Shown: positions 1-64,000 of the stretch, piece by piece
How the letters are laid out: each line of letters opens with the position of its first letter
Position numbering within the stretch: position 1 is the first letter of the stretch
IMG/VR virus record: IMGVR_UViG_3300045988_134731
Coordinates: 74,545-138,544 of that record
DNA: 64,000 bases
Source of the DNA: a virus
Reading direction: 5' to 3' (one strand)
Translations under genes and position numbers: made by a program
Notes under the pieces: generated by a model
The model's database searches: none
Told to the model about the DNA's origin: nothing
Seen by the model: only the letters and a program-made list of their open reading frames with translations

Positions 1-93
1 TTGTTCATTTGCGAATATAGATATAAAATAGTTATCTTCAACTAATTTTAAATTTAGTTCTTTTTTCAGATATTCTATTTCTTTAATCATAAT

Positions 94-564
94 TTAACAC
101 CACACCCTATGTTTCTCATGTATTTCTTCTAGCCCATCATAATCACTTATCTCCCATTCAACATCTTCTGGTATTTCTACTATTTTTAATGAGGCACAAC
201 GACCACTAGCTTTTTTACTTCCCATTTCTTCAAACAATTTTATTAAGTCTTTGTCATCTCTATCATATAATTCATCACTTAGAAATGTACAATTCATTAA
301 CTCCTCGGGATTTTTACCTTGATATTCATATGTAACATAAATCATGTTCCAACTAGGTCTTTGATTTTCTACAATTAAATCTCCATTTTCTTTAAATTTA
401 AAATCTCGTATGAATTCAAAAGTATCATTGTAATCTTCGTCATACCCTCCACTATAGAAATATAATTTGTCGCATTCTCTATTTTTTATTTTACATAATT
501 TTATTTTAAATTCATCTGATAGGGTATACCCTCCGAAGCATCTATTTATTAATATTTTTCTCAT
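94..564 (-). CDS. hypothetical protein
   Basis: 156-aa ORF with an AGGAGG RBS upstream of the ATG. TTGACA (607-612) and the intergenic box (619-633) lie upstream. Confidence 0.6.
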   Translation of the reverse strand: MRKILINRCFGGYTLSDEFKIKLCKIKNRECDKLYFYSGGYDEDYNDTFEFIRDFKFKENGDLIVENQRPSWNMIYVTYEYQGKNPEELMNCTFLSDELYDRDDKDLIKLFEEMGSKKASGRCASLKIVEIPEDVEWEISDYDGLEEIHEKHRVWC

Positions 565-621
565 AATTATTCCTCCTTATATATTGCACTATAGTTTTAT
601 TCCTATTGTCAATATTTTTTA

Positions 622-1116
622 TTAATTATTTTTAAGAAGGTTGACTTCTTCTTTTTCATAATATTTACAATCAGCACAACATGGAGACTCGCAACTTAAT
701 AAGCTATTTAGTTCAGAAAGTTCAGATGGGTCTAATGTCTCTTTTCCATGAAGTTCACATTTATGAATTGTAAATTCAACTGAAGGTGTATTACTTTGTT
801 GTAAAACACATATTCTTAAAAGAGTATATACATCTATTATACCTTCATTACCTTCTTGAGTAATTGCTTGTATAATCTTATTTTTGTAATAATACAGTAT
901 TGATATGTTATAATTTCCATCTAACTTAGCTAATAATGTAAAATGTTTAGCATCTCCTATATTCGTATCTATATATTCATATAATTTTTTAGATGTTAAT
1001 TTCAAAGTCACCTCTAATACATCAAGTCCTTTTAATTTTTCAACTTTTTCCTTTACTTCCTCCATTATCAACTCCTCTAGCTTTTCGCCAAATATTTCGT
1101 TTTTACTTTTATTCAT
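622..1116 (-). CDS. hypothetical protein (Cys-rich C-terminus)
   Basis: 164-aa ORF with a GGAGG RBS. It ends ...KNN, with the stop inside the intergenic box. Confidence 0.6.
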   Translation of the reverse strand: MNKSKNEIFGEKLEELIMEEVKEKVEKLKGLDVLEVTLKLTSKKLYEYIDTNIGDAKHFTLLAKLDGNYNISILYYYKNKIIQAITQEGNEGIIDVYTLLRICVLQQSNTPSVEFTIHKCELHGKETLDPSELSELNSLLSCESPCCADCKYYEKEEVNLLKNN

Positions 1117-1140
1117 ATTACCAACCTCCTTATATTAATA

Positions 1141-1168
1141 ATTATATCATATATGAAATAAAAGTCAA
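1141..1168 (-). promoter_or_regulatory. sigma-A-type promoter (TTGACT-N16-TGaTATAAT)
   Basis: The reverse complement reads TTGACT (1163-1168), a 16-nt spacer and TATAAT (1141-1146) with an extended-10 TG. It lies directly downstream of the box at 1174-1187. Confidence 0.6.
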
Positions 1169-1176
1169 TACTTTTA

Positions 1177-1554
1177 TTAATTATTTTCATATATATTACC
1201 AATTACTTTATTTTCAACTTTACCAAATTTAGGTATAAGTCTGTAAAAACTATCTTTTTCGTCTTGAATATACCAACAACCTTTAATCATAACTACTCTG
1301 CCCACAATATGATTTAAAGCTCTAGTTGTTTCTACTATATCGTCTTCATATATTTCTGTGCCGTTTATATCGTTTATTTCTGTATACTGTCCTACATAAC
1401 TAACACTGTCCCAATTACATACATCATTTTGGTCTGATTTATTTTTTTCATTCGGCATAAAACAATATACGCTTTTGCCATATGGTATTATAGAAATTTG
1501 CGAATCATATAACCATTCAACTCCATTATGACCTCTAAACTTAATTTTTCTCAT
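1177..1554 (-). CDS. YopX-like phage protein
   Basis: N-terminal KFRGH..., GQYTEINDINGTEIYEDDIV and C-terminal VIGNIYEN match the YopX family pattern (KFRaW / TGlkDknGkeIyEGDiv / IGNihe). Confidence 0.6.
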   Translation of the reverse strand: MRKIKFRGHNGVEWLYDSQISIIPYGKSVYCFMPNEKNKSDQNDVCNWDSVSYVGQYTEINDINGTEIYEDDIVETTRALNHIVGRVVMIKGCWYIQDEKDSFYRLIPKFGKVENKVIGNIYENN

Positions 1555-1579
1555 AATTTTCCATCTCCTTATATTAATA

Positions 1580-1608
1580 ATAATACTATTTTTTATTTAT
1601 ATTGTCAA
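1580..1608 (-). promoter_or_regulatory. sigma-A-type promoter (TTGACA-N17-TATTAT)
   Basis: The reverse complement reads TTGACA (1603-1608), a 17-nt spacer and TATTAT (1580-1585). The box lies upstream and an AAGGAGATGG RBS downstream. Confidence 0.6.
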
Positions 1609-1647
1609 TACTTTTTATTAATTATTTTTATTAATTTTTTTAATCCT

Positions 1648-2520
1648 TTAATTTTCTTCTATATCTATTCCAGTTATTGTTTTAAATATATCTTTATCAA
1701 AGTTAGGTAATGAAACAAATGTCAATCTTTCTTTATCGTCTATACGATTCCACATATTTCTCCATGCTTCTGTATATCTTAATTCTTTTAAATAACCTCC
1801 AGTAGCTTCATAATTGGGATGTTTTTCTTTTTCTTCATCTGTCATATTGTATTCATTAACCCATAGAGTTAATTTAAAATAATTATCTATTATTTTAAAT
1901 GCATGACTATTCTTCCATATGTCTAATGTCCAATCACTTTCTTTATTAAATAGTTTAATCGTTTCATGTTTATCATTATCGTCAGTGCAAAAGCATCCTA
2001 ATTTTTTATTGCCTAAATTACAGTCTCCAATGTTATAATTACCTTTATTATAATTACCACTATTGCAATGACCAGAATTATAATTACCACTATTCCAATT
2101 TCCAGTATTCCAATCTCCAGTATTCCAATCTCCAGTATTATAATCTCCAGTATTATAATCTCCAGTATTAGAATTTCCAGTATTATAACTACCTGTGTTT
2201 TTAATACCTGTGTTACCTTCACCAGTATTAACCATATCTAATACTTCATGCCAGTTTAATTCTCTTATTATTTTTATTTCATTTGTTACACATTTATTAT
2301 TTGAATAATTACTTTCTATAACTTCACCAGTAGCTTCTATTATAGCTACTTTGTTTTCTGGGTCAAAAGTGTAATAATTAAAACAATCAACTAGCTTTTT
2401 ACAAAAATGAAATCCTGTTTCACATATACTTATTTCTCCTTCATATTTATATGTTTCTCCTACTTTATATTGAAAACCTCTGCAAGTCCAATCTGAATTA
2501 AATACTTTATATCCTTTCAT
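1648..2520 (-). CDS. repeat protein with an N[TS]G[DN][YW] pentapeptide array
   Basis: 290-aa ORF. The N-terminal module KVFNSDWTCRGFQYKVGETY...GFHFC is followed by about 13 tandem 5-aa units (NTGDYNTGDWNTGNWNSGNYN...). Confidence 0.65.
   Translation of the reverse strand: MKGYKVFNSDWTCRGFQYKVGETYKYEGEISICETGFHFCKKLVDCFNYYTFDPENKVAIIEATGEVIESNYSNNKCVTNEIKIIRELNWHEVLDMVNTGEGNTGIKNTGSYNTGNSNTGDYNTGDYNTGDWNTGDWNTGNWNSGNYNSGHCNSGNYNKGNYNIGDCNLGNKKLGCFCTDDNDKHETIKLFNKESDWTLDIWKNSHAFKIIDNYFKLTLWVNEYNMTDEEKEKHPNYEATGGYLKELRYTEAWRNMWNRIDDKERLTFVSLPNFDKDIFKTITGIDIEEN
2025..2228 (-). repeat. 15-nt tandem coding repeat (pentapeptide array)
   Basis: Units such as aatctccagtattcc and aatctccagtattat are repeated head to tail about 13 times inside the CDS. 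Confidence 0.8.
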
Positions 2521-2633
2521 ACCTTTTTCTCCTTTCTATTATTAATAATTTTCTTGCTCTATCCATTCTTTTTCTTCTTTATCCCATACCCTAAACTTTA
2601 AGTTTTTCATATTTATCACCACCTTATATTATT

Positions 2634-2665
2634 ATATTAACATAAACTTTATAAAAATTACCTAT
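2634..2665 (-). promoter_or_regulatory. class-2 promoter motif ATAGGTAAT-N14-TGTTAATAT
   Basis: The reverse complement is cATAGGTAATTTTTataaagtttaTGTTAATAt. The distance from ATAGGT to TG is 23 nt, identical in all 9 copies. Confidence 0.5.
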
Positions 2666-2698
2666 GATTATTATTTTATTATTATTTAAATCCTCTTT

Positions 2699-2727
2699 TA
2701 AAAAATTAGAGGGAAATTAATCCCTCT
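2699..2727 (-). terminator. rho-independent terminator
   Basis: Stem AGAGGGA/TCCCTCT (2708-2714 / 2721-2727), followed on the minus strand by AATTTTTT. It lies directly after the ParR-like gene. Confidence 0.6.
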
Positions 2728-2973
2728 TTATAAATTTAAGTCATCCAATGAAAAGTCAAACTCATCTTGTTTCCTTTCTTCTACCTTTATAGTTTCACGT
2801 GAAACACTTTGTTCTACATTCATGCCATTAGCTAAATACGATTGTTCAATCTGCATGTGTAATCGAATTAAATCTTTAATAAATGCTGTTTTTGATGTTT
2901 TACCATTTAAATATTCTATAATATCGCTATCTTTCTCATTGAATGTTAATCTCATTTCTTTTTTAGTAGCCAT
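2728..2973 (-). CDS. ParR-like ribbon-helix-helix centromere-binding protein (putative)
   Basis: 81-aa ORF immediately downstream of the ParM-like gene. The N-terminus KKEMRLTFNEKDSDIIEYLNGKTSKTAFIKDLIRLHM looks like a CopG/RHH fold. Confidence 0.45.
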   Translation of the reverse strand: MATKKEMRLTFNEKDSDIIEYLNGKTSKTAFIKDLIRLHMQIEQSYLANGMNVEQSVSRETIKVEERKQDEFDFSLDDLNL

Positions 2974-2981
2974 AATATCAC

Positions 2982-3896
2982 CTACTTATATAATTTATTA
3001 GCTATATTTAATAAACCTTGTGCTTGTAAAGTTATGTCCTCAGATGATATTGTTTGTTGATATATCTTTTTCATTGTAGGTGATATAATTTTAGCTCCAC
3101 CACCAATAATGAGAATATTTGAATTCTTGATGTTATTTGTTTGCCCTTTTATTTCATTTACTAAATTAACTATAAATTTCTTAACTAACTCTTCTTTGTA
3201 TTTGAAATCACCTACTAATAAAGACTCTTCATTATCAAATATTCTTTTTGTTTGTTCTAATGATAATGATAAATCATATGTTAGGTTAAGATATTCTCTA
3301 CAAGAATTGTATAAATTAAACAATCCTAATCTTATACTAAATCCATCTTTTAATTGCATTTTATTATCGTAGACTGTAATATCACACGTATTCCCACCTA
3401 TATCCACAACCATCGTATCTACATTTTTATTTAATTTATTCATTATACCTTGTATAGATTTGATTGAATAAGACTCTGGAAGTATTGTAACATTCTCAAT
3501 TACTATACTTCTTTTAATCCCATTTATAATTATAGTCTTTTTATTATTCTTTTTAATATAATTTTCCATTTCATCTTTCTTTTTATATTGATTAACAGGA
3601 CAACAAGTTACTAAATTGATATTGTTTTCCGTATCTTTTGTAGCATTTGCTATACAATAATAAAGTAATATTAAATAATTGTCTTTTTTATATTTTAAAA
3701 GTTCATTTTCATACTTTCCTTCACCAATTAAATAACCCTCATCATCTATAGTGAATTTTTGATTTTGTGAAAAGTCATCTAATCCCTTTTCACATTTTTT
3801 AATTCTCGATTCACAAATACAACTCCCATTATTAGATATAGCTATTGACGTTAAATTACCAATGTCTACTCCTATATTGATAATATTTTTACTCAT
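2982..3896 (-). CDS. parM: ParM/StbA-like actin-fold segregation ATPase
   Basis: Actin-fold motifs are present: IGVDIGNLTS (phosphate 1), VVDIGGNTCD (phosphate 2) and IIGGGA (adenosine). The start is set at MSKNIIN because of the GGGGAGG RBS; the ORF track extends to 3989. Confidence 0.7.
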   Translation of the reverse strand: MSKNIINIGVDIGNLTSIAISNNGSCICESRIKKCEKGLDDFSQNQKFTIDDEGYLIGEGKYENELLKYKKDNYLILLYYCIANATKDTENNINLVTCCPVNQYKKKDEMENYIKKNNKKTIIINGIKRSIVIENVTILPESYSIKSIQGIMNKLNKNVDTMVVDIGGNTCDITVYDNKMQLKDGFSIRLGLFNLYNSCREYLNLTYDLSLSLEQTKRIFDNEESLLVGDFKYKEELVKKFIVNLVNEIKGQTNNIKNSNILIIGGGAKIISPTMKKIYQQTISSEDITLQAQGLLNIANKLYK

Positions 3897-4293
3897 AATA
3901 TCATCCTCCCCAAAATATTGATTTATTAATTCCGCTACCCTCATGGTAGTATGATAAAAAATACGATATAAATTGATAATGATTTTCAACTGTTACATTA
4001 CAAATTTTACACCGTATTTCACCTCCTTTACTATAATATATGTTTATTTACAAAAATGTTGACTACTATATACATAAATTTTGTAAAAATATTTATTATA
4101 GCATCTCCTAATTCTCCTTCGGAGGTATCAAATGAGCTAATATATGCCTTTCTAAGAAGTTTGAGTAGTCTTATTGAATAAGAGAGGATGTATAAAATTA
4201 AATCTTCTTAAAATTGAAAAGGCAAATTTTACCATATAGGGTCGAGTTTTTCCGTTTTCATCATACTTAGATTCCACTCAACCCCATATTATT
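3897..4293 (-). other. long untranslated leader, candidate parC centromere or structured RNA
   Basis: About 400 nt without an ORF between the promoter motif and parM. It has three TTACAAAWTT copies (about 4001, 4057 and 4078 inverted), a CTCCttcgGGAG hairpin (about 4121-4132) and a locally GC-richer 160 nt stretch. Confidence 0.35.
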
Positions 4294-4325
4294 ATATTAA
4301 CATAAACATTATAAAAATTATCTAT
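4294..4325 (-). promoter_or_regulatory. class-2 promoter motif (variant ATAGATAAT-N14-TGTTAATAT)
   Basis: The reverse complement is tATAGATAATTTTTataatgtttaTGTTAATAt, with the same 23-nt geometry. Confidence 0.45.
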
Positions 4326-4734
4326 ATTTATTAATTATTTTTTCATAATCAATTTTATATTTTTTGTCTCTTGGATTTCTTAACATTATCCATAACGGAA
4401 TTGAATTTAAAAGGTCAGATGGAAGTTGATATAAAGTTACGTCTATTTCCCATTCTTTAAATTTTTCATAGACATCTAATAAATCAAATTCCAATTCTTT
4501 ATTTCTAAATTTTTGAGTAATTATATTTAATTCCTCTAAATCTAATAATACGTTTGCTTGAGAATGTGCATTACACCAAGCAAAGTTAACCTTTTCTAGA
4601 ACTTCTAAATTCTCTTTTATAACTTTAACATATGATTTGCTTTTATCTGGAAATTCCTTTTGTAAAATGTCAATAAATTCTTCTGACATAAGAATGGACT
4701 CCCTTATCAAAACTGTTACAGTTATATCTTTCAT
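4318..4734 (-). CDS. hypothetical protein
   Basis: 138-aa ORF with an AAAGGAGGAG RBS. Confidence 0.6.
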   Translation of the reverse strand: MKDITVTVLIRESILMSEEFIDILQKEFPDKSKSYVKVIKENLEVLEKVNFAWCNAHSQANVLLDLEELNIITQKFRNKELEFDLLDVYEKFKEWEIDVTLYQLPSDLLNSIPLWIMLRNPRDKKYKIDYEKIINKYR

Positions 4735-4769
4735 ATAATCTCCTCCTTTATTATTGTTAAATTTCTCAC

Positions 4770-4810
4770 CTAAGCGCAGAAAAAGGTTTACTAAGCGCAG
4801 AAAAAGGTTT
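4770..4810. repeat. two 20-bp direct repeats CTAAGCGCAGAAAAAGGTTT
   Basis: Exact copies lie at 4770-4789 and 4791-4810, forming a GC-rich island in AT-rich DNA. They are followed by 2 x ATAAATAGATAAA (4815-4827 and 4831-4843). Confidence 0.85.
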
Positions 4811-4854
4811 TTTTATAAATAGATAAATATATAAATAGATAAAAATATAAATAT

Positions 4855-5652
4855 TTATTTTTTTTCTTTATTATTCTTAACTTCTTCATATTTATCTTTC
4901 CAATATCCGTAAGTAGTTAATTTTATATTTATGTGTCTTGCAAACTCAATATTTCCATGTGAATTTATTTTATTATCATATTCAGTATAGCTCTTTATCA
5001 AATTATCATTGTTTAATCTTACAATCAAATTTGTTATTTTTGTTAGAGTAGACCCACTATTAGGAGATAAGCCTATACTTTCAGCCATATCTTTTCTTGA
5101 AATTTTAGTATATGTTTTAGTATTACAACGATATTTCAACAGTACATATAATTTAGTCAAATATTTATTTCCAGTATCAATTAAATATCTCATTACATCT
5201 TTTTCTAATAAGACATATTTTCTATTATTAGTATCTTTATTATTTATTATATATACAGCTTCGCCATTAATCTCTTTGGGTACTATCAAATTACCTAATT
5301 TAATTATTTTGTTTATACTTTTAAAATAATTTTCTATTTTCTTTCCACTTAACTCTTCAATCATAATTCTATTATCTTGTATGTCTTTTCTATAAATATA
5401 TCTATGCTTTTCATTTGGATTACGTTTGCTCATATAATTTAAAATAGAATAATCATTATAATTACAATTTTTATTTTTCATATATACATCTTCACTTCGC
5501 ACAGCATATTTTAAAATATCATCTTTGTCATTTAATTTACTACTATCTTTATTTCTATCTATAATTAAATCTTTTATATCATCGTCTGCATTATCCCAAC
5601 ATCCATTAGTCCATTCATATTCCCACTCTTGATTATAATCTAATTTATCCAA
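4855..5652 (-). CDS. putative DNA-binding protein (C-terminal wHTH-like)
   Basis: The ORF has the HTH-like segment ISRKDMAESIGLSPNSGSTLTKITNLIVRL. The start is set at TTG after the AAAGGTGGTGA RBS, so the ORF-track N-terminus MNIIINKGGDN is box/RBS sequence. Confidence 0.45.
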   Translation of the reverse strand: MDKLDYNQEWEYEWTNGCWDNADDDIKDLIIDRNKDSSKLNDKDDILKYAVRSEDVYMKNKNCNYNDYSILNYMSKRNPNEKHRYIYRKDIQDNRIMIEELSGKKIENYFKSINKIIKLGNLIVPKEINGEAVYIINNKDTNNRKYVLLEKDVMRYLIDTGNKYLTKLYVLLKYRCNTKTYTKISRKDMAESIGLSPNSGSTLTKITNLIVRLNNDNLIKSYTEYDNKINSHGNIEFARHINIKLTTYGYWKDKYEEVKNNKEKK

Positions 5653-5668
5653 GTTATCACCACCTTTA

Positions 5669-6157
5669 TTAATTATTATATTCATTCATTACATTATACA
5701 CGATATATCCATCTTTTATACCTGCATAATAGTCGTCCTTATCCATATCACCTATCATTATAGCTACAGATATAGGTTCACCAACTTTTGACGATACACT
5801 ATCACTTATGTTTTTACTTGCATTAGCATATTGTTCAACCAGTCTATTCCAAGATTCTCTATTATGTTCTATGCTATGTTTAAATTCATCTTGAGTATAG
5901 TTAAAAGTCACTAATATATATCCATTATCAACTTTGACATTATATTCAACAGATGCATCAGATTCAACTATAGCAAGTTCAATCATTTCTTCCACATAAT
6001 CTCTTGCATTATACAGTGTATCTTGATTGTCTACTTCTATTTGTTTATCTTGTATAGGTTCTTGATTTGTTTCATTGGTTTTCTCTATATTACTACAACC
6101 TACCATACTTATTGATAATACACCTGTTAATAATAAGGCTTTTATTTTTTTATTCAT
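5669..6157 (-). CDS. lipoprotein (paralog of 21676-22155)
   Basis: Signal peptide plus lipobox: MNKKIKALLLTGVLSISMVGC|SN. It is 162 aa and ends ...NN in the box. Confidence 0.7.
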   Translation of the reverse strand: MNKKIKALLLTGVLSISMVGCSNIEKTNETNQEPIQDKQIEVDNQDTLYNARDYVEEMIELAIVESDASVEYNVKVDNGYILVTFNYTQDEFKHSIEHNRESWNRLVEQYANASKNISDSVSSKVGEPISVAIMIGDMDKDDYYAGIKDGYIVYNVMNEYNN

Positions 6158-6184
6158 AATTCCCGTCTCCTTTACTAATTATTT

Positions 6185-6964
6185 TTAATCATCAATTTCT
6201 ACTATGTAATCATACAAAGCATCATATAGTTTTTGTGGTATTTTATCCTTATAATAATCAGCTACTTCTTTGATGTTACGTTCTTTATAATACTTATAAA
6301 CTTCAAAAGCTTTCTCTTGAGTTTCATAACACCCTAAGTGTTCATATTTTGATTTTCCAGTTTTTGGATTAATTAAACTGCAATAAGCTCTATATTTACT
6401 ATTTTGAGTAAGGCTTGTTCCAATGACTGACTCTCCTCTATCATTTTGTCTTTTAGTAAATAAACTATTAATTGTTTCTGGTACAAATATACAAGTCTCT
6501 GGTGAATAAACTTTATTTCTTTTAACTAAAATATCTTTATCTAAACACATTCTTTCACCTTCAACTGTATAATAATTTTTATCATACCATTTTCCAAAGT
6601 TTTGAAAGTTATGCCATTCATTACAAACGGTACAACCTTTATATGCAGGATATTTTTCTCGATTTTTTTCATCATAACATCTTTGTAACATACTATGCCA
6701 AGTGGAATAAACTCTAGTAGCCTTACCATTTTCTTTAGTTTTATACTTCCCCTCTCCAATATATCCCACATTTGAACAACGTGGCTCATAAGGACATTTT
6801 ATATTTCCTTTTTTAAAATTATAATACTGTTGATTTTTAATAATCCAATTATATTCTGTAAAAGATATATCTATGTCTTGTGCATTTCTATATCCTACAA
6901 TAATCATTTTACTTCCAAAATTATTCATTCTTCTCTCACCTGTTCTATCTATTTTCATTCTCAC
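6185..6964 (-). CDS. AP2-like DNA-binding, homing-endonuclease-like protein (paralog 1 of 3)
   Basis: 259 aa. It shares IDRTGER..NNFGSKM, YSTWHSMLQRCYD, LDKDILVK.NK.YSPETC.FVP and KY.A......GK...LG.YETQEKAFEVYKYYKE (AP2-like) with 14232-15011 and 24440-25219. Confidence 0.5.
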   Translation of the reverse strand: MRMKIDRTGERRMNNFGSKMIIVGYRNAQDIDISFTEYNWIIKNQQYYNFKKGNIKCPYEPRCSNVGYIGEGKYKTKENGKATRVYSTWHSMLQRCYDEKNREKYPAYKGCTVCNEWHNFQNFGKWYDKNYYTVEGERMCLDKDILVKRNKVYSPETCIFVPETINSLFTKRQNDRGESVIGTSLTQNSKYRAYCSLINPKTGKSKYEHLGCYETQEKAFEVYKYYKERNIKEVADYYKDKIPQKLYDALYDYIVEIDD

Positions 6965-6976
6965 AATATCTACCTC

Positions 6977-7165
6977 CTATATATTCATTAATTCTGACAA
7001 TTCAATAAGTTGCTTTAAATCCTCAAATTCTTCTTTTATTTCATTTATATCTTTATGCACATCGCAATCATTACAATAATAATTGCATATACTTTGACTA
7101 TCACATATAGTATTTATTACTAATTGTTTTATTTCTTCTAATTTATCTAACATTTCTTCATTCAT
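6977..7165 (-). CDS. hypothetical small Cys-rich protein
   Basis: 62-aa ORF with a GGAGG RBS and the motif CDSQSICNYYCNDCDVH. Confidence 0.5.
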   Translation of the reverse strand: MNEEMLDKLEEIKQLVINTICDSQSICNYYCNDCDVHKDINEIKEEFEDLKQLIELSELMNI

Positions 7166-7209
7166 ATCTTATTCCTCCTTGTATTATATCTCTCATTTAT
7201 TAATTATTT

Positions 7210-7578
7210 TTATAAAGTTTTAAACTTTTGAATCCATTTAGGTATATTTTTATCATATATACCTAAATTAACAGTTACTATATTATCTGAATAAGTTCCT
7301 TGTAGACCTCTAGCTCTTACCGTCAAATAACCTTTTCTTTCTAATTCAATTAAATCTTTTTCATGTGCTTTAAGTATGATTATTTTATTCCCATACTCTT
7401 TAAAGTCAGATATTCTTTTATCTAAAGCACGATATATTTTTAAGTTATCACAGTCGTCTATGTATGCAGGTAATTTCCAATGTATATAATCAAATACTGT
7501 CCATGCTGTATAAGTACCTATTTGCCCTGCATTCATATTTAAATCTTGATTTACAATTATATACATAACTTGGCTCAT
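7210..7578 (-). CDS. peptidyl-tRNA hydrolase PTH2-like protein
   Basis: MYIIVNQDLNMNAGQIGTYTAW resembles the PTH2 N-terminal block (vvRnDLkMgkGKvaAQ). KIIILKAHEKDLIELE...TVNLGIY parallels kvVvka..e..L..l...TvlgIGP. Confidence 0.5.
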   Translation of the reverse strand: MSQVMYIIVNQDLNMNAGQIGTYTAWTVFDYIHWKLPAYIDDCDNLKIYRALDKRISDFKEYGNKIIILKAHEKDLIELERKGYLTVRARGLQGTYSDNIVTVNLGIYDKNIPKWIQKFKTL

Positions 7579-7604
7579 ATATTCACCTTCTTATATCATA
7601 TCTA

Positions 7605-8168
7605 TTATTTTCTAGTTATTGTAAAATTATCATTTTTCCAATTTTCTCTACAATCACCAGAATATTTACATTTATTACAATTATGGAATTTATTGCAATA
7701 TTCTTCAAATAAATATTCCACTTCATCAAATGTATATTCTTTTTGTTCTGGTTCTACTAATTTACATTCTTTCCAAAATGTTTTATCAGACGTATTCCAA
7801 GAAGTTCTACCCATGTCAAAAGTATAAAATCTTCCGTCTTTATATTCTGAAAAATATCTTTTACGCCATTCCCCATCTTTAGAATCTCTAACTAAAACTT
7901 TTGTATCAACGGGTACTTTAGCCCAATCCACTTCTTCTCTTTCCCAAATGAGATTGTCGTCTGAATCAAGCACTCTCATTATGTCAAATTTAGCATTAGA
8001 TTCATAGCTCATATCTTCTTTAAAACATCTTTTTAATGTACTCAAACTATATTCTAATTCTAATTTATTTCCACATTCTTTTCTGTAAATATTATTTTCT
8101 ATTATATATTTTATTTCTCCATCTCTCGATATAAATTTCATTCCATTTTTTAAATCTTGTTTGTTCAT
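7605..8168 (-). CDS. hypothetical protein
   Basis: 187-aa ORF with an RBS. Confidence 0.6.
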   Translation of the reverse strand: MNKQDLKNGMKFISRDGEIKYIIENNIYRKECGNKLELEYSLSTLKRCFKEDMSYESNAKFDIMRVLDSDDNLIWEREEVDWAKVPVDTKVLVRDSKDGEWRKRYFSEYKDGRFYTFDMGRTSWNTSDKTFWKECKLVEPEQKEYTFDEVEYLFEEYCNKFHNCNKCKYSGDCRENWKNDNFTITRK

Positions 8169-8196
8169 ATTTCATCTCTCCTTTTATTAATTATTT

Positions 8197-8367
8197 TTAT
8201 CTATCACTTAATTTTGTTACAGATACATTCTCGATAACTCTTTCGTCTTTAGTTTTCAGTATATATTTAAAGTTAGTCAAGTCATAAGTGACCCCCATAA
8301 CTCTACATTTTATTTTCTTAGCTCCTTTCTCTGGTCGGTAATAAATCCAATCATTAATATTAAACAT
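8197..8367 (-). CDS. hypothetical small protein (56 aa, below the ORF-track cutoff)
   Basis: ATG at 8367 follows an AAGGGGGGG RBS and its own promoter. The protein is MFNINDWIYYRPEKGAKKIKCRVMG...KLSDR. Confidence 0.5.
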   Translation of the reverse strand: MFNINDWIYYRPEKGAKKIKCRVMGVTYDLTNFKYILKTKDERVIENVSVTKLSDR

Positions 8368-8393
8368 AATATCTACCCCCCCTTATACTTATA

Positions 8394-8421
8394 ATTATAA
8401 TACTTTTATTTATATTGTCAA
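8394..8421 (-). promoter_or_regulatory. sigma-A-type promoter (TTGACA-N16-TATAAT)
   Basis: The reverse complement has TTGACA at 8416-8421 and TATAAT at 8394-8399. The box lies immediately upstream (about 8425-8440). Confidence 0.6.
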
Positions 8422-8454
8422 TGCTTTATTAATTATTTTTACTTCAATGTCTTA

Positions 8455-9156
8455 TTAATAATTTATTGCATTTTCTTTATTTATAAAGAAATGTATTCCA
8501 GTACTACATTCATTCCATCTATTATTATCAAAATTATCCACATGTACTATTTCTCCAACTCTATATATAAAATTACTATCATGGTTACTATTTATCTTAG
8601 TTATTTTCTCTTCTGTTTCAATATTTTCTATATCTAATACTTTAGCTTTGTTACATCTACATTTTGAAGTAGTTGCACTACTTCTTTTAGCATCTTCTAA
8701 TATCAATAACTTAACTATACATCCATTAGCTTTCTTATATCCTATAAAACTCCCTTCTTCTGGACAAGCTAAATTATAACCAATAGTATGAATATTTGTT
8801 TTTATATCTTTTAAATTAGCATTACTTAAATCAGCATTGCTTAAATTAGCATTACTTAAATTACTATTACTTAAATTAGAATAACTTAAATCAGCATGAC
8901 TTAAATTGGTATATCTTAAATCAGTATATCTTAAATCTACACATCTTAAATTGGTATATCTTAAATCAGTATTGCTTAAATCAGTATTGCTTAAATTAGC
9001 ATATTTTAAATCAGCATATTTTAAATTAACATATTCTAAATCAGCATTTTCTAAATTGGCACATCTTAAATTAGCACGTTTTCCTCCTTTTCCTTTTACC
9101 CACAATTCATGCTCCTTTAATATTTTATTTAATTCCTCTTGATTTATATTTCTCAT
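8455..9156 (-). CDS. pentapeptide-repeat protein with a C-terminal phage-type globular domain
   Basis: About 20 canonical A(D/N)LxX units (ANLENADLEYVNLKYADLKYANLSNTDLSNTDLRYTNL...) are followed by GYKKANGCIVKLLI...RWNECSTGIHFF. Confidence 0.8.
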   Translation of the reverse strand: MRNINQEELNKILKEHELWVKGKGGKRANLRCANLENADLEYVNLKYADLKYANLSNTDLSNTDLRYTNLRCVDLRYTDLRYTNLSHADLSYSNLSNSNLSNANLSNADLSNANLKDIKTNIHTIGYNLACPEEGSFIGYKKANGCIVKLLILEDAKRSSATTSKCRCNKAKVLDIENIETEEKITKINSNHDSNFIYRVGEIVHVDNFDNNRWNECSTGIHFFINKENAINY

Positions 9157-9216
9157 AATATCAACTCCTTATACATATAATTATATCACTTTTTATATAA
9201 AAATCAATACCTTTTA

Positions 9217-9789
9217 TTAATTATTTTTAATTTCTTTTATTACATCTTTGATTAAATTAATTTTTCTATTAATTGTCACACTGCTTACATTTAATGTTTT
9301 AGAAATTTCATTTTGCTTGTATCCATCCATCAACATATTCATGATTATATGTAATTCTTCTGCATTAATTTTATTGTATTTTCCCACATTACGCATTGCA
9401 ATTATATCATCAAATTCTTTTAACAATTCCATATATTCAATATCTTTATATTTCAAATCTATTTTTCCTATGGTATCTAATAGAGTGGTCTGTTCTTTAT
9501 CATCGTCAGATATATTAACATCCATAGATATAAGTACATCTTTGTCTCTATAAACATTATCTCTTAAATATACATTGTATGAATTATATATTATTGCACA
9601 AATAAAACTTTTTATATTTCCTTTAGTAGAATCAAATTTGTTTTTAGCACTCCAAAGCTCCAGTAATGAATGTTGAATCATGTCATCTTTGAATTTGAAA
9701 AATCCATTATAATTTTTATTATATATCTTACCAGCCAATTCTAAAGATAAATTCACATATTCTGTATCACTTATCATTGTTTTACTCAT
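9217..9789 (-). CDS. sigma-70 family (ECF-like) RNA polymerase sigma factor
   Basis: Region 2-like DDMIQHSLLELWSAKNKFDSTKGNIKSFICAIIYNSYNVYLRD. Region 4 HTH: MLMDGYKQNEISKTLNVSSVTINRKINLIKDVI. Confidence 0.7.
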   Translation of the reverse strand: MSKTMISDTEYVNLSLELAGKIYNKNYNGFFKFKDDMIQHSLLELWSAKNKFDSTKGNIKSFICAIIYNSYNVYLRDNVYRDKDVLISMDVNISDDDKEQTTLLDTIGKIDLKYKDIEYMELLKEFDDIIAMRNVGKYNKINAEELHIIMNMLMDGYKQNEISKTLNVSSVTINRKINLIKDVIKEIKNN

Positions 9790-9827
9790 CCCTTATTTCC
9801 CCCATTTCTTTTGTATATTAATTATTT

Positions 9828-10217
9828 TTAAACTATTTCCCAAGATATTATTATAAAATTATTTATTTCGTAATAATTATTATTTGAATAAGTTATACCA
9901 TAATCATCATAGTCATATGCCGTATTACTTCCATAACTATTAAAGTTATCGGTATCTTTTAGACTACTACCACTTGCCCACGTATAACCTTTATCGGATA
10001 AAAAATATAAAAAATCTTCTGCTTTTTCTTTAGTATTGCAATTTACAGCTATGTCCTCATATATGAATTTATTTAAATCTATAGTATTTTTATTCCATGT
10101 CATTTCGCCTAAACATTCTTTTATTTTTGTTAAAAGGTTATACTCCATACAATTATTAGTATTTGATAATATTTTTTTAAGATAATTTAATTCTTCTTGT
10201 GTCATTTCTATTTTCAT
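9828..10217 (-). CDS. hypothetical protein (paralog family with 10884-11516 and 11518-11980)
   Basis: The start is set at MKIEMTQ after the AAAGGGGATGA RBS. The shared block is WNKNTIDLNKFIYEDIAVNCNTKEKAEDFLYFLSDKGYTW...WEIV. Confidence 0.55.
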   Translation of the reverse strand: MKIEMTQEELNYLKKILSNTNNCMEYNLLTKIKECLGEMTWNKNTIDLNKFIYEDIAVNCNTKEKAEDFLYFLSDKGYTWASGSSLKDTDNFNSYGSNTAYDYDDYGITYSNNNYYEINNFIIISWEIV

Positions 10218-10233
10218 AATATCATCCCCTTTA

Positions 10234-10794
10234 TTAATTATTTTCATTTATTTCATTTATTATAAATCTCATTCTATGAATTTTCTTCTTTACAGTATTC
10301 TGACTGCAACCAAACATCTTAGACACTTCAGATTGTGTGTAGCCTTTATCTAATAATTCAATAATTTTATGTAATTCATTTATATTCATTTTTCTACTTG
10401 TTCTTTTGTTTTTATTTATAACATATTTATCAAATTTCTTCATTAGTTCATTAAATTCTATATCGTTGTAATGTATATCATCTTTACCTATAATATCCTC
10501 TAAACCTAGTATATACCCTTCTTCACTTTCTTGCTCTATATAAGTATATTTGTCTTGATGTTTATATACAAAGTCTCTAAAGTACTTTTTAAAGCTTCTA
10601 TCGGCTATCAAATTAAGATAACTATTTAAAGATATATTTTTTCTATTATCGTATCTTTTTATAGATTTACACATTTCTAAAATTGCTAGTCCTATTGCAT
10701 CATCTCTATCATTAGGAAATTGTTTATATTTTTTATTCCATGTTCCCTTTGCTACACTCATTATTAGATTCCCTTTTTCCTCACTAATTTTCAT
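10234..10794 (-). CDS. sigma-70 family (ECF-like) RNA polymerase sigma factor
   Basis: Region 2-like DDAIGLAILEMCKSIKRYDNRKNISLNSYLNLIADRSFKKYFRD. Region 4 HTH: LLDKGYTQSEVSKMFGCSQNTVKKKIHRMRFII. Confidence 0.7.
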   Translation of the reverse strand: MKISEEKGNLIMSVAKGTWNKKYKQFPNDRDDAIGLAILEMCKSIKRYDNRKNISLNSYLNLIADRSFKKYFRDFVYKHQDKYTYIEQESEEGYILGLEDIIGKDDIHYNDIEFNELMKKFDKYVINKNKRTSRKMNINELHKIIELLDKGYTQSEVSKMFGCSQNTVKKKIHRMRFIINEINENN

Positions 10795-10883
10795 ATTTAT
10801 TCCCTCCTTTATTTATCTTATATATATTATAACACATTCTCATTAGAAGTCAACACCTCTAATGAGAATTTTATTAATTATTT

Positions 10884-11516
10884 TTATACTTCAACTAATT
10901 TAATTGGTATGTTATGATTCAAACAATATTCTCTTTCTATCATACATCCTTTACTGTTAACAAAATCTTTATCTATAACCCACATCTCCTTGCAAGTCTT
11001 TAAAAGTTCTATACAAAGGTCTATGCCTGCGTCATAAGGATAACTATCGTATAAGTAGCCGAATGTATGTACAGGGCTTATAAATACGTAATTTGGATAT
11101 TCTTTAACTAATCTTTTGACCTTATATTCTATATCTCTTTTGTTTTCTTTTAATCCACTATAGGAATGAGATATATAAATTTTCTTTATGAATTCAGTTC
11201 TTTCTATTTCATCAAATGATATTATGTTTGTTTCTTTATTAATTATTTCCCATTCGTATATTTTGTAATATTTATCATAAAAACCTATTGAGGAATAACT
11301 TAATCCTGTTTCGTCAAATCTATAACAAGTTTCACGCCCAAATTCGTAATTTTTTATATTATATTTTGTCAATTTATCTCTACTGCACCAAATTATACCT
11401 TCATCATCTAAATATTTAAATAAATCTATTGATTCTTTTTCTGTTTTACAGTTGATAACTATATTTCCTTTTTTGAATTCTTCTATGTCTAATGTATTTC
11501 TATTTAATTTATTCAT
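10884..11516 (-). CDS. two-domain protein: shared N-terminal module plus a DUF4406/nucleoside-deoxyribosyltransferase-like C-terminus (tentative)
   Basis: The N-terminus LNRNTLDIEEFKKGNIVINCKTEKESIDLFKYLDDEGIIW...WEII matches the neighbouring paralogs. The C-terminus is IYISHSYSG...VFISPVH...CKEMWVIDKDFVNSKGCMIEREYC. Confidence 0.4.
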   Translation of the reverse strand: MNKLNRNTLDIEEFKKGNIVINCKTEKESIDLFKYLDDEGIIWCSRDKLTKYNIKNYEFGRETCYRFDETGLSYSSIGFYDKYYKIYEWEIINKETNIISFDEIERTEFIKKIYISHSYSGLKENKRDIEYKVKRLVKEYPNYVFISPVHTFGYLYDSYPYDAGIDLCIELLKTCKEMWVIDKDFVNSKGCMIEREYCLNHNIPIKLVEV

Positions 11517-11517
11517 A

Positions 11518-11980
11518 TTATATAACCTCCCATTTTATTATTTTATAATTTTGACTTCTGTAATAGGTTGTGCTAGCATACAATATTCCCATATCTTCAA
11601 AGTTGTAACCCGTTCTGTTTTCATACATAAAATAGTAAGTTTCTATTCCTAAAGGTTTGCCTGTTCCTCAAATAAATTCATGTTCTTTTAAAACGTTAAA
11701 AAAAATCATTCACTTTCTCTTCAGTATCGCACCAAACAGCAACTCTACCATTTACAAATTCTTCTAAATCAATAGTATCTCTATTCCAAATATATTCATA
11801 TTCAAAATAACTCATTATTTTTTCAATCAAAGCATTCTTTTTGTTAAAATACGGGCAATTCACACAATCAAACGGTTTATATTGATATTCTTCAATTATA
11901 CAACCCGATTCACATTCATTTGTATTGCTGATTAATATTTTTAACACTTCAAATTCTTTATCAGTTAATTCTATTTCCAT
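11518..11980 (-). pseudogene. disrupted paralog of 9828-10217 (frameshift in an A8/T8 run plus an in-frame TGA at a conserved Trp)
   Basis: The ORF stops at 11696 just after a T8 run (11698-11705). A one-base shift continues as NVLKEHEFI-TGA-GTGKPLGIETYYFMYENRTGYNFEDMGILYASTTYYRSQNYKIIKWEVI. The TGA (11668-11670) aligns with W in both paralogs. Confidence 0.6.
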
Positions 11981-11981
11981 A

Positions 11982-12182
11982 TTAATCCTCCCATTCAAAA
12001 TCATAAGTTACCTTACCTTGTTTAAAATGATAATATATATCATTAAATTCTCTTGTTATTTTCACACATTTAAATAAATCGTGATAATCATTCACATATA
12101 TCGTATCTCCTAATTTATAATCATAGTTTGTTTTCATACACTCCATCACACCATTACAATACATTAATTCTAAAAATTTCAT
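11982..12182 (-). CDS. hypothetical small protein
   Basis: 66-aa ORF with an RBS. Confidence 0.5.
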   Translation of the reverse strand: MKFLELMYCNGVMECMKTNYDYKLGDTIYVNDYHDLFKCVKITREFNDIYYHFKQGKVTYDFEWED

Positions 12183-12243
12183 AATTACATTCCTTCCTTT
12201 TTATTAATTATTTAGTTTTCAATATTATTCGTCAATAAGTTTA

Positions 12244-12855
12244 TTAATTATTTTTCAACTTACACCATTTTCTATAAACTGTATGATATTCTTCCCATGA
12301 ATTGTCTAAAACGAATCCTTCATTTGCATTGATTACATCGACAATTCCTCCGTCACAACGATACATCCAAACCTTTATGTCTTTTTCTGCAACCAAATCC
12401 ATACTGAAATAATATTTCTTATTTTTATCAAATATAACTTCTTTTGAATTATTATTTATAAGTTTATCTTCTAAATTATCTAATGATAAAATTCCCGAGT
12501 CTGCCCAATGGTCATTTTTATCTATACCAAAAAATATTTTTCCTTCAAATTCTTTAGGTTTACCACCTTGAAAACTTGATTTTGTTTGTATTGTTCCTAT
12601 AATGTTATTTATAATATCATTTCCATATATATTTTCTTTTTCTATGGATTTAACATCTACTTCTATTTTATTGCAACTATAAGGAAATACAACATATTCC
12701 TCACCTTCTACTTTAATTACACCTATATATTCAGTTTCTGTCTCTACGATTTTATTATGGCATAAATTAGTCCAATTAGGAATGTTCCCATTATAAAGAT
12801 AATACTTATTTTTATCAAATATATATAAAGTGTCTAAATCAAATTTATCCAACAT
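12244..12855 (-). CDS. hypothetical protein
   Basis: 203-aa ORF with an RBS and a promoter/box upstream. It ends ...KNN in the box. Confidence 0.6.
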   Translation of the reverse strand: MLDKFDLDTLYIFDKNKYYLYNGNIPNWTNLCHNKIVETETEYIGVIKVEGEEYVVFPYSCNKIEVDVKSIEKENIYGNDIINNIIGTIQTKSSFQGGKPKEFEGKIFFGIDKNDHWADSGILSLDNLEDKLINNNSKEVIFDKNKKYYFSMDLVAEKDIKVWMYRCDGGIVDVINANEGFVLDNSWEEYHTVYRKWCKLKNN

Positions 12856-12919
12856 ATTTTTTCCTCCTTATACTTATAATTATATAACCTTTTATATCAT
12901 TTGTCAATAAGTTTATTAA

Positions 12920-13504
12920 TTATTTTAGCTTTAAATTATGTAACTTTTTAATTTTTTCTTTTTTCTCACCATTGCTTTCAGTATAATACTTTTCATTATA
13001 TCGTTTAATGCTTGCTTCGTCTTTTATAGGTTTTTCTTTTTGTATATAATTACTTAAAGCATCCAATATTGTATTGTAAGCTTTATCAAATCCGTATAAT
13101 TTACGATTTTCATTTTCTGTAATTCTACGCTTAGTTAATTGATTTTTCATATCATTTAAAAATTCTAATTGTTTTATTTCTTCTAATTCTCCTAAGTCTA
13201 ATTCTTCAAGTTGATGATATAATTTATTTTTAACATTACCATAATTATGCTCTTCTCTTGTTACTTCTACTTGGTATTTACCAAGCTCTATTAAGTCATC
13301 TATAAGATTATTATATAACTTTTCAAAAGACTTTTTACCTGTATGTTTTACAAATTGCACTTTATCATCTTTATAAACTGTTATTTCAGCAGGTATATTT
13401 GAATATTCTTGTTTAATTTCATTATATTTTTCCATACACTCTTTATAACTATCTGCTTTCAAAGAGAAACTGCCATATTTTAATCCAATTTTTATTTTAT
13501 ACAT
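12920..13504 (-). CDS. hypothetical protein (Lys/Glu-rich, coiled-coil-like)
   Basis: 194-aa ORF with an RBS. Confidence 0.6.
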   Translation of the reverse strand: MYKIKIGLKYGSFSLKADSYKECMEKYNEIKQEYSNIPAEITVYKDDKVQFVKHTGKKSFEKLYNNLIDDLIELGKYQVEVTREEHNYGNVKNKLYHQLEELDLGELEEIKQLEFLNDMKNQLTKRRITENENRKLYGFDKAYNTILDALSNYIQKEKPIKDEASIKRYNEKYYTESNGEKKEKIKKLHNLKLK

Positions 13505-13541
13505 CTTCTTTCCCCCTTATACATTATTTTATTAATTATTT

Positions 13542-13760
13542 TTAAACTTCTAAATCGAATCCCCTTAAATGATTATAATAACTTTCTCTTTTATCTGCTC
13601 TGTCTAACACATCCACTCTACATTGAAGAAAATCTATAACCTTTTCTAAAAACTCATCGTCAAAATCTTGATTAATTTCTTTACAATATATAGCGTCTTC
13701 TTCTACGCTATTTGCTACTATTTCGTACGCTTCTTTAACATTCATAGTACCTAATCTCAT
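13542..13760 (-). CDS. hypothetical small protein
   Basis: 72-aa ORF with an RBS. Confidence 0.5.
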   Translation of the reverse strand: MRLGTMNVKEAYEIVANSVEEDAIYCKEINQDFDDEFLEKVIDFLQCRVDVLDRADKRESYYNHLRGFDLEV

Positions 13761-13793
13761 ATTAATTTCCCCCTTTATTTTATCTTTTGTATA

Positions 13794-14138
13794 TTATATT
13801 TCTTTGCACCAATTCACAAATACGATGTAAGCTTCACCTTTGTCATTGAAACAATAACCATTTTTTTTATTTTCAACTTTGACTGGTTTACCATCTATTT
13901 CTATTTGCCACCCACTCAACTCTCCTAAATGTTTTGATATTAATCTCTTATCAAATACATATTGTTTTCCTACTTCAAACTCTTCTACTTTATCTCCTAA
14001 GCACATACATTGACTAGGTAAAATTATTTTTTCTTCACCATTTTCTGGTATAATCCCAGTAAATTCATCCACAATTGTTACAAGCTCTCCTTCATATATA
14101 TAATTTTTGCTTGAATCAAATAAATCTACATTTTTCAT
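13794..14138 (-). CDS. hypothetical protein
   Basis: 114-aa ORF with an RBS. Confidence 0.55.
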   Translation of the reverse strand: MKNVDLFDSSKNYIYEGELVTIVDEFTGIIPENGEEKIILPSQCMCLGDKVEEFEVGKQYVFDKRLISKHLGELSGWQIEIDGKPVKVENKKNGYCFNDKGEAYIVFVNWCKEI

Positions 14139-14231
14139 ATTACCAACTCCTTAATTTTTATTTATTATGTATTAAGTATATCATAACCAAATTATTTTTG
14201 TCAATACATTTTATTAATTATTTATAAATTT

Positions 14232-15011
14232 TTAGTCTGTAATTTCAACTTCATAATTATACAAAGCATCATAAAGTTTAATTGGTATCAAATCTTTATA
14301 ATAATCAGCAACTTCTTTAATATTCTTTTCCTTGTAATACTTGTAAACTTCAAATGCCTTATCTTGTGTTTCATAAATTCCTAGATGTTTACCTTTTGAT
14401 TCTCCTGTTTCTGGATTAATCATACTACAATGTACTATATATTTACCATTTTTAAGAGAACTTGTTCCTATAACTGATTCTCCTCTTGATTTATCACGTT
14501 TGATAAATAAACCATTAATTTTTTGAGGTACAAATACACAAGTATCCGGTGAATAAATCTTATTGTGCTTTACTAAAATATCTTTATCTAAATGCATTAT
14601 TTCATCTTTTACTTCATAATAGTTATCATAATACCACTTAGCAAAATTTTGAAAATTTAACCAATCTTCGTCAACTTCACAATTAGTATATGTAGGTTGT
14701 TTCTTGTGGTATTTAGAATCATAACATCTATATAACATATTATGCCATGTATCATAAACTCTAGTATTTTTACCATTCTCTTTTACTTTATACTCCCCTT
14801 CTCCCGGATAACCAACTTCATATACTTTTCTCTCATAAGGGCAACTAATTTTACCTTTTTTAAAGTTATCATATCGTCTATTTTTAGCAGTCCAATTATA
14901 CTCTGGGAAATAGACGTCAATATCTCTATTTGTTCTATACTCTACAATTATCATTTTACTGCCAAAATTATTTATTCCTCTTTCGCCTGTTCTATCTATT
15001 TTGTTATTCAT
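14232..15011 (-). CDS. AP2-like DNA-binding, homing-endonuclease-like protein (paralog 2 of 3)
   Basis: 259 aa and colinear with 6185-6964 and 24440-25219. The 3' third is also conserved at the nucleotide level. Confidence 0.5.
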   Translation of the reverse strand: MNNKIDRTGERGINNFGSKMIIVEYRTNRDIDVYFPEYNWTAKNRRYDNFKKGKISCPYERKVYEVGYPGEGEYKVKENGKNTRVYDTWHNMLYRCYDSKYHKKQPTYTNCEVDEDWLNFQNFAKWYYDNYYEVKDEIMHLDKDILVKHNKIYSPDTCVFVPQKINGLFIKRDKSRGESVIGTSSLKNGKYIVHCSMINPETGESKGKHLGIYETQDKAFEVYKYYKEKNIKEVADYYKDLIPIKLYDALYNYEVEITD

Positions 15012-15036
15012 AATATATCATCCCCTTTATTAATTA

Positions 15037-15348
15037 TTATTTATAAATTTTATAAAAAGTAATTAAATCATACATTCCCTTTGTTCCTCTTATAATAAAC
15101 CACTTTTTAAATTGTTCCTTACTTATATGAGTATATATTCTCGCACATTCTGAATCTGGTATGTCCTCAAATATAACATTATTAACTAAGAAGTTTTTGA
15201 ATGTTTCATAATCTGATTGATTATAAAGTGTATCTATTATCTTGTAATTTTTTTGCTGATTTATTTTTATATTTTTAATTCTTTCTTTATTTTTTTCAAT
15301 TATATTCCCACCTGCACAATTAATAGGTTTAATTATCATATTTATCAT
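15037..15348 (-). CDS. hypothetical protein
   Basis: 103-aa ORF. Confidence 0.5.
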   Translation of the reverse strand: MINMIIKPINCAGGNIIEKNKERIKNIKINQQKNYKIIDTLYNQSDYETFKNFLVNNVIFEDIPDSECARIYTHISKEQFKKWFIIRGTKGMYDLITFYKIYK

Positions 15349-15566
15349 TTATCCCCCTTGTTTTTATTTTATATATATATTATATGATGTTTATTATAAT
15401 TTATCAACTGTTTTATTAATTATTTTTAAAATTAAATAAAAATAATAGTAATCCAAATATTATACTCAATTATATTATACCACCTATGCATATTATATAT
15501 TTCATATTTATCACCCCTTTTATATAATAATAGTACATCTTGATATATTTGTCAATAAGAATGAGT

Positions 15567-15595
15567 AAAAAAATAGAAGGTATTAAACACCTTCT
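15567..15595 (-). terminator. rho-independent terminator
   Basis: Stem AGAAGGT/ACCTTCT (15575-15581 / 15589-15595), followed on the minus strand by a T7 run (plus-strand A-run at 15567-15573). Confidence 0.65.
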
Positions 15596-15609
15596 GAAAC
15601 TTTTATTAA

Positions 15610-16611
15610 TTATTTAACCACATTCTTTATATTATCTAATAATTTATCTAAATCAATTTCAAATAATTTAACTGATAATTCATACAGTTCATTTAATTGA
15701 TTTAATACTTTATCTATATATTCAAGTTTATTTTCTTTTATTTTCTTTGTAACTTTTATCTCTTCTCCTAAATTATTTATTATCTTACCTTTATAAACTA
15801 AATTACTCATTCTCTTAGATAAATCTAAATGATATTTCTTTTCAAATTCAGAATACAATAAATTCCATCTATCTGTAACTTTATCTATACCATTAATCCT
15901 TATTATTTGATTTAATCTTTGTCTTTTTTCAGCTAAAGTTATATTCTCTGCAAGCCCCTCTATAACGCCACTCTTATGTTTGCTTTCCTTTTCTAATTCT
16001 AGTATCCTTTTATTCTTTAATTCAAATAATTTGGCATTGATTTCATTCATTTTCACTAAATCACCAGACATCATAGCGTCAACATAATCAACTTTTAATC
16101 TTGTTTCCTCATCAATTTCATTCGATATTGTATCAATGTTACCATTGCCATTTTCTGCATCGTGTACTATATCTAATATTCTTTTTCTCAACTCTTTTGC
16201 TATTTCTGAATCTCTTAATAGCATACCTATATTTAATAGAGTGCGTTTTGTCATAAGATACATACCTCTGTTTGGAAATATTAATTCATATCCATCATTG
16301 AATGTTAATATTGACTTTCCGTTCATTTGTTTATTATTTCTTAAATGTCCTTCTAGAACTTTTAAGAAATCTTTCTTTTTATATATTTTAAGTCCATTTT
16401 CAATTAATTCATCTCTATTGTTTTTAATTAAACTATTTATTGCCTCTAACCCTACCTCATAATAATCTGCTCCCATTTGTACTGTTATTAAATCTGTATT
16501 AGCTATTGTTAGTATATCTTTTACACTTTCTAATATATGTATATTATTTTCAGTCATTTGAGTTCTTCTTTCTTTTACATTTATTATTCCATTTTCTATT
16601 CTTTTATCCAT
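15610..16611 (-). CDS. hypothetical protein, possibly a phage regulatory or antirepressor-type protein
   Basis: 333-aa ORF. The assignment is weak, resting only on general similarity of the N-terminal half to phage regulatory-protein domains. Confidence 0.55.
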   Translation of the reverse strand: MDKRIENGIINVKERRTQMTENNIHILESVKDILTIANTDLITVQMGADYYEVGLEAINSLIKNNRDELIENGLKIYKKKDFLKVLEGHLRNNKQMNGKSILTFNDGYELIFPNRGMYLMTKRTLLNIGMLLRDSEIAKELRKRILDIVHDAENGNGNIDTISNEIDEETRLKVDYVDAMMSGDLVKMNEINAKLFELKNKRILELEKESKHKSGVIEGLAENITLAEKRQRLNQIIRINGIDKVTDRWNLLYSEFEKKYHLDLSKRMSNLVYKGKIINNLGEEIKVTKKIKENKLEYIDKVLNQLNELYELSVKLFEIDLDKLLDNIKNVVK

Positions 16612-16716
16612 ATTATCATTCTCCTTTTTATTTATTATTTTTATTGATATTTCATTAACTTTATTAATTATTTTTATTCTGCACTCAATTTACATCAACT
16701 CCTTTCTTATATTACT

Positions 16717-16748
16717 ATATTAACAATTACTATTGAAAAATTACCTAT
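16717..16748 (-). promoter_or_regulatory. class-2 promoter motif ATAGGTAAT-N14-TGTTAATAT
   Basis: The reverse complement is cATAGGTAATTTTTcaatagtaatTGTTAATAt, with the 23-nt geometry. Confidence 0.5.
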
Positions 16749-16783
16749 GCCTATAAACAAAAAAAAGAAACTAGAGATTTTCT

Positions 16784-17656
16784 CTAATTTCTCGAAGAAT
16801 TACATCCATAATATAAATGGTGATATTTAAAGCTTAACTCATTAGCATTCATATTATATCCATTTATATCAAGATAGCTCTTTGTATTTTGTATAGTCCA
16901 TATAATATTATCTAATGTTTGTAATACAAACATGTCATACATGATTCCACTTTGGTATATTCCTGTAGCCGTTAAGGTAACATTTAATCCACCATGTTGT
17001 AATTCTTTTGTTAAAACAGTTAATTTTCCACTTAAATTACTACGTTTCATTGGTTCTAAACCATTATTAGTATATTTATTACATAATGTCTTGAATAAAT
17101 ATTCACTATGCATATTTAAATCATAATAAAGCACATTTCTACTTCTTGTTGTATTAACATATACTTCTTGTTCTATTGTATCTTTAACTAACTCTTTCAT
17201 TATATCATCACACAATATCTTATTTCCATTTACATTTATATAACTATAGTCTTCTGCTACGTCAGAAATCTTAATTTCTAATAGGTCTTTAAATCCTTTG
17301 CCTAATACTTTATTAAATATCATATATATTAATAATTTGTCTTGTGCATTTATAAGTGAATTGATTATATCTAATATTTGAGTTTTTGTGAAGTATTTAG
17401 ATTCGTCAAAATATAAACATTTTTCCATTAATTCATCTTCTTTTAAATCGTATTTAATTCCCTTTGTATCTAATATTTCTTTTAAAATTCTAAATCCGTC
17501 GTAGAAACTACTTCTATTAATTGTCTTTAGATTTTTTATAGCAAAATCTTTTATTACTTGTTCATTTATATTTTTTTCACCTATTTCATTAATTAAATCA
17601 TTCACTTTATTTTCCATTCTATTCATTTTAATTTGTTTATCACACATCTTTTTCAT
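16784..17656 (-). CDS. hypothetical protein
   Basis: 290-aa ORF with an AAGGAAGGGG RBS. Confidence 0.6.
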   Translation of the reverse strand: MKKMCDKQIKMNRMENKVNDLINEIGEKNINEQVIKDFAIKNLKTINRSSFYDGFRILKEILDTKGIKYDLKEDELMEKCLYFDESKYFTKTQILDIINSLINAQDKLLIYMIFNKVLGKGFKDLLEIKISDVAEDYSYINVNGNKILCDDIMKELVKDTIEQEVYVNTTRSRNVLYYDLNMHSEYLFKTLCNKYTNNGLEPMKRSNLSGKLTVLTKELQHGGLNVTLTATGIYQSGIMYDMFVLQTLDNIIWTIQNTKSYLDINGYNMNANELSFKYHHLYYGCNSSRN

Positions 17657-17688
17657 TTTAACCCCTTCCTTAGTTGTCTGCCTTGCTT

Positions 17689-17717
17689 ATTATAACATAT
17701 GATATCCTTAATGACAA
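17689..17717 (-). promoter_or_regulatory. sigma-A-type promoter (TTGTCA-N17-TATAAT) bracketed by a 9-bp inverted repeat
   Basis: The -35 is at 17712-17717 and the -10 at 17689-17694. The inverted-repeat arms TTAGTTGTC (17670-17678) and GACAACTAA (17713-17721) flank it. Confidence 0.55.
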
Positions 17718-17803
17718 CTAACTTTATTAATTTTTCTTTTTATATATTATATACAAATTAGAGTTTAAATATTCACAATTTATTAATTATTTTGAAAATG
17801 AGC

Positions 17804-17832
17804 AAAAAAAAATAAGAGGTTTTATGCCTCTT
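17804..17832 (-). terminator. rho-independent terminator
   Basis: Stem AAGAGG/CCTCTT (17814-17819 / 17827-17832), followed on the minus strand by ATTTTTTTT. Confidence 0.65.
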
Positions 17833-17873
17833 GAAAGTAACGATTATTTAATTCTGTTTTTAATTACCCTTTA

Positions 17874-18065
17874 TTAATTATTATCAAACTCATCTAAAGT
17901 AATCATGTTATCAAATCTTTTTTTTATTCTTCTTTCCCATTCGCGATTCATCACATCAAACATACAACTCATACCAAATAACTCTTTACATTTATTTTTT
18001 AAATCTTCATTCGTACATATATTATAACACGCAGGCGTATTTATTTTACATTCTTCACAATTCAT
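17874..18065 (-). CDS. hypothetical small Cys-rich protein
   Basis: 63-aa ORF with an RBS. It ends ...DNN in the box. Confidence 0.5.
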   Translation of the reverse strand: MNCEECKINTPACYNICTNEDLKNKCKELFGMSCMFDVMNREWERRIKKRFDNMITLDEFDNN

Positions 18066-18082
18066 TGTATCAACCTCCTTTA

Positions 18083-18340
18083 TTAATTATTTTTATTTAT
18101 GTAATTGAATACTAAAAAGGTGTTATTCTTTTTATTATACACTAATTCTAAATTATACCATGTAAGTTGAGTATTATAATATAAATCTTGAAAAGCTAAT
18201 ACTATTAATTCTTCATTATCTGGAATGTTCAGTATTTCAGCAAATTCCTTCAGCGTATAATTAACAATCAGTGTATCTTCCAATTTCTTTCTACTGTGTT
18301 CTATAAAGTCATTTACTTGTTTTTGTTTTAATATATTCAT
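18083..18340 (-). CDS. hypothetical protein
   Basis: The start is set at MNILKQ after the AAAAAGGAGGA RBS; the ORF track extends to 18412. Confidence 0.5.
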   Translation of the reverse strand: MNILKQKQVNDFIEHSRKKLEDTLIVNYTLKEFAEILNIPDNEELIVLAFQDLYYNTQLTWYNLELVYNKKNNTFLVFNYINKNN

Positions 18341-18458
18341 AATATATCCTCCTTTTTTTATTGATTTGATAAAACTATAATATTTAACATAAGTGGACAA
18401 GCATCGTTCCACTACAATTGAAAGGTAACGAACCCTGTCCTCTTTTTATAATTAGTAT

Positions 18459-19667
18459 TTATATTTTATGTATAAAGTAATATGTATTTTTAATTTTGTT
18501 GACAGTCTTTCTTTTCTTATGAACTACATAATGACTCTCTCCTAATATTTTAACAAATGTATTCAAATTAATATTTTTACCATTTACATTTTTTATATTT
18601 AAATCTTTGGGAATTTGTTGTATTTCGTCAACTATTATCCATTTATTTAAATATTTTTCATCTAAAGTTATTGTCATAGGTGGTAATGCGTTTTCTTTAG
18701 TTTTAACAACTATTAAATTTAAATCTTTTCTAAATCTTCCCCTAGCTTGTATACATTCGGTTATATTAGTTGAATTGACGATACATAAATCAACATCTTT
18801 ATCTGTAACATTGATTCCTGTTTCACTAGATTTATTAAATATAAATACATTATAAGGTTCTCTTATTTTACCTGTAGTCAACAATTCATCCATGAAACTT
18901 ATTTGCTCTTCATTTAAAGGATATTTTTCATTATTTCTGCTCCATACACAAATTGGATTTAATCCTAAGTCAAGACACATTGTTTCTATTCTCTTCATGT
19001 CATTTATTTGTTTTGTATAAATACCTGCTTTCATTCCACCATATAAAAATCCTTCTAATGATTGTTGCAAGTAAAATTTAATTTGTGAAATGTTATTGAT
19101 ATATAATTTAACCTTATCTATATATCTTTTTATTTCCTTATTGATTAATAAATTAATTACATTAAAATTTTCTAATTGTGGGTATTTTCTTACCATTTGT
19201 TCTAAATAATAATCTGTTGCTGTCATCATAATTATTGGAGTTCCTAAATGTTTTCTAAATAAAAAGAATAAAGCTGAACTTAAATCTCTATCTTGATTAA
19301 ATTCTGAATATTCTATGGCGCTATGTATCTCATCAGCAATAATCAAATCGAAATATGATGAAAATTCTTCATTGACATCATATAATATCTTGTGTCCAAA
19401 TTCCTTATAAGTCATCACTAATATACTTGGATGTTCTTCTTGCACATCTTTATTATTAGTTGAATATGTATTCTTTTCTTTTAAAACCTGGTCTTTTAAA
19501 TTACTATTATCACATAAATATAAATATTGTTTATTAACATCATTCATTAACACATTTATACAATAATAAGTTTTTCCACTACCTATAGGTGCAAGAATAA
19601 GATTATTTTCTTCTTCGCTTAACTTTTTCTTTTTCATTACCTCACTTAAATATTTATTACCTCTCAC
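18459..19667 (-). CDS. SF2 (DEAD/DEAH-like) helicase-family ATPase
   Basis: Walker A APIGSGKTYY, DEIH box IIADEIHS, motif III MMTAT and motif VI QARGRFR. The GTG start at 19667 follows a CAAGGAGGAG RBS. Confidence 0.7.
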   Translation of the reverse strand: MRGNKYLSEVMKKKKLSEEENNLILAPIGSGKTYYCINVLMNDVNKQYLYLCDNSNLKDQVLKEKNTYSTNNKDVQEEHPSILVMTYKEFGHKILYDVNEEFSSYFDLIIADEIHSAIEYSEFNQDRDLSSALFFLFRKHLGTPIIMMTATDYYLEQMVRKYPQLENFNVINLLINKEIKRYIDKVKLYINNISQIKFYLQQSLEGFLYGGMKAGIYTKQINDMKRIETMCLDLGLNPICVWSRNNEKYPLNEEQISFMDELLTTGKIREPYNVFIFNKSSETGINVTDKDVDLCIVNSTNITECIQARGRFRKDLNLIVVKTKENALPPMTITLDEKYLNKWIIVDEIQQIPKDLNIKNVNGKNINLNTFVKILGESHYVVHKKRKTVNKIKNTYYFIHKI

Positions 19668-19732
19668 AATATCTCCTCCTTGTTTATTAATTATTTTTAT
19701 TATTATAAGTGATATAACCACTCCACGCAATA

Positions 19733-19760
19733 ATTATACCACTTATAATATATTTGTCAA
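19733..19760 (-). promoter_or_regulatory. sigma-A-type promoter (TTGACA-N16-TATAAT)
   Basis: The -35 is at 19755-19760 and the -10 at 19733-19738. An 11-bp inverted repeat TATTATAAGTG/CACTTATAATA (about 19702-19712 / 19740-19750) overlaps it. Confidence 0.6.
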
Positions 19761-19767
19761 TGGTTAC

Positions 19768-20655
19768 TTACCATACATTTTCAGCCATAGCTTTTTTATT
19801 GTCATTGTCTTGGTGATAATAAAATCTAAAAGTTGTATTACTACTTGAATGACCTAATAACTTAGCGACTTCATCGCATGAATAACCAGCCTCAACGTAT
19901 TTTGTCGCTGAAATATGTCTAAGGTCATGTGGATTGAGTTGTTGTCCTGTAACCTCTGTTATCTTGTGTATAAGCTTTTCTAAGCCACCAATACTTATTC
20001 TGCTTTTATAACTACTAAGGAATAAAGAATTATCCTTAGAAGGGATTCTATTACGTTCTATCATGTATTCATTATATAGTTGTAATGTTTTACTAGATAA
20101 TACGCAAGGTTTCCTGCTACCACCTTTTTGAATTACTGTAAATTCTCCAGTATTGGGATTGATAGTATCTATATTTAATTGTCTAAGCTCTGAATTTCTT
20201 AAAGCACAATTAAGCATGACTTCAACAATCAATCTATTTCTCATATTCATATAATTAGGTTTTCTATTATATTCAGATTCTAAATAAGTTCTTATTTTGT
20301 CAACTTGTCCTGTATTTCCTATTTTACCTTTAGATTCAATTCTTAATTGTTTAAGTTCCTTACTAGCATTAAAATCAATAATCCTAAATGCATATAGATA
20401 ACTATAAAAACTCTTACAACTAGCAATACGTCGATTAATACTTTGACTGCTTAATCCTTCATTTTTTTTTCTATTCAACCAGTTTTGTAATATTACCACA
20501 TTAGAGTTTTGTATATCTTCAATTGTTTTAAAGTTACAATCTTTAATCATTTCCTTTACTACTGGAATATATGATTTAATAGATTTTGGAGATAAGTTTT
20601 TAATATCTTGTAGATATTTAACATAATTATTTATTAATTTTTCCATATTATTCAT
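19768..20655 (-). CDS. tyrosine recombinase (XerC/D or phage-integrase family)
   Basis: An N-terminal SAM-like domain is followed by the catalytic pattern ALRNSEL...HDLRHISAT...LLGHSSSNTTFRFYYH (R..HxxR..H..Y). Confidence 0.8.
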   Translation of the reverse strand: MNNMEKLINNYVKYLQDIKNLSPKSIKSYIPVVKEMIKDCNFKTIEDIQNSNVVILQNWLNRKKNEGLSSQSINRRIASCKSFYSYLYAFRIIDFNASKELKQLRIESKGKIGNTGQVDKIRTYLESEYNRKPNYMNMRNRLIVEVMLNCALRNSELRQLNIDTINPNTGEFTVIQKGGSRKPCVLSSKTLQLYNEYMIERNRIPSKDNSLFLSSYKSRISIGGLEKLIHKITEVTGQQLNPHDLRHISATKYVEAGYSCDEVAKLLGHSSSNTTFRFYYHQDNDNKKAMAENVW

Positions 20656-20854
20656 TATCTTTTCCTCCCCTTTTTAATATCTTATATATATAAGTATATA
20701 TCATGTGGTATATTTTGTCAATAGTTTTATTAATAATTTTTATAATCTTTTTGAACTATATAAAAATAGACCAGAACAAAATCCAGTCTGTAAGTTTATT
20801 AATTATTTTTGTTTCTTAACTTTTCTATTATTTTTATTTGCCCTATACCTGTTA

Positions 20855-21439
20855 TTAATGTTTTAATTCCAAATTTACTACCATACGGAGTATTTTTATA
20901 AGTTTTGCAAAATCGCCTATAGAAATACTATCTGATGTTTTTGAAATGGTTTCAGCAAAATCAACTTTAGGTTTATCCTCTTCTATCTTACCCAATAATG
21001 GTTTTGTTGCTTCTTCTACTTCTATTTTTACTAATTCCTTATGTGCGTTAACGACTTCTAAAGAATCTTCACTAAATAATTGTAATTGCAATTCTTCTTT
21101 TCTTGTTAGTTGTGGCAATTGTTGTTCCTTTAATCTCTTTTCACATTCAATAAAATATTTTCTAAACTTTTTTCCTTTATCATTCCTTTGTAACATACAT
21201 ATTTCTTTTGCCATGTCTAATTTAATTACATGGTCAATATATGTAGTTTCATTACCTTGGGCTGTTACTTTTTTTTGAGTAATAGCTATATAATCCAAAT
21301 TCTCTTCAAATCCATATTTCAACATTCTTTTAAACCAATCATTATATCTACTTTCCACTCCCAATCCTTTATGTAATTCTCTACCACTTACTATTATTTC
21401 TTGATTTTCATTCATTTCTATTTTTATTAATTCATTCAT
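20855..21439 (-). CDS. AntA/AntB-type phage antirepressor-like protein
   Basis: VSGRELHKGLGVESRYNDWFKRMLKYGFEENLDY...DHVIKLDMAKEICMLQRNDKGKKFRKYFIECEK matches the AntA N-terminal domain pattern. Confidence 0.6.
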   Translation of the reverse strand: MNELIKIEMNENQEIIVSGRELHKGLGVESRYNDWFKRMLKYGFEENLDYIAITQKKVTAQGNETTYIDHVIKLDMAKEICMLQRNDKGKKFRKYFIECEKRLKEQQLPQLTRKEELQLQLFSEDSLEVVNAHKELVKIEVEEATKPLLGKIEEDKPKVDFAETISKTSDSISIGDFAKLIKILRMVVNLELKH

Positions 21440-21541
21440 TTTATATTCCTCCCCTTATTAATTATTTCTATCATCTTTTTTACTTTCCATATATATATAT
21501 ATATAATTCTTTTACATATTTAGAACACCTCCTATATCATT

Positions 21542-21573
21542 GTATTAACAACTATATGTAAATAATCACCTAT
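21542..21573 (-). promoter_or_regulatory. class-2 promoter motif ATAGGTGAT-N14-TGTTAATAC
   Basis: The reverse complement is cATAGGTGATTATTtacatatagtTGTTAATAc, with the 23-nt geometry. Confidence 0.5.
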
Positions 21574-21607
21574 GATTTTAATAATTTTTAAAATCTTTTT
21601 AAACTAT

Positions 21608-21637
21608 AAAAAAATAGACTAGAATAAAATCTAGCCT
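21608..21637 (-). terminator. probable rho-independent terminator
   Basis: An imperfect stem TAGACTAGA/TCTAGCCTA is followed on the minus strand by a T-run. A homologous unit lies at 20762-20790. Confidence 0.45.
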
Positions 21638-21675
21638 ATCAATTAATATTATTTGTCATCATTTCAGTTCTTTTA

Positions 21676-22155
21676 TTAATTCATGTTATCTGCTATGTTA
21701 AATACAATTTCACCATCTTTTATTATCAAATAACAAGTTTCCTCCCTATCCTTTGCGTCACAAATTTGAATTGTAAAGTTAACATTAGTGTAACCTTTGT
21801 CGTTTAAGTATTCTTTTAATGTACTAGATGTTTCTTTTAATGTATCTAACAGATTATCCCATTTACCAGTATATATAGCATTAGATACCTCTTCATGTTG
21901 GAAATAGTTGGTTAATACTAAACCATCCTTTTCCATTTTATAACTGTAATCTTTTCCATAGAATATTTCATCCACCTTATTTTCGGTTAAATAATATGCT
22001 ATTTCTACCAGTTGTTGTTTTTGTTTATCCTTTGTTTCATCATCCATTTGTTGAGTTGTATTTTCTGACACAGAATCAAGTTCAACATCTTTACATCCTA
22101 TCATAGATATTAATAACATTCCTGTTAATATTAGTACTGATAATTTTTTATTCAT
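21676..22155 (-). CDS. lipoprotein (paralog of 5669-6157)
   Basis: MNKKLSVLILTGMLLISMIGC|KD lipobox. The start is set at 22155 because the GGAGG RBS occupies 22166-22170. Confidence 0.7.
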   Translation of the reverse strand: MNKKLSVLILTGMLLISMIGCKDVELDSVSENTTQQMDDETKDKQKQQLVEIAYYLTENKVDEIFYGKDYSYKMEKDGLVLTNYFQHEEVSNAIYTGKWDNLLDTLKETSSTLKEYLNDKGYTNVNFTIQICDAKDREETCYLIIKDGEIVFNIADNMN

Positions 22156-22176
22156 AATTACCAACCTCCTTATGTT

Positions 22177-22335
22177 TTATTTATTATAATTTTTTAACCA
22201 ATTTTTAAGTTCCTTTAATTGACTTTTATATATGAAATTATAATTTTGTCTTTTTTGTATTTCTTTTGTTGCAAATGCAATGCTTTCAGCTTCATAAGAC
22301 ATATCATTTATATCTTTTTCTCTCCAATTATGCAT
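22177..22335 (-). CDS. hypothetical small protein (52 aa), possibly the 3' part of a frameshifted gene
   Basis: The protein is MHNWREKDINDMSYEAESIAFATKEIQKRQNYNF...NYNK. A 28-aa ORF with a strong RBS (22344-22430) lies just upstream in another frame. Confidence 0.35.
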   Translation of the reverse strand: MHNWREKDINDMSYEAESIAFATKEIQKRQNYNFIYKSQLKELKNWLKNYNK

Positions 22336-22499
22336 TATACCTTCTATTCTGCTAAAATTATGTTTGATTTCTTTATTATTACTTTTTCTTCTTCTAAATC
22401 TTTTATTTTTCCTTCAATTATATTTTTCATGTTTACCCCTCCTATTTATCTTTATATACTAATCATATCATAATTTACTATCATTTGTCAACACTTTTA

Positions 22500-23123
22500 T
22501 TAATTATTTTTACTATCATTCACCATTATATTATTTAATTTAATATATTTTTTTTCTTTATTATCGTATATTTTTAATTCTCCATAATCAGCTTCATGTC
22601 TACCATATAGTAATAATTCAATTATCTTCTCTTTGGATAATCTATCTCTAACTCCTACAAGTTTATTACATTTAGTGCAATATATATTATAACGATGATA
22701 TTCTTTTTCTAGCTCTAAATTAGGAATAAAAAATTCATCGTCATTTACCTCATATTTATGACAAAATTCTTTCCATTCTTCATAATGACTTGTATTTCTA
22801 CCATGTTTCTTGTCAGACAATAAATGGATTAATTCATGTTGGATAACATGCTTAACCGTATCATTATCATATGCGTTAATACGTTTACTAAATTTAAATT
22901 TCACTGGTAATATAAATTCACCATTTCTCTTATATCTGGCACTAAAGTAACCCATGCTTGATTTAAGTCTACCATCTACTGATATTGGAATTGTATCAAT
23001 TACATTTCCTATTATCATTCTATCGTTTTCGTCCATGCTATTATTAACGAAACTCTTCATATAACTTCTTATTTCCTTTTCAGTCCAAACTTTATTATTT
23101 TTATTAATATTTTTCCCCATCAT
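22500..23123 (-). CDS. SprT-like zinc metallopeptidase-domain protein
   Basis: HExxH motif VIQHELIHLL, followed by H..EW..F and a C-terminal Cys pair (YCTKCNK). Confidence 0.6.
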   Translation of the reverse strand: MMGKNINKNNKVWTEKEIRSYMKSFVNNSMDENDRMIIGNVIDTIPISVDGRLKSSMGYFSARYKRNGEFILPVKFKFSKRINAYDNDTVKHVIQHELIHLLSDKKHGRNTSHYEEWKEFCHKYEVNDDEFFIPNLELEKEYHRYNIYCTKCNKLVGVRDRLSKEKIIELLLYGRHEADYGELKIYDNKEKKYIKLNNIMVNDSKNN

Positions 23124-23212
23124 TCAATCCCCCAATTAACTTTATTAATTATTTTTACTATCATTGTTACGAGCTAGAGGATTAATTAAAATCCCCTTTG
23201 AATTTAATTCCC

Positions 23213-23509
23213 CTATTTATTATTCTTCATATATTCAAAATCTCTAATTCTATATTTTATTTCATATTCCATATTGCACAATGCATCTGAAATCTTATCT
23301 GTTAAATCTTCAATTGTATTTTCTTTGTCAATTTCGACTATATCATTTAATAAATAATCAATCATAATTAATTTCTTTTCTATTTTATTACGTTCATCAT
23401 GAGTTAAATATCTAGCAGTTGCATATATGCATTTTTCTTCTTGTTCATATTCACAATTACCTCCCCACATCTTATTATAATCACAATTTACACATACATT
23501 TTTATCCAT
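23213..23509 (-). CDS. hypothetical small Cys-rich protein
   Basis: 98-aa ORF with an RBS. Confidence 0.5.
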   Translation of the reverse strand: MDKNVCVNCDYNKMWGGNCEYEQEEKCIYATARYLTHDERNKIEKKLIMIDYLLNDIVEIDKENTIEDLTDKISDALCNMEYEIKYRIRDFEYMKNNK

Positions 23510-23573
23510 AATAATTTATCCTCCTTATATAAACAATATCATGTTTAACCATCATTGTCAAGAGTTTTATTAA

Positions 23574-24410
23574 TTATTTGTAGTTAGTAATTAAAACTTC
23601 TATGCTCTTATATCCATTATCTTTTTTATGGTAATTACAATTTGAATAATCATAATCTAAGTAGTTTACATTATAATTTTTGCTCCAGTTTATTAATATT
23701 TCGTTTTTACTTCCATTATGTTCTAATACATTAGATATTGCAAATTTTATACCTTTTTCATTTAATCTGTCACATAATGATAATAATTCTTTTTCAGTTT
23801 CTTCATTCCAACCTGTATTGTAAGTAGCTTCTGTTACTAAGTATGGTGGGTCTAAATATACAAAGTCATTTTCTCCTAATTTGTTAATATCTAAAGATAT
23901 AAAATTTTTATTTGTAAATTCTATATCTTTTTTCTGAATTGCATTTGAAAAATCTTTAAATTTTTGTTTTAAACTTGGATTAAAATTTCTTTTCCCAAAA
24001 GGCATATTAAATTTTCCTTTCTTATTAAATCTTACTTGATTATTAAAAGAATGGGCTAATAAAGTATAAAGTACATACCATTCTTTATTACCATCATTGT
24101 AAGCTTTTCTTAATTCTAAATAACCTTCTTTGTTTTCTTTACTTAAATCATATTCGTTAATTATTTTTTCTATCATTTCGATAGCTTTCTCTGTATTATT
24201 ATTTTGTATTCCTTTATATGTATTTATTACTTGAGTGCATAAATCATTGGCTATTATTTTATTAGCATTAACATTCACTGCTACATTACAACCACCTGTA
24301 AATAAATCTACAAAAGTGTTTATATTTTTTGGAAATAGTGGTAATATTTGATTTAATAATTTCCCTTTTCCACCTGTGTAATTAAGAGGGCTTTTAATAT
24401 ATTTTTCCAT
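23574..24410 (-). CDS. D12-class (Dam-like) N6-adenine DNA methyltransferase
   Basis: SPLNYTGGKGKLL, the FxGxG-type motif FVDLFTGGCNV, and the catalytic motif YLDPPY. Confidence 0.8.
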   Translation of the reverse strand: MEKYIKSPLNYTGGKGKLLNQILPLFPKNINTFVDLFTGGCNVAVNVNANKIIANDLCTQVINTYKGIQNNNTEKAIEMIEKIINEYDLSKENKEGYLELRKAYNDGNKEWYVLYTLLAHSFNNQVRFNKKGKFNMPFGKRNFNPSLKQKFKDFSNAIQKKDIEFTNKNFISLDINKLGENDFVYLDPPYLVTEATYNTGWNEETEKELLSLCDRLNEKGIKFAISNVLEHNGSKNEILINWSKNYNVNYLDYDYSNCNYHKKDNGYKSIEVLITNYK

Positions 24411-24439
24411 AATTTCATCTCTCCTTTTATTAATTATTT

Positions 24440-25219
24440 TTAATCATCAATTTCAACTTCATAAGCGTATAATGCATCATATACTTCTTGTGGAATCTGT
24501 CCTTTATAATAATCCGCAACCTCTTTAATATTCTTTTCTTTATAATATTTATAAACCTCAAATGCTTTTTCTTGTGTTTCATATAAACCTAAATATTTAT
24601 TTTTTGATTTACCTGTTTTGGGATTAATCAAATTACATTGAGATACATATTTTCCATTTTTATAATTTGAAACACCTATTGGATTAGTACCTCTTTTACT
24701 ATCATTTTTAGTAAATAAAGTATTAATTGTATTTGGTACATAAACACAAGTATCTGGGCTATAAATTTTATTATGTTTGACTAATATATCTTTGTCTAAG
24801 CACATTTTCTCGCCTTCTATATCATAATAATTATTTTCGTCCCAATATCCAAAGTTTTGGAAATTATGAAATTCTTTTGAAACATTACAATTTTTGTATG
24901 TTGGATTTTTATGTCTATTCTTTTCATTATAACATCTTTCCAACATATGATTCCAAGTCTTATAAGCTCTAGTATTTTTACCATTTTCACTTACTTTATA
25001 CTTACCTTCACCAATATAACCAATAGCATAAATATTTCTTTCATATGGGCATTTTATTTGACCATTTTTAAAATTTTGATATGTTTTATTTTTAGCAGTC
25101 CAATTATATTCTGGAAAATAAATATCAACATCTTCCCATTTTTTATATTTTATTATTACCATCTCACTTCCAAAGTTATTAACTTTTGTTTCTCCAGTTC
25201 TATCTATTTTAGCCCCCAT
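24440..25219 (-). CDS. AP2-like DNA-binding, homing-endonuclease-like protein (paralog 3 of 3)
   Basis: 259 aa and colinear with the other two paralogs. Confidence 0.5.
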   Translation of the reverse strand: MGAKIDRTGETKVNNFGSEMVIIKYKKWEDVDIYFPEYNWTAKNKTYQNFKNGQIKCPYERNIYAIGYIGEGKYKVSENGKNTRAYKTWNHMLERCYNEKNRHKNPTYKNCNVSKEFHNFQNFGYWDENNYYDIEGEKMCLDKDILVKHNKIYSPDTCVYVPNTINTLFTKNDSKRGTNPIGVSNYKNGKYVSQCNLINPKTGKSKNKYLGLYETQEKAFEVYKYYKEKNIKEVADYYKGQIPQEVYDALYAYEVEIDD

Positions 25220-25348
25220 ATTATCTCCTCCTAATTAATTTTATATATTAAGTATATCATGTTGTGTTATTATTTGTCAAGAGCTTTTTTATTAATTGTT
25301 TTTATAATCTTTTGCAGGTTTTATAGGATAACCTGCAAACCTATAATA

Positions 25349-26212
25349 CTATCCTATTAATTTATATTGATTTTGTAAATTTTCAAGTACTATTAAGGTA
25401 TCTGAATTTCTTTTAGTATACCAACATTTTTTATTTCTATTCCATTTGAATCCAAATTGTTTCAACATGTTTCTAAAATTTTCTGATGGTTTACCTTCAA
25501 AATATAATTCTATTCCATTTTTTTCAAAGTTTTCTACTATATCAAATTTATCACTATTATTTTTATTATTTTTTTCTGTTCTCTTTTTAGATTTTTTAAC
25601 TTTTCTTTCAACCACTTTAACTGTCTCGTCATAATTACCAAGTTTTAAAGATGGATAGAAATTAACGCTAAAATAATCTATTTGAGAGTCACAATCAGAA
25701 TATCTATATTGATTTATTATTTCCCAAACTCTTGCAACTAATTTTTTACCATATATTGATAGTTCTGGATATTCGATATACGGTGATATTTCATAATTGA
25801 TTATATTTTTATCATCATTTGCATGAACACTTTTAGGAGTTTCTTTCACAATTACAGTTAAACTACAGCCTCCAGAAAATTCATTTTTTGTAACACTAAA
25901 TTTACAGTCTGAAAATTCTTCTTTTAATTGTTCTCTAACAAATTTAGCTATTGTTTTAATATCTAAATTTCTATCGTATTTTTCACCTTTCCAACCATTT
26001 TGAGTATAGAATTCATTTCTTGTACTTTCTGCTGTTTCTTCTGTTTTTATATTATCTCTATTTTTCCAAACAGGAAATAATATATCGTATTCATTATTGA
26101 TAGCTTTCATTACTTCAACATCTCCGCCTTTGTCTGGATGATGTTTAAAAGCTAGTTTTTTAAATTGTTTCTTTAAGTCTTCTAAAGAGTTTATATTTTT
26201 AAAATATTTCAT
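25349..26212 (-). CDS. J-domain (DnaJ-like) protein
   Basis: LEDLKKQFKKLAFKHHPDKGGDVEVMKAINNEYDIL contains the HPD tripeptide. There is no Gly/Phe or zinc-finger region. Confidence 0.8.
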   Translation of the reverse strand: MKYFKNINSLEDLKKQFKKLAFKHHPDKGGDVEVMKAINNEYDILFPVWKNRDNIKTEETAESTRNEFYTQNGWKGEKYDRNLDIKTIAKFVREQLKEEFSDCKFSVTKNEFSGGCSLTVIVKETPKSVHANDDKNIINYEISPYIEYPELSIYGKKLVARVWEIINQYRYSDCDSQIDYFSVNFYPSLKLGNYDETVKVVERKVKKSKKRTEKNNKNNSDKFDIVENFEKNGIELYFEGKPSENFRNMLKQFGFKWNRNKKCWYTKRNSDTLIVLENLQNQYKLIG

Positions 26213-26317
26213 ATCATTTATCCCCTTTCAATTATCTTACTTATATAATAACACACTTTATATTATATCGTCAATGACTTTTTAATAATTTATTAATTAT
26301 TTTTATCATCATTGACT

Positions 26318-26345
26318 TTGAGCTAGAGGACTATCTGAAGTCCTC
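26318..26345 (-). other. intergenic module: variable hairpin followed by conserved AGCTCAA (one of 10)
   Basis: Perfect stem GAGGACT/AGTCCTC (26326-26332 / 26339-26345), followed on the transcribed strand by TAGCTCAAA, then ..TGATGATAAAAATAATTAATAAA. Confidence 0.6.
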
Positions 26346-26583
26346 ATATGATTTTTTTAATTTCTGATATCAATATATCATAGTTGTCTTTTATATATTT
26401 CTTGGCTTGATTTATAGTTCTAAATTCCATACTGTCGTTGTTGCACTCTACTGCAAAATCTATTGCAGCATCTGAATTATCTCCTATTAATTCTAGTGTT
26501 GGTTCTAATCTCCAACTTTGTGTATATTCGCTAAAATTAATTAAAAATCCTTTGTATTTATAATTTCCTGTACATTGTTTCAT
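26344..26583 (-). CDS. hypothetical small protein
   Basis: 79-aa ORF with an RBS. The TGA stop lies inside the hairpin. Confidence 0.55.
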   Translation of the reverse strand: MKQCTGNYKYKGFLINFSEYTQSWRLEPTLELIGDNSDAAIDFAVECNNDSMEFRTINQAKKYIKDNYDILISEIKKII

Positions 26584-26730
26584 GTTATCAACTCCTTATT
26601 AATTATTATAGTTACATTATATATCATTGCAAATATATTTGTCAATAGCTTTTTATAAAATTTTATTAATTATTTTTATTATCATTTTCTATATGGTAGT
26701 ACAGATGTTTCCATACTACCATATAATAGT

Positions 26731-27225
26731 TTATATCATCATTTCTAATCGACTTATTAATTTTGATATAACATTATATATAAAGTCTGCGTCCTCCATA
26801 TCACAAATATAATTCCAGACGCACTGTTCCTCATCTTCGTAACCCAATTCATTAAAATACTTATATTCACTCCATGTAGCGTTATCCCAAATATACTGTT
26901 GTTTATCCACATTACTTTCAAATATTTCTTCACATTCTTCCATCAGATAGTCCACGAATTCTTGATAATCATCTTGCAACTCGATGTCACCAAATTCTAT
27001 TTCTGGCACTTCTACATATTCACTAATTGCTAATAATAACAATTGATTATCTTTTATTTCATTTGTATTTGTAGTTGTTATTGTTCCATCTAAATTTAAT
27101 ACTATGTTGGTTTTTATTTTGCCATCATACCACGCTTGTTTATGAAGCGTACAATAGCAATCTATTATCTTACCTTCTATTGTTTTGTCATTTAACAGAT
27201 TTAAAAATCTTTTAATATTATTCAT
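26731..27225 (-). CDS. hypothetical acidic protein
   Basis: The start is set at MNNIKRF after the AAAGGGGAAA RBS. The C-terminal half is very Asp/Glu-rich. Confidence 0.55.
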   Translation of the reverse strand: MNNIKRFLNLLNDKTIEGKIIDCYCTLHKQAWYDGKIKTNIVLNLDGTITTTNTNEIKDNQLLLLAISEYVEVPEIEFGDIELQDDYQEFVDYLMEECEEIFESNVDKQQYIWDNATWSEYKYFNELGYEDEEQCVWNYICDMEDADFIYNVISKLISRLEMMI

Positions 27226-27330
27226 TATCATTTCCCCTTTCAATTATCTTACTTATATTATAGCACTTGCAATTTAAAATTACAATCACTATTTATTAAT
27301 TATTTTTTAAGAGCTGGTAGGGACTAATCC

Positions 27331-27606
27331 CTACCATTTTGTATAATATTCGTCATCATCGTATTTATTTAAGTATGAAGTCTTTGAAGTCATTTTAAAA
27401 TCATATTCATTATCAACGTCACTTACTTCTACTATGTATTTTTTTCTATTTAGAGATACTTGTATATCTGTAGCTCCAAAAGGAATATCATCTAATACTT
27501 TTTTAATGTTGTTATAATTTAGTTTTTCTATTGATTTATCCCAACAACCTATTATAAAACCTTCCTTATTTAATTTCTCTTCAATTCTTTGTTTATTTGT
27601 TTTCAT
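27331..27606 (-). CDS. hypothetical small protein
   Basis: 91-aa ORF with an RBS. Confidence 0.55.
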   Translation of the reverse strand: MKTNKQRIEEKLNKEGFIIGCWDKSIEKLNYNNIKKVLDDIPFGATDIQVSLNRKKYIVEVSDVDNEYDFKMTSKTSYLNKYDDDEYYTKW

Positions 27607-27760
27607 ATTATCATTTCTCCTTTTTATTTATTATTATACTTTATATTATATCACACATCATTTTATTTTGTCAAGAGCTTTTTAAAAAATTTATTAATTA
27701 TTTTTACTGTTATTTTTGATAGCTCGAGCTAGAGGGATTTAACCCTCATAATATCATACA

Positions 27761-28273
27761 CTAACATAAGTTTGTTTCCCAAAATTGAGATTCTTCTTCA
27801 GCTTCTTTTACACTGATATCATTCATTATTGACCATATTTCAAACTTATGTCTTTTTATAAATGATACCGCGAATTTATCTGCATCTTTTTCTAATGTTA
27901 ATTCTCTATAAGTTTTGTAAGCTTCTTCATAAGTTTTATATATTGTATTTTCATATAAAAAGTATTCATTATCATATTTTTCATTATTCATTAATCCTTG
28001 TCTTGCGTGTCCTACTTCATGTAAAAATGAAAATGTTTCCAAAAAGTCATAAAACATATAAACATTAGAGTCTAAATTATATTCTTTTTTTAAGTATTCA
28101 ATCATAAATTTATACCATTTAGAATTTATGTTAAAATTACAATTCTGAATTGTTATCACATCATTTGTACTATATGAAAATTTATCATCTTTTATTAATT
28201 TTATATTATCTAGATTTATACCTTCTGATTTAACTAATTCCAATATTTTATTTGCTTTTTCTAACGTTAACAT
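27761..28273 (-). CDS. hypothetical protein with an HExxH motif (possible small metallopeptidase)
   Basis: 170-aa ORF with FSFLHEVGHARQG. Its own promoter is TTGATA-N17-TATACT upstream. Confidence 0.4.
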   Translation of the reverse strand: MLTLEKANKILELVKSEGINLDNIKLIKDDKFSYSTNDVITIQNCNFNINSKWYKFMIEYLKKEYNLDSNVYMFYDFLETFSFLHEVGHARQGLMNNEKYDNEYFLYENTIYKTYEEAYKTYRELTLEKDADKFAVSFIKRHKFEIWSIMNDISVKEAEEESQFWETNLC

Positions 28274-28366
28274 ATTATCATCTCCTAATTAATTATCATA
28301 CTTAAAGTATATTACTTTCAATTTTATTTATCAAGAAAAACTTTTTTTAAATTTTATTAATTATTT

Positions 28367-28465
28367 TTGAGCTATACTACTTATAAAAATATAAGCAGTA
28401 TTATTAATTATTTATACTATCATTTAAGATAGCTTTGAGCTATATTGCCTATATATAGGCAATAT
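28367..28465 (-). repeat. two tandem hairpin-AGCTCAA modules with no ORF between them
   Basis: The hairpins are ATACTACTTATA/TATAAGCAGTAT (28374-28401) and the perfect palindrome ATATTGCCTATA/TATAGGCAATAT (28442-28465). Each abuts TTGAGCTA and is flanked by box copies. Confidence 0.6.
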
Positions 28466-28477
28466 TATTAATTATTT

Positions 28478-28807
28478 TTAATATCTTTCAATAGATATTT
28501 TTCTTATAACTTTAGTTTCTTTATTAGGACTAACACTTACTAATCTAGTAGGTATATATCCGGCTATTGTATAACTTTTATATACTCTTTCAGTCCCTCC
28601 TAATATTTCAATAAAGAAATTAGTACTAGAGAATATTTTTTCATATTCTTCTGTTGTTATTTCTTCAGTTGTTATTTCTTCAGTTGTTATTTCTGAATAT
28701 TTTTTAGGGAAATTTTTTCTTCCTTCTTTTTTGTAAGTTTCTTTTGTTAATGTTATTTTATATCCTTCTAGACCTCTTATTATTGTTCCTAATTCTTTTT
28801 TATTCAT
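28478..28807 (-). CDS. hypothetical protein with an (EEITT)x3 tandem repeat
   Basis: The start is set at MNKKELG after a GGAG RBS. A 15-nt repeat spans 28651-28695. Confidence 0.55.
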   Translation of the reverse strand: MNKKELGTIIRGLEGYKITLTKETYKKEGRKNFPKKYSEITTEEITTEEITTEEYEKIFSSTNFFIEILGGTERVYKSYTIAGYIPTRLVSVSPNKETKVIRKISIERY

Positions 28808-28974
28808 ATTTACCACTCCTTTTTATTAATTATTTTTATATATTTATTATATATGATTTAAACTAAGAATTCAAGAGCTTTTTAAAAAAATTATTAATTA
28901 TTTTTACTATCATTTAAAATAGTGTTGAGCTAGTAGGAGGTTGCCCTCCCAATGTTATACTATCATTCTTAATA

Positions 28975-29139
28975 CTATAAATAGTATATTGTATTAAGCA
29001 AATCAATAATATCAACCACATTAATGTTGAATGCATAACCTATACAGTCAACTACATACATCAATGCTATGGATATTTGATTTTTAAATATAATAATTCC
29101 TAATACTAACACTAATACAAATAACATTTTATTTTTCAT
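28975..29139 (-). CDS. small hydrophobic (membrane) protein
   Basis: The start is set at MKNKMLFVLVLVLGIIIF after a GAAGGAG RBS. One or two transmembrane segments are likely. Confidence 0.45.
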   Translation of the reverse strand: MKNKMLFVLVLVLGIIIFKNQISIALMYVVDCIGYAFNINVVDIIDLLNTIYYL

Positions 29140-29216
29140 AATATTATCATTCTCCTTCATTATTAATATAATTTGCTATCATTTAAGACAGTCTTGAGCT
29201 AGAGGAATTTATTCCT

Positions 29217-29363
29217 CTATTTAATAATTATTTTTCCTTTGCCTTCATATATTTTGTTATATAACATTTTAGTTCTTATTGCAAGACCTTTTGACTTTAC
29301 TTTTGCTAAAAATTCTTCGCTTTCTTCTGTTACTAAATATAAGCTATAATATACTTTCTTCAT
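29217..29363 (-). CDS. hypothetical small protein (48 aa, below the ORF-track cutoff)
   Basis: The protein is MKKVYYSLYLVTEESEEFLAKVKSKGLAIRTKMLYNKIYEGKGKIIIK, with a GGAGTG RBS. Confidence 0.4.
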   Translation of the reverse strand: MKKVYYSLYLVTEESEEFLAKVKSKGLAIRTKMLYNKIYEGKGKIIIK

Positions 29364-29491
29364 AACTCATCACTCCTTAAATTTATTAATTATTTTTACT
29401 ATCATGATTATAATATCATATTCTACTATCTTTTGTCAACAACTTTATTAATATTTTTTATAATCATTTTGATAGCATTGAGCTGGAAGGA

Positions 29492-29935
29492 CTAGAACAC
29501 AATTTCTAAGTCCTTGTTATATCTTTTCATATTTAAACTTGCATGAGTGTCGTCAACGCTATTATAGTACACTGTAATAACTTGACTTGTTTTTGGTTCA
29601 ACAACGACCTTCATAACACAGTCTGTTATTTTTCCGTCGGTATCTACTGGGAATGTACTCCAACTTTCTATTAATACTCTTCCATTATTTCTTGTTCTGT
29701 TATATTCTATTATATCAAATTCACCATGTTTTAGCATGTCGCATATTGTTTTCATGCTATAGTTGACAGTTGATTTTTTTCTTAAATGATAACTAGCGTA
29801 TATACGTTGATGTAGCATGTTGTTTATTGCGATTATACATCTTTGATAATCGTCGCCTTTGAACTGTTTTACATATTTCTTTTCTTGTCCTTCTGTTCTT
29901 CTTATTGTTCCTTTTTTTATTTCTCCCTTTAACAT
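29492..29935 (-). CDS. hypothetical protein with a DUF4258-like (toxin-fold-like) C-terminal pattern (tentative)
   Basis: MKTICDMLKHGEFDIIEYNR...GRVLIES......VMKVVVEPKTSQVITVYY resembles the DUF4258 signature (..i..vl..g.ii.ey......hvvv.....v.viTvY). Confidence 0.35.
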   Translation of the reverse strand: MLKGEIKKGTIRRTEGQEKKYVKQFKGDDYQRCIIAINNMLHQRIYASYHLRKKSTVNYSMKTICDMLKHGEFDIIEYNRTRNNGRVLIESWSTFPVDTDGKITDCVMKVVVEPKTSQVITVYYNSVDDTHASLNMKRYNKDLEIVF

Positions 29936-29996
29936 TTTTCATTTTCCCCTTTATTTATTAATTATTTTTAAAACTTGAGCTTTAGGGAATAGATTA

Positions 29997-30350
29997 TTAT
30001 TCCCAATAATATTCTATGTCAAAACCAAGGTTGTCAAGTTCTCTTTGTTGTTCTAATGTTATCTTCTGTTTTTTATCTAACATTATAGTTTCACACTCTG
30101 GAACTATTCTAATAAGTTGGTAATTTCTTTGTAATTTTCCAAAAGCGTCATTATCGTATGCACTTATTTTTGTAGCTCCAAAAATTATTCTATGGTCGAC
30201 TGCTCTGTAACTACCATCAGATTCGGCATTCAAGTATCTACCGTCAGATAACATATAGAAACTTGAATTTCCTAAATAACAATCTGATACAGTGTTTTTA
30301 AGTTCGCAAAGATTTTCGTATCTTTTAACTAAATTTTTTGGATTTCTCAT
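29997..30350 (-). CDS. hypothetical protein
   Basis: The start is set at MRNPKN after the AAAGGAGTGG RBS. Confidence 0.55.
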   Translation of the reverse strand: MRNPKNLVKRYENLCELKNTVSDCYLGNSSFYMLSDGRYLNAESDGSYRAVDHRIIFGATKISAYDNDAFGKLQRNYQLIRIVPECETIMLDKKQKITLEQQRELDNLGFDIEYYWE

Positions 30351-30433
30351 ATTTACCACTCCTTTTAATTGTTTAATATTTTGTTACTGGAAAAGGGCTT
30401 TTAAGAGGTTAACCCTTTAGAACTCTTTAATAT

Positions 30434-30853
30434 TTACAGCATATATCCTAATTGATGTTTACATTCTTCCAAGTATGCAAGTTTTATTTGACTTGCTATT
30501 CTTTTACTTTGTGTTAGTTGTTTCTTTGTAAGTTTTTTTCCGTCTCTTACTGTTTTGGCGAATCCTTGTATATATGCAAATCCTTGTATATGTTTTCCGA
30601 CTTTTTCTGGAATTATTAACTTTAATGTTTCTATTAACTCTTCTTCTGTATCGAAATATTCTGTATAAGGGACTTTGGAATTTAATACTTTCTTTCTATC
30701 GACTTCTGTAATTTTGTTTTCTATTTCTTCAATATTTGTCAAGTATTTAACCACTGGTTCTGTTACTGGTTCTGTAGGTGCTACCATGTCGAAATCTAAG
30801 TTTAATATTTCTTCCAAGCTCATATTTGAAAAATCTAATTTTTTATCCTTCAT
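30434..30853 (-). CDS. hypothetical protein
   Basis: 139-aa ORF with a TTAGGAGGAG RBS. It is the first gene of the leftward arm. Confidence 0.6.
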   Translation of the reverse strand: MKDKKLDFSNMSLEEILNLDFDMVAPTEPVTEPVVKYLTNIEEIENKITEVDRKKVLNSKVPYTEYFDTEEELIETLKLIIPEKVGKHIQGFAYIQGFAKTVRDGKKLTKKQLTQSKRIASQIKLAYLEECKHQLGYML

Positions 30854-30879
30854 TTTTACTCCTCCTAATTTATTAATTA

Positions 30880-31140
30880 TTTTTAGCTAATGAGTAGCTA
30901 ATCCCGTAAATTATATTTTTATTACTTAATGAACGATTGGGCGTTCTCCCTTGTCTAATACTTATATTATAATGATAGTACGAATTATGCTTATTTGTCA
31001 AATACTTTTTTTAAAATTTTATTAATTATTTTTGTTGCTTGATGGTTAATTGGGTAACCTCCCTTGTCTAATACTTATACTTTTTATTATTTTGTTTTAT
31101 CTTAATTATATGATAGTACGACTAGTATACTTTTGTCAAA
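30880..31140 (-). repeat. tandem duplicated promoter-leader unit (2 copies), the upstream copy without an ORF
   Basis: TTGACA lies at 30996-31001 and 31134-31139, each followed after 18 nt by GTACTATCAT. The conserved box TAAGTATTAGACAAGGGAG..CCCAAT is the reverse complement of 30946-30964 and 31062-31080. Confidence 0.55.
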
Positions 31141-31337
31141 CATTTTTTTTATTTTTTTAAATTTATTTTTCCCTAAAAAAGTATATAGATAGAAGTTGAT
31201 AAGTAAAAACGCTACAAGTTAGTGATATCAACTGTTTAAGCTATATTTTAGATATCTACAATAAAAATAAAAGTTTATATATAAATAAATTTTTATAGCT
31301 AAATACTTTAATTTTTTAAGTAAAAGATAGACTCCAC

Positions 31338-31581
31338 GGTCAAATAGTAAAGTGTTCGACAAGTTTTACTTTAAAAATTGATAGTAAAAAATATGGTCAC
31401 TTTATTTATTTAAGTTTAACCCTTAATAAATTAATTCTTTATATATAAATAAAGTAAAGCATAATTGAATACTTATACATAAAAATAAATTTATATAGAT
31501 AAGTTATTGGTCGAATAGTTGAATAAAATAAAGTATATTATGTCGAATACTTTACTTATTGATAGTAGAAAATAGGGTCAC
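31338..31581. repeat. two roughly 65-73-bp direct repeats with 171-bp period (GGTCRAATAGT...TTGATAGTARAAAATAKGGTCAC)
   Basis: The copies lie at 31338-31400 and 31509-31581. The flanking TTATATATAAATAAA is also duplicated (about 31274 and about 31440). Confidence 0.7.
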
Positions 31582-32009
31582 AAATTTTATTAAAGTGGAT
31601 AGTACAATTTACTTTATTTTAGTAAAGCTATAAAAAAGTATTTTATCGTACAAAATTATTTTTATGAAGCGTTCCATTTTAAAATTGATTTTAAAGTTTA
31701 ATAAATAAAGTTGGTATTAATTATTAAGTTTAACTTAATTAAATAAAGCAGAATGATAATATCTCCTTTAAAATATTAAGGTAAATCAAGGATTAGCTTT
31801 ATTTAATTAGGGAAAATATAAAGATTGTTTTATATTATAAAGTTATTATAAAATACTGTAATCGTTGATATTACTAGCTTTAGAGTAATTTGACAAATAT
31901 ATACATGCTTTATATAGTAAAGAGAACAAAAGAGAATAGCTTAATTAGTTAATATAAATTAACATTATGCTTTATTATCTTAATTATCATAGGTATATTT
32001 ATTAACTAT

Positions 32010-32079
32010 CTAGTATTATCAACGGTTGTAAGCTTTAGGAAAATGCAAAGGAAAACAGTGAAACCGTTGATAATACTAG
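32010..32079. repeat. perfect 18-bp inverted repeat CTAGTATTATCAACGGTT / AACCGTTGATAATACTAG
   Basis: The arms are 32010-32027 and 32062-32079. Related CGTTGATATTACTAG copies lie at 31863-31877 and 32400-32414. Confidence 0.85.
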
Positions 32080-32352
32080 GATTGAATACCATACATAGGT
32101 ATACACAAATAGAAGAAAACAGAAGAATGTAGCAATTGCAACTGTTTCACGCTTTACAATATACCCACTATAGGTATAGGATGCAGTTATTGCAACGGTT
32201 GTATAGTATTGGGTAATATAGGTAAACTGTGAAACAATTATAGGTAAACACTTTAGGAAAATAAAGGAAAATAGATAAATCACTTTAGATTATTAGGAGA
32301 AATTGAATAAATGGTAAAAAATGTAAAATGGAAAAATTAGAAAAATTTTACT

Positions 32353-32361
32353 TGTGGATAA
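32353..32361. promoter_or_regulatory. perfect DnaA box (TGTGGATAA, the complement of TTATCCACA)
   Basis: It is embedded in the 14-mer ACTTGTGGATAACT, which recurs exactly at about 32513-32526 and about 32535-32548. Confidence 0.7.
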
Positions 32362-32515
32362 CTTAGATTAAGAAAAAAAGTGTATAAGTGTATGAAAGCG
32401 TTGATATTACTAGATTATATAGACTTATAGGTTGTTAGCTTGAGATGTAGCTGGAAATGTAATTGTAAGTATTAGTAAGACTTGCTTTCATATATATTTA
32501 TACATATTAACAACT

Positions 32516-32578
32516 TGTGGATAACTAGCAAAATACTTGTGGATAACTAGGGAATATAGTGTTGATAAGCACGTCACC
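32516..32578. promoter_or_regulatory. DnaA-box cluster (two perfect, one with a single mismatch)
   Basis: TGTGGATAA lies at 32516-32524 and 32538-32546, and TGTTGATAA at 32570-32578. All are in the same orientation, next to an AT-rich stretch at 32490-32512. Confidence 0.7.
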
Positions 32579-33130
32579 TGGACAAGTCAACCACTTTAAA
32601 AAATTAAGAATGTACGATTAATTAATACTTAATCACACTTTTTGGAGAAGGAATTTTTTTTCAATAGGCAAGAAATGTTGATATTCCAACATCTAGGGGG
32701 TGGTATCATATTCGGAGGGGCTTGACAAAAATTTTATTCTGTGTAGTAGTTTACCAACTACATGCCATAAAAAATACCGAATTACATTTTTAACCATTTC
32801 TATAAACTCCTATCTTCATAACATTAACATATTTACAAATTAAGAATACTAGGAAATTAATGCGTATTTATTATACTTTATTTTTATCTAATTTAAAGTA
32901 TTAAAATTAGATATTACCGTATTGTACTTATTCTCGGGAAATGATATTATAAATATGTTATTTTACGTTTATAAATTAATACTTGATTTAATGGGAATTT
33001 AATAGTATATTTAATATATTGGAAATAAATGGGAAAATATGGGTTTAATCAGATATAATACACCGCCACTACGTATTAATTTATCTATATAAACCCATTA
33101 GTTTTACCGTATCAAACCATTGAAATACCA

Positions 33131-33172
33131 AATAAAAAGGTGTGTAGTACAAGCAATAGTCGTACCACACAC
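33131..33172 (-). terminator. rho-independent terminator (possibly bidirectional)
   Basis: Stem GGTGTGTAGTAC/GTACCACACAC (33139-33150 / 33162-33172). CTTTTTATT follows on the minus strand and TCAATTTT on the plus strand. Confidence 0.6.
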
Positions 33173-33183
33173 TCAATTTTACA

Positions 33184-33777
33184 TTATAATATACACTTGT
33201 CTAAACACTCTAAGTTACAATTTACACACATAGTTTTAAGAATTTTATTCCTAATCTTGCCCTGTAAGTCGCTTATAATAAGTAGAGAAGGAAGAGTCTG
33301 CATACCTTGTTCAATCACATATTCTTTAATAGGATTAATATCTGTGTATTTATCTATACAATCTGATAATCTACCATGCAATTGAACTTCTATTAATAAA
33401 CCTTTCCTTATTATAGTATTGTCTTTTTTGTATCTAATTATAATATAACCATCTGCTATAACATTACCCAATTGAACATTTCTATCTACGTATATTATTT
33501 CCACGCCTAGTAATAATAAATTATATACTAATTCAGTTATATACATATCATGCCTAAGTAATCTTTCATTAGGTTTATTTTCAATATAATAAATATATTC
33601 TCTATTATATATTCCACTTCTAAAGCGTTTTAATTGCTTATATTCTACTAATTTATTAGCTCTTCTATCCCAAGTGGTATTAGTTAATCCTGCAAAGAAT
33701 AAATTTCTTATATGTTCTGTTCTACACATAGTAACTAGATTAATAAAGTTTAATACTTGGATATCTCTTTCAGTCAT
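33184..33777 (-). CDS. replication-relaxation family protein (Replic_Relax-like)
   Basis: The N-terminal wHTH pattern MTERDIQVLNFINLVTMCRTEHIRNLFF....RRANKLVEYKQLKRF is typical of the family. Confidence 0.55.
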   Translation of the reverse strand: MTERDIQVLNFINLVTMCRTEHIRNLFFAGLTNTTWDRRANKLVEYKQLKRFRSGIYNREYIYYIENKPNERLLRHDMYITELVYNLLLLGVEIIYVDRNVQLGNVIADGYIIIRYKKDNTIIRKGLLIEVQLHGRLSDCIDKYTDINPIKEYVIEQGMQTLPSLLIISDLQGKIRNKILKTMCVNCNLECLDKCIL

Positions 33778-33895
33778 ATTATCACCTCAATATAATATAT
33801 GTATATATTTAAATAATGTTACTAAAATATTTTTTTAATATTTAGGAAACATTTACTACACACTTGCATATAGTTAAGTAAAAGGAGATGATAAT

Positions 33896-35026
33896 ATGAG
33901 TAATGTGATAGAACCTTTAACAAATACTATTTGGGATACAATAACATTATTATGTAAATCAGCTTTAGATGTATTTAATATTAAACATATTGATTTTACT
34001 GATTTCTTTAATAATATCAATATGAAGAATGCTTCTGGAGATATACCTAAGTTAAGAAATAAATGGGAAGACGAAAACTATAAAATATATGAGTTTATAA
34101 TACCTACAGGAATGACTATAGATGATTTTAATAATAATAAGAATAAGTTTTGTCATTTATTAAATAAAGAAAAAGAAGATGTTAGTTTTAAAAAGAATGG
34201 ATATTATATTCAATTAAGAATTAAAAAAGAAGAGATAGTATGTGCTGACTTTGATTTAGAAAAACATAAAGCTAAAGGATACAAAATCCCTATAGGAATC
34301 AATTTAGAAGATTGTAGCATTAGATATATTGACTTTAGCGAACCTTCTAATGCACATATGTATTTAGCAGGAGCTACTAGATGTGGTAAATCTAATTGTT
34401 TAAGAGTTATTATATCTCAATTAGTAATGAAAAGAAAATGTGACGTTGTGTTAGATTTAATCAATGAAAAGAGAGTAGATTTATTTGAATTTAGAAACTG
34501 TAAAAATGTAATTCATTATACGGAAAATAGAGATGAAGCTGAAGATATATTATTTGATGCTATACAAGATATAGATAAAAGATATGAACTGTTTACTTAT
34601 AGAAATTGCACTGATATATGGCAATATAGGAAGTTTAAAAAAATGCCTATTAGATTTATAGTGATAGAAGAGTTATCTTCTTATATGAAGAATAAGGATT
34701 TTCATAATATGTTAGCTTTAATAGCTAGTAGAGGTGCAGGAGCAGGGGTGTTTCTAATACTAACTACCCAATTACCTTCTAAAGATATATTACCTAATAT
34801 AACTAAACAGAATATAAATATCGTTATAGGTGGTAAATGTAAAGATGAAATTAGGTCTAATATGATAATTAACTATGGATATTTACATTTATTAAGAGGA
34901 GCTGGAAATATGAGAGTGTTTGATTGTGAAGAATATGGGACAGAAATACAGACATTTTATATTGATAGAGAAACTGTATTAAAAATAAGTGAAAAATATA
35001 GTAAAAAGAAAGAGGAGGTAAAATAA
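33896..35026 (+). CDS. FtsK/SpoIIIE-family DNA-translocase-like ATPase
   Basis: Walker A GATRCGKS and Walker B RFIVIEELSSY, followed by LTTQLPSKD. AAAGGAG RBS. Confidence 0.7.
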   Translation: MSNVIEPLTNTIWDTITLLCKSALDVFNIKHIDFTDFFNNINMKNASGDIPKLRNKWEDENYKIYEFIIPTGMTIDDFNNNKNKFCHLLNKEKEDVSFKKNGYYIQLRIKKEEIVCADFDLEKHKAKGYKIPIGINLEDCSIRYIDFSEPSNAHMYLAGATRCGKSNCLRVIISQLVMKRKCDVVLDLINEKRVDLFEFRNCKNVIHYTENRDEAEDILFDAIQDIDKRYELFTYRNCTDIWQYRKFKKMPIRFIVIEELSSYMKNKDFHNMLALIASRGAGAGVFLILTTQLPSKDILPNITKQNINIVIGGKCKDEIRSNMIINYGYLHLLRGAGNMRVFDCEEYGTEIQTFYIDRETVLKISEKYSKKKEEVK

Positions 35027-35208
35027 TGAAGTATACATTATATGAATCTATAGAAGATAGAGATGATTTATATGAAAATATTTATGTGAATAAAATTGAA
35101 ACAAAAAATAAAAAAGAAATAGAAGAAGAAATAAATAAATTAAAAGAAAAATGTAGTAAAAATCCTTCATATGAATATGGATATAGAATAATTAAAAAAT
35201 TATTTTAG
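35026..35208 (+). CDS. hypothetical small protein
   Basis: 60-aa ORF whose start overlaps the upstream stop (TAATG). Confidence 0.45.
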   Translation: MKYTLYESIEDRDDLYENIYVNKIETKNKKEIEEEINKLKEKCSKNPSYEYGYRIIKKLF

Positions 35209-35220
35209 GAGGTTAATGGT

Positions 35221-35415
35221 ATGAGAGAGCTTTGGGAAGTAGAATGGAAGATGGAATCAAGAGATAGAATGGAAATAATTGGTGGATTAATTAAAGAAGA
35301 TACGTTAGAGGAGTTAGAAACATCAATGGAAATTTATAAAGATAGGTCAATACTTGAGAAAATTTTAATAAAACCTCCTAAATTTGGTGAAATTATTAAG
35401 AAAAAATACGAATAA
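35221..35415 (+). CDS. hypothetical small protein
   Basis: 64-aa ORF with a TAGGAGG RBS. Confidence 0.45.
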   Translation: MRELWEVEWKMESRDRMEIIGGLIKEDTLEELETSMEIYKDRSILEKILIKPPKFGEIIKKKYE

Positions 35416-35499
35416 AATGCTAAATTTTTAGCAAAAAAATGAGTAAAAATGCATAAAAAACATTAAAAAATTAAGAAAAATTGCTTATTTTTATAAAAA

Positions 35500-35606
35500 A
35501 CAAAAGAAAAAGCCCTAAAAAGGGCTGATTATTACATTTTGGAAATAAAATATAATAATTTAATTAAAGTTATATGCGATATTTGCAATTCTTATGAGAA
35601 TGTACT
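35500..35606 (-). ncRNA. candidate small RNA (promoter plus terminator, no ORF)
   Basis: TTGACA (35635-35640), a 17-nt spacer and TATCAT (35612-35617) lie on the minus strand. About 90 nt downstream is the hairpin AGCCCT/AGGGCT (35511-35526), followed by TTTTCTTTT. Confidence 0.35.
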
Positions 35607-35648
35607 ATATCATGATAACATGGAAAATATATTTTGTCAATAGATTAA

Positions 35649-36605
35649 TTAAAAAATACTTGTCCTTATAAATAAGTCAGTATAATACTTAATTTTATTA
35701 TTTAACACAGCTTTAAAGTAAGGATATACATTATAATCTATTTTATCTACATTAAATTTAGATAATGTTGTATTGACTGATTCAATAAAAGACTGTTTCA
35801 TATCTTCATACGTGAAATCTATTAACTCAAAATCTTTTTGAAGAGACGACATACAATTATTTGATATTAAACTCTTATTAGGAATGTATGACAATGGTGA
35901 AATTTGTTCAGTTTGTTTCTTTTTAAAATATACTCTTTTATCTAAATCTTTTACATGAAATGTTATAGATTTTACACTTCGTCCTTTTTTATTTTCAGTA
36001 TATGATAATTCAAACATTCCAGTATTATTTAATTCCTTTTTAGCTCGTTGAAGAACATTTCTTTTAAAATCAGCATACAAATTATATTTGTTGTTTAACA
36101 TTAATAAATCTTTTAATTCGTCTAGTTCATATGTTATATTTTCTTTTGTATTACTCCATAATCTAAGAAGGTCATATAATCTTTGGCTATATATTGATTT
36201 TAAAGTTAAAAATATTTTCATATTAATAGGTGTATAAGCTTTGTAATTCATAAGAAGATGATAAACTTTATCAATGACAACTATTTTAAATAAATCTTCT
36301 TTTTTATTATATTCATACCCAGCTATAATACTATATTTACAGCTCCACTCACCATCTTCTCTAAAGTATATTTTTTCATCTAGCATATTATCTAATACTT
36401 TTTTAATACCTGGAACTGTTTTCTGTGTTTTATTTGAAATAAGATTTTGAAATTCTTGTTTGCTTATATAACAATATGCATTACCAGACTTAGCCTTCTG
36501 AAGTTTATACAATATGAAAATAAATATATTATTATGCATGAGAGATATGTTATATCTAGCACTAACTATTGTGTTATTTTTCATAAGTATTTGATTTTTA
36601 CTCAT
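35649..36605 (-). CDS. rep: Rep_3-family (RepB-like) plasmid replication initiator
   Basis: The N-terminus LMKNNTIVSARYNISLMHNNIFIFILYKL matches the Rep_3 signature (v.k.N.li.a.y.lsl.e.rl). Iterons lie immediately upstream. Confidence 0.65.
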   Translation of the reverse strand: MSKNQILMKNNTIVSARYNISLMHNNIFIFILYKLQKAKSGNAYCYISKQEFQNLISNKTQKTVPGIKKVLDNMLDEKIYFREDGEWSCKYSIIAGYEYNKKEDLFKIVVIDKVYHLLMNYKAYTPINMKIFLTLKSIYSQRLYDLLRLWSNTKENITYELDELKDLLMLNNKYNLYADFKRNVLQRAKKELNNTGMFELSYTENKKGRSVKSITFHVKDLDKRVYFKKKQTEQISPLSYIPNKSLISNNCMSSLQKDFELIDFTYEDMKQSFIESVNTTLSKFNVDKIDYNVYPYFKAVLNNKIKYYTDLFIRTSIF

Positions 36606-36642
36606 ATTAAAACCTCCTTAATTTCTCATAGTTATATTATAA

Positions 36643-36809
36643 CCCTTAATATCTCATATTAATAGTCCCTTATTTTAACATATTTAAATTATTATGAGTA
36701 ATTAAGGAAATAAAAATGCCCTTAAAAACACATATTTATAAACGAAATGATACTTAATTTAACATATATATCCCTTAAAAACACATATTAAAACCTTTAA
36801 AACTCATAT
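36643..36809. repeat. five 17-bp iterons (consensus CCCTTAAAAACACATAT)
   Basis: The copies start at 36643, 36667, 36719, 36772 and 36794. Those at 36719-36735 and 36772-36788 are identical. Spacings are 24, 52, 53 and 22 bp. Confidence 0.7.
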
Positions 36810-36905
36810 ATAATATGATGAATACAAGGAATATCAATAGAAGTAGCTTTCTTAAATACTATTAAATACTAAATTAAATACTATATATATTAAATAATAT
36901 AATTC

Positions 36906-36937
36906 ATAGGTAATTTTTCATTATTAGTTGTTAATTA
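36906..36937 (+). promoter_or_regulatory. class-2 promoter motif (variant -10 TGTTAATTA)
   Basis: cATAGGTAATTTTTcattattagtTGTTAATTA, with the 23-nt geometry. Confidence 0.4.
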
Positions 36938-37031
36938 TATAAATATAATTATAAAATAATACATATATTCGGAGTGTTTTTGTAATGGTATTAAAGAAGC
37001 TTAATAAAAAATCTTAAAGGACAAACATATT

Positions 37032-37063
37032 TTTGTAATTCATAGGTAATTTTTTATATAGTT
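37032..37063 (+). promoter_or_regulatory. class-2 promoter motif ATAGGTAAT-N14-TGTTAATAC
   Basis: cATAGGTAATTTTTtatatagttaTGTTAATAC, about 45 nt upstream of the ATG at 37108. Confidence 0.5.
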
Positions 37064-37107
37064 ATGTTAATACATAAATAAGAAATAAATAAAAAGGAGT
37101 TGATATT

Positions 37108-37467
37108 ATGTGGTTTAGACGTGCAAGATATTTTGGTTTATATAGCTTTTCATTATTACAAATCGTAATTTTTTCACTTATATTATTTGGAGCTTGTTAT
37201 TTCTCTTTAATTGCAGGAGATTTATTTGGTGAGGTAGGTTTTATGTTTACTCTTATAGGATTTATGTTTCTACCTATGATTATATTGATAATGATGGTAG
37301 TAATTCACGACGCTATAGTTAAAAAGAGAGAGAAAAAAATTGCTAAAGCAGAAGAAGAAATAAAAAGACAACAAGAATTAGAGGAAGAAGTAAGAGCATT
37401 TAATGATAAGATTACTGAAACATTAAAAAATAGCAAGAAAGAAAAAATAATAATAAAAGAAAAATAA
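37108..37467 (+). CDS. membrane protein with a charged coiled C-terminus
   Basis: 119 aa with two or three hydrophobic segments followed by KKREKKIAKAEEEIKRQQELEEE. AAAGGAG RBS. Confidence 0.6.
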   Translation: MWFRRARYFGLYSFSLLQIVIFSLILFGACYFSLIAGDLFGEVGFMFTLIGFMFLPMIILIMMVVIHDAIVKKREKKIAKAEEEIKRQQELEEEVRAFNDKITETLKNSKKEKIIIKEK

Positions 37468-37472
37468 AAATC

Positions 37473-37504
37473 ATAGGTGATTTTTATAACATTTATGTTA
37501 ATAC
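37473..37504 (+). promoter_or_regulatory. class-2 promoter motif ATAGGTGAT-N14-TGTTAATAC
   Basis: cATAGGTGATTTTTataacatttaTGTTAATAC, followed by the CAAGGAGGTG RBS. Confidence 0.5.
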
Positions 37505-37524
37505 ATAAACAAGGAGGTGATAAT

Positions 37525-37737
37525 ATGAAAAAATGGAACTTAGAAAGTGCCAAAAAAGATTATTGTAAAACACATCATAAAAAATATAAAAAAGAAAAAA
37601 TAGATTGTATGTATTGTGAATTTGCAGAATGGACTTATGATTGTGATGTATATTGTCCTATAAAAGAAAAGGTGATTATTTTCTTTACAAATATACATGC
37701 AAAAAGATGTAAGTATTATCAACGTAGAAATAATTAA
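37525..37737 (+). CDS. hypothetical small Cys-rich protein
   Basis: The start is set at MKKWNLES after the AAGGAGGTGA RBS. The ORF-track N-terminus overlaps the promoter motif. Confidence 0.5.
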   Translation: MKKWNLESAKKDYCKTHHKKYKKEKIDCMYCEFAEWTYDCDVYCPIKEKVIIFFTNIHAKRCKYYQRRNN

Positions 37738-37754
37738 TAAAAGGAGGTGATAAT

Positions 37755-38036
37755 ATGAAGAGAAAAATTTTAGATGTTATTGAAAGTATAGTTTTAGGTG
37801 CTGTAGCATTATTAATAAGTTTTGCTGTAGGTATTACGATATCATATATAGTGTATATCCAAATATCAAGTATTCATATATCTTGGAATATAAATTTAGA
37901 ACCTATATTTAGATATGTAATTTTATTTTTAATTAGTTTAGCAAGTATTTATGGGGCTTATGAAATAGGTAGTGATTTATTATGGGATTATAAAAGAAAA
38001 AGAAATAATAAAGATTTTGGAAAAGATAATGAATAG
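37755..38036 (+). CDS. small membrane protein
   Basis: 93 aa with two transmembrane segments. AAGGAGGTGA RBS. Confidence 0.55.
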   Translation: MKRKILDVIESIVLGAVALLISFAVGITISYIVYIQISSIHISWNINLEPIFRYVILFLISLASIYGAYEIGSDLLWDYKRKRNNKDFGKDNE

Positions 38037-38097
38037 AAAATGGATTGTATAAAAATATAAGTATTATCAAAAATAATTAATAAAAAGGGGTGGTATT

Positions 38098-38367
38098 GTG
38101 ATTAAATTTAAAAATATATTATTTAATATAGGATATGTGTTATTAGGTGTTTTAGGTTGGATAGGAATATTCATAGGTATTTATGTATCGGCTTATACAT
38201 GTCTTATTTTGTTTTATTTATTAATGAACATAAAAATTATAGAATTTATAATATTGACTACAGTTTGTGCATTTTGTTTGTTAATATCTTGGTATTTAGG
38301 AAAAGTTATAATAGATAAAATCAAATATTACATAGCTAGAAGAAAAATTAATAAAGGAGATAAATAA
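38098..38367 (+). CDS. small membrane protein
   Basis: 89 aa with two or three transmembrane segments. The GTG start follows an AAGGGGTGG RBS and the box. Confidence 0.55.
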   Translation: MIKFKNILFNIGYVLLGVLGWIGIFIGIYVSAYTCLILFYLLMNIKIIEFIILTTVCAFCLLISWYLGKVIIDKIKYYIARRKINKGDK

Positions 38368-38369
38368 TT

Positions 38370-39578
38370 ATGAAAAATCAATGTAAAATAACAGTAGTTG
38401 ATGCGCCATGTGGGTACGGTAAGACTTCATATGCGATACAATATATGAATAATGAACTATTTGAAAGATTTATGTATATAACACCGTTTTTATCTGAAAT
38501 AGATAGAGTAATTAAAACTTGTGATAACAGAGAGTTTAGAAAGCCAAGTGAAAAATTGGGAAAAGGTAGTAAAACAAACCATTTTTATGAACTTGTTAAA
38601 GAGGGTTATAATGTAATTTCAACACACTCTTTATTTAGAGGATTAAGTCAAGAAGTAATAAATGACATACGAGAAGGTGAGTATATACTCATATTAGACG
38701 AAGTATGCGATGTTGTCGAGCAAATACCAATATCTAAAAGAGATATTCAAATATTAATAAATGAAAAAATAATTGAAATAGACGAAGAAAATAAAGCCCA
38801 TTGGATAGATGATACATACGAAGGTAAATTTAGTAGTATGAAAAATCCAATTAAAAATGGAGATGTATATTTCTTTAATAATTCATTAATGCTGTGGACA
38901 TTCCCAATTAATATATTTACAGCATTCAAAGAAGTTTACATATTAACATATATGTTTAAAGGTCAAGTACAAAGATATTACTATGATTTAAATAATGTAG
39001 AATATGAATATAAATCAATAAGTAAAATTAATGACAGCTATAACTTATGTGAATATCAAGAAATCAATGGTAATAAATATAAAGACTTAATACATATATA
39101 TGAAGGTAAATTAAATGATATAGGTGATAAATCAACGGCATTATCTAAGAGTTGGTATGATAAATCTAGTAAGAAGGAATTAATGAAAAAATTGAAGAAT
39201 AGTACATACTATTATTTTAAAAGAGTTATTAAATCAAAATCAAAAGATAATATGTGGACAACATTTGAAGGCTATAAATCACAATGTAAAGGGGAAGGTT
39301 ACAGTAAAGGATTTGTTCCTTGTAACAGTAGGGCAACTAACGATTATAAAAATAAAACTAATTGTGCTTATTTAATAAATAGATTCTATATACCTACAAT
39401 TAACAATTTCTTTACTGGTAAAGGAGTCAAAATAGACGAAGATGTTTGGAGTTTATCCGAATTAATTCAATGGTTATTTAGAAGTGCAATAAGAGAAGAA
39501 AAGGAAATTAATTTATATATACCAAGTAAAAGAATGAGAAACTTATTAATTCAATGGTTGGACAGTTGTACGGATTAA
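38370..39578 (+). CDS. P-loop ATPase, SF2 helicase-like (distant paralog of 18459-19667)
   Basis: Walker A DAPCGYGKTSY and Walker B ILILDEVCD. The C-terminal LIQWLFRSAIR parallels motif VI. Confidence 0.5.
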   Translation: MKNQCKITVVDAPCGYGKTSYAIQYMNNELFERFMYITPFLSEIDRVIKTCDNREFRKPSEKLGKGSKTNHFYELVKEGYNVISTHSLFRGLSQEVINDIREGEYILILDEVCDVVEQIPISKRDIQILINEKIIEIDEENKAHWIDDTYEGKFSSMKNPIKNGDVYFFNNSLMLWTFPINIFTAFKEVYILTYMFKGQVQRYYYDLNNVEYEYKSISKINDSYNLCEYQEINGNKYKDLIHIYEGKLNDIGDKSTALSKSWYDKSSKKELMKKLKNSTYYYFKRVIKSKSKDNMWTTFEGYKSQCKGEGYSKGFVPCNSRATNDYKNKTNCAYLINRFYIPTINNFFTGKGVKIDEDVWSLSELIQWLFRSAIREEKEINLYIPSKRMRNLLIQWLDSCTD

Positions 39579-39832
39579 AACCGTACAAATCAAAAATTAC
39601 ATTTTAAAATAACATAGTTTTATCGCAACATTTTAAAGACAAAAAATTCATTTTCTTAAAAGATAAGAGAAGAGTAAAAATAATTAATAAAGAGATAACT
39701 CCCCTTATCAAAGGGGATAGAATTGTAATTATTCGTCAGAGTTTAACAAAGCCCATTAAACTCTTCCTCACACTCTTTCATTTACTCATTACATTCGTAA
39801 ACTTAGAGTGACACTAAAAATAATTTAAATTC

Positions 39833-39864
39833 ATAGGTAATTTATTATACATGAATGTTAATAT
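39833..39864 (+). promoter_or_regulatory. class-2 promoter motif ATAGGTAAT-N14-TGTTAATAT
   Basis: cATAGGTAATTTATtatacatgaaTGTTAATAT, followed by TAAGGAGGTGG and a 9-codon mini-ORF (MRAFLRAFN). Confidence 0.5.
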
Positions 39865-39987
39865 ACTAATATAAGGAGGTGGCAAAATATTCAATGAGAG
39901 CTTTTCTAAGAGCTTTTAATTAAAAATAGAATTAGTTATTCAAGAAAGAGGTAGAATGTCTTAAAATTGAATTTAGGAGGTATGAAT

Positions 39988-40230
39988 GTGAAAGTGTATA
40001 TTGTCACAGAAATATATTATAGTGAAGAAGGAGTTCATAAGGAAGTTAAATGTGTTTGTAAAGATAAGAACACAGCTAAAGATAAAATAAAAGAATATGC
40101 AAAGAAACAACTAGAGGAACAATTTGAATATGAAGATTGGGCAATAACAACGATAGAAGACGATAAATGTATTTTAGACAGTATGTACGAATCACTTGTG
40201 TTTAGAATAAATGAATGGGAGGTGATATAG
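39988..40230 (+). CDS. hypothetical small protein
   Basis: The GTG start lies 7 nt after AGGAGG (39975-39980). The ORF track starts at 39967. Confidence 0.5.
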   Translation: MKVYIVTEIYYSEEGVHKEVKCVCKDKNTAKDKIKEYAKKQLEEQFEYEDWAITTIEDDKCILDSMYESLVFRINEWEVI

Positions 40231-40231
40231 A

Positions 40232-40390
40232 ATGAGTAGAGTAGCTAATACGGACAGGGTTATAAAAATAGAAGAAAAAATTAAACAAGCAATTGAAGAA
40301 GGGAGGAATAAGGAGTATATAGAAAGATTGTTCTGGAGCTTGGAGCGTATTGAATATAAAATAGATAGAATAGATGATTATTCAAAGTAG
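40232..40390 (+). CDS. hypothetical small protein (52 aa, below the ORF-track cutoff)
   Basis: The protein is MSRVANTDRVIKIEEKIKQAIEEGRNKEYIERLFWSLERIEYKIDRIDDYSK. It is coupled to the upstream gene, with a GGGAGGTG RBS inside that gene's end. Confidence 0.45.
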   Translation: MSRVANTDRVIKIEEKIKQAIEEGRNKEYIERLFWSLERIEYKIDRIDDYSK

Positions 40391-40417
40391 AAAATAATTA
40401 ATAAAGGAGGAAATGTT

Positions 40418-41161
40418 ATGAATGTAAGATATAAATTATATCAAGGGGATTGTTTGGAGGTTATGGATGGATTAATTAGTTTAGGTGTAAAATTTGATGC
40501 AATTATAACAGACCCACCTTATGGAAAAACTGCTTGCAAATGGGATTCAGTTATACCTTTAGAGGAAATGTGGGAAAGATTAAATAAATTAATAAAAGAT
40601 AATGGTGCAACAGTATTGTTTTCAGATAATCCATTTACATCAAAATTAATAAATAGTAATATTAAAAATTATAAATATGATTGGATATGGGAAAAGGAAC
40701 AGGGCAAGAATTTTCAACATTGCAAGAGAATGCCACTAAAGAAAACTGAATATATAAATATTTTTTACAAGAAACAGCCGACATATAATCCTCAAGGATT
40801 GGTAAAATTGAAACAGCCAATAATAAAATCAAATAAAGGTAAAGGTGGTAATCTGGGTCATTTGGCAAGTGAGAAAAAAAGAAATACTTATGAACAATGG
40901 TATACCAATTATCCATCAAACGTATTAAAATTTAACGCAGATAGAGGATTGCATCCTACTCAAAAACCAGTGGCATTACTTGAATATTTAATTAAAACAT
41001 ACACAAATGAAAACGATTTGGTATTAGATTTTACAATGGGTAGTGGTAGTACAGGTGTTGCTTGTTTAAATACTAATAGAAGATTTGTAGGAATAGAATT
41101 AGATGAAAATTATTTCAATATAGCTAAGGATAGAATAGAAGAATTAGATAAAAATAATTAA
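40418..41161 (+). CDS. beta-class N6A/N4C DNA methyltransferase
   Basis: N-terminal catalytic motif ITDPPYG and C-terminal HPTQKPVALLEYLI plus the SAM-binding motif DFTMGSGSTG. Confidence 0.8.
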   Translation: MNVRYKLYQGDCLEVMDGLISLGVKFDAIITDPPYGKTACKWDSVIPLEEMWERLNKLIKDNGATVLFSDNPFTSKLINSNIKNYKYDWIWEKEQGKNFQHCKRMPLKKTEYINIFYKKQPTYNPQGLVKLKQPIIKSNKGKGGNLGHLASEKKRNTYEQWYTNYPSNVLKFNADRGLHPTQKPVALLEYLIKTYTNENDLVLDFTMGSGSTGVACLNTNRRFVGIELDENYFNIAKDRIEELDKNN

Positions 41162-41180
41162 TAAAATAGGGGTGGATAAA

Positions 41181-42359
41181 ATGGGAAGAGTATATTTCAA
41201 TAGATTTTTTAGCAAGATAGATGGAAAAGGTATTTATGATTATACAAAATTAGATACAAATATAAATGATTTAGAAGGTAGAATACAATACATATACGAT
41301 TTGTTAAATGTGATAAAAGATAAGAATGGAATAGAATTTAGTAATGATGAATTTTGGAATGAAGTATTTGTTCAACGTATTAATAAAACAAGTTATATTG
41401 ATTTAATGCCTAATTCAGAAACAGAATTATATTCTGAATCAAATATAGCAAAGACTTTAGAAGCTATAGCAAATTATATAATGTGGTGTGACCCTAATAA
41501 AAAAAAGAAAGAACATATTAAAATATATGACAATGAAAAGAAGTTTCAAGATGCTATATCTAAAGATAGAAAATATTTTGATACATATGGAGAATCGGTA
41601 GATGACGGTGTTATTATATTAAGGAGAAAAGAAAATTACAAGAAAGCTAAAGATGAAAAAGTTACAGCTGAAGATTTAAAAAATTATCCAGAGTTAAGAG
41701 AATATAAAAAAGAAATAGATAGATTGAGTTCTTACATAAGAGAAGATAGATTGGATGAGTTCATGGAATACATGCAAAACAAAGGACACACTAAGATTAA
41801 AACGGAAAGACAAGCTAAATCATTTTTAGTAAACCATATAGGAGAACTTAAAAAAGATATGTTACAAACAAAAATAGAATTGGCAAGACCTATTGTTTGG
41901 AAAGCTCCATTAAAAGATGCAGGGGAGCCCGATTGGGACGAACTTGATGAATTGGATTCTACTCATATGAAAGCTTTATTGCAATTATATAGAGAATTAG
42001 AAGTGTATGATTTTCAAAGCGATTTAGGATGTATATTTAAAGATTTAGAAGATGTACTCAATGAGGTTAAATTAACTGAAAAACAAGAAGAATTATTGAA
42101 TTTATGGATGAAAGGTATGACGGTTAGTAAAATAGCTAAAGAGTTAAATAAAAGCGTAGGTACAGTAAGTAAATATTTAGATAGAATAGTTAATAAAATA
42201 GTTGAGGTATATGAAGAAAAATTAGAAGATTGGTATTATTTAAATATAAGAAAAGGAGAATATAAACGTTGTAATAAATGTGGTGAAGTTAAATTAGTTA
42301 ATAAATTTAATAAAAATGGAAGTAAAGGAGTATTATCTATATGTAAAAAATGCCGATAA
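41181..42359 (+). CDS. sigma-region-4-like HTH regulator with a C-terminal zinc ribbon (candidate late sigma or activator)
   Basis: KQEELLNLWMKGMTVSKIAKELNKSVGTVSKYLDRIVNKI is a region 4/LuxR-type HTH. CNKCGE...CKKC lies at the C-terminus. Confidence 0.5.
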   Translation: MGRVYFNRFFSKIDGKGIYDYTKLDTNINDLEGRIQYIYDLLNVIKDKNGIEFSNDEFWNEVFVQRINKTSYIDLMPNSETELYSESNIAKTLEAIANYIMWCDPNKKKKEHIKIYDNEKKFQDAISKDRKYFDTYGESVDDGVIILRRKENYKKAKDEKVTAEDLKNYPELREYKKEIDRLSSYIREDRLDEFMEYMQNKGHTKIKTERQAKSFLVNHIGELKKDMLQTKIELARPIVWKAPLKDAGEPDWDELDELDSTHMKALLQLYRELEVYDFQSDLGCIFKDLEDVLNEVKLTEKQEELLNLWMKGMTVSKIAKELNKSVGTVSKYLDRIVNKIVEVYEEKLEDWYYLNIRKGEYKRCNKCGEVKLVNKFNKNGSKGVLSICKKCR

Positions 42360-42495
42360 AAATAATATATTTTAAAAGTGTGCAAAATATGCTACTTTTT
42401 TCCTAGTATAAATAGCGTATTTTGTGTAAGGCTAAAAAGCCTATAATATTTGTTATTTTTATTAATATTTTATAATTTATAAGGGGGTATGTTTT

Positions 42496-42801
42496 ATGGA
42501 AATAAACGTAATAAAAGAATTACAAGATGCATTAGAAGAAAGAGGTTTAAAAGTATCGCAAGCAGAGGCTAGAGAGGTACTTAAAGCATTAGAGGATACT
42601 GTAAGTTCTATATATGAACAAATAGAAGTTGATGAATCTGTTTCTCTAGGAATGTTTTTAGTGGATAAGAAAGTTAAAAAAGGTAGAGAAGGTGTAATGA
42701 AAACTAAAGAAGGAAAAGAGACACCTTTTAAAACTGAAGATAAGGAAGTTGTTAAAATTAGACTTAAAAAGTCTGTTGCTAAAAGAATACAAGGGGAATA
42801 A
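42496..42801 (+). CDS. HU/IHF-family DNA-binding protein-like
   Basis: 101 aa. A helical N-terminus (SQAEAREVLKALEDTV) is followed by SLGMFLVDKKVKKGREGVMKTKEGKETPFKTEDKEVVKIRLKKSV, arranged like the HU beta-arm. Confidence 0.5.
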   Translation: MEINVIKELQDALEERGLKVSQAEAREVLKALEDTVSSIYEQIEVDESVSLGMFLVDKKVKKGREGVMKTKEGKETPFKTEDKEVVKIRLKKSVAKRIQGE

Positions 42802-42823
42802 TTAATAAAGGGAGGAGAGTTTA

Positions 42824-43105
42824 ATGTTTAATAAATATTATATTTTCAATGAAGATATAGACAATAAATTAAAAGAGTTGGGATTTAAATTAAATAATGA
42901 TACATTAACATATGAGATGGTATGTTATGATTGTAATAGAATAATAACATATATGGTAAATGATAAGAGTGTATTGGCTTATAGAATGTATCCTACAGGT
43001 GTACGTGGTAGAATATTTAAAACAGACATATGTCGTTCTTATAATTTTGAAGAGATAAAATCATCATTAGAATATATACTTGAACAATTAATTCATAATA
43101 ATTAA
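42824..43105 (+). CDS. hypothetical protein
   Basis: 93-aa ORF with a GGGAGGAG RBS. It ends ...HNN in the box. Confidence 0.55.
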   Translation: MFNKYYIFNEDIDNKLKELGFKLNNDTLTYEMVCYDCNRIITYMVNDKSVLAYRMYPTGVRGRIFKTDICRSYNFEEIKSSLEYILEQLIHNN

Positions 43106-43123
43106 TAAAGGGAGGAAAATTCT

Positions 43124-43315
43124 ATGGTTTTTAAAGAAGGAAAAACATTAGAAATAAAGATAGGTCGTGTTATAGAAGAAGATGGAGAATATTTTATTGT
43201 AGAATTAGACAAAGATGGATATGATTTAGAAAGATTCGCAATAAACGACTTATTCGCTGATTTTGTTGGAGATAAAAACGTTAAGTTGAAAATAGAAAAT
43301 ACTGTCGAAAGATAA
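43124..43315 (+). CDS. hypothetical small protein
   Basis: 63-aa ORF with a GGGAGG RBS. Confidence 0.5.
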   Translation: MVFKEGKTLEIKIGRVIEEDGEYFIVELDKDGYDLERFAINDLFADFVGDKNVKLKIENTVER

Positions 43316-43323
43316 TTGAATAT

Positions 43324-43355
43324 GGGAGGTTTTGTACCTCCCAATTATTTTTTTG
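43324..43355 (+). terminator. rho-independent terminator
   Basis: Stem GGGAGGT/ACCTCCC (43324-43330 / 43336-43342), followed by AATTATTTTTTTG. Confidence 0.7.
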
Positions 43356-43372
43356 TTTATTTGGAGGGAATT

Positions 43373-44500
43373 ATGAATAAAAAAGGATTAATACAGGATT
43401 GTTTAAATAAACTTAATAAATTAAATGATATGTCATGGGAAGATATAAATAGAAAATATGAAACAGATTATTCAGATGACCATTTAAGAAAATTAGCATA
43501 TGGATTTAAATTATATTCTGAAACTATAGATGAAAATGATATAGATAGTAAAACATTAGCTGAAATAAAAAAGGAAAAAATAAAGTTAACTGATTTAAGA
43601 ACAGAAGTGAATAGACAATTAAGAGGACTATCTAGGATGGAAAATGTAATGAATTTAATAAGTGAAGAAATTAATAATTTAAATTCAAGAAATCCATTAT
43701 TAAATCGTTATGTTCCAAAAAAAGATTCTAGTGGGAAAGACGGAATTTTGATATTAAGTGATTTACATATTTCTATGACTGTAGAAAATTCAATAAATAA
43801 GTATAATAAAGATATAGCCATAAAAAGGTTAGATAAAATAATTAATAAAACAATAGAACATTGTATTGATAATAATATAGATAAATTACATTTAGTATTG
43901 AATGGAGATTTAATATCTGGTGAATTACATAATAGTATTAAATTATCTAATCAAGAATCTTTGGTAAAACAAATAGTAAGTGTTAGTGAAATAATATCAC
44001 AGGTAATAGAAAAATTATCAAATTATTTTTATTTAACTGTAACTCAAAACAATGGTAACCATGAAGCAGTAGAAATGATGAAAGATGATAGAAGTAATAG
44101 TAACAATTATTCTATGTTATTAAATGAAATGATTAAAATGAGAACATCGAATTTATCTAATGTTGTATTTTTAGATTCGATAAATAATGGTGAATTATCT
44201 GTAATGAATGTAAAAGGAAATACAGTTGTTTCATGCCATGGCGACCAAGTTAATTTAAATAAAGTAAGTGAAGAATTATCTATGGTTATAGGTGGTGAAA
44301 ACATAGATTTAATTTTATTAGGACATTATCACCAACCTAAAATGTTTTCACAATATAATACGGATATATATGTGAACGGAAGCTTGATTTCAACAGATGA
44401 TTATGCTATGAAGAAAAAATTATATAACAAGCCTTCTCAAACATTATTAATACTTGATGAAGATGGAGTAGTTGCAAGTTATGTAATGAAAGTTGAATAA
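43373..44500 (+). CDS. calcineurin-like metallophosphoesterase (Mre11/SbcD-type fold)
   Basis: Motifs LILSDLH, NGDLISG, NGNHE, CHGD and GHYH. The start is moved to 43373 (GGAGGG RBS) because 43316-43372 is the terminator. Confidence 0.65.
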   Translation: MNKKGLIQDCLNKLNKLNDMSWEDINRKYETDYSDDHLRKLAYGFKLYSETIDENDIDSKTLAEIKKEKIKLTDLRTEVNRQLRGLSRMENVMNLISEEINNLNSRNPLLNRYVPKKDSSGKDGILILSDLHISMTVENSINKYNKDIAIKRLDKIINKTIEHCIDNNIDKLHLVLNGDLISGELHNSIKLSNQESLVKQIVSVSEIISQVIEKLSNYFYLTVTQNNGNHEAVEMMKDDRSNSNNYSMLLNEMIKMRTSNLSNVVFLDSINNGELSVMNVKGNTVVSCHGDQVNLNKVSEELSMVIGGENIDLILLGHYHQPKMFSQYNTDIYVNGSLISTDDYAMKKKLYNKPSQTLLILDEDGVVASYVMKVE

Positions 44501-44509
44501 TTAATTAAA

Positions 44510-44540
44510 CCACTCGAATAAGAGTGGTATTTTTATTTTA
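44510..44540 (+). terminator. rho-independent terminator
   Basis: Stem CCACTC/GAGTGG (44510-44515 / 44522-44527), followed by TATTTTTATTTT. Confidence 0.7.
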
Positions 44541-44633
44541 AGGATTGAAATGATATTGATAATTATATCAGTATTTTTTGAGTCTTTAAAATAAGACTCA
44601 AAATTATGTTGAATAAAAGGAGAATGATGAAAG

Positions 44634-45599
44634 ATGTATTTTAACAAAAATCACGAAGAAAAAGTTAAGAAAAATGGGAGATATATTTATATAGGTTCGT
44701 ATAAGAAAGGCGAAATAAGTAAAGATAAAAGAAACATAGGTATTAAAAGTACATATATAAGAGTTAAATGTATTAATTGCAATCACGAATATGATATTTC
44801 GTTAGCATATTTGAAAAACAACACCAAGTGTATTTATGAAAATAGTATTGCATATTATATTGAGGTTGAATTAGGAAAAGATTTAAATAAGTATTGGAAT
44901 TGGGAGAAAAATAACATAAATCCATATTATACATATAAAAATAGTAATTTAAGTGTTACAATGAAATGTACCGAAAAAGACTATCATGATGATTATCCAG
45001 TTGTAATAAAAGATTTTTATAGAGGATGTAGATGCCCATATTGTACAAATAGAAACGGTAAAGTTCATTCTAAAGATTCTTTTGGAGCTTTATATCCAGA
45101 AAAAGCTAAACATTGGGATTATAAAAAGAATAATAAGTCTCCTTATGAAGTCGCACCTAAAACTGCAAATAAATATTGGTTTAAATGTGAAGAATGTGGA
45201 AAATCTTTTAAAAGAAGTTTAACCACATATAACGCTGATATGGTGATTTGTAAAAATTGTCATATATCAAAAGGAGAGAGAATAATTAAAGATTATTTAA
45301 TTAATAATAATTTTTATTTTATTCATGATAAACCATATTTTAAAGATTTATTATCTGATTTAGGAAGAAGATTGAGACCAGATTTTATATTGCCTAATGA
45401 AAGAGTTTGGATAGAATACGATGGTAGACAGCATTATGAACTACAAAAAGGATGGCAAACTAAAGAAAATTTTAAACGATTGCAAAAGCACGATGAATTA
45501 AAAAATAATTATGCTAAACAACATAATTGGAAATTAATAAGAATACCTTATTATGATTTTGAAAATATAGAAGAAGTTTTAAATAATATATTAAAATAA
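44634..45599 (+). CDS. free-standing homing-endonuclease-like protein (zinc-ribbon repeats plus a Vsr/DUF559-like PD-(D/E)XK nuclease)
   Basis: Treble-clef-like units (YWNWEKNNINPYY..., HWDYKKNNKSPYEV...YWFKCEECGKSF). The C-terminus is RPDFILP....WIEYDGRQH....KHDELKNNYAKQHNWKLIRIPY. It is a paralog of 50967-51965 and 56050-57156. Confidence 0.6.
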   Translation: MYFNKNHEEKVKKNGRYIYIGSYKKGEISKDKRNIGIKSTYIRVKCINCNHEYDISLAYLKNNTKCIYENSIAYYIEVELGKDLNKYWNWEKNNINPYYTYKNSNLSVTMKCTEKDYHDDYPVVIKDFYRGCRCPYCTNRNGKVHSKDSFGALYPEKAKHWDYKKNNKSPYEVAPKTANKYWFKCEECGKSFKRSLTTYNADMVICKNCHISKGERIIKDYLINNNFYFIHDKPYFKDLLSDLGRRLRPDFILPNERVWIEYDGRQHYELQKGWQTKENFKRLQKHDELKNNYAKQHNWKLIRIPYYDFENIEEVLNNILK

Positions 45600-45620
45600 T
45601 TAATAAAAGGAGAGAAAATT

Positions 45621-45785
45621 ATGATGTTATTTAATATGGATTGTGTAAATTTTATAATAAAACTTGGAGTAAATCCTAAGGGAGCAGGAATACATAAGAA
45701 AACTCATAAAGCTTATGTATATTTTGATAAAAGTGATAAAAATTTTATCAAAGCTATGGAGTTATGGAATGATAGAAACACTTAA
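45621..45785 (+). CDS. hypothetical small protein (54 aa, below the ORF-track cutoff)
   Basis: The protein is MMLFNMDCVNFIIKLGVNPKGAGIHKKTHKAYVYFDKSDKNFIKAMELWNDRNT. AAAGGAGAG RBS. It resembles 50764-50940 and 52836-53021. Confidence 0.45.
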   Translation: MMLFNMDCVNFIIKLGVNPKGAGIHKKTHKAYVYFDKSDKNFIKAMELWNDRNT

Positions 45786-45887
45786 TCTTAAAAAAATTAA
45801 GAACCGAATAGGGGGTTAATATTTAAATTAACTTCCTATTGAGTTCTTAAATATGATATAAGAACTCGAACATAATTCTCCCCTTTA

Positions 45888-45930
45888 GGTTACGGCTAAA
45901 AACTCCTTCCATCAGTCGTAACCATTTTTT
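45888..45930 (+). terminator. rho-independent terminator-like hairpin upstream of the packaging genes
   Basis: Stem GGTTACGGCT/AGTCGTAACC (45888-45897 / 45914-45923), followed by ATTTTTT. A second long hairpin precedes it (about 45808-45850). Confidence 0.5.
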
Positions 45931-45955
45931 CATTTTTTTAAAGGAGAGTGATAAA

Positions 45956-46801
45956 ATGGCAGACACAAAACAATGTTCAGCTACAGGTAAATTTAAACCT
46001 ACCGTTAGAGATTTCTACTCTACACAATCAATGCTTTATGAGCATGATAAAAAATTACCTATGAGTAAAGAAGTAGTTGACAAGTATTTTAAAAGGTTGT
46101 TAAAGAATTATAATAACGACCATAGGTTGGCTTTCATACATTTATGTATGGTTTTAGATATGTATTATGATGAAGAAACGTATTTAAAATGTGTTGAAAA
46201 ATATGGTAATAATTTTTTAGGTAATTATACTAGAATAATTAATAGAGATAAAGCATTTAAAGGATTGACATCATTAGACAATATGCTTACTTATGATGGT
46301 GTAACCAATATTATTACTGGAGAAACAGTTACTTCAAGTGAAATTGTTGACTTTTGGGGTAAGGGATTCCAAGATGATGAATATGAATTACTTCAAAGAA
46401 AATATGAACAATACACAGACAATTATCCATCTAAAGCCATTCAAGAGGTAAATTTAATTAAAACAATATGTATGTTAGAAGTTTTAAGAGAAAGAGCTAT
46501 AGTTAAGAATGACCAAAAAGCATTTGAAAACTTAACTAATCAAATTTCTAAACGTATGGAAGAATTAAATGTTTTACCATCTAAAATGAGTAAATATGGT
46601 GAAGACGATAACTTAAGTTATGGAAATTTAATAGCAATAATAGAAAAAAATGAACCTATCCCAGATGTTCATCCAGAATACGATGATGTTGATAGAATTA
46701 AATGGTGGTTAAATCGTTATTTCTTAAATCCTATCAAGAAATTAATGAATAATGATTCAACTCCTTATACAGAGGAGGATGAAAAGGGATATGGAGAATA
46801 A
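45956..46801 (+). CDS. terS: putative terminase small subunit
   Basis: The call is by position only: a 281-aa ORF directly upstream of and overlapping the large terminase gene. Confidence 0.4.
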   Translation: MADTKQCSATGKFKPTVRDFYSTQSMLYEHDKKLPMSKEVVDKYFKRLLKNYNNDHRLAFIHLCMVLDMYYDEETYLKCVEKYGNNFLGNYTRIINRDKAFKGLTSLDNMLTYDGVTNIITGETVTSSEIVDFWGKGFQDDEYELLQRKYEQYTDNYPSKAIQEVNLIKTICMLEVLRERAIVKNDQKAFENLTNQISKRMEELNVLPSKMSKYGEDDNLSYGNLIAIIEKNEPIPDVHPEYDDVDRIKWWLNRYFLNPIKKLMNNDSTPYTEEDEKGYGE

Positions 46802-47264
46802 GTTAAAATGTAAACAAAGAAAAAAATTAAAAAAAGATTCATATGAAAATTTATTAGATGGTGTAAAAATATGGACTGAATATTTTAGAAAAAATCCACA
46901 TAGATTTTGTATGGATTTTTTAGGAATTAATCTATATTGGTTTCAACAAGTATTGCTTTATATGATGAATATAAGTACTTCAATGGCATTTATTGCATCG
47001 CGTGGTTTGGGAAAATCGTTCTTAACCGCTGTATTCTGTTGTTGTAGAGCAATATTATATCCAGGTTCAAAAATAATAGTTGCATCTGGTAATAAAGACC
47101 AAGCAGGATTGATTATAACTGAAAAGATTGAAGATTTACGAATGAATTATCCTGCATTAGCAAAAGAGATAAAGAAAATTCAAAATAATAAAGATAATGT
47201 TAAATGTATTTTTAAAAATGGTTCTGTAATAACTGCAATAGCATCTAATGATGGAGCTAGAGGT
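46791..47264 (+). CDS. terL: terminase large subunit, exon 1
   Basis: Walker A FIASRGLGKSF. The frame ends ...SNDGARG and then hits TAA at 47265. The start is ambiguous (46752, 46779 or 46791). Confidence 0.7.
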
Positions 47265-47581
47265 TAAGTTTAGCCGTCTAAAAGAGAAATTTTTTAGATT
47301 ATTAGAGGGATGTATCGGTTCACTAAGTGAATAATAATTTTATGTTAAGACAGTATAAAATTAAAAGTGAGTCCTCCTATTTGTATGGGATAATACCGAG
47401 AGCAGTAATATCTAATACTGTTTGTAACGCATAAGGAATGAACGATAATATGAGAGTAATAATTTCCTCACGAGCTTCCTCCCCTTAACAGATAATGCTG
47501 AAGGTGAAAATATATGCTGAGCTTACATGATGGTAAAATGTAAGAACTATAAGATAAAAAGCTTATAGGGTAACAAAACTG
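47265..47581 (+). mobile_element. putative self-splicing (group I-like) intron 1 in terL, ORF-less
   Basis: 317 nt, GC-richer than its surroundings and without an ORF. The upstream exon ends in T and the insert ends in G. It shares sequence blocks with the second insert. Confidence 0.6.
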
Positions 47582-47754
47582 TTACGTGGAAATGTGCTAG
47601 TCGCAGATGAATTTAGGCTTATCAAATTAGATATAATAAATTCAGTTTTAAAACAATTCTTAACAAATCCAAGAAAACCTCCATTTTTAGAAAAACCCGA
47701 ATATGCAGATTATCCATTAGAATCAAATATGGAGATAAAAAGATATGTCTCAAT
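47582..47754 (+). CDS. terL: terminase large subunit, exon 2
   Basis: Encodes LRGNVLVADEFRLIKLD... (Walker B-like VADEF) and has no start codon of its own. The 3' boundary is uncertain by a few codons (alternative 47736). Confidence 0.6.
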
Positions 47755-48145
47755 ATAAGTAAAGTATAAGTGCTTATATTTAAAATAGGGTAAAATCGGT
47801 CAAATGTATAGTGATATACATGGTAAGGAAGGCTAAGTCTATAAAGTTAATTAATGATTTTTACGTTATAGATAAGCTAATACCGAGATAACTTATATGT
47901 TTAAAAACTATAAGTATTGTAACGCATAGGGGCTGAAACTGTTTGAGGGATAATTACCCTCCACAGAATATAATGCCGTAATTATTTTACATACTAAAAT
48001 TAGTATCCCAAGAGTATCCTACATTCATTATACAGAATTTAGAGAATGAAAATATATGCTAAACTGGGTTAGAATTGACTAACCGATGAAAATGAGGGAA
48101 ACCTCCAGAGTATAGGATAAAAAGCCTATAGTTAATAACAAATTG
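47755..48145 (+). mobile_element. putative self-splicing (group I-like) intron 2 in terL, ORF-less
   Basis: 391 nt. It shares TAATACCGAGA, TGTAACGCATARGG, GAAAATATATGCT, ATARGATAAAAAGCYTATAG and TAACAAA..TG with intron 1, and ends in G. Confidence 0.6.
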
Positions 48146-49265
48146 ATATCTTTCTAGTGCATGGTTAAAAGTTCACTGGAGTTATGAAAAGTTTATGACT
48201 ATACTAAATAGAATGTTTGAAGGTGGTAAGGCATTTGCTTGTGCAATTCCTTATTTAGCTTCTTTAGACCATAAACTTGTATTAAAAGATAAGATTGAAG
48301 AAGATAAAGAGGACATGGGCGAATTTGTATTTAATATGGAATATGGAGCTATATGGCATGGACAAAGTGGTGATTGCTTCTTTAATACATCTGATATGTT
48401 AAATGCTAGAGTTTTAAAGAATTGTTATTATCCATTAACAGATGACGACTATAGAAATCCGGAAGAGAAGAAAAAGAAATTAAGACAAATGCCTAAAAAG
48501 AAAGACGAAATAAGAATAATTTCGGTCGATGTAGCCACAGCAAAAGCTAACAAATCAAATAAAAATGATAACTCTATTTTTACTTTATGGAGATTACTTC
48601 CTAGTGGAAATAATATTATTAGAGAAGTTGTTTATATGGAATCACATAATGGTATGAAATTTGAAAAACAAGCCACTAGAATTAAGAGATTATATACAGA
48701 ATTTAAAGCTGATAAAATCATTATAGATGGTGGTGGATTAGGTATAGCGGTAATACAAGAGATGGAAAAATCATCTTATGACGAAGGTATCGATGAACAT
48801 TACGAACCTTTTGGTATTTATGATATGAGTACACAATCAAAAGATTTTGAACCTTTAAAGAATGGTATAAATTGTATATATGTGATTAAAGGGAATCAAA
48901 AAATAAATAATGATTGTGCCGTATATCTTAAAAATGCTTTTGGTAGTAAAAAAATAAGATTATTAATAGAAGAAAATGAAAAAAGAGGAGACTTTAGTAA
49001 AGACTTAAAATATCATCAAGACGCTGAATATCATGCTAATAAAATAGCACCATTTATTCAAACATCTAATTTTATATTTGAATCAATAAACTTAGATTAT
49101 GAAACTATGGGGAATGGTGATATAGTTCTTAAAGAAAAAGGAAGAAATCGTAAGGATAGATATTCTTCTATTACTTATGGTAATTATTTAGCAGAATTGA
49201 TAGAAAGAGATATAAGAAAGAAAAATAGGAATAAGAAAAAGAGACATATTTTCTTAGCTAATTAA
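48146..49265 (+). CDS. terL: terminase large subunit, exon 3 (nuclease half)
   Basis: The open frame runs from 48147 (YLSSAWLKVHW...) well upstream of the first ATG at 48195. Exons 1-3 total 1767 nt, giving one continuous 588-codon frame. Confidence 0.65.
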
Positions 49266-49282
49266 AAAAGGTGGTGAGATAT

Positions 49283-50743
49283 TTGAGCGAAGAGAAAGAC
49301 AATAAAAAGAATAATTTGAAATTTGCGCAACAAGCTTCTATGGTTGATATAAGTAACATAGATAAAATATCTAGCAATAGAAAAAGAAGTAAGGTGGATA
49401 CTGACACTATAGCTAGTGCTTTAGAAAATCCTTATTCTAATGTTACTACACTACAACAGCAAGCCGAGTTAATGAGGGTTATTAATGGTAATTTAAAAGA
49501 AATAATAAATTATAAATCGAATTTGTTAACTTACGACCATTATTTAGTTCCATTAGATGTTAGTAAGTTTATGACTAAAGGACAAGATAATTTTTTTAAA
49601 TCTTATAGAAAAGCGTGTTCAGAATTAGAAAAATATAATTTAAAAACTCTTTGTCCATGGATTCTAGAAAGTGAATTTAGAAAAGGAGAAATATATCTAT
49701 ATAAACAGGAAACAAGTGATAGCATTACATTCGTTTCTTTGCCAGAAGATTTATGTAAAGTCACTTATACTGAATCTTTTATGTTAGGTTATAGCATAAA
49801 ACTTAGTGGTATTAATACTAAACAATTAGGATATTACCCAACAGACATTCAAGATTTATATGCAAGCTATAAAGCAGGTACATTAAAGAATGATGAAAAT
49901 TTCGTAGATAACTATTATAAATTACCACTTGAAAACGCAATAGCTTTTCTTCCAGAAGTAATAGAAAGTAAAGGTATTCCATATTATTCTGGATTGCTTT
50001 TAGATTTAAGTAGGATAAAAGATTTAGCAGATGCTAGCATGGAAAATATTGAGGCTAATAATTTTAAATTAATTCATCAACTATTGCCTACAGATGATGA
50101 CGGTGATTTAAGTATAGAGCCAGAAACAGCAACGTTTTATCATAGAGCATTAGTTAAAAATGTCAGAGATGGTATAGGTGTTGTAAGTTCACCTTATCCA
50201 ATAGATTCCGTTTCATTACAAACTAATAAGGTTTCTGATTATGAGGAAATAAACAATTTAACTAAAAATGTATACGATACAGCTGGTATAGATAGTAATT
50301 TATTTAATGGTGACAATAGAAGTAGTACACAATCTGTAATTTATGGAACGATTGTTGACAGTTTAGCACCATTAAATTTATTGGATAGAATTAAAATTTG
50401 GTTAAATTATGCTTTTAGTAAAAATTCATCATTAAAGAACTTTCAATTGTGTTTTTGTGATACAACCAAATTTAATAAAGAGGAAAGAATCCAATCTAGT
50501 TGCAATAGATTAACTACATGGGCAAGCAAATTGGAATATTTAGGATTATGTGGATATTCTCCGTTAGAAGCGTTGAATATATTACAAATAGAATCAATAC
50601 TAGATTTTAGCAATTTAATGACTCCATTAGCTAATAGTCATAGTCAAGTTATTGATAATGATAAAGGTGGAAGACCAAAGGCTAGTGAACAATCTGGTGA
50701 CCCAAATAGAGCGCCGGTGGCAGACAATGCAGGAGATTATTAA
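49283..50743 (+). CDS. putative portal protein
   Basis: An ORF of about 486 aa directly after terL. The TTG start lies 6 nt after the GGTGGTGA RBS; the ORF track starts at GTG 49271. The call rests on position and size. Confidence 0.55.
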   Translation: MSEEKDNKKNNLKFAQQASMVDISNIDKISSNRKRSKVDTDTIASALENPYSNVTTLQQQAELMRVINGNLKEIINYKSNLLTYDHYLVPLDVSKFMTKGQDNFFKSYRKACSELEKYNLKTLCPWILESEFRKGEIYLYKQETSDSITFVSLPEDLCKVTYTESFMLGYSIKLSGINTKQLGYYPTDIQDLYASYKAGTLKNDENFVDNYYKLPLENAIAFLPEVIESKGIPYYSGLLLDLSRIKDLADASMENIEANNFKLIHQLLPTDDDGDLSIEPETATFYHRALVKNVRDGIGVVSSPYPIDSVSLQTNKVSDYEEINNLTKNVYDTAGIDSNLFNGDNRSSTQSVIYGTIVDSLAPLNLLDRIKIWLNYAFSKNSSLKNFQLCFCDTTKFNKEERIQSSCNRLTTWASKLEYLGLCGYSPLEALNILQIESILDFSNLMTPLANSHSQVIDNDKGGRPKASEQSGDPNRAPVADNAGDY

Positions 50744-50763
50744 AAAATATGGGAGGAAGATAT

Positions 50764-50940
50764 ATGAATTATAAAAATCCATTATATATATGTTACGATG
50801 CTAAACAAAAGAAATTTTTAATAAATGAAGGACTTAAATATTATGTTTGCGGTTTAAATCCTAATAATCATAAAACATTTTGGGTATTTATGAGGGATGA
50901 AGATTTAGATTCAGCATTAAATAAATGGAATAAAAAATAA
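50764..50940 (+). CDS. hypothetical small protein (family with 45621-45785 and 52836-53021)
   Basis: The start is set at MNYKNPLY after the GGGAGGAAG RBS. Confidence 0.45.
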   Translation: MNYKNPLYICYDAKQKKFLINEGLKYYVCGLNPNNHKTFWVFMRDEDLDSALNKWNKK

Positions 50941-50966
50941 TTAATAAAATATTAGGAGGAATATAT

Positions 50967-51965
50967 ATGTATTTTAATGAAAAACATAAAGAAAAAGTTG
51001 AAAATCGTGGAGATGGTTATGTCTATGTAGGAAGTTATCATAAAAATGAAGTAACTATGGATGGGAAAAATAAAAAATATAGTAATACTTATGTAAGGGT
51101 TAAATGTCCTTATTGTAAAAAGGACTATGATGTTATATTTGGTCATTTTAATCGTGGTAGTAAATGTCCTAATTGTTGTCATAGTTATGAGAATAGTTTT
51201 GCTTATTATATTGAAAAAGAATTAAATGAAAAATTAGAGGATTATTGGGACTTTGAAGAAAATGAAAGAAGAGGTATAAATCCTTACTGTATAACTTGTA
51301 AAAGTCATAATAAAATCATTTTAATATGTGATAAAACTGATTATCATGGTAATTATACTACAACTCCTGCTCATTTTTTAGAAGGTAAAAGATGCCCTTA
51401 TTGTTCACATACAAATGGTAAAATACATCCAAAAGATAGTTTTGGAGCTTTATATCCTGAAAAAGCCAAATATTGGTCTCCTAATAACAAGAAATCACCT
51501 TTTAAAGTAACACCTAGAACTAATATAAAATATAAGTTTATATGTGAAGAATGTGGTAATGAATTTGAGAGGGATTTAGCAAATTTAAATCAAGTTGATA
51601 CAGGTGTGTTTTGTAGAGAATGTAATTCTTCTCAATTAGAAATAAAAACTAAGAATGTATTAGTTAAATATAATATCAAATATGAAATGCAAGTGAAATA
51701 TGACGATTTATTAGGACTAGGAAAAAGAAATCTTTCTTATGACTTTTACTTACCAAGTTATAACCTATTGATAGAGTGTCAAGGCGTACAACACGAATCA
51801 TGGCAAAAAACTTGGATTACCAAAGAGGATTTTGAAAAACAATTAGAACATGATAGGAGAAAAAGAGAATATGCACAAAAACATAACATTAGATTATTAG
51901 AAATTTGGTATTATAACATAGATAATATCGAAGATATATTAATAAAAGAATTAAATTTAGGATAG
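50967..51965 (+). CDS. free-standing homing-endonuclease-like protein (paralog 2)
   Basis: The first roughly 60 aa are near-identical in pattern to 44634-45599 (MYFN.KH.EKV...Y.YVGSY.K.E...D..N). The C-terminus is SYDFYLP...LIECQGVQH...EHDRRKREYAQKHNIRLLEIWY. Confidence 0.6.
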   Translation: MYFNEKHKEKVENRGDGYVYVGSYHKNEVTMDGKNKKYSNTYVRVKCPYCKKDYDVIFGHFNRGSKCPNCCHSYENSFAYYIEKELNEKLEDYWDFEENERRGINPYCITCKSHNKIILICDKTDYHGNYTTTPAHFLEGKRCPYCSHTNGKIHPKDSFGALYPEKAKYWSPNNKKSPFKVTPRTNIKYKFICEECGNEFERDLANLNQVDTGVFCRECNSSQLEIKTKNVLVKYNIKYEMQVKYDDLLGLGKRNLSYDFYLPSYNLLIECQGVQHESWQKTWITKEDFEKQLEHDRRKREYAQKHNIRLLEIWYYNIDNIEDILIKELNLG

Positions 51966-51973
51966 GTGATATA

Positions 51974-52825
51974 ATGGATTATAATATTTTATCAACAAAT
52001 CCTTATAGCGATTATATGTGTAAAGGAATACAATTATCTAATGTACAAGCTTTACATAAACAAGGATATAAAGGAAAAGGACAAAGAGTTTGTATTATTG
52101 ATACAGGTTCACATTCTCATTCATTTATAGTTAATAATATTGTAGCAGGTAAAAATTTTACAAATGAAGGAACTTCAGAAGATTATACTGATAAAAATAA
52201 TCATGGTAGTTTCTGTATAGGTGAGGTAATACAAATAGCACCAGAGTGTGAAGTAGTAGTTGCTAAAGCACTAAACTCTAAAAGTGAAGGTGATATGAAA
52301 AGTATTATAAATGCTTTTAAATATGCCTTAGAACAAAATGTTCATGTAATATCTATGAGTTTAGGGAGTACTGAAAATGATGAAGAATTGCACAATTTAG
52401 TAAAAGAAGCAACTAAACGTGGTATTTTAGTTTGTACTTCAGCAGGAAATAATGGTGATGGAAATGCAGATACAGATGAATATGGATATCCTGCTAGTTA
52501 TCAAGAATGTGTAAATGCAGGTGCAGTAAATCAAGATTTATCTATTGCAAAATATAGCAATTCAAATGAATGGGTAGATATAGTAGCTTGTGGAACAAAT
52601 ATCGTTTCATGTTATTTTAATAATAAATGGTGTTTATCAAGTGGAACTTCAATGGCTTGCCCTATAGTTGCAGGAACAGCATTATTATTAAGAGAAAAAT
52701 TTATAAATAAATATGGTAGAATTCCTTCGGAAGAAGAATTATATGCAAGACTTATAAAGCATACTAAAGACTTAGGTATAAGTTCAAAACTTCAAGGCGA
52801 AGGATTTTTATATATAAATGAGTAG
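51974..52825 (+). CDS. subtilisin-like (S8) serine peptidase
   Basis: The catalytic triad contexts are CIIDTGS (Asp), NNHGSFC (His) and SGTSMACP (Ser). Confidence 0.8.
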   Translation: MDYNILSTNPYSDYMCKGIQLSNVQALHKQGYKGKGQRVCIIDTGSHSHSFIVNNIVAGKNFTNEGTSEDYTDKNNHGSFCIGEVIQIAPECEVVVAKALNSKSEGDMKSIINAFKYALEQNVHVISMSLGSTENDEELHNLVKEATKRGILVCTSAGNNGDGNADTDEYGYPASYQECVNAGAVNQDLSIAKYSNSNEWVDIVACGTNIVSCYFNNKWCLSSGTSMACPIVAGTALLLREKFINKYGRIPSEEELYARLIKHTKDLGISSKLQGEGFLYINE

Positions 52826-52835
52826 GTGATATATT

Positions 52836-53021
52836 ATGAATAAATTCATATATGCATTTAATGAAGAAGATAAACATGAACTTTTAAATCGAGGATTAGT
52901 GTTTTTATCTGAAGGTATTATAGACAATAAAACTGTTTATATTTTTCTTAATAGTACTAAAGTTAAATTCAGTAATGAAGATAAAAGAAAATTCATGTTT
53001 TCTAATAAATTATTTTTCTAA
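52836..53021 (+). CDS. hypothetical small protein
   Basis: 61-aa ORF with a TAGGTGA RBS. Confidence 0.45.
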   Translation: MNKFIYAFNEEDKHELLNRGLVFLSEGIIDNKTVYIFLNSTKVKFSNEDKRKFMFSNKLFF

Positions 53022-53045
53022 GAAGAAAGGGGGTGTGAATTAGAA

Positions 53046-54320
53046 TTGGGAAATAAACATTTAAAATTATATAGTGAAATGGAAGTTTTTAAATCTTCAA
53101 GTGATAGTAGATTTGTTCCCTGTAGAATACTTGCATGCCACGACCAAGATAATTTAAATGGTTCTTGGTTTGATTCAGAAACACAAATGAAATGTGCTGA
53201 AAAAAGTATTAGAGGTATACCCTTATTAGCTCATGTTTATAAAAATGAAGATGACGAATGGGTTTTAGGTGGACATGATACTAAAGTGGAGGCTACTGAT
53301 ACTCCAGATGGTTACGACTATCAATTGATATATCTTGAAAAAGCTTATGGATTTGTTCCAGAAGATACTATAATTACACAAGTAGAAAAAGACGGTAAGA
53401 AATATTTATCTTGCACAGCATTAATATGGAGGGAGTATTCCCAACAATTACTTGATATATTAGATTCTAACGATGGTGCATTAGAAGTATCTATGGAAAT
53501 AAATGTTGACGATTTCAGCTTTAGAGAAGATGGATTCTTTGAAATAACTGATTTTACTTTTTTAGGTATAACAATGCTTGGTGTAGGTGTTCAACCTGCT
53601 ATGGCAGGAGCTAACTTATCTCTGTTCACTTGTGGAGATGTTAAAACTGAATTAGAAGAAATGAAGAAAATTTATTCTTTAGAAAAGGGAGGTGAAACAA
53701 TGGACAAAGAGTTTGAAAATCAAGAAGTTCAAGAAACTGAAGAATTTGAAAATCAAGAGGAAACTCAACAAGAAGATTTCACTCCAGATGAAGAAGAACA
53801 AAAAGAAGAATGTTCTCAAGATAATTCTGAAGAAAAGAAAGAAGATTGTTCAGAAGAGGAAGAAGATAAAGATAAGGAAAATCATTCTGTTGAAGATAAC
53901 ACAGAAGATGAAAAATATACACAATTAAAAACTGCTTTTGACCAATTAAAAGTTGAATATGAAGAATTAAAAACTCAATTAGAAAACATGAGTGATTATG
54001 AAGAATTAAAACAATTTAAAGCTGATAGCGATGCTAAACAATTTAAATTAGAAATTGATTCTATAACTGAAAAATATTCTTTAGATACAGAAGATGCTAA
54101 AGCACTTCAAGACACAGTATTAAAACATGAAATATCTAAAGAAGAATATGAAGGGAAATTAGCTATAATGTGGGCTAAACAAGTTAAAGAAGCTCAATCA
54201 TTTAGTAAAACTAAAACTGGAAAGGCTAATTCAATAGGTATAATAAATCCAAATGAAGAATTTATAGATTCTAATGCACCTTACGGTGGTAGATTAGAAA
54301 AATGGAGAACTAAAAAATAA
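53046..54320 (+). CDS. putative scaffolding protein (globular N-domain, acidic linker, coiled coil), possibly a prohead-protease-scaffold fusion
   Basis: 424 aa with a TTG start. It has an extremely acidic stretch (EEFENQEETQQEDFTPDEEEQKEE...) followed by heptad-like K/E-rich helices. It lies between the portal and capsid genes. Confidence 0.45.
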   Translation: MGNKHLKLYSEMEVFKSSSDSRFVPCRILACHDQDNLNGSWFDSETQMKCAEKSIRGIPLLAHVYKNEDDEWVLGGHDTKVEATDTPDGYDYQLIYLEKAYGFVPEDTIITQVEKDGKKYLSCTALIWREYSQQLLDILDSNDGALEVSMEINVDDFSFREDGFFEITDFTFLGITMLGVGVQPAMAGANLSLFTCGDVKTELEEMKKIYSLEKGGETMDKEFENQEVQETEEFENQEETQQEDFTPDEEEQKEECSQDNSEEKKEDCSEEEEDKDKENHSVEDNTEDEKYTQLKTAFDQLKVEYEELKTQLENMSDYEELKQFKADSDAKQFKLEIDSITEKYSLDTEDAKALQDTVLKHEISKEEYEGKLAIMWAKQVKEAQSFSKTKTGKANSIGIINPNEEFIDSNAPYGGRLEKWRTKK

Positions 54321-54340
54321 TAAAACAGGAGGTAAAATTT

Positions 54341-54862
54341 ATGTATCAAATATTAACTTATGTAGAAGATAATTTTGCTAAATCAGCAATATGCTCTACT
54401 GAATTAAAAAATGGTGAAGTAGTATTAGTAAAAGGACTAGCTGATTCAACTCTAGCTAAAATAGATGATATAGGAGTTGAAGGTGAATGTTATGAAGTGA
54501 CAAACTTAGAAGATGACGCTAATAAAATATTAGCTATGGTAGCATCTGACGGTCATAGATATGAAAAAGAAACATCTTATAATTTTGGTGATTATGCAAA
54601 CACACCAGCTGGAGAAGCAGTGAGAATTTATTTCTTACACAAAGGTATGGTTGTTGATATAGAAAAAACACTTATAGATGGAACTGTTGCTAAAGGAGAC
54701 CAATTAACTGTTAAAGCTGGTTCACATAATCTTAAAAAATACACTGCTCCAGTTGCTAGTGAAGCAGGTACTGGTGAAGCAGGTGCTAAAAGAATAGTAG
54801 GGGAAGTTATAGGCACTTCACAATTAATGGGTAAAGATATGGTGCAAATATTATTCTATTAA
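54341..54862 (+). CDS. hypothetical head-module protein (possible decoration or auxiliary capsid protein)
   Basis: 173-aa ORF with a CAGGAGG RBS, immediately upstream of the capsid gene. Confidence 0.5.
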   Translation: MYQILTYVEDNFAKSAICSTELKNGEVVLVKGLADSTLAKIDDIGVEGECYEVTNLEDDANKILAMVASDGHRYEKETSYNFGDYANTPAGEAVRIYFLHKGMVVDIEKTLIDGTVAKGDQLTVKAGSHNLKKYTAPVASEAGTGEAGAKRIVGEVIGTSQLMGKDMVQILFY

Positions 54863-54896
54863 GAATAAAATAATTAATAAAATGGAGGTTAAAAGA

Positions 54897-55741
54897 ATGA
54901 TAGATAACGATGTTAGACAAATGGTAATAGACTTACATAACGGTGTGTGTTCTTATTCAAGAAAAGAAGCTTCAGATGTTATAAGAAATATGATATTTGA
55001 AAAAGTAGAACCACTTCCAGAAAAAAAATCTAATTATAGAAGATGGTTAAAAAGAAATGGTAATACAGTATTTGAATTATTAGAAGAATTAATAACTGTA
55101 ACTCATAACGAAATAACTGTTGAATCTTTTGGGGATTTAGTAGATGTTGACACTTTTGATATAGGAGATAAAAAAGAATTTTTAATTCAAAATGACGAAT
55201 TGTTCAAAGTTGCTATAATGGCTACTGGTGTCAAAACAGTTCATAGACAAAGAATCTATGATAAAAAGGTAGATACTAAAGCTTTCAGATTAGGCGTTAA
55301 AATCTATGCTGAAATGTTTGATTTCTTAAAAGGAAATATAGACTGGACTTTATTTGTAGATAGAGTATCTAAATCTTTTGATAAAAAAGTATGTACTTTA
55401 GTTACAAAAACTATATTTGGAGCTTATGATGCTTCTGGAAATCCAAATTTATGTAAAGCATCTAATGACGGTGCTTTATCAACTACTTTAAAAGAAATGA
55501 TAGCTAAAGTTGCAGATTCTACAGGTCAAGAAGTTCAAATACTAGGAACTAAAACTGCATTAGCTCATGTAAAATCAGATGCGACTTTTGTATCAGATGC
55601 TGAAAAAGACGATAGAAGAAATTATGGATATACTCAAGTATTTGAAGGTACTCCTTTAGTTCCATTACCAAATTATTATGATAAAACTACTGGTGCTTTT
55701 GAAGTTGATGACGATATGTTATTAATAGTTCCGGTTAACGT
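54897..55741 (+). CDS. putative major capsid protein, exon 1
   Basis: The start is set at MIDNDV after the TGGAGGT RBS. The frame ends ...LLIVPVNVE-TAA, but a matching C-terminal frame resumes at about 57302. The boundary is uncertain by about 6 nt. Confidence 0.55.
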
Positions 55742-55994
55742 AGAATAAATACTACAACAGCCCGTATATCGAGCAATCGGTATAGGACACAACTTGAATT
55801 GCAGGTAATGGGTAAAGCTCTACACCAAAGCGGATAGTGAAAACTAAGACGTAACGGTACGAAAGTAGAAAAAACGTAGAGATGGTGCATGGTTAAATCC
55901 TAAACACTAGATGATTAAATTCATTACAATCCCTGTTCATGCAGGTAAGCGTCCCTGTTTTAATATTAATTATTTTGTTTAAAAGGTTAAAATA

Positions 55995-56026
55995 ATAGGT
56001 AATTTTATCAATAGTTATGTTAATAC
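55995..56026 (+). promoter_or_regulatory. class-2 promoter motif inside the intron, upstream of the endonuclease ORF
   Basis: aATAGGTAATTTTAtcaatagttaTGTTAATAC, followed by the GAAGGAGGTGG RBS and the ATG at 56050. Confidence 0.5.
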
Positions 56027-56049
56027 AATAATATGAAGGAGGTGGTAAT

Positions 56050-57156
56050 ATGCCAAAGAAATTAACTTATGAGGAAGTTAAAGAATATATTGAATCGCAA
56101 GGTTATAAATTGATATCTAAAGAATACATAAAAAGCGATGTTAAACTTGAAATGATATGTCCTAATGGTCATCAATGTTATATATCATGGGATAATTTTA
56201 AATACGGAAGAAGATGTAAAGAATGTAAATATGAAAAACTTTCTAAAGAGTATAAATTTTCTTATGATTATGTAAATAATTATGTCCAATCGCTTGGATT
56301 TGAATTGTTATCTGATAAATATGAAAATAATCAAACCCTTTTAAAAATAAAATGTGATAAAGGACATGAATTTGAACGACAATTTAATAATTTAAAACAT
56401 AACCATGAATGTCCTGTTTGCAAAGAAAATAAAAATAAGAAAAAGAAAAGTGAAGAAATGATAAAAGAAATACAAGAATATTTAAATAAATTTGGTTACA
56501 AATTGATATCAACTGAATATGTAAATCATGGTGAAAAATTAGATATGATTTGTAATGAAGGACATAAATGTTCTATCTCATGGGGAAATTTTAAGTCTGG
56601 AAGAAGATGTAAAGTTTGTAATGATATAGAAAAATCCAAAAGAAATCGTAAAGATTATAATGAAGTTAAATCTTATATAGAATCTTTCGGTTATGAATTG
56701 ATAAGTAAAGAATATTTTAATCAAGATGGTTTACTTACTATTAAGTGTCCCGAAAATCACGTTTTTAAAATGACGTATAAAATGTTTAAGCGTGGTAGCA
56801 GATGCCCAATATGTAATAAGTCAAAGGGAGAAAAAAGGATAAGTGATTATTTGGATGAAAAACATATTAAATATGAATATAATAAAGGTTATTTTGATGA
56901 TTTGATTGGGTATAGTGGAAGATTGTTAAGACCAGACTTTATTTTACCAGACTGTAAAATTTGGATAGAATATGATGGAGAGTTTCATTATAATAAAATT
57001 TATGAGAATGATAGTTATGATATAATGAAAATACATGATAAAATCAAAGATACATATGCAAAGGAACATGATTGGAAATTAATAAGAATCCCATATTGGG
57101 AATTTGATAATATAGAAACCATTTTAAACAAAGAATTAAAAATAATTAATAAATAG
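56050..57156 (+). CDS. intron-encoded homing-endonuclease-like protein (paralog 3)
   Basis: Three repeated modules (YKLISKEYIKSDVKLEMICPNGHQCYISWDNFKYGRRCKEC...) precede the same nuclease end: RPDFILP...WIEYDGEFH...IHDKIKDTYAKEHDWKLIRIPY. Confidence 0.65.
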   Translation: MPKKLTYEEVKEYIESQGYKLISKEYIKSDVKLEMICPNGHQCYISWDNFKYGRRCKECKYEKLSKEYKFSYDYVNNYVQSLGFELLSDKYENNQTLLKIKCDKGHEFERQFNNLKHNHECPVCKENKNKKKKSEEMIKEIQEYLNKFGYKLISTEYVNHGEKLDMICNEGHKCSISWGNFKSGRRCKVCNDIEKSKRNRKDYNEVKSYIESFGYELISKEYFNQDGLLTIKCPENHVFKMTYKMFKRGSRCPICNKSKGEKRISDYLDEKHIKYEYNKGYFDDLIGYSGRLLRPDFILPDCKIWIEYDGEFHYNKIYENDSYDIMKIHDKIKDTYAKEHDWKLIRIPYWEFDNIETILNKELKIINK

Positions 57157-57301
57157 AACGAGATGAAACTTCAACGACTATTCCGAGAGGAAGTACACTC
57201 AAGCGAGTGGAAGTGGGTTGCCCCTATATTTATAGGGTGAAGAAATAGTCTATTCTTTAGTGAAAGCTAAAGCAGTTCATAAGAGAACGGTATAAAAATA
57301 G

Positions 57302-57485
57302 CGAATTTATACGAATAAAAAGTGGAGAATCACTTGTAAAACTTGGATATGAAGGTGATGTTGAATTGTACGAAGATACAGAAGGAGATAGACAAGACTA
57401 TCAAATAGAAATGGAAATGAATCGTATGTTACACTTAGGAGTTGCTATAGCTTCTACATACGCAATGATAAAAATAACTGCATAA
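57302..57485 (+). CDS. putative major capsid protein, exon 2
   Basis: The frame is open from 57264 without a start codon and encodes ...EFIRIKSGESLVKLGYEGDVELYEDTEGDRQDYQIEMEMNRMLHLGVAIASTYAMIKITA. A hairpin follows at 57507-57530. Confidence 0.5.
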
Positions 57486-57556
57486 TAATTAATATTTAAA
57501 TAATATAGCACTACTTTAATTAGTAGTGCTTAATTCTACAAGAAGGGAGAATAAAA

Positions 57557-58153
57557 ATGGAAAAAATAAAGAAAACTACTAAAACGAAGACTGTAGATAA
57601 AACGGAAGAAATCAAAAAAAAAGTAGAAACAAAAAAAACTAAAAGACAGATAAATATGGAATTAAGAAAAAAACAAGACGAAATATATATTGAAATTTGC
57701 AATATGTCTTTTATGAGTGTAATATACATGAATAAAAATGAAGAAACTTATTTTGATTTATATCCAAATGAATATGCTGAATTACCACTATCGGAATTAT
57801 ATGAAGTTGCAACTAAAAATAAATCATATTTTAAAGATTATATGTTGGCAATAACAGATGTTTTATCTGATGAATATACAATAGATAATATAATTGATTA
57901 TTTAGGTATAACAAGTATATATAATAGTGAAGAAAATCAATTTGCTATGCAAATAGATTCAATATTAAATCTTTCAGATGATGTTTTTGAAAGAGAAATT
58001 GAAGGAAGAAGTAATAAATTTATAAGAACTTTAGCTTGTAAAGCTATATTATTAACTAAATCTGAAGAATCTGACTATGAGTTATCAAGAAAAAAAGAAC
58101 GTGTTTTATGCAGAAAATTAGGAAGAGAACAATTAATAGATATTGATGAATAG
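57557..58153 (+). CDS. hypothetical structural-module protein (Lys-rich N-terminus)
   Basis: 198-aa ORF with a GAAGGGAG RBS. Confidence 0.6.
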   Translation: MEKIKKTTKTKTVDKTEEIKKKVETKKTKRQINMELRKKQDEIYIEICNMSFMSVIYMNKNEETYFDLYPNEYAELPLSELYEVATKNKSYFKDYMLAITDVLSDEYTIDNIIDYLGITSIYNSEENQFAMQIDSILNLSDDVFEREIEGRSNKFIRTLACKAILLTKSEESDYELSRKKERVLCRKLGREQLIDIDE

Positions 58154-58163
58154 AGGTGATTAA

Positions 58164-58574
58164 ATGACACCTGTCACAGAAATTTATGATTTATTTTTAA
58201 AACATTTAGGTAAAGATGATTTATTAGAAATAGATGAATCCGTCCTTGAAGATTTGTTAGAATCCTACTTATATGTTTCAATATCTAATTTTGAACAATG
58301 CAAACAAGATTTAACTATAGAGGACGGCTATTTTAAATCTGAATTAAATTGGAAAGAAAAACAAATATTAGCTAAAGGTATGTTGATTCCTTTTGTGGAT
58401 ACAAAAATACTTAATAGAGACGCTTTAACTATTCATATAACAGATAGTGAGTATTCTATTAAGTCCCCTGCAACCTTATTAAATAACCTTTTAAAAACTA
58501 GAGAAATGTATGTTAAAGAGTTAAGAAAGTTAAAAATAGGTTATGCCACAAGAGGAGTTGACATAAATGAGTAA
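58164..58574 (+). CDS. hypothetical head-tail connector-region protein
   Basis: 136-aa ORF. The call rests on its position after the capsid gene. Confidence 0.5.
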   Translation: MTPVTEIYDLFLKHLGKDDLLEIDESVLEDLLESYLYVSISNFEQCKQDLTIEDGYFKSELNWKEKQILAKGMLIPFVDTKILNRDALTIHITDSEYSIKSPATLLNNLLKTREMYVKELRKLKIGYATRGVDINE

Positions 58575-59562
58575 TTACTTTGAAAAATATAGAAAAAGAA
58601 ATCTAAAAGATTTTAATACAATAGAGGAAAAAGAAAGAAATGATATGATTAACGACTTTGAGTTTTACTTAACTAAAGAGGCTCGAAGTGCTTATGAAGT
58701 CCAATATACGAGACCAGATGAATTAATAAATAAAGAAACTAATCTTCATGAAAGAATGGTTATAAAAGATATTGCTGACAATGATAAATCAGCATTTGAT
58801 GAAAAATATTTAGTTTGTAGATTAGGTTGCCCAGTAGATGTTGGTAGTTATATATATTGGAATAAATCATATTATATATTAGAATTTGAAGAAGTAATCA
58901 CTACAATGACTCATAAAAAGTATACATTAAAACGATGTAATGAATGGTTTAATATTGGATATAAAGGTGAAATTTATAGAACACCAGTTAATATTACTAA
59001 CTTAACAATGTATTCTAAAGGTATTCACGATTATAAATATATTTCTAACCTAGATGCAAAAAGAACGGTTTTAGTAGGTTCTAATCCGATAACTTCTAGT
59101 TTGAAAGTCGGTGCAAGACTTATGGGAAAAGATAGACAAGCCTATAAAATAACTCATAAAAATGATTTTGAGTATACTAGAAGAGAAACTCCTGGTGATG
59201 GATTAATTAAATGGTTATTACTTGAAACTACTCAATTAGTAGAAGATGATGATGATAATTTAGTTGCTTACAATCCTTTTTATGATTCGTCTATTAAATC
59301 TGGAGAAATAGAAGGAAATGATAAAATACATATAGGTGAAGATTTAATCTATAAAATCCAATATGATGAAGAAGTGAATTTTGAATTAGACTTTGATTAT
59401 GGTTTTTGTAAAATTACTAATGCAAATAATAAAGAATGTACTATATCTGTAGATTTAGATTTTGATATTATTGGAGAAGTTATTACTTTAATAGCAAAAA
59501 ATAAGAATGGTGAAACTATAGATATTAAAAATATAACAATAAGAGGATTGGGGGCATCTTAA
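58567..59562 (+). CDS. hypothetical structural protein
   Basis: 331-aa ORF whose start overlaps the upstream stop. Confidence 0.6.
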   Translation: MSNYFEKYRKRNLKDFNTIEEKERNDMINDFEFYLTKEARSAYEVQYTRPDELINKETNLHERMVIKDIADNDKSAFDEKYLVCRLGCPVDVGSYIYWNKSYYILEFEEVITTMTHKKYTLKRCNEWFNIGYKGEIYRTPVNITNLTMYSKGIHDYKYISNLDAKRTVLVGSNPITSSLKVGARLMGKDRQAYKITHKNDFEYTRRETPGDGLIKWLLLETTQLVEDDDDNLVAYNPFYDSSIKSGEIEGNDKIHIGEDLIYKIQYDEEVNFELDFDYGFCKITNANNKECTISVDLDFDIIGEVITLIAKNKNGETIDIKNITIRGLGAS

Positions 59563-59563
59563 A

Positions 59564-60091
59564 ATGGGCAAGTTAATAACATTTCCAGATAGATATATAA
59601 ATAAAGTGGGAACTCTTTTAATGCTTGATGATACAATTAATAAAATGTTGTATTATACAAACACCACTGAAGATGATATTTTATCTCTACCTAAAGTAAA
59701 AGAGCCTATAAAGAACCTTAATGATAAAAAAATATTTATAGACCGTAGAGTTAATAAACTCTTTGACGCTATATTTGAATCTGATTGTTATATATTTTTA
59801 AATATGTATAAAGATGAACCAGCTTCTTTAAATAATGGTAAAACCTCTTCATTTATAAGTTCTTTTAGATTAGATATAGGTGTAGTTTGTCACAATAGTT
59901 GTTCCAATACATTAAATGGTTCAAGAGATGTTATCATTTACAAAAGAATAAATGAAATTCTTAGAGAAGATGAAAGATTAGAGGCTATTGGGAAACCAAT
60001 TATAGGAACTACATCACAAAATTATTCAATACCAATTGATTATAACACTTATATAACAAGTGTTACAGTGAGATATTTCAATGAAATGTAA
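59564..60091 (+). CDS. hypothetical structural protein
   Basis: 175-aa ORF, tightly coupled to its neighbours. Confidence 0.6.
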   Translation: MGKLITFPDRYINKVGTLLMLDDTINKMLYYTNTTEDDILSLPKVKEPIKNLNDKKIFIDRRVNKLFDAIFESDCYIFLNMYKDEPASLNNGKTSSFISSFRLDIGVVCHNSCSNTLNGSRDVIIYKRINEILREDERLEAIGKPIIGTTSQNYSIPIDYNTYITSVTVRYFNEM

Positions 60092-60821
60092 ATTCACTAA
60101 AGAATTATTATCTGGTAAAGATATTGATTTAAAAGAATTTAATTTGGGCATTATTAAACAACCCAAGGTTCAAACCTTTATAGAGGTGGTAGATAGTATA
60201 GAATTTATAAAACCTTTTTATATGGTTCGATATTGGAATAATAATGGTGCTTTTGAAGAAGTGGAAATGCCTTTTAATATATATTATACCTTATCTCAAA
60301 AGAATAAATCTTTATTAGTAGATTTAATATTATATCTTATGATTTTATATGATACGAAAGATATAAAATTAAAAAATTGTGGAGATAAAGGATATAGTAT
60401 ATTTATTAAATCTCAAGATAATATTGAATCTTTTATAGACGATAGTAATTTTAATATATTGTCTAAAATTGTTTTAGAAATAATGTATTATGATGAACCT
60501 AAAAAAGAAATCAAGCAAAAGATTGAAGGTTCGGCTGAAGATATAGCATTATTTGAAAAGTATGAAAAAGAATACAAAGAAAAACAAATAAAAAGAAATG
60601 CTATATATTTTGAAGAAATAGTAAGACAAGTAATACATACGAGAAAAACTACGTATGAAGAAATAAAAAAATGGACTGCTTGGCAATTACAAGACACTTA
60701 TAAATCAATGAAAGCAATGGAAGATTGCGAATTGGCTTGGAAACTTGCTATTGCAGGAGCATATAAAGGTAAAGAAATTCCTCCTTGGTATATGGGTACA
60801 AGACTAATGAGGGATGAATAA
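60081..60821 (+). CDS. hypothetical structural protein
   Basis: 246-aa ORF that overlaps the upstream gene by 11 nt. Confidence 0.6.
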   Translation: MKCKFTKELLSGKDIDLKEFNLGIIKQPKVQTFIEVVDSIEFIKPFYMVRYWNNNGAFEEVEMPFNIYYTLSQKNKSLLVDLILYLMILYDTKDIKLKNCGDKGYSIFIKSQDNIESFIDDSNFNILSKIVLEIMYYDEPKKEIKQKIEGSAEDIALFEKYEKEYKEKQIKRNAIYFEEIVRQVIHTRKTTYEEIKKWTAWQLQDTYKSMKAMEDCELAWKLAIAGAYKGKEIPPWYMGTRLMRDE

Positions 60822-60849
60822 ATAATTAATAAAATGGAGGTAATGTGAA

Positions 60850-61359
60850 ATGGCACAAGAAACTTTATTCGTAATAGAAGGTGCTATGCAAGGGAAACTT
60901 CATCCAAACGGTGAAACTGGAACAGATAAAGACGTAGCATTAGATTATGTAAATGCATTTAATTTAGGTCAATCAGAAGATACTTTAAATGCTAGAGCTG
61001 ATGGTAAAAATAAAATAACATTAAAAGCAAATAAAGCTATGACTTTCACAGCAGAAATGGAAGTTATGAATTTCGATATGTTCTTAGTTACTTTAGGAGC
61101 TACAAAAGATGCAGAAGGTAAAATACATATAGGTGATTCTCCATCTACTACTTATACTTATACAGGAAAAATGAAATTAAAATTCCCAGACGGTACAAGA
61201 AAAATATTAAATGCAACAATACCTAACTGTACTCCACAAATAACTGAAGATTTTGGTACAAGTTCATTAGATTTACAAACTTATTCTGTAACTTTTGATG
61301 TAGGTACTGATGACAAAGGCGATTTTATGACATTTGAAGAAGATAAAACAAGTGTGTAA
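60850..61359 (+). CDS. putative major tail (tube) protein
   Basis: 169-aa ORF with a strong RBS, followed directly by a strong terminator. The call rests on size and position. Confidence 0.4.
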   Translation: MAQETLFVIEGAMQGKLHPNGETGTDKDVALDYVNAFNLGQSEDTLNARADGKNKITLKANKAMTFTAEMEVMNFDMFLVTLGATKDAEGKIHIGDSPSTTYTYTGKMKLKFPDGTRKILNATIPNCTPQITEDFGTSSLDLQTYSVTFDVGTDDKGDFMTFEEDKTSV

Positions 61360-61382
61360 AAATAATTAATAAATTTTAACTT

Positions 61383-61412
61383 ATGGGGGCAGAAATGTCC
61401 CCATATTTTTTT
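61383..61412 (+). terminator. rho-independent terminator
   Basis: Stem ATGGGGGC/GTCCCCAT (61383-61390 / 61397-61404), followed by ATTTTTTT. Confidence 0.7.
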
Positions 61413-61517
61413 ATATACTTTTGTAAGAGTATTTGGATTAATGGTTTTACGAAAGTATATAAATTATATGGGGGCAATAAACACCTCCAATAAAATATAC
61501 AAAAGGAGGATAATTAA

Positions 61518-62933
61518 ATGGGCGATAAAGTGAAAGTCAGAGAAGGGAATGATGGTTACTCTTATCCATACACTTCCCCAGATTTAGTTATAGATAAAAA
61601 CGGAAAATCAAATACAAAGAAATTTAAAGAAATTGATTCGCAATTTAAAGATATTGCGAATAAAAAAATATATATAACTCCAGAAGATTTTGGTGCAAAA
61701 GGTGATGGAATAACAGATGATACAGTAGCATTACAAAATGCTATCAATGAAGCTCAGTCCCAAAATATACCAATAAGAAGTAAGCATAAAACTTATTTAA
61801 TTTCAGCTTCTATTACTATAACAAATAAAATTGATTTAGATTTTTCTAATTCAATTTTAACCTCTAACACTAATATAAATAACATTATAGATGTAGCATC
61901 AGGGCAAAATCATTATAGTCAAATAAAAAACCTAACAATAGACTGTAATAATATAGAAAATTTAAACGGATTTAATATTAGTCATGCCGAAAAATTAGAA
62001 ATAAATCATTTGATAGTAAAAAATTGTACTAAATCATGTTATAAAATAGATAGTGGATATGAAGTTTTTATGTCTAATTCCCATTTGAATGGTGTTGGAG
62101 AAAATTCTATAGGATTAAATATAAATACAAGTGATTGCAATTATACAGATATCATATTAATAGATTGTTTTACAGGTATATTTTCTAACAATACAAATAA
62201 TTATTATACTAGAATACATGGATGGATAAAGGAGAATACACTGTTAAATTCAACTTTTATAAATATAAACAATGGGAATATATTTATAAAAGATTGTTAT
62301 TCGGATACTTATTATAAAACTATGTATGTAAACAACCCCGCAAATATAGTGATTAATGGTCTAAATGTATATTATTTTGATTCAGACAAAGTTAATAATG
62401 AATACAAAATAAATAACCCATATGTTTTTTATTTTAATGAAACCACTTGTAATTCCTCCAATAGTGAATTTATAACATTAAATAATTCGATTATAAAGGG
62501 GTCAGATAATTTTAATCTTAATTTATCCAATTTGGACGAATTAAGATGTAAAGGTTTTTATAACAATATATATGCAAAATGTAAGAACATAAAATTTTAT
62601 AAAAAAGGAAATTTATCTATAGATGATATTTCTAATATAAAAGCACTTGATGAAAAAATTATTAATATGGATAATAAAATTAAAATTAATATAGTATTAC
62701 AAATTACATTGGATAATATAATTCATGACCAAAATATTACATTAGGAGTTTTACCTAGTGGATTTAGACCAATTGAAAGTATATATACCTATGCTATTTT
62801 AAGTAAGAATAGATATAAATTTACTGAAGCATATCCATTATATGTTTATATAAGTTCTTCTGGAAGTATACTTGTAAATATTCCTTCTAATATTACTGGT
62901 ACAGGATATGTATTCTTAGATTTTTCTTTTTAG
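61518..62933 (+). CDS. tail spike or depolymerase with a pectate-lyase-3-type beta-helix domain
   Basis: ITPEDFGAKGDGITDDTVALQNAINEA is the canonical N-terminal cap of Pectate_lyase_3 / rhamnogalacturonase-like beta-helices. The rest is Asn-rich and repetitive. Confidence 0.65.
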   Translation: MGDKVKVREGNDGYSYPYTSPDLVIDKNGKSNTKKFKEIDSQFKDIANKKIYITPEDFGAKGDGITDDTVALQNAINEAQSQNIPIRSKHKTYLISASITITNKIDLDFSNSILTSNTNINNIIDVASGQNHYSQIKNLTIDCNNIENLNGFNISHAEKLEINHLIVKNCTKSCYKIDSGYEVFMSNSHLNGVGENSIGLNINTSDCNYTDIILIDCFTGIFSNNTNNYYTRIHGWIKENTLLNSTFININNGNIFIKDCYSDTYYKTMYVNNPANIVINGLNVYYFDSDKVNNEYKINNPYVFYFNETTCNSSNSEFITLNNSIIKGSDNFNLNLSNLDELRCKGFYNNIYAKCKNIKFYKKGNLSIDDISNIKALDEKIINMDNKIKINIVLQITLDNIIHDQNITLGVLPSGFRPIESIYTYAILSKNRYKFTEAYPLYVYISSSGSILVNIPSNITGTGYVFLDFSF

Positions 62934-62980
62934 TACGCAATTTAAAAATATTGTGTACTTAGTATCGAAATGAAATTGTA

Positions 62981-63010
62981 AGAGTGGTGTTAATTTACCA
63001 CTCTTTTTAT
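62981..63010 (+). terminator. rho-independent terminator
   Basis: Stem AGAGTGGT/ACCACTCT (62981-62988 / 62997-63004), followed by TTTTAT. Confidence 0.65.
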
Positions 63011-63038
63011 ATAAAAATTAATAAAGGAGGATGATTAA

Positions 63039-64000
63039 ATGATTAATATAGATAAAGATTATTTAATTACCGTAGATTTAAAAAATACAAAAGTTAAATC
63101 CGACAAAACTATATTTTTCTATAACACAGATTTAAATATTTGTAATATTTTTATAAAATTAATTTGTACTGATGAAGATAAAACCATACCAGATGATTTA
63201 ATCGTTGAATTTGCAGTATTAAAACCAGAAACAGATGAATTTAAACCTTTAGACGCAACATTAATATCTAAAGAAGATTTATTGTATCAAGTTGATTTAA
63301 CTACAGATTATTTTGATATAGTTGGTAAATATTCATGTGAAATAAGAGTTTCGGGAACAATAGAAAATGAATTAAAATGTTTTACATCTGAAGAATTTGA
63401 TTATGTAGTTAAACCTAATATAACTGCTAAATTAAATAAAAAAATAAAAAATGATAAAAATCTTCCTATATTAGAAAAATTAATAAAAGATGTTAAAGAA
63501 ATAACCGACGGAATAAATACAAATGAAATTCAGATGAAACGAGATGAAAATTTAGTTGGTGATAACAAAACTATAGTAGGTGCGATAAATCAGTTAAGAG
63601 AAGATGTTAATTCTGGAATCGGTGGAGGAACTGTAGAATTAAAAGATTATCAAAAGAAAAATGATGAATTTTTAAATACCGATGAAAAAACAATTACTGG
63701 TGGGATAAATGAAGTAAATAATAAAATAAAGAAAGTACAAGAAAGTCAAATTGAACTTGATAAAGACGATGTTTCATTTAATGGTGTAGATGATATTTCA
63801 CATGATGAATTAAATACTACAAATAAAACTATAATTGGTGCTATAAATGAAGTTGATTCGCAATTTAAAGATATTGCGAACAACCAACCAACTGATTTGT
63901 CATTAGATAGTGCTACTAATTTACTTCAACTTGTAAATTCAAAGGGTAGTAAATTAGGCAACGGAATAACACTTCCTATATCAAGTGGTGGGGGTACAAG
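63039..64000 (+). CDS. tail fibre or baseplate protein (BppU-N-like N-terminus, KTIxGAINE repeats), 3' partial
   Basis: The ATG at 63039 follows an AAAGGAGGA RBS and the frame stays open to the window end. Repeats: NKTIVGAINQL, EKTITGGINEV, NKTIIGAINEV. It is absent from the ORF track because it has no stop in the window. Confidence 0.6.
   Translation, partial: MINIDKDYLITVDLKNTKVKSDKTIFFYNTDLNICNIFIKLICTDEDKTIPDDLIVEFAVLKPETDEFKPLDATLISKEDLLYQVDLTTDYFDIVGKYSCEIRVSGTIENELKCFTSEEFDYVVKPNITAKLNKKIKNDKNLPILEKLIKDVKEITDGINTNEIQMKRDENLVGDNKTIVGAINQLREDVNSGIGGGTVELKDYQKKNDEFLNTDEKTITGGINEVNNKIKKVQESQIELDKDDVSFNGVDDISHDELNTTNKTIIGAINEVDSQFKDIANNQPTDLSLDSATNLLQLVNSKGSKLGNGITLPISSGGGT

What the first reader, a model, noticed from the sequence alone, without database searches (positions are those of the whole stretch)
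54897..57485. Major capsid gene interrupted by a roughly 1.56-kb intron carrying a homing-endonuclease gene
The capsid-position ORF ends at 55748 (...LLIVPVNVE). A start-less frame resumes at about 57302 and runs to 57485 (...EFIRIKSGESLVKLGYEGDVELYEDTEGDRQDYQIEMEMNRMLHLGVAIASTYAMIKITA).

Between them lie 230 nt of GC-richer ORF-free sequence, then an endonuclease-like ORF (56050-57156), then 145 nt of further GC-richer sequence.

The junction 55741|57302 keeps the frame (845+184 = 1029 nt, 342 aa). It places a T at the exon end and a G at the insert end. The alternatives 55735|57302 and 55736|57291 are equally frame-compatible.

The endonuclease ORF has its own class-2 promoter and strong RBS inside the intron (55995-56049). 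It could therefore be expressed independently of the late capsid transcript.
Basis: partly seen in the sequence, partly recalled or inferred. Interest (0 to 1): 0.7.

Follow-up and report, generated by a model that had tools for sequence, protein, structure and literature searches.

The report
Self-splicing intron splitting phage capsid gene

Summary
The core of the finding holds. The HK97-fold major capsid gene (Pfam YonB type) is interrupted by a group I intron that carries a homing-endonuclease gene.

The junction is not 55741|57302. A 98%-identical intron-less allele (L003) shows that the insert is exactly 55736-57322 (1,587 nt). Exon 1 ends at U55735, the intron ends at G57322 and exon 2 starts at 57323. 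The spliced product is 333 aa and 99% identical to the uninterrupted homolog. The segment "NVEFIRIKS" is intronic.

Rfam RF00028 finds nothing here. A profile of 53 ORF-less relatives hits both ribozyme halves collinearly (E 1.8e-28 and 1.5e-22). Several of those relatives pass RF00028 at 64-93 bits.

Helices P3, P4, P5, P6, P6a, P7, P7.1, P7.2 and P9 are 87-100% paired across 44 relatives, with compensatory changes. The ORF sits in the P6a loop.

The endonuclease has a Vsr-like (EDxHD-type, I-Bth0305I-like) nuclease domain and four zinc-ribbon modules. It is not an HNH enzyme. A promoter-like motif that occurs 8 times in the window (0 expected) precedes it.

This is a new member of a known kind. 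Splicing and homing are inferred, not shown.

The parts
54897..55735 (+). Capsid exon 1 (839 nt; codons 1-279 plus the first 2 nt of codon 280). Its last base, U55735, pairs with G55760 of the internal guide sequence.
   Evidence: ORF and RBS. phrog_4088 positions 5-280, E 9e-71. DNA alignment to the intron-less allele L003 ends at 55735. tblastn of the spliced protein finds only this copy in the window.
55736..57322 (+). Group I intron, 1,587 nt, IA2-like (it has P7.1 and P7.2), with the ORF in the P6a loop. It starts UAAC and ends ...AAAAAG (omega-G at 57322).
   Evidence: Absent from the 98%-identical allele L003. A family nhmmer profile hits 55754-55952 (E 1.8e-28) and 57162-57288 (E 1.5e-22), collinear. 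Covariation supports the helices.
55733..55762 (+). P1. The 5' strand is GGU|U (55733-55736). The internal guide sequence is AGCC (55759-55762). The U55735-G55760 wobble lies at the 5' splice site.
   Evidence: Direct reading of the sequence. The register matches relative L015 (GGAU|UAAC...AGUCC) in the RF00028 alignment. The intron-less allele has A at the 55733 equivalent, which would break the G-C pair. The helix is short (4 bp) and has not been tested by covariation.
55765..55784 (+). P2 hairpin UAUAUCGA-GCAA-UCGGUAUA (GNRA loop).
   Evidence: One search gives the coordinates. 76% of cells are paired in 44 relatives, against 23-50% when the partner is shifted.
55790..55796 (+). P3 5' strand, CAAC-U-UG. 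It pairs with 57214-57220 (UG-G-GUUG).
   Evidence: P3a is 97% paired with CG, GC, TA and AT pair types (shifted controls 31-53%). P3b is 93% paired.
55799..55944 (+). P4 (55799-55803 with 55940-55944) enclosing P5 (GGG 55810-12 with CCC 55931-33). P5 carries an extended domain: P5a 55818-23 with 55876-81, two GAAA-capped hairpins, and the GG-UUAAAU-CC hairpin at 55885-55907.
   Evidence: P4 is 98% paired; this intron has A-U where the family has U-A. P5 is 100% paired; this intron has GGG/CCC where the family has CCC/GGG or UCC/GGA. P5d1 is 100% paired. The same P5 insertion is seen in RF00028-positive relatives L040 and L015.
55945..55953 (+). P6 (GU) and P6a (CGUC) 5' strands. They pair with 57162-57165 and 57168-57169. 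The loop between them holds the promoter-like motif and the endonuclease gene.
   Evidence: P6 is 100% paired with CG, GC, TA and AT types. P6a is 98% paired. The nhmmer hits break between model positions 209 and 216.
55995..56026 (+). Promoter-like motif ATAGGTAAT-N14-TGTTAATAC, 23 nt upstream of the endonuclease start codon.
   Evidence: 8 matches in the window against 0 expected in 100 shuffles. Each match is followed by an RBS-like sequence. Promoter function is inferred.
56036..56045 (+). Ribosome-binding site AAGGAGGUGG. It ends 4 nt before the ATG; the GGAGG core (56038-56042) lies 7 nt upstream of the ATG.
   Evidence: Sequence.
56050..57156 (+). Homing-endonuclease gene, 368 aa. It has four tandem zinc-ribbon (CapR / treble-clef-like) modules and a C-terminal Vsr-like nuclease domain (D296, E307, D309, H313, D330, K333).
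   Evidence: phrog_559 at 3e-75 and phrog_9084 'homing endonuclease' at 1e-18. AlphaFold model pLDDT 91.7. Foldseek matches to Vsr 1cw0 and I-Bth0305I 3r3p_B, TM 0.71, probability 1.00. Residue conservation in 44 homologs. A 99%-identical protein lies in the same context on at least 22 contigs.
57162..57169 (+). P6a and P6 3' strands (GAUG..AC).
57170..57250 (+). Catalytic core: J6/7 UUCAAC; P7 GACUA (57176-80) with UAGUC (57246-50); P7.1 57181-92 (GAGA loop); P7.2 57196-57209; P3 3' strand 57214-20; P8 57222-37; J8/7 GAAGAAA.
   Evidence: A 46-nt stretch, 57172-57217, is 96% identical to RF00028-positive introns of Staphylococcus Silviavirus phages and of the Pseudoalteromonas phage pYD6-A DNA polymerase gene. 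P7 is invariant in 44 relatives. P7.1 is 96.5% paired and P7.2 is 87% paired. The MFE fold recovers P7.1, P7.2 and P8.
57255..57322 (+). P9 (CUUUAGU-GAAA-GCUAAAG, 57255-72), P9.1 (57275-88), P9.2 (57290-57312), then GAAUAAAAAG ending in omega-G 57322.
   Evidence: P9 is 92% paired with many pair types. The MFE fold of 57157-57322 recovers P9, P9.1 and P9.2, z = -2.3. The same 3' end, GAAUAAAAAG|UGGAGAA, is seen in relative L131.
57323..57485 (+). Capsid exon 2: the last base of codon 280, codons 281-333 and the stop codon.
   Evidence: DNA alignment to L003 resumes at 57323. phrog_4088 positions 282-332. The spliced protein is 329/333 identical to P0001 with no gap.

Best explanation
Window 55736-57322 is a mobile group I intron. 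It is IA2-like, with P7.1/P7.2 and an extended P5 domain. It is inserted in the HK97-fold major capsid gene of an SPbeta-like (YonB/YonD-type) phage.

Inferred mechanism:
1. On the late capsid transcript the RNA folds into the P1-P9 core.
2. An external guanosine attacks after U55735, which pairs with G55760 of the guide sequence.
3. The freed exon 1 attacks after omega-G57322.
4. The exons join as CCGGU|UGGAG, restoring a 333-aa capsid protein that reads ...LLIVPV-GESLVKL...

The P6a loop carries a 368-aa endonuclease gene. The protein has four zinc-ribbon modules for DNA binding and a Vsr-like, EDxHD-type nuclease domain. It is probably transcribed from its own phage promoter, of a type shared with seven other genes in the window. 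It would cut intron-less capsid alleles of co-infecting relatives near the insertion site, so that repair copies the intron in (homing).

Shown here: the exact insertion, the splice-site nucleotides, homology of both ribozyme halves to bona fide group I introns, covariation-supported helices, the nuclease fold, the HK97 capsid fold, and natural co-existence of intron-plus and intron-less alleles.

Inferred: splicing activity, endonuclease specificity, promoter activity and homing.
For: Insertion and splice sites:
- The intron-less allele L003 is 97-99% identical on both sides and lacks exactly 55736-57322.
- The spliced product is 329/333 identical to P0001 with no gap.
- Fifteen further uninterrupted homologs align across the junction.
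- U precedes the 5' splice site and G is the last intron base.

Ribozyme:
- 57172-57217 is 96% identical to introns that score 88-104 bits on RF00028.
- A motif from the P5 domain retrieved more than 118 viral-contig loci. Of 20 tested, 9 loci carried 11 hits that pass RF00028 at 64-93 bits.
- An nhmmer profile of 53 ORF-less members hits the two halves collinearly, E 1.8e-28 and 1.5e-22, and nothing else in the window.
- Helix-by-helix pairing across 44 relatives is 87-100% for P3, P4, P5, P6, P6a, P7, P7.1, P7.2 and P9. Shifted controls give 9-72% (2-68% if P5d1 is counted). Strand-swap compensation is seen in this intron at P4, P5 and P6.
- The MFE fold recovers the 3' helices.

Endonuclease and capsid:
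- The endonuclease model has pLDDT 91.7. It matches Vsr and the I-Bth0305I catalytic domain. E307, D309, H313 and D330 are conserved.
- The capsid model matches HK97-fold capsids, with 270 PDB hits at E<=1e-3.
- The intron-plus allele is present on at least 22 contigs from many samples with exon 2 intact. Related endonucleases (63% and 51% identity) also sit just downstream of truncated YonB (capsid exon 1) ORFs.
Against: - RF00028 gives no hit in the window at the gathering score, or at E<=10 on 55600-57450. It also finds nothing in the ORF-less sister copy L016. Membership therefore rests on homology to relatives and on covariation, not on the curated model.
- P1 is only 4 bp and P10 is essentially absent (2 bp).
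- J8/7 differs from the family consensus by one base (GAAGAAA against GAAGAUA).
- J5/4 lacks the usual AA.
- Close relatives at the same site (L131) and at a second site (L133, L016) cannot satisfy both the U(-1) and the omega-G rule. This leaves open whether the lineage has relaxed requirements or includes defective copies.
- There are no RNA or protein data.
Confidence: 0.92

Rival explanations
1. One reading: the intron is 55742-57301 (or ends at 57301 or 57290), giving a 340-344-aa capsid protein that contains ...PVNVEFIRIKSGES...
For: The junction is frame-compatible, with T at 55741 and G at 57301.
Against: - All 16 homologs, including a 99%-identical uninterrupted one, lack these nine residues.
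- The DNA of the intron-less allele aligns only up to 55735 and from 57323 onward.
- 57290-57312 forms helix P9.2, so G57301 is in its loop.
- The segment from 55736 begins with the same UAAC as relatives.
Confidence: 0.01
2. The insert is a non-splicing insertion: a free-standing endonuclease cassette, or a decayed intron, that has killed the capsid gene. The contig would then be a defective phage, or the truncated 283-aa protein would be what is used.
For: - There is no expression data.
- RF00028 is silent.
- P1 is short.
- Sister copies break a splice-site rule.
- Two free-standing paralogous nuclease genes exist in the same module.
Against: - Exon 2 stays in frame and 97% identical to the intron-less allele.
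- Compensatory changes keep P3, P4, P5 and P6 paired.
- The same arrangement recurs on at least 22 contigs from independent samples.
- Exon 2 encodes the last ~50 residues, predicted as core beta-strands of the HK97 fold.
- There is no second capsid gene in the window.
Confidence: 0.05
3. The insert is another kind of intervening element: a group II intron, an intein, or programmed recoding across the gap.
For: None beyond the gene being split.
Against: - In-frame stops at 55746 and several more before 57264 exclude an intein or readthrough.
- No reverse-transcriptase ORF and no Rfam group II hit were found.
- The core is homologous to RF00028-positive group I introns.
Confidence: 0.01

Closest known systems
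Phage IA2-type group I introns with P7.1/P7.2, such as the Twort-like/Kayvirus and Silviavirus Staphylococcus phage introns, the Pseudoalteromonas phage pYD6-A DNA polymerase intron and T4 td
   Same: - The helix order is P1-P2-P3-P4-P5-P6-P7-P7.1-P7.2-P3'-P8-P7'-P9.
- The 46-nt stretch J6/7-P7-P7.1-P7.2 is 96% identical.
- The ORF is looped out of P6a; that this matches T4 td is from my own knowledge.
- U precedes the 5' splice site and the intron ends in omega-G.
   Different: - The host gene is an SPbeta-type capsid gene.
- The P5 domain is extended by about 120 nt.
- P4, P5 and P6 have swapped strands relative to the family.
- The intron is not detected by RF00028.
- The endonuclease is of a different family.
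Capsid-gene group I introns: mycobacteriophage LittleE gp13 (819-bp intron with an HNH gene, spliced, shown by RT-PCR and N-terminal sequencing) and lactococcal phage Tuc2009 (PMC3706429)
   Same: - An essential, highly expressed major capsid gene is split.
- An intron-less allele exists in close relatives.
- U precedes the 5' splice site and the intron ends in G.
- In LittleE the intron carries an endonuclease gene.
   Different: - The host phage lineages and capsid families are unrelated.
- The LittleE endonuclease is HNH and is transcribed in the opposite direction; here it is Vsr-like and co-directional.
- Splicing has not been demonstrated here.
I-Bth0305I, the EDxHD homing-endonuclease family (Bacillus phage 0305phi8-36 recA intron; PMC3239194, PDB 3R3P)
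   Same: - It is an intron-encoded phage endonuclease.
- The nuclease domain is C-terminal and Vsr-like (Foldseek TM 0.71 to 3r3p_B, probability 1.00).
- E, D, H and D residues are conserved in the same order.
   Different: - The N-terminal DNA-binding part is four zinc-ribbon (CapR / treble-clef) modules, not NUMOD/HTH motifs.
- Sequence similarity is undetectable by HMMER against PDB.
- In I-Bth0305I the ORF interrupts P5; here it sits in the P6a loop.
SPbeta group I introns in bnrdE/bnrdF (from my own knowledge, not tested here)
   Same: The host phage type is SPbeta-like, and these are group I introns with endonuclease ORFs.
   Different: The host genes differ (ribonucleotide reductase against capsid). 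No sequence comparison was made here.

Membership tests
Group I intron | Precise intervening sequence whose removal restores the uninterrupted gene | tested here: met
   L003 lacks exactly 55736-57322. The spliced protein is 329/333 identical to P0001 with no gap.
Group I intron | U at the 3' end of exon 1, in a U-G wobble with the internal guide sequence (P1) | tested here: met
   U55735 pairs with G55760 within GGU|U / AGCC. The helix is only 4 bp. The register agrees with relative L015 in the RF00028 alignment.
Group I intron | [quoted passage not shown] | tested here: met
   G57322 directly precedes exon 2.
Group I intron | Conserved core P3-P4-P5-P6-P7-P8-P9 with the P3/P7 pseudoknot, supported by covariation | tested here: met
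   Paired cells across 44 relatives: P3 93-97%, P4 98%, P5 100%, P6 100%, P6a 98%, P7 100% (invariant), P9 92%. Shifted controls are much lower, and this intron carries compensatory swaps. P8, P5a and P5b were limited by the alignment.
Group I intron | Score at or above the Rfam RF00028 gathering threshold (50 bits) | tested here: not met
   No hit in the window at the gathering score or at E<=10, and none in the ORF-less sister L016. Relatives linked by nhmmer (E 1e-28 and 1e-22) score 64-104 bits.
Group I intron | Guanosine-dependent self-splicing | not testable with these tools
   This needs in-vitro transcription and splicing, or RT-PCR.
Subgroup IA2-like | Extra helices P7.1 and P7.2 between P7 and P3' | tested here: met
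   P7.1 is 57181-92 (96.5% paired) and P7.2 is 57196-209 (87% paired). The MFE fold recovers both. The formal subgroup assignment is from memory of the classification.
EDxHD / Vsr-like homing endonucleases (I-Bth0305I) | Vsr-like nuclease fold | tested here: met
   Foldseek: 1cw0_A probability 1.00; 3r3p_B TM 0.71, rmsd 3.7 over 108 columns, probability 1.00. The E-values are weak (4e-3 to 1e-2) because the query has several domains.
EDxHD / Vsr-like homing endonucleases (I-Bth0305I) | Composite catalytic motif E, D, x, H, D | tested here: inconclusive
   Conservation in 44 homologs: E307 43/44, D309 38/44, H313 44/44, D330 44/44, plus D296 and K333 44/44. No residue-level superposition on 3R3P was made.
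EDxHD / Vsr-like homing endonucleases (I-Bth0305I) | N-terminal NUMOD/HTH DNA-binding region | tested here: not met
   The N-terminus is four repeats of about 65 aa, each with a zinc-ribbon motif (CxxxH...CxxC or Cx4H...CxxC). Relatives hit PF21817 CapR and PF14311.
EDxHD / Vsr-like homing endonucleases (I-Bth0305I) | Cleaves the intron-less allele next to the insertion site | not testable with these tools
   This needs a cleavage assay on the L003 sequence.
HNH endonucleases (label of phrog_559) | beta-beta-alpha-metal HNH motif | tested here: not met
   No HNH Pfam or NCBIfam hit was found. The modelled nuclease domain matches Vsr-like, PD-(D/E)XK-type folds.
HK97-fold major capsid protein (Pfam YonB PF27364) | HK97 fold, and position in the head module after a scaffold/protease-like gene | tested here: met
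   The model has pTM 0.73, and 270 PDB matches at E<=1e-3 are all capsids or encapsulins. PF27364 is assigned to homologs. YonD_N lies upstream. Homologs in Bacillus phages are annotated as major capsid protein.

The most novel reading that the evidence does not exclude
This intron belongs to a sub-lineage of phage group I introns that the curated Rfam model cannot see. The sub-lineage has colonised two sites 27 nt apart in the same capsid gene. The ribozyme 5' halves at the two sites are 96-97% identical, and the guide sequence is re-targeted (AGCC against GCCU). That points to ectopic transposition by reverse splicing or illegitimate homing.

Sister copies appear to splice with C or G instead of U at exon position -1. 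If so, the lineage tolerates a non-wobble pair at the cleavage site.

The endonuclease sits under a non-late phage promoter and has two free-standing paralogs in the same head module. It could therefore act mainly as a weapon against co-infecting relatives, as reported for the PhiPA3 intron endonuclease (PMC11620839), and not only as a selfish passenger.
Probability: 0.2. Interest if true: 0.55.

Novelty: new member of a known kind. Interest (0 to 1): 0.35.

Why it matters
**Annotation.** Gene callers report a truncated 283-aa "YonB" capsid protein plus an orphan ORF on at least 22 public contigs. The correct product is a 333-aa spliced protein.

**A blind spot in Rfam.** RF00028 misses this intron sub-lineage entirely, even when no ORF is present. 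Intron surveys of phage metagenomes that rely on that model will therefore under-count it.

**A mislabelled endonuclease family.** More than 2,000 proteins in the database search, labelled 'HNH' in PHROGs, carry a Vsr-like (EDxHD-type) nuclease domain with zinc-ribbon arrays. This widens the known architectures of that homing-endonuclease family.

**Material for experiments.** Intron-plus and intron-less alleles exist in nature, and a second insertion site lies 27 nt away. Together they give a ready system for testing homing, co-conversion and retargeting.

None of this changes the general picture of phage group I introns.

Tried and rejected
1. Rfam cmscan of the whole window at gathering, of 55600-57450 at E<=10 and of L016 at E<=1 gave no group I hit. 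I first blamed the 1.1-kb ORF. The ORF-less sister copy is also missed, so the cause is sequence divergence of the sub-lineage.
2. Several of my first hand assignments of helices were wrong, and the family alignment replaced them:
   - 'CAGCCCGU/GUGGGUUG' as P3 (it is the guide sequence);
   - 'AAUCGG' as the guide sequence (it is the P2 3' strand);
   - P4' as CCUGU;
   - P6 as GUUCAU/AUGAAAC.
3. Megablast of 54300-58200 against the phage collection found no related phage. It returned only the 46-nt core match.
4. Sequence searches of PDB with the endonuclease, as a single sequence and as a 44-sequence profile, gave only chance-level hits. Only the fold comparison was informative.
5. Pfam and NCBIfam on the endonuclease and capsid pieces gave sub-threshold hits only.
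6. The generic sigma-70 scan found 19 sites against 21.9 expected, so it gives no support. The phage-specific motif does give support.
7. mafft-qinsi, a structure-aware aligner, is not installed, so I used L-INS-i. As a result P5a, P5b, P8 and P2 are under-supported for alignment reasons.
8. I did not build a covariance model, and I did not run the count of structure pairs. The pair counts are from my own script.
Full report
**1. What is in the sequence**

The ORF in capsid position runs to TAA at 55746-55748 and ends ...LLIVPVNVE.
- Its likely start is ATG 54897, 7 nt after GGAGG. This matches the N-terminus MIDNDV of homologs.
- In the same genomic phase a start-less frame is open from 57264 to the stop at 57483-57485.
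- A 368-aa ORF lies between them at 56050-57156.
- It is flanked by two ORF-free stretches with GC 0.37-0.39, against 0.21-0.30 around them.
- PHROG family phrog_4088 (332 positions) matches exon 1 over positions 5-280 (E 9e-71) and the downstream piece over positions 282-332 (E 3e-9). One gene is therefore cleanly split.

**2. The junction**

All carry Pfam PF27364 (YonB).
- The best, P0001, is 333 aa and uninterrupted. In the alignment every homolog lacks exactly the nine residues NVEFIRIKS and reads ...IVPV-GESLVKLGYEGD....
- I fetched the contig that encodes P0001 (L003) and aligned its DNA to the window. Window 54771-55735 corresponds to L003 1402-2366 (98.4% identity). Window 57323-57552 corresponds to L003 2367-2596 (97.4%). 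Nothing in L003 corresponds to 55736-57322.
- The junction in L003 is GTTCCAGT|TGGAGAA. In the window it is GTTCCGGT|[1,587 nt]|TGGAGAA.
- A one-base T ambiguity remains. Only 55735|57323 puts a U before the 5' splice site and a G at the end of the insert.
- The corrected spliced protein (839 + 163 nt, 333 codons) is 329/333 identical to P0001 without a gap.
The alternative 55735|57302 has the right 5' site only.

**3. Is it a group I intron?**

Rfam is silent. It gave no family at the gathering score in the whole window and no RF00028 hit at E<=10 in 55600-57450.

Links to known group I introns:
- Megablast against phage genomes found a 46-nt stretch (57172-57217) that is 96-97% identical to two kinds of site. 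One is an unannotated gap after a 'truncated capsid protein' in Staphylococcus Silviavirus genomes. The other lies inside the joined DNA-polymerase CDS of Pseudoalteromonas phage pYD6-A, just after an intronic HNH gene.
- RF00028 scores those places at 88-104 bits.
- A motif from the 5' half, AGATGGT-N4-GGTTAAATCCTAA, retrieved more than 118 loci from viral contigs. I tested 20 of them with Rfam; nine loci carried 11 RF00028 hits of 64-93 bits. In those alignments the motif sits in an insertion in the P5 loop.

Profile search:
- I extracted 53 distinct ORF-less family members and built an nhmmer profile without the window sequence.
- It hits the window at 55754-55952 (model 15-209, E 1.8e-28) and 57162-57288 (model 216-346, E 1.5e-22). 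The two hits are collinear and on the same strand.
- Nothing else in the window is significant.
- The 5' hit is partly by construction, because 20 fixed bases were used to fish. The rest of it, and the whole 3' hit, are independent.

**4. Structure**

I mapped helices on the ORF-deleted intron and counted pairs across 44 relatives (<90% identical to one another) in a MAFFT alignment.

| Helix | Cells forming standard pairs | Note |
|---|---|---|
| P3a | 97% | shifted-partner controls 31-53% |
| P3b | 93% | |
| P4 | 98% | |
| P5 | 100% | |
| P5d1 | 100% | |
| P6 | 100% | four pair types |
| P6a | 98% | |
| P7 | 100% | invariant GACUA/UAGUC |
| P7.1 | 96.5% | |
| P7.2 | 87% | |
| P9 | 92% | many pair types |
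| P5c | 82% | |
| P2 | 76% | |

- P5a, P5b and P8 vary in length and were not aligned well enough to judge.
- The window's intron carries strand-swapped compensations. P5 is GGG/CCC where relatives have CCC/GGG or UCC/GGA. P6 is GU/AC where relatives mostly have CC/GG. One P4 pair is A-U where relatives have U-A.
- An unconstrained MFE fold of 57157-57322 independently gives P7.1, P7.2, P8, P9, P9.1 and P9.2 (z = -2.3).
- P1 is short: GGU|U (55733-55736) with AGCC (55759-55762), including the U55735-G55760 wobble. The intron-less allele has A in place of G55733, which would remove one P1 pair.
- The endonuclease gene lies in the P6a loop, between P6a 5' (55950-55953) and P6a 3' (57162-57165).

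**5. Why Rfam misses it**

L016 is a viral contig with an ORF-less intron whose 5' half is 96% identical to this one. It gets no RF00028 hit even at E<=1. The miss is a property of the sub-lineage and not of the ORF.

**6. The endonuclease**

- PHROG hits are phrog_559 'HNH endonuclease' (3e-75), phrog_681 and phrog_9084 'homing endonuclease'. Pfam, NCBIfam and PDB sequence searches gave only sub-threshold hits.
- A protein search found more than 2,000 relatives. One is a 99%-identical protein on 14-22 contigs. Relatives carry PF21817 (CapR homology domain) and PF14311 (treble-clef zinc finger), and some carry PF18741.
- An AlphaFold model from 44 homologs has pLDDT 91.7.
- Against PDB the C-terminal domain matches Vsr endonuclease (1cw0, probability 1.00) and the I-Bth0305I catalytic domain (3r3p_B, TM 0.71, probability 1.00).
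- D296, H313, D330 and K333 are invariant. E307 is 43/44 and D309 is 38/44. This fits the E-D-x-H-D composite described for that family (PMC3239194).
- The N-terminus differs from that family. It has four zinc-ribbon repeats of about 65 aa instead of NUMOD motifs.
- I therefore read it as a Vsr-like, EDxHD-type homing endonuclease with a different DNA-binding array. The 'HNH' label is a misnomer.

**7. Expression signals**

- The RBS AAGGAGGUGG ends 4 nt before the ATG; its GGAGG core lies 7 nt upstream of the ATG.
- A generic sigma-70 scan is not above chance.
- The 32-nt motif ATAGGTAAT-N14-TGTTAATAY at 55995-56026 occurs 8 times in the window with at most one mismatch, against 0 expected. 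Each copy is followed by an RBS-like sequence.
- The other copies lie at 2.6-21.6 kb on the minus strand and at 37-40 kb on the plus strand. None is in the head module.
Activity and timing are inferred.

**8. The host gene**

- A model of P0001 (pTM 0.73) matches HK97-fold capsids and encapsulins only, with 270 PDB hits at E<=1e-3.
- Homologs in Bacillus phages are annotated as major capsid protein. The nearest phage relatives are Clostridioides phiCD211-like and SPbeta-like phages at 25-40% identity.
- Neighbouring genes carry the SPbeta-type Pfam families YonD_N and YomV.
- Exon 2 encodes the last ~50 residues, predicted as beta-strands.
- No second capsid gene is present in the window.

**9. 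Population context**

- The intron-plus arrangement (283-aa truncated YonB, then the 368-aa ORF) recurs on at least 22 contigs from many samples. The intron-less allele also exists.
- Endonucleases 63% and 51% identical to this one also sit directly downstream of truncated YonB (capsid exon 1) ORFs. The family profile hits both ribozyme halves around them.
- L130 and L131 have the intron at the same site in a more divergent capsid gene.
- L133 (with a 302-aa endonuclease) and L016 (ORF-less, 409 nt) have it 27 nt further downstream (GYEG|DVE). Their 5' halves are 96-97% identical to the window's, and the guide sequence is changed from AGCC to GCCU.
- Exon differences between the window and L003 cluster just downstream of the junction, at +19 and +37 to +43. 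This fits co-conversion or target-site divergence, but it rests on one comparison.

**10. An unresolved point**

In L131, L133 and L016 no choice of junction gives both U at -1 and a terminal G. The window's own allele satisfies both rules.

**11. Comparison with what is known, and verdict**

- Group I introns in phage capsid genes are documented. LittleE is spliced and carries an HNH gene, and Tuc2009 is another case (PMC3706429).
- EDxHD endonucleases in phage introns are documented (PMC3239194).
- This is a new member of a known kind, with a well-supported structure and a corrected junction.
- Splicing, homing and promoter activity are inferred.
- Interest is moderate to low. It is raised slightly by the Rfam blind spot, the mis-annotated endonuclease architecture and the two-site sub-lineage.

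Noticed in passing
window 44634-45599 (+) and 50967-51965 (+): Two more ORFs (321 and 332 aa) carry the same Vsr-like nuclease domain. They are 49% and 37.5% identical to residues ~250-365 of the intron ORF and have different zinc-finger N-termini. They sit between head-module genes (after ORF 43316-44500, and between the 490-aa ORF at 49271-50743 and the S8 peptidase gene). They look like free-standing homing endonucleases.
   Followed up: partly
window 2634-2665(-), 4294-4325(-), 16717-16748(-), 21542-21573(-), 37042-37073(+), 37473-37504(+), 39833-39864(+), 55995-56026(+): A promoter-like motif with fixed spacing, ATAGGTAAT-N14-TGTTAATAY, occurs 8 times against 0 expected. Each copy lies shortly upstream of an RBS-like sequence. 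It is probably a phage-specific promoter class for non-late genes, one copy of which lies inside the capsid intron.
   Followed up: partly
L016 (reverse strand, about 654-1062 of the reversed locus) and L133 2704-4076: Sister introns sit in a homologous capsid gene at a second site, 27 nt downstream (GYEG|DVE). One is ORF-less (409 nt) and one carries a 302-aa related endonuclease. Their 5' ribozyme halves are 96-97% identical to the window's, and the guide sequence is changed. Protein P0002 (297 aa) is the run-on exon 1 ORF of this allele.
   Followed up: partly
L131 ~831-2422, L133, L016 junctions: In these relatives the exon junction cannot satisfy both group I rules. With the terminal G kept, exon position -1 is C (L131) or G (L133, L016). 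With U at -1 kept, the intron ends in T or C.
   Followed up: partly
L001 (Staphylococcus phage qdsa001, KY779848) 2257-3373: Four consecutive RF00028 hits (34-104 bits) lie within about 1.1 kb, after a CDS annotated 'truncated capsid protein' and before an unannotated gap. A structural gene there is evidently split by several tandem group I introns and is mis-annotated.
   Followed up: no
window 55941-55958: A hairpin GCAGG-UAAGCGUC-CCUGU followed by UUUUAAUAUU was flagged as terminator-like. It uses the P4 3' strand and the P6 and P6a 5' strands. It would therefore compete with the ribozyme fold, and it might insulate the endonuclease gene from read-through.
   Followed up: no
window 54756-54770: A 15-nt (5-codon) insertion relative to L003 lies in the gene just upstream of the capsid gene (173 aa here, 168 aa in L003 and L122). 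It falls within a GEAG-type repeat (...TGEAGAKR...).
   Followed up: no
window 57341-57365 against L003: Exon 2 substitutions between the intron-plus and intron-less alleles cluster at +19 and at +37 to +43 from the junction. The second group lies on the second insertion site (site B). Only one substitution occurs in the 100 nt upstream, at -3.
   Followed up: no
L003 6553-7529: The contig with the intron-less allele carries an IS605 OrfB/TnpB-like gene (PF01385, PF07282) a few genes downstream of the capsid gene. I did not check whether the window has it.
   Followed up: no
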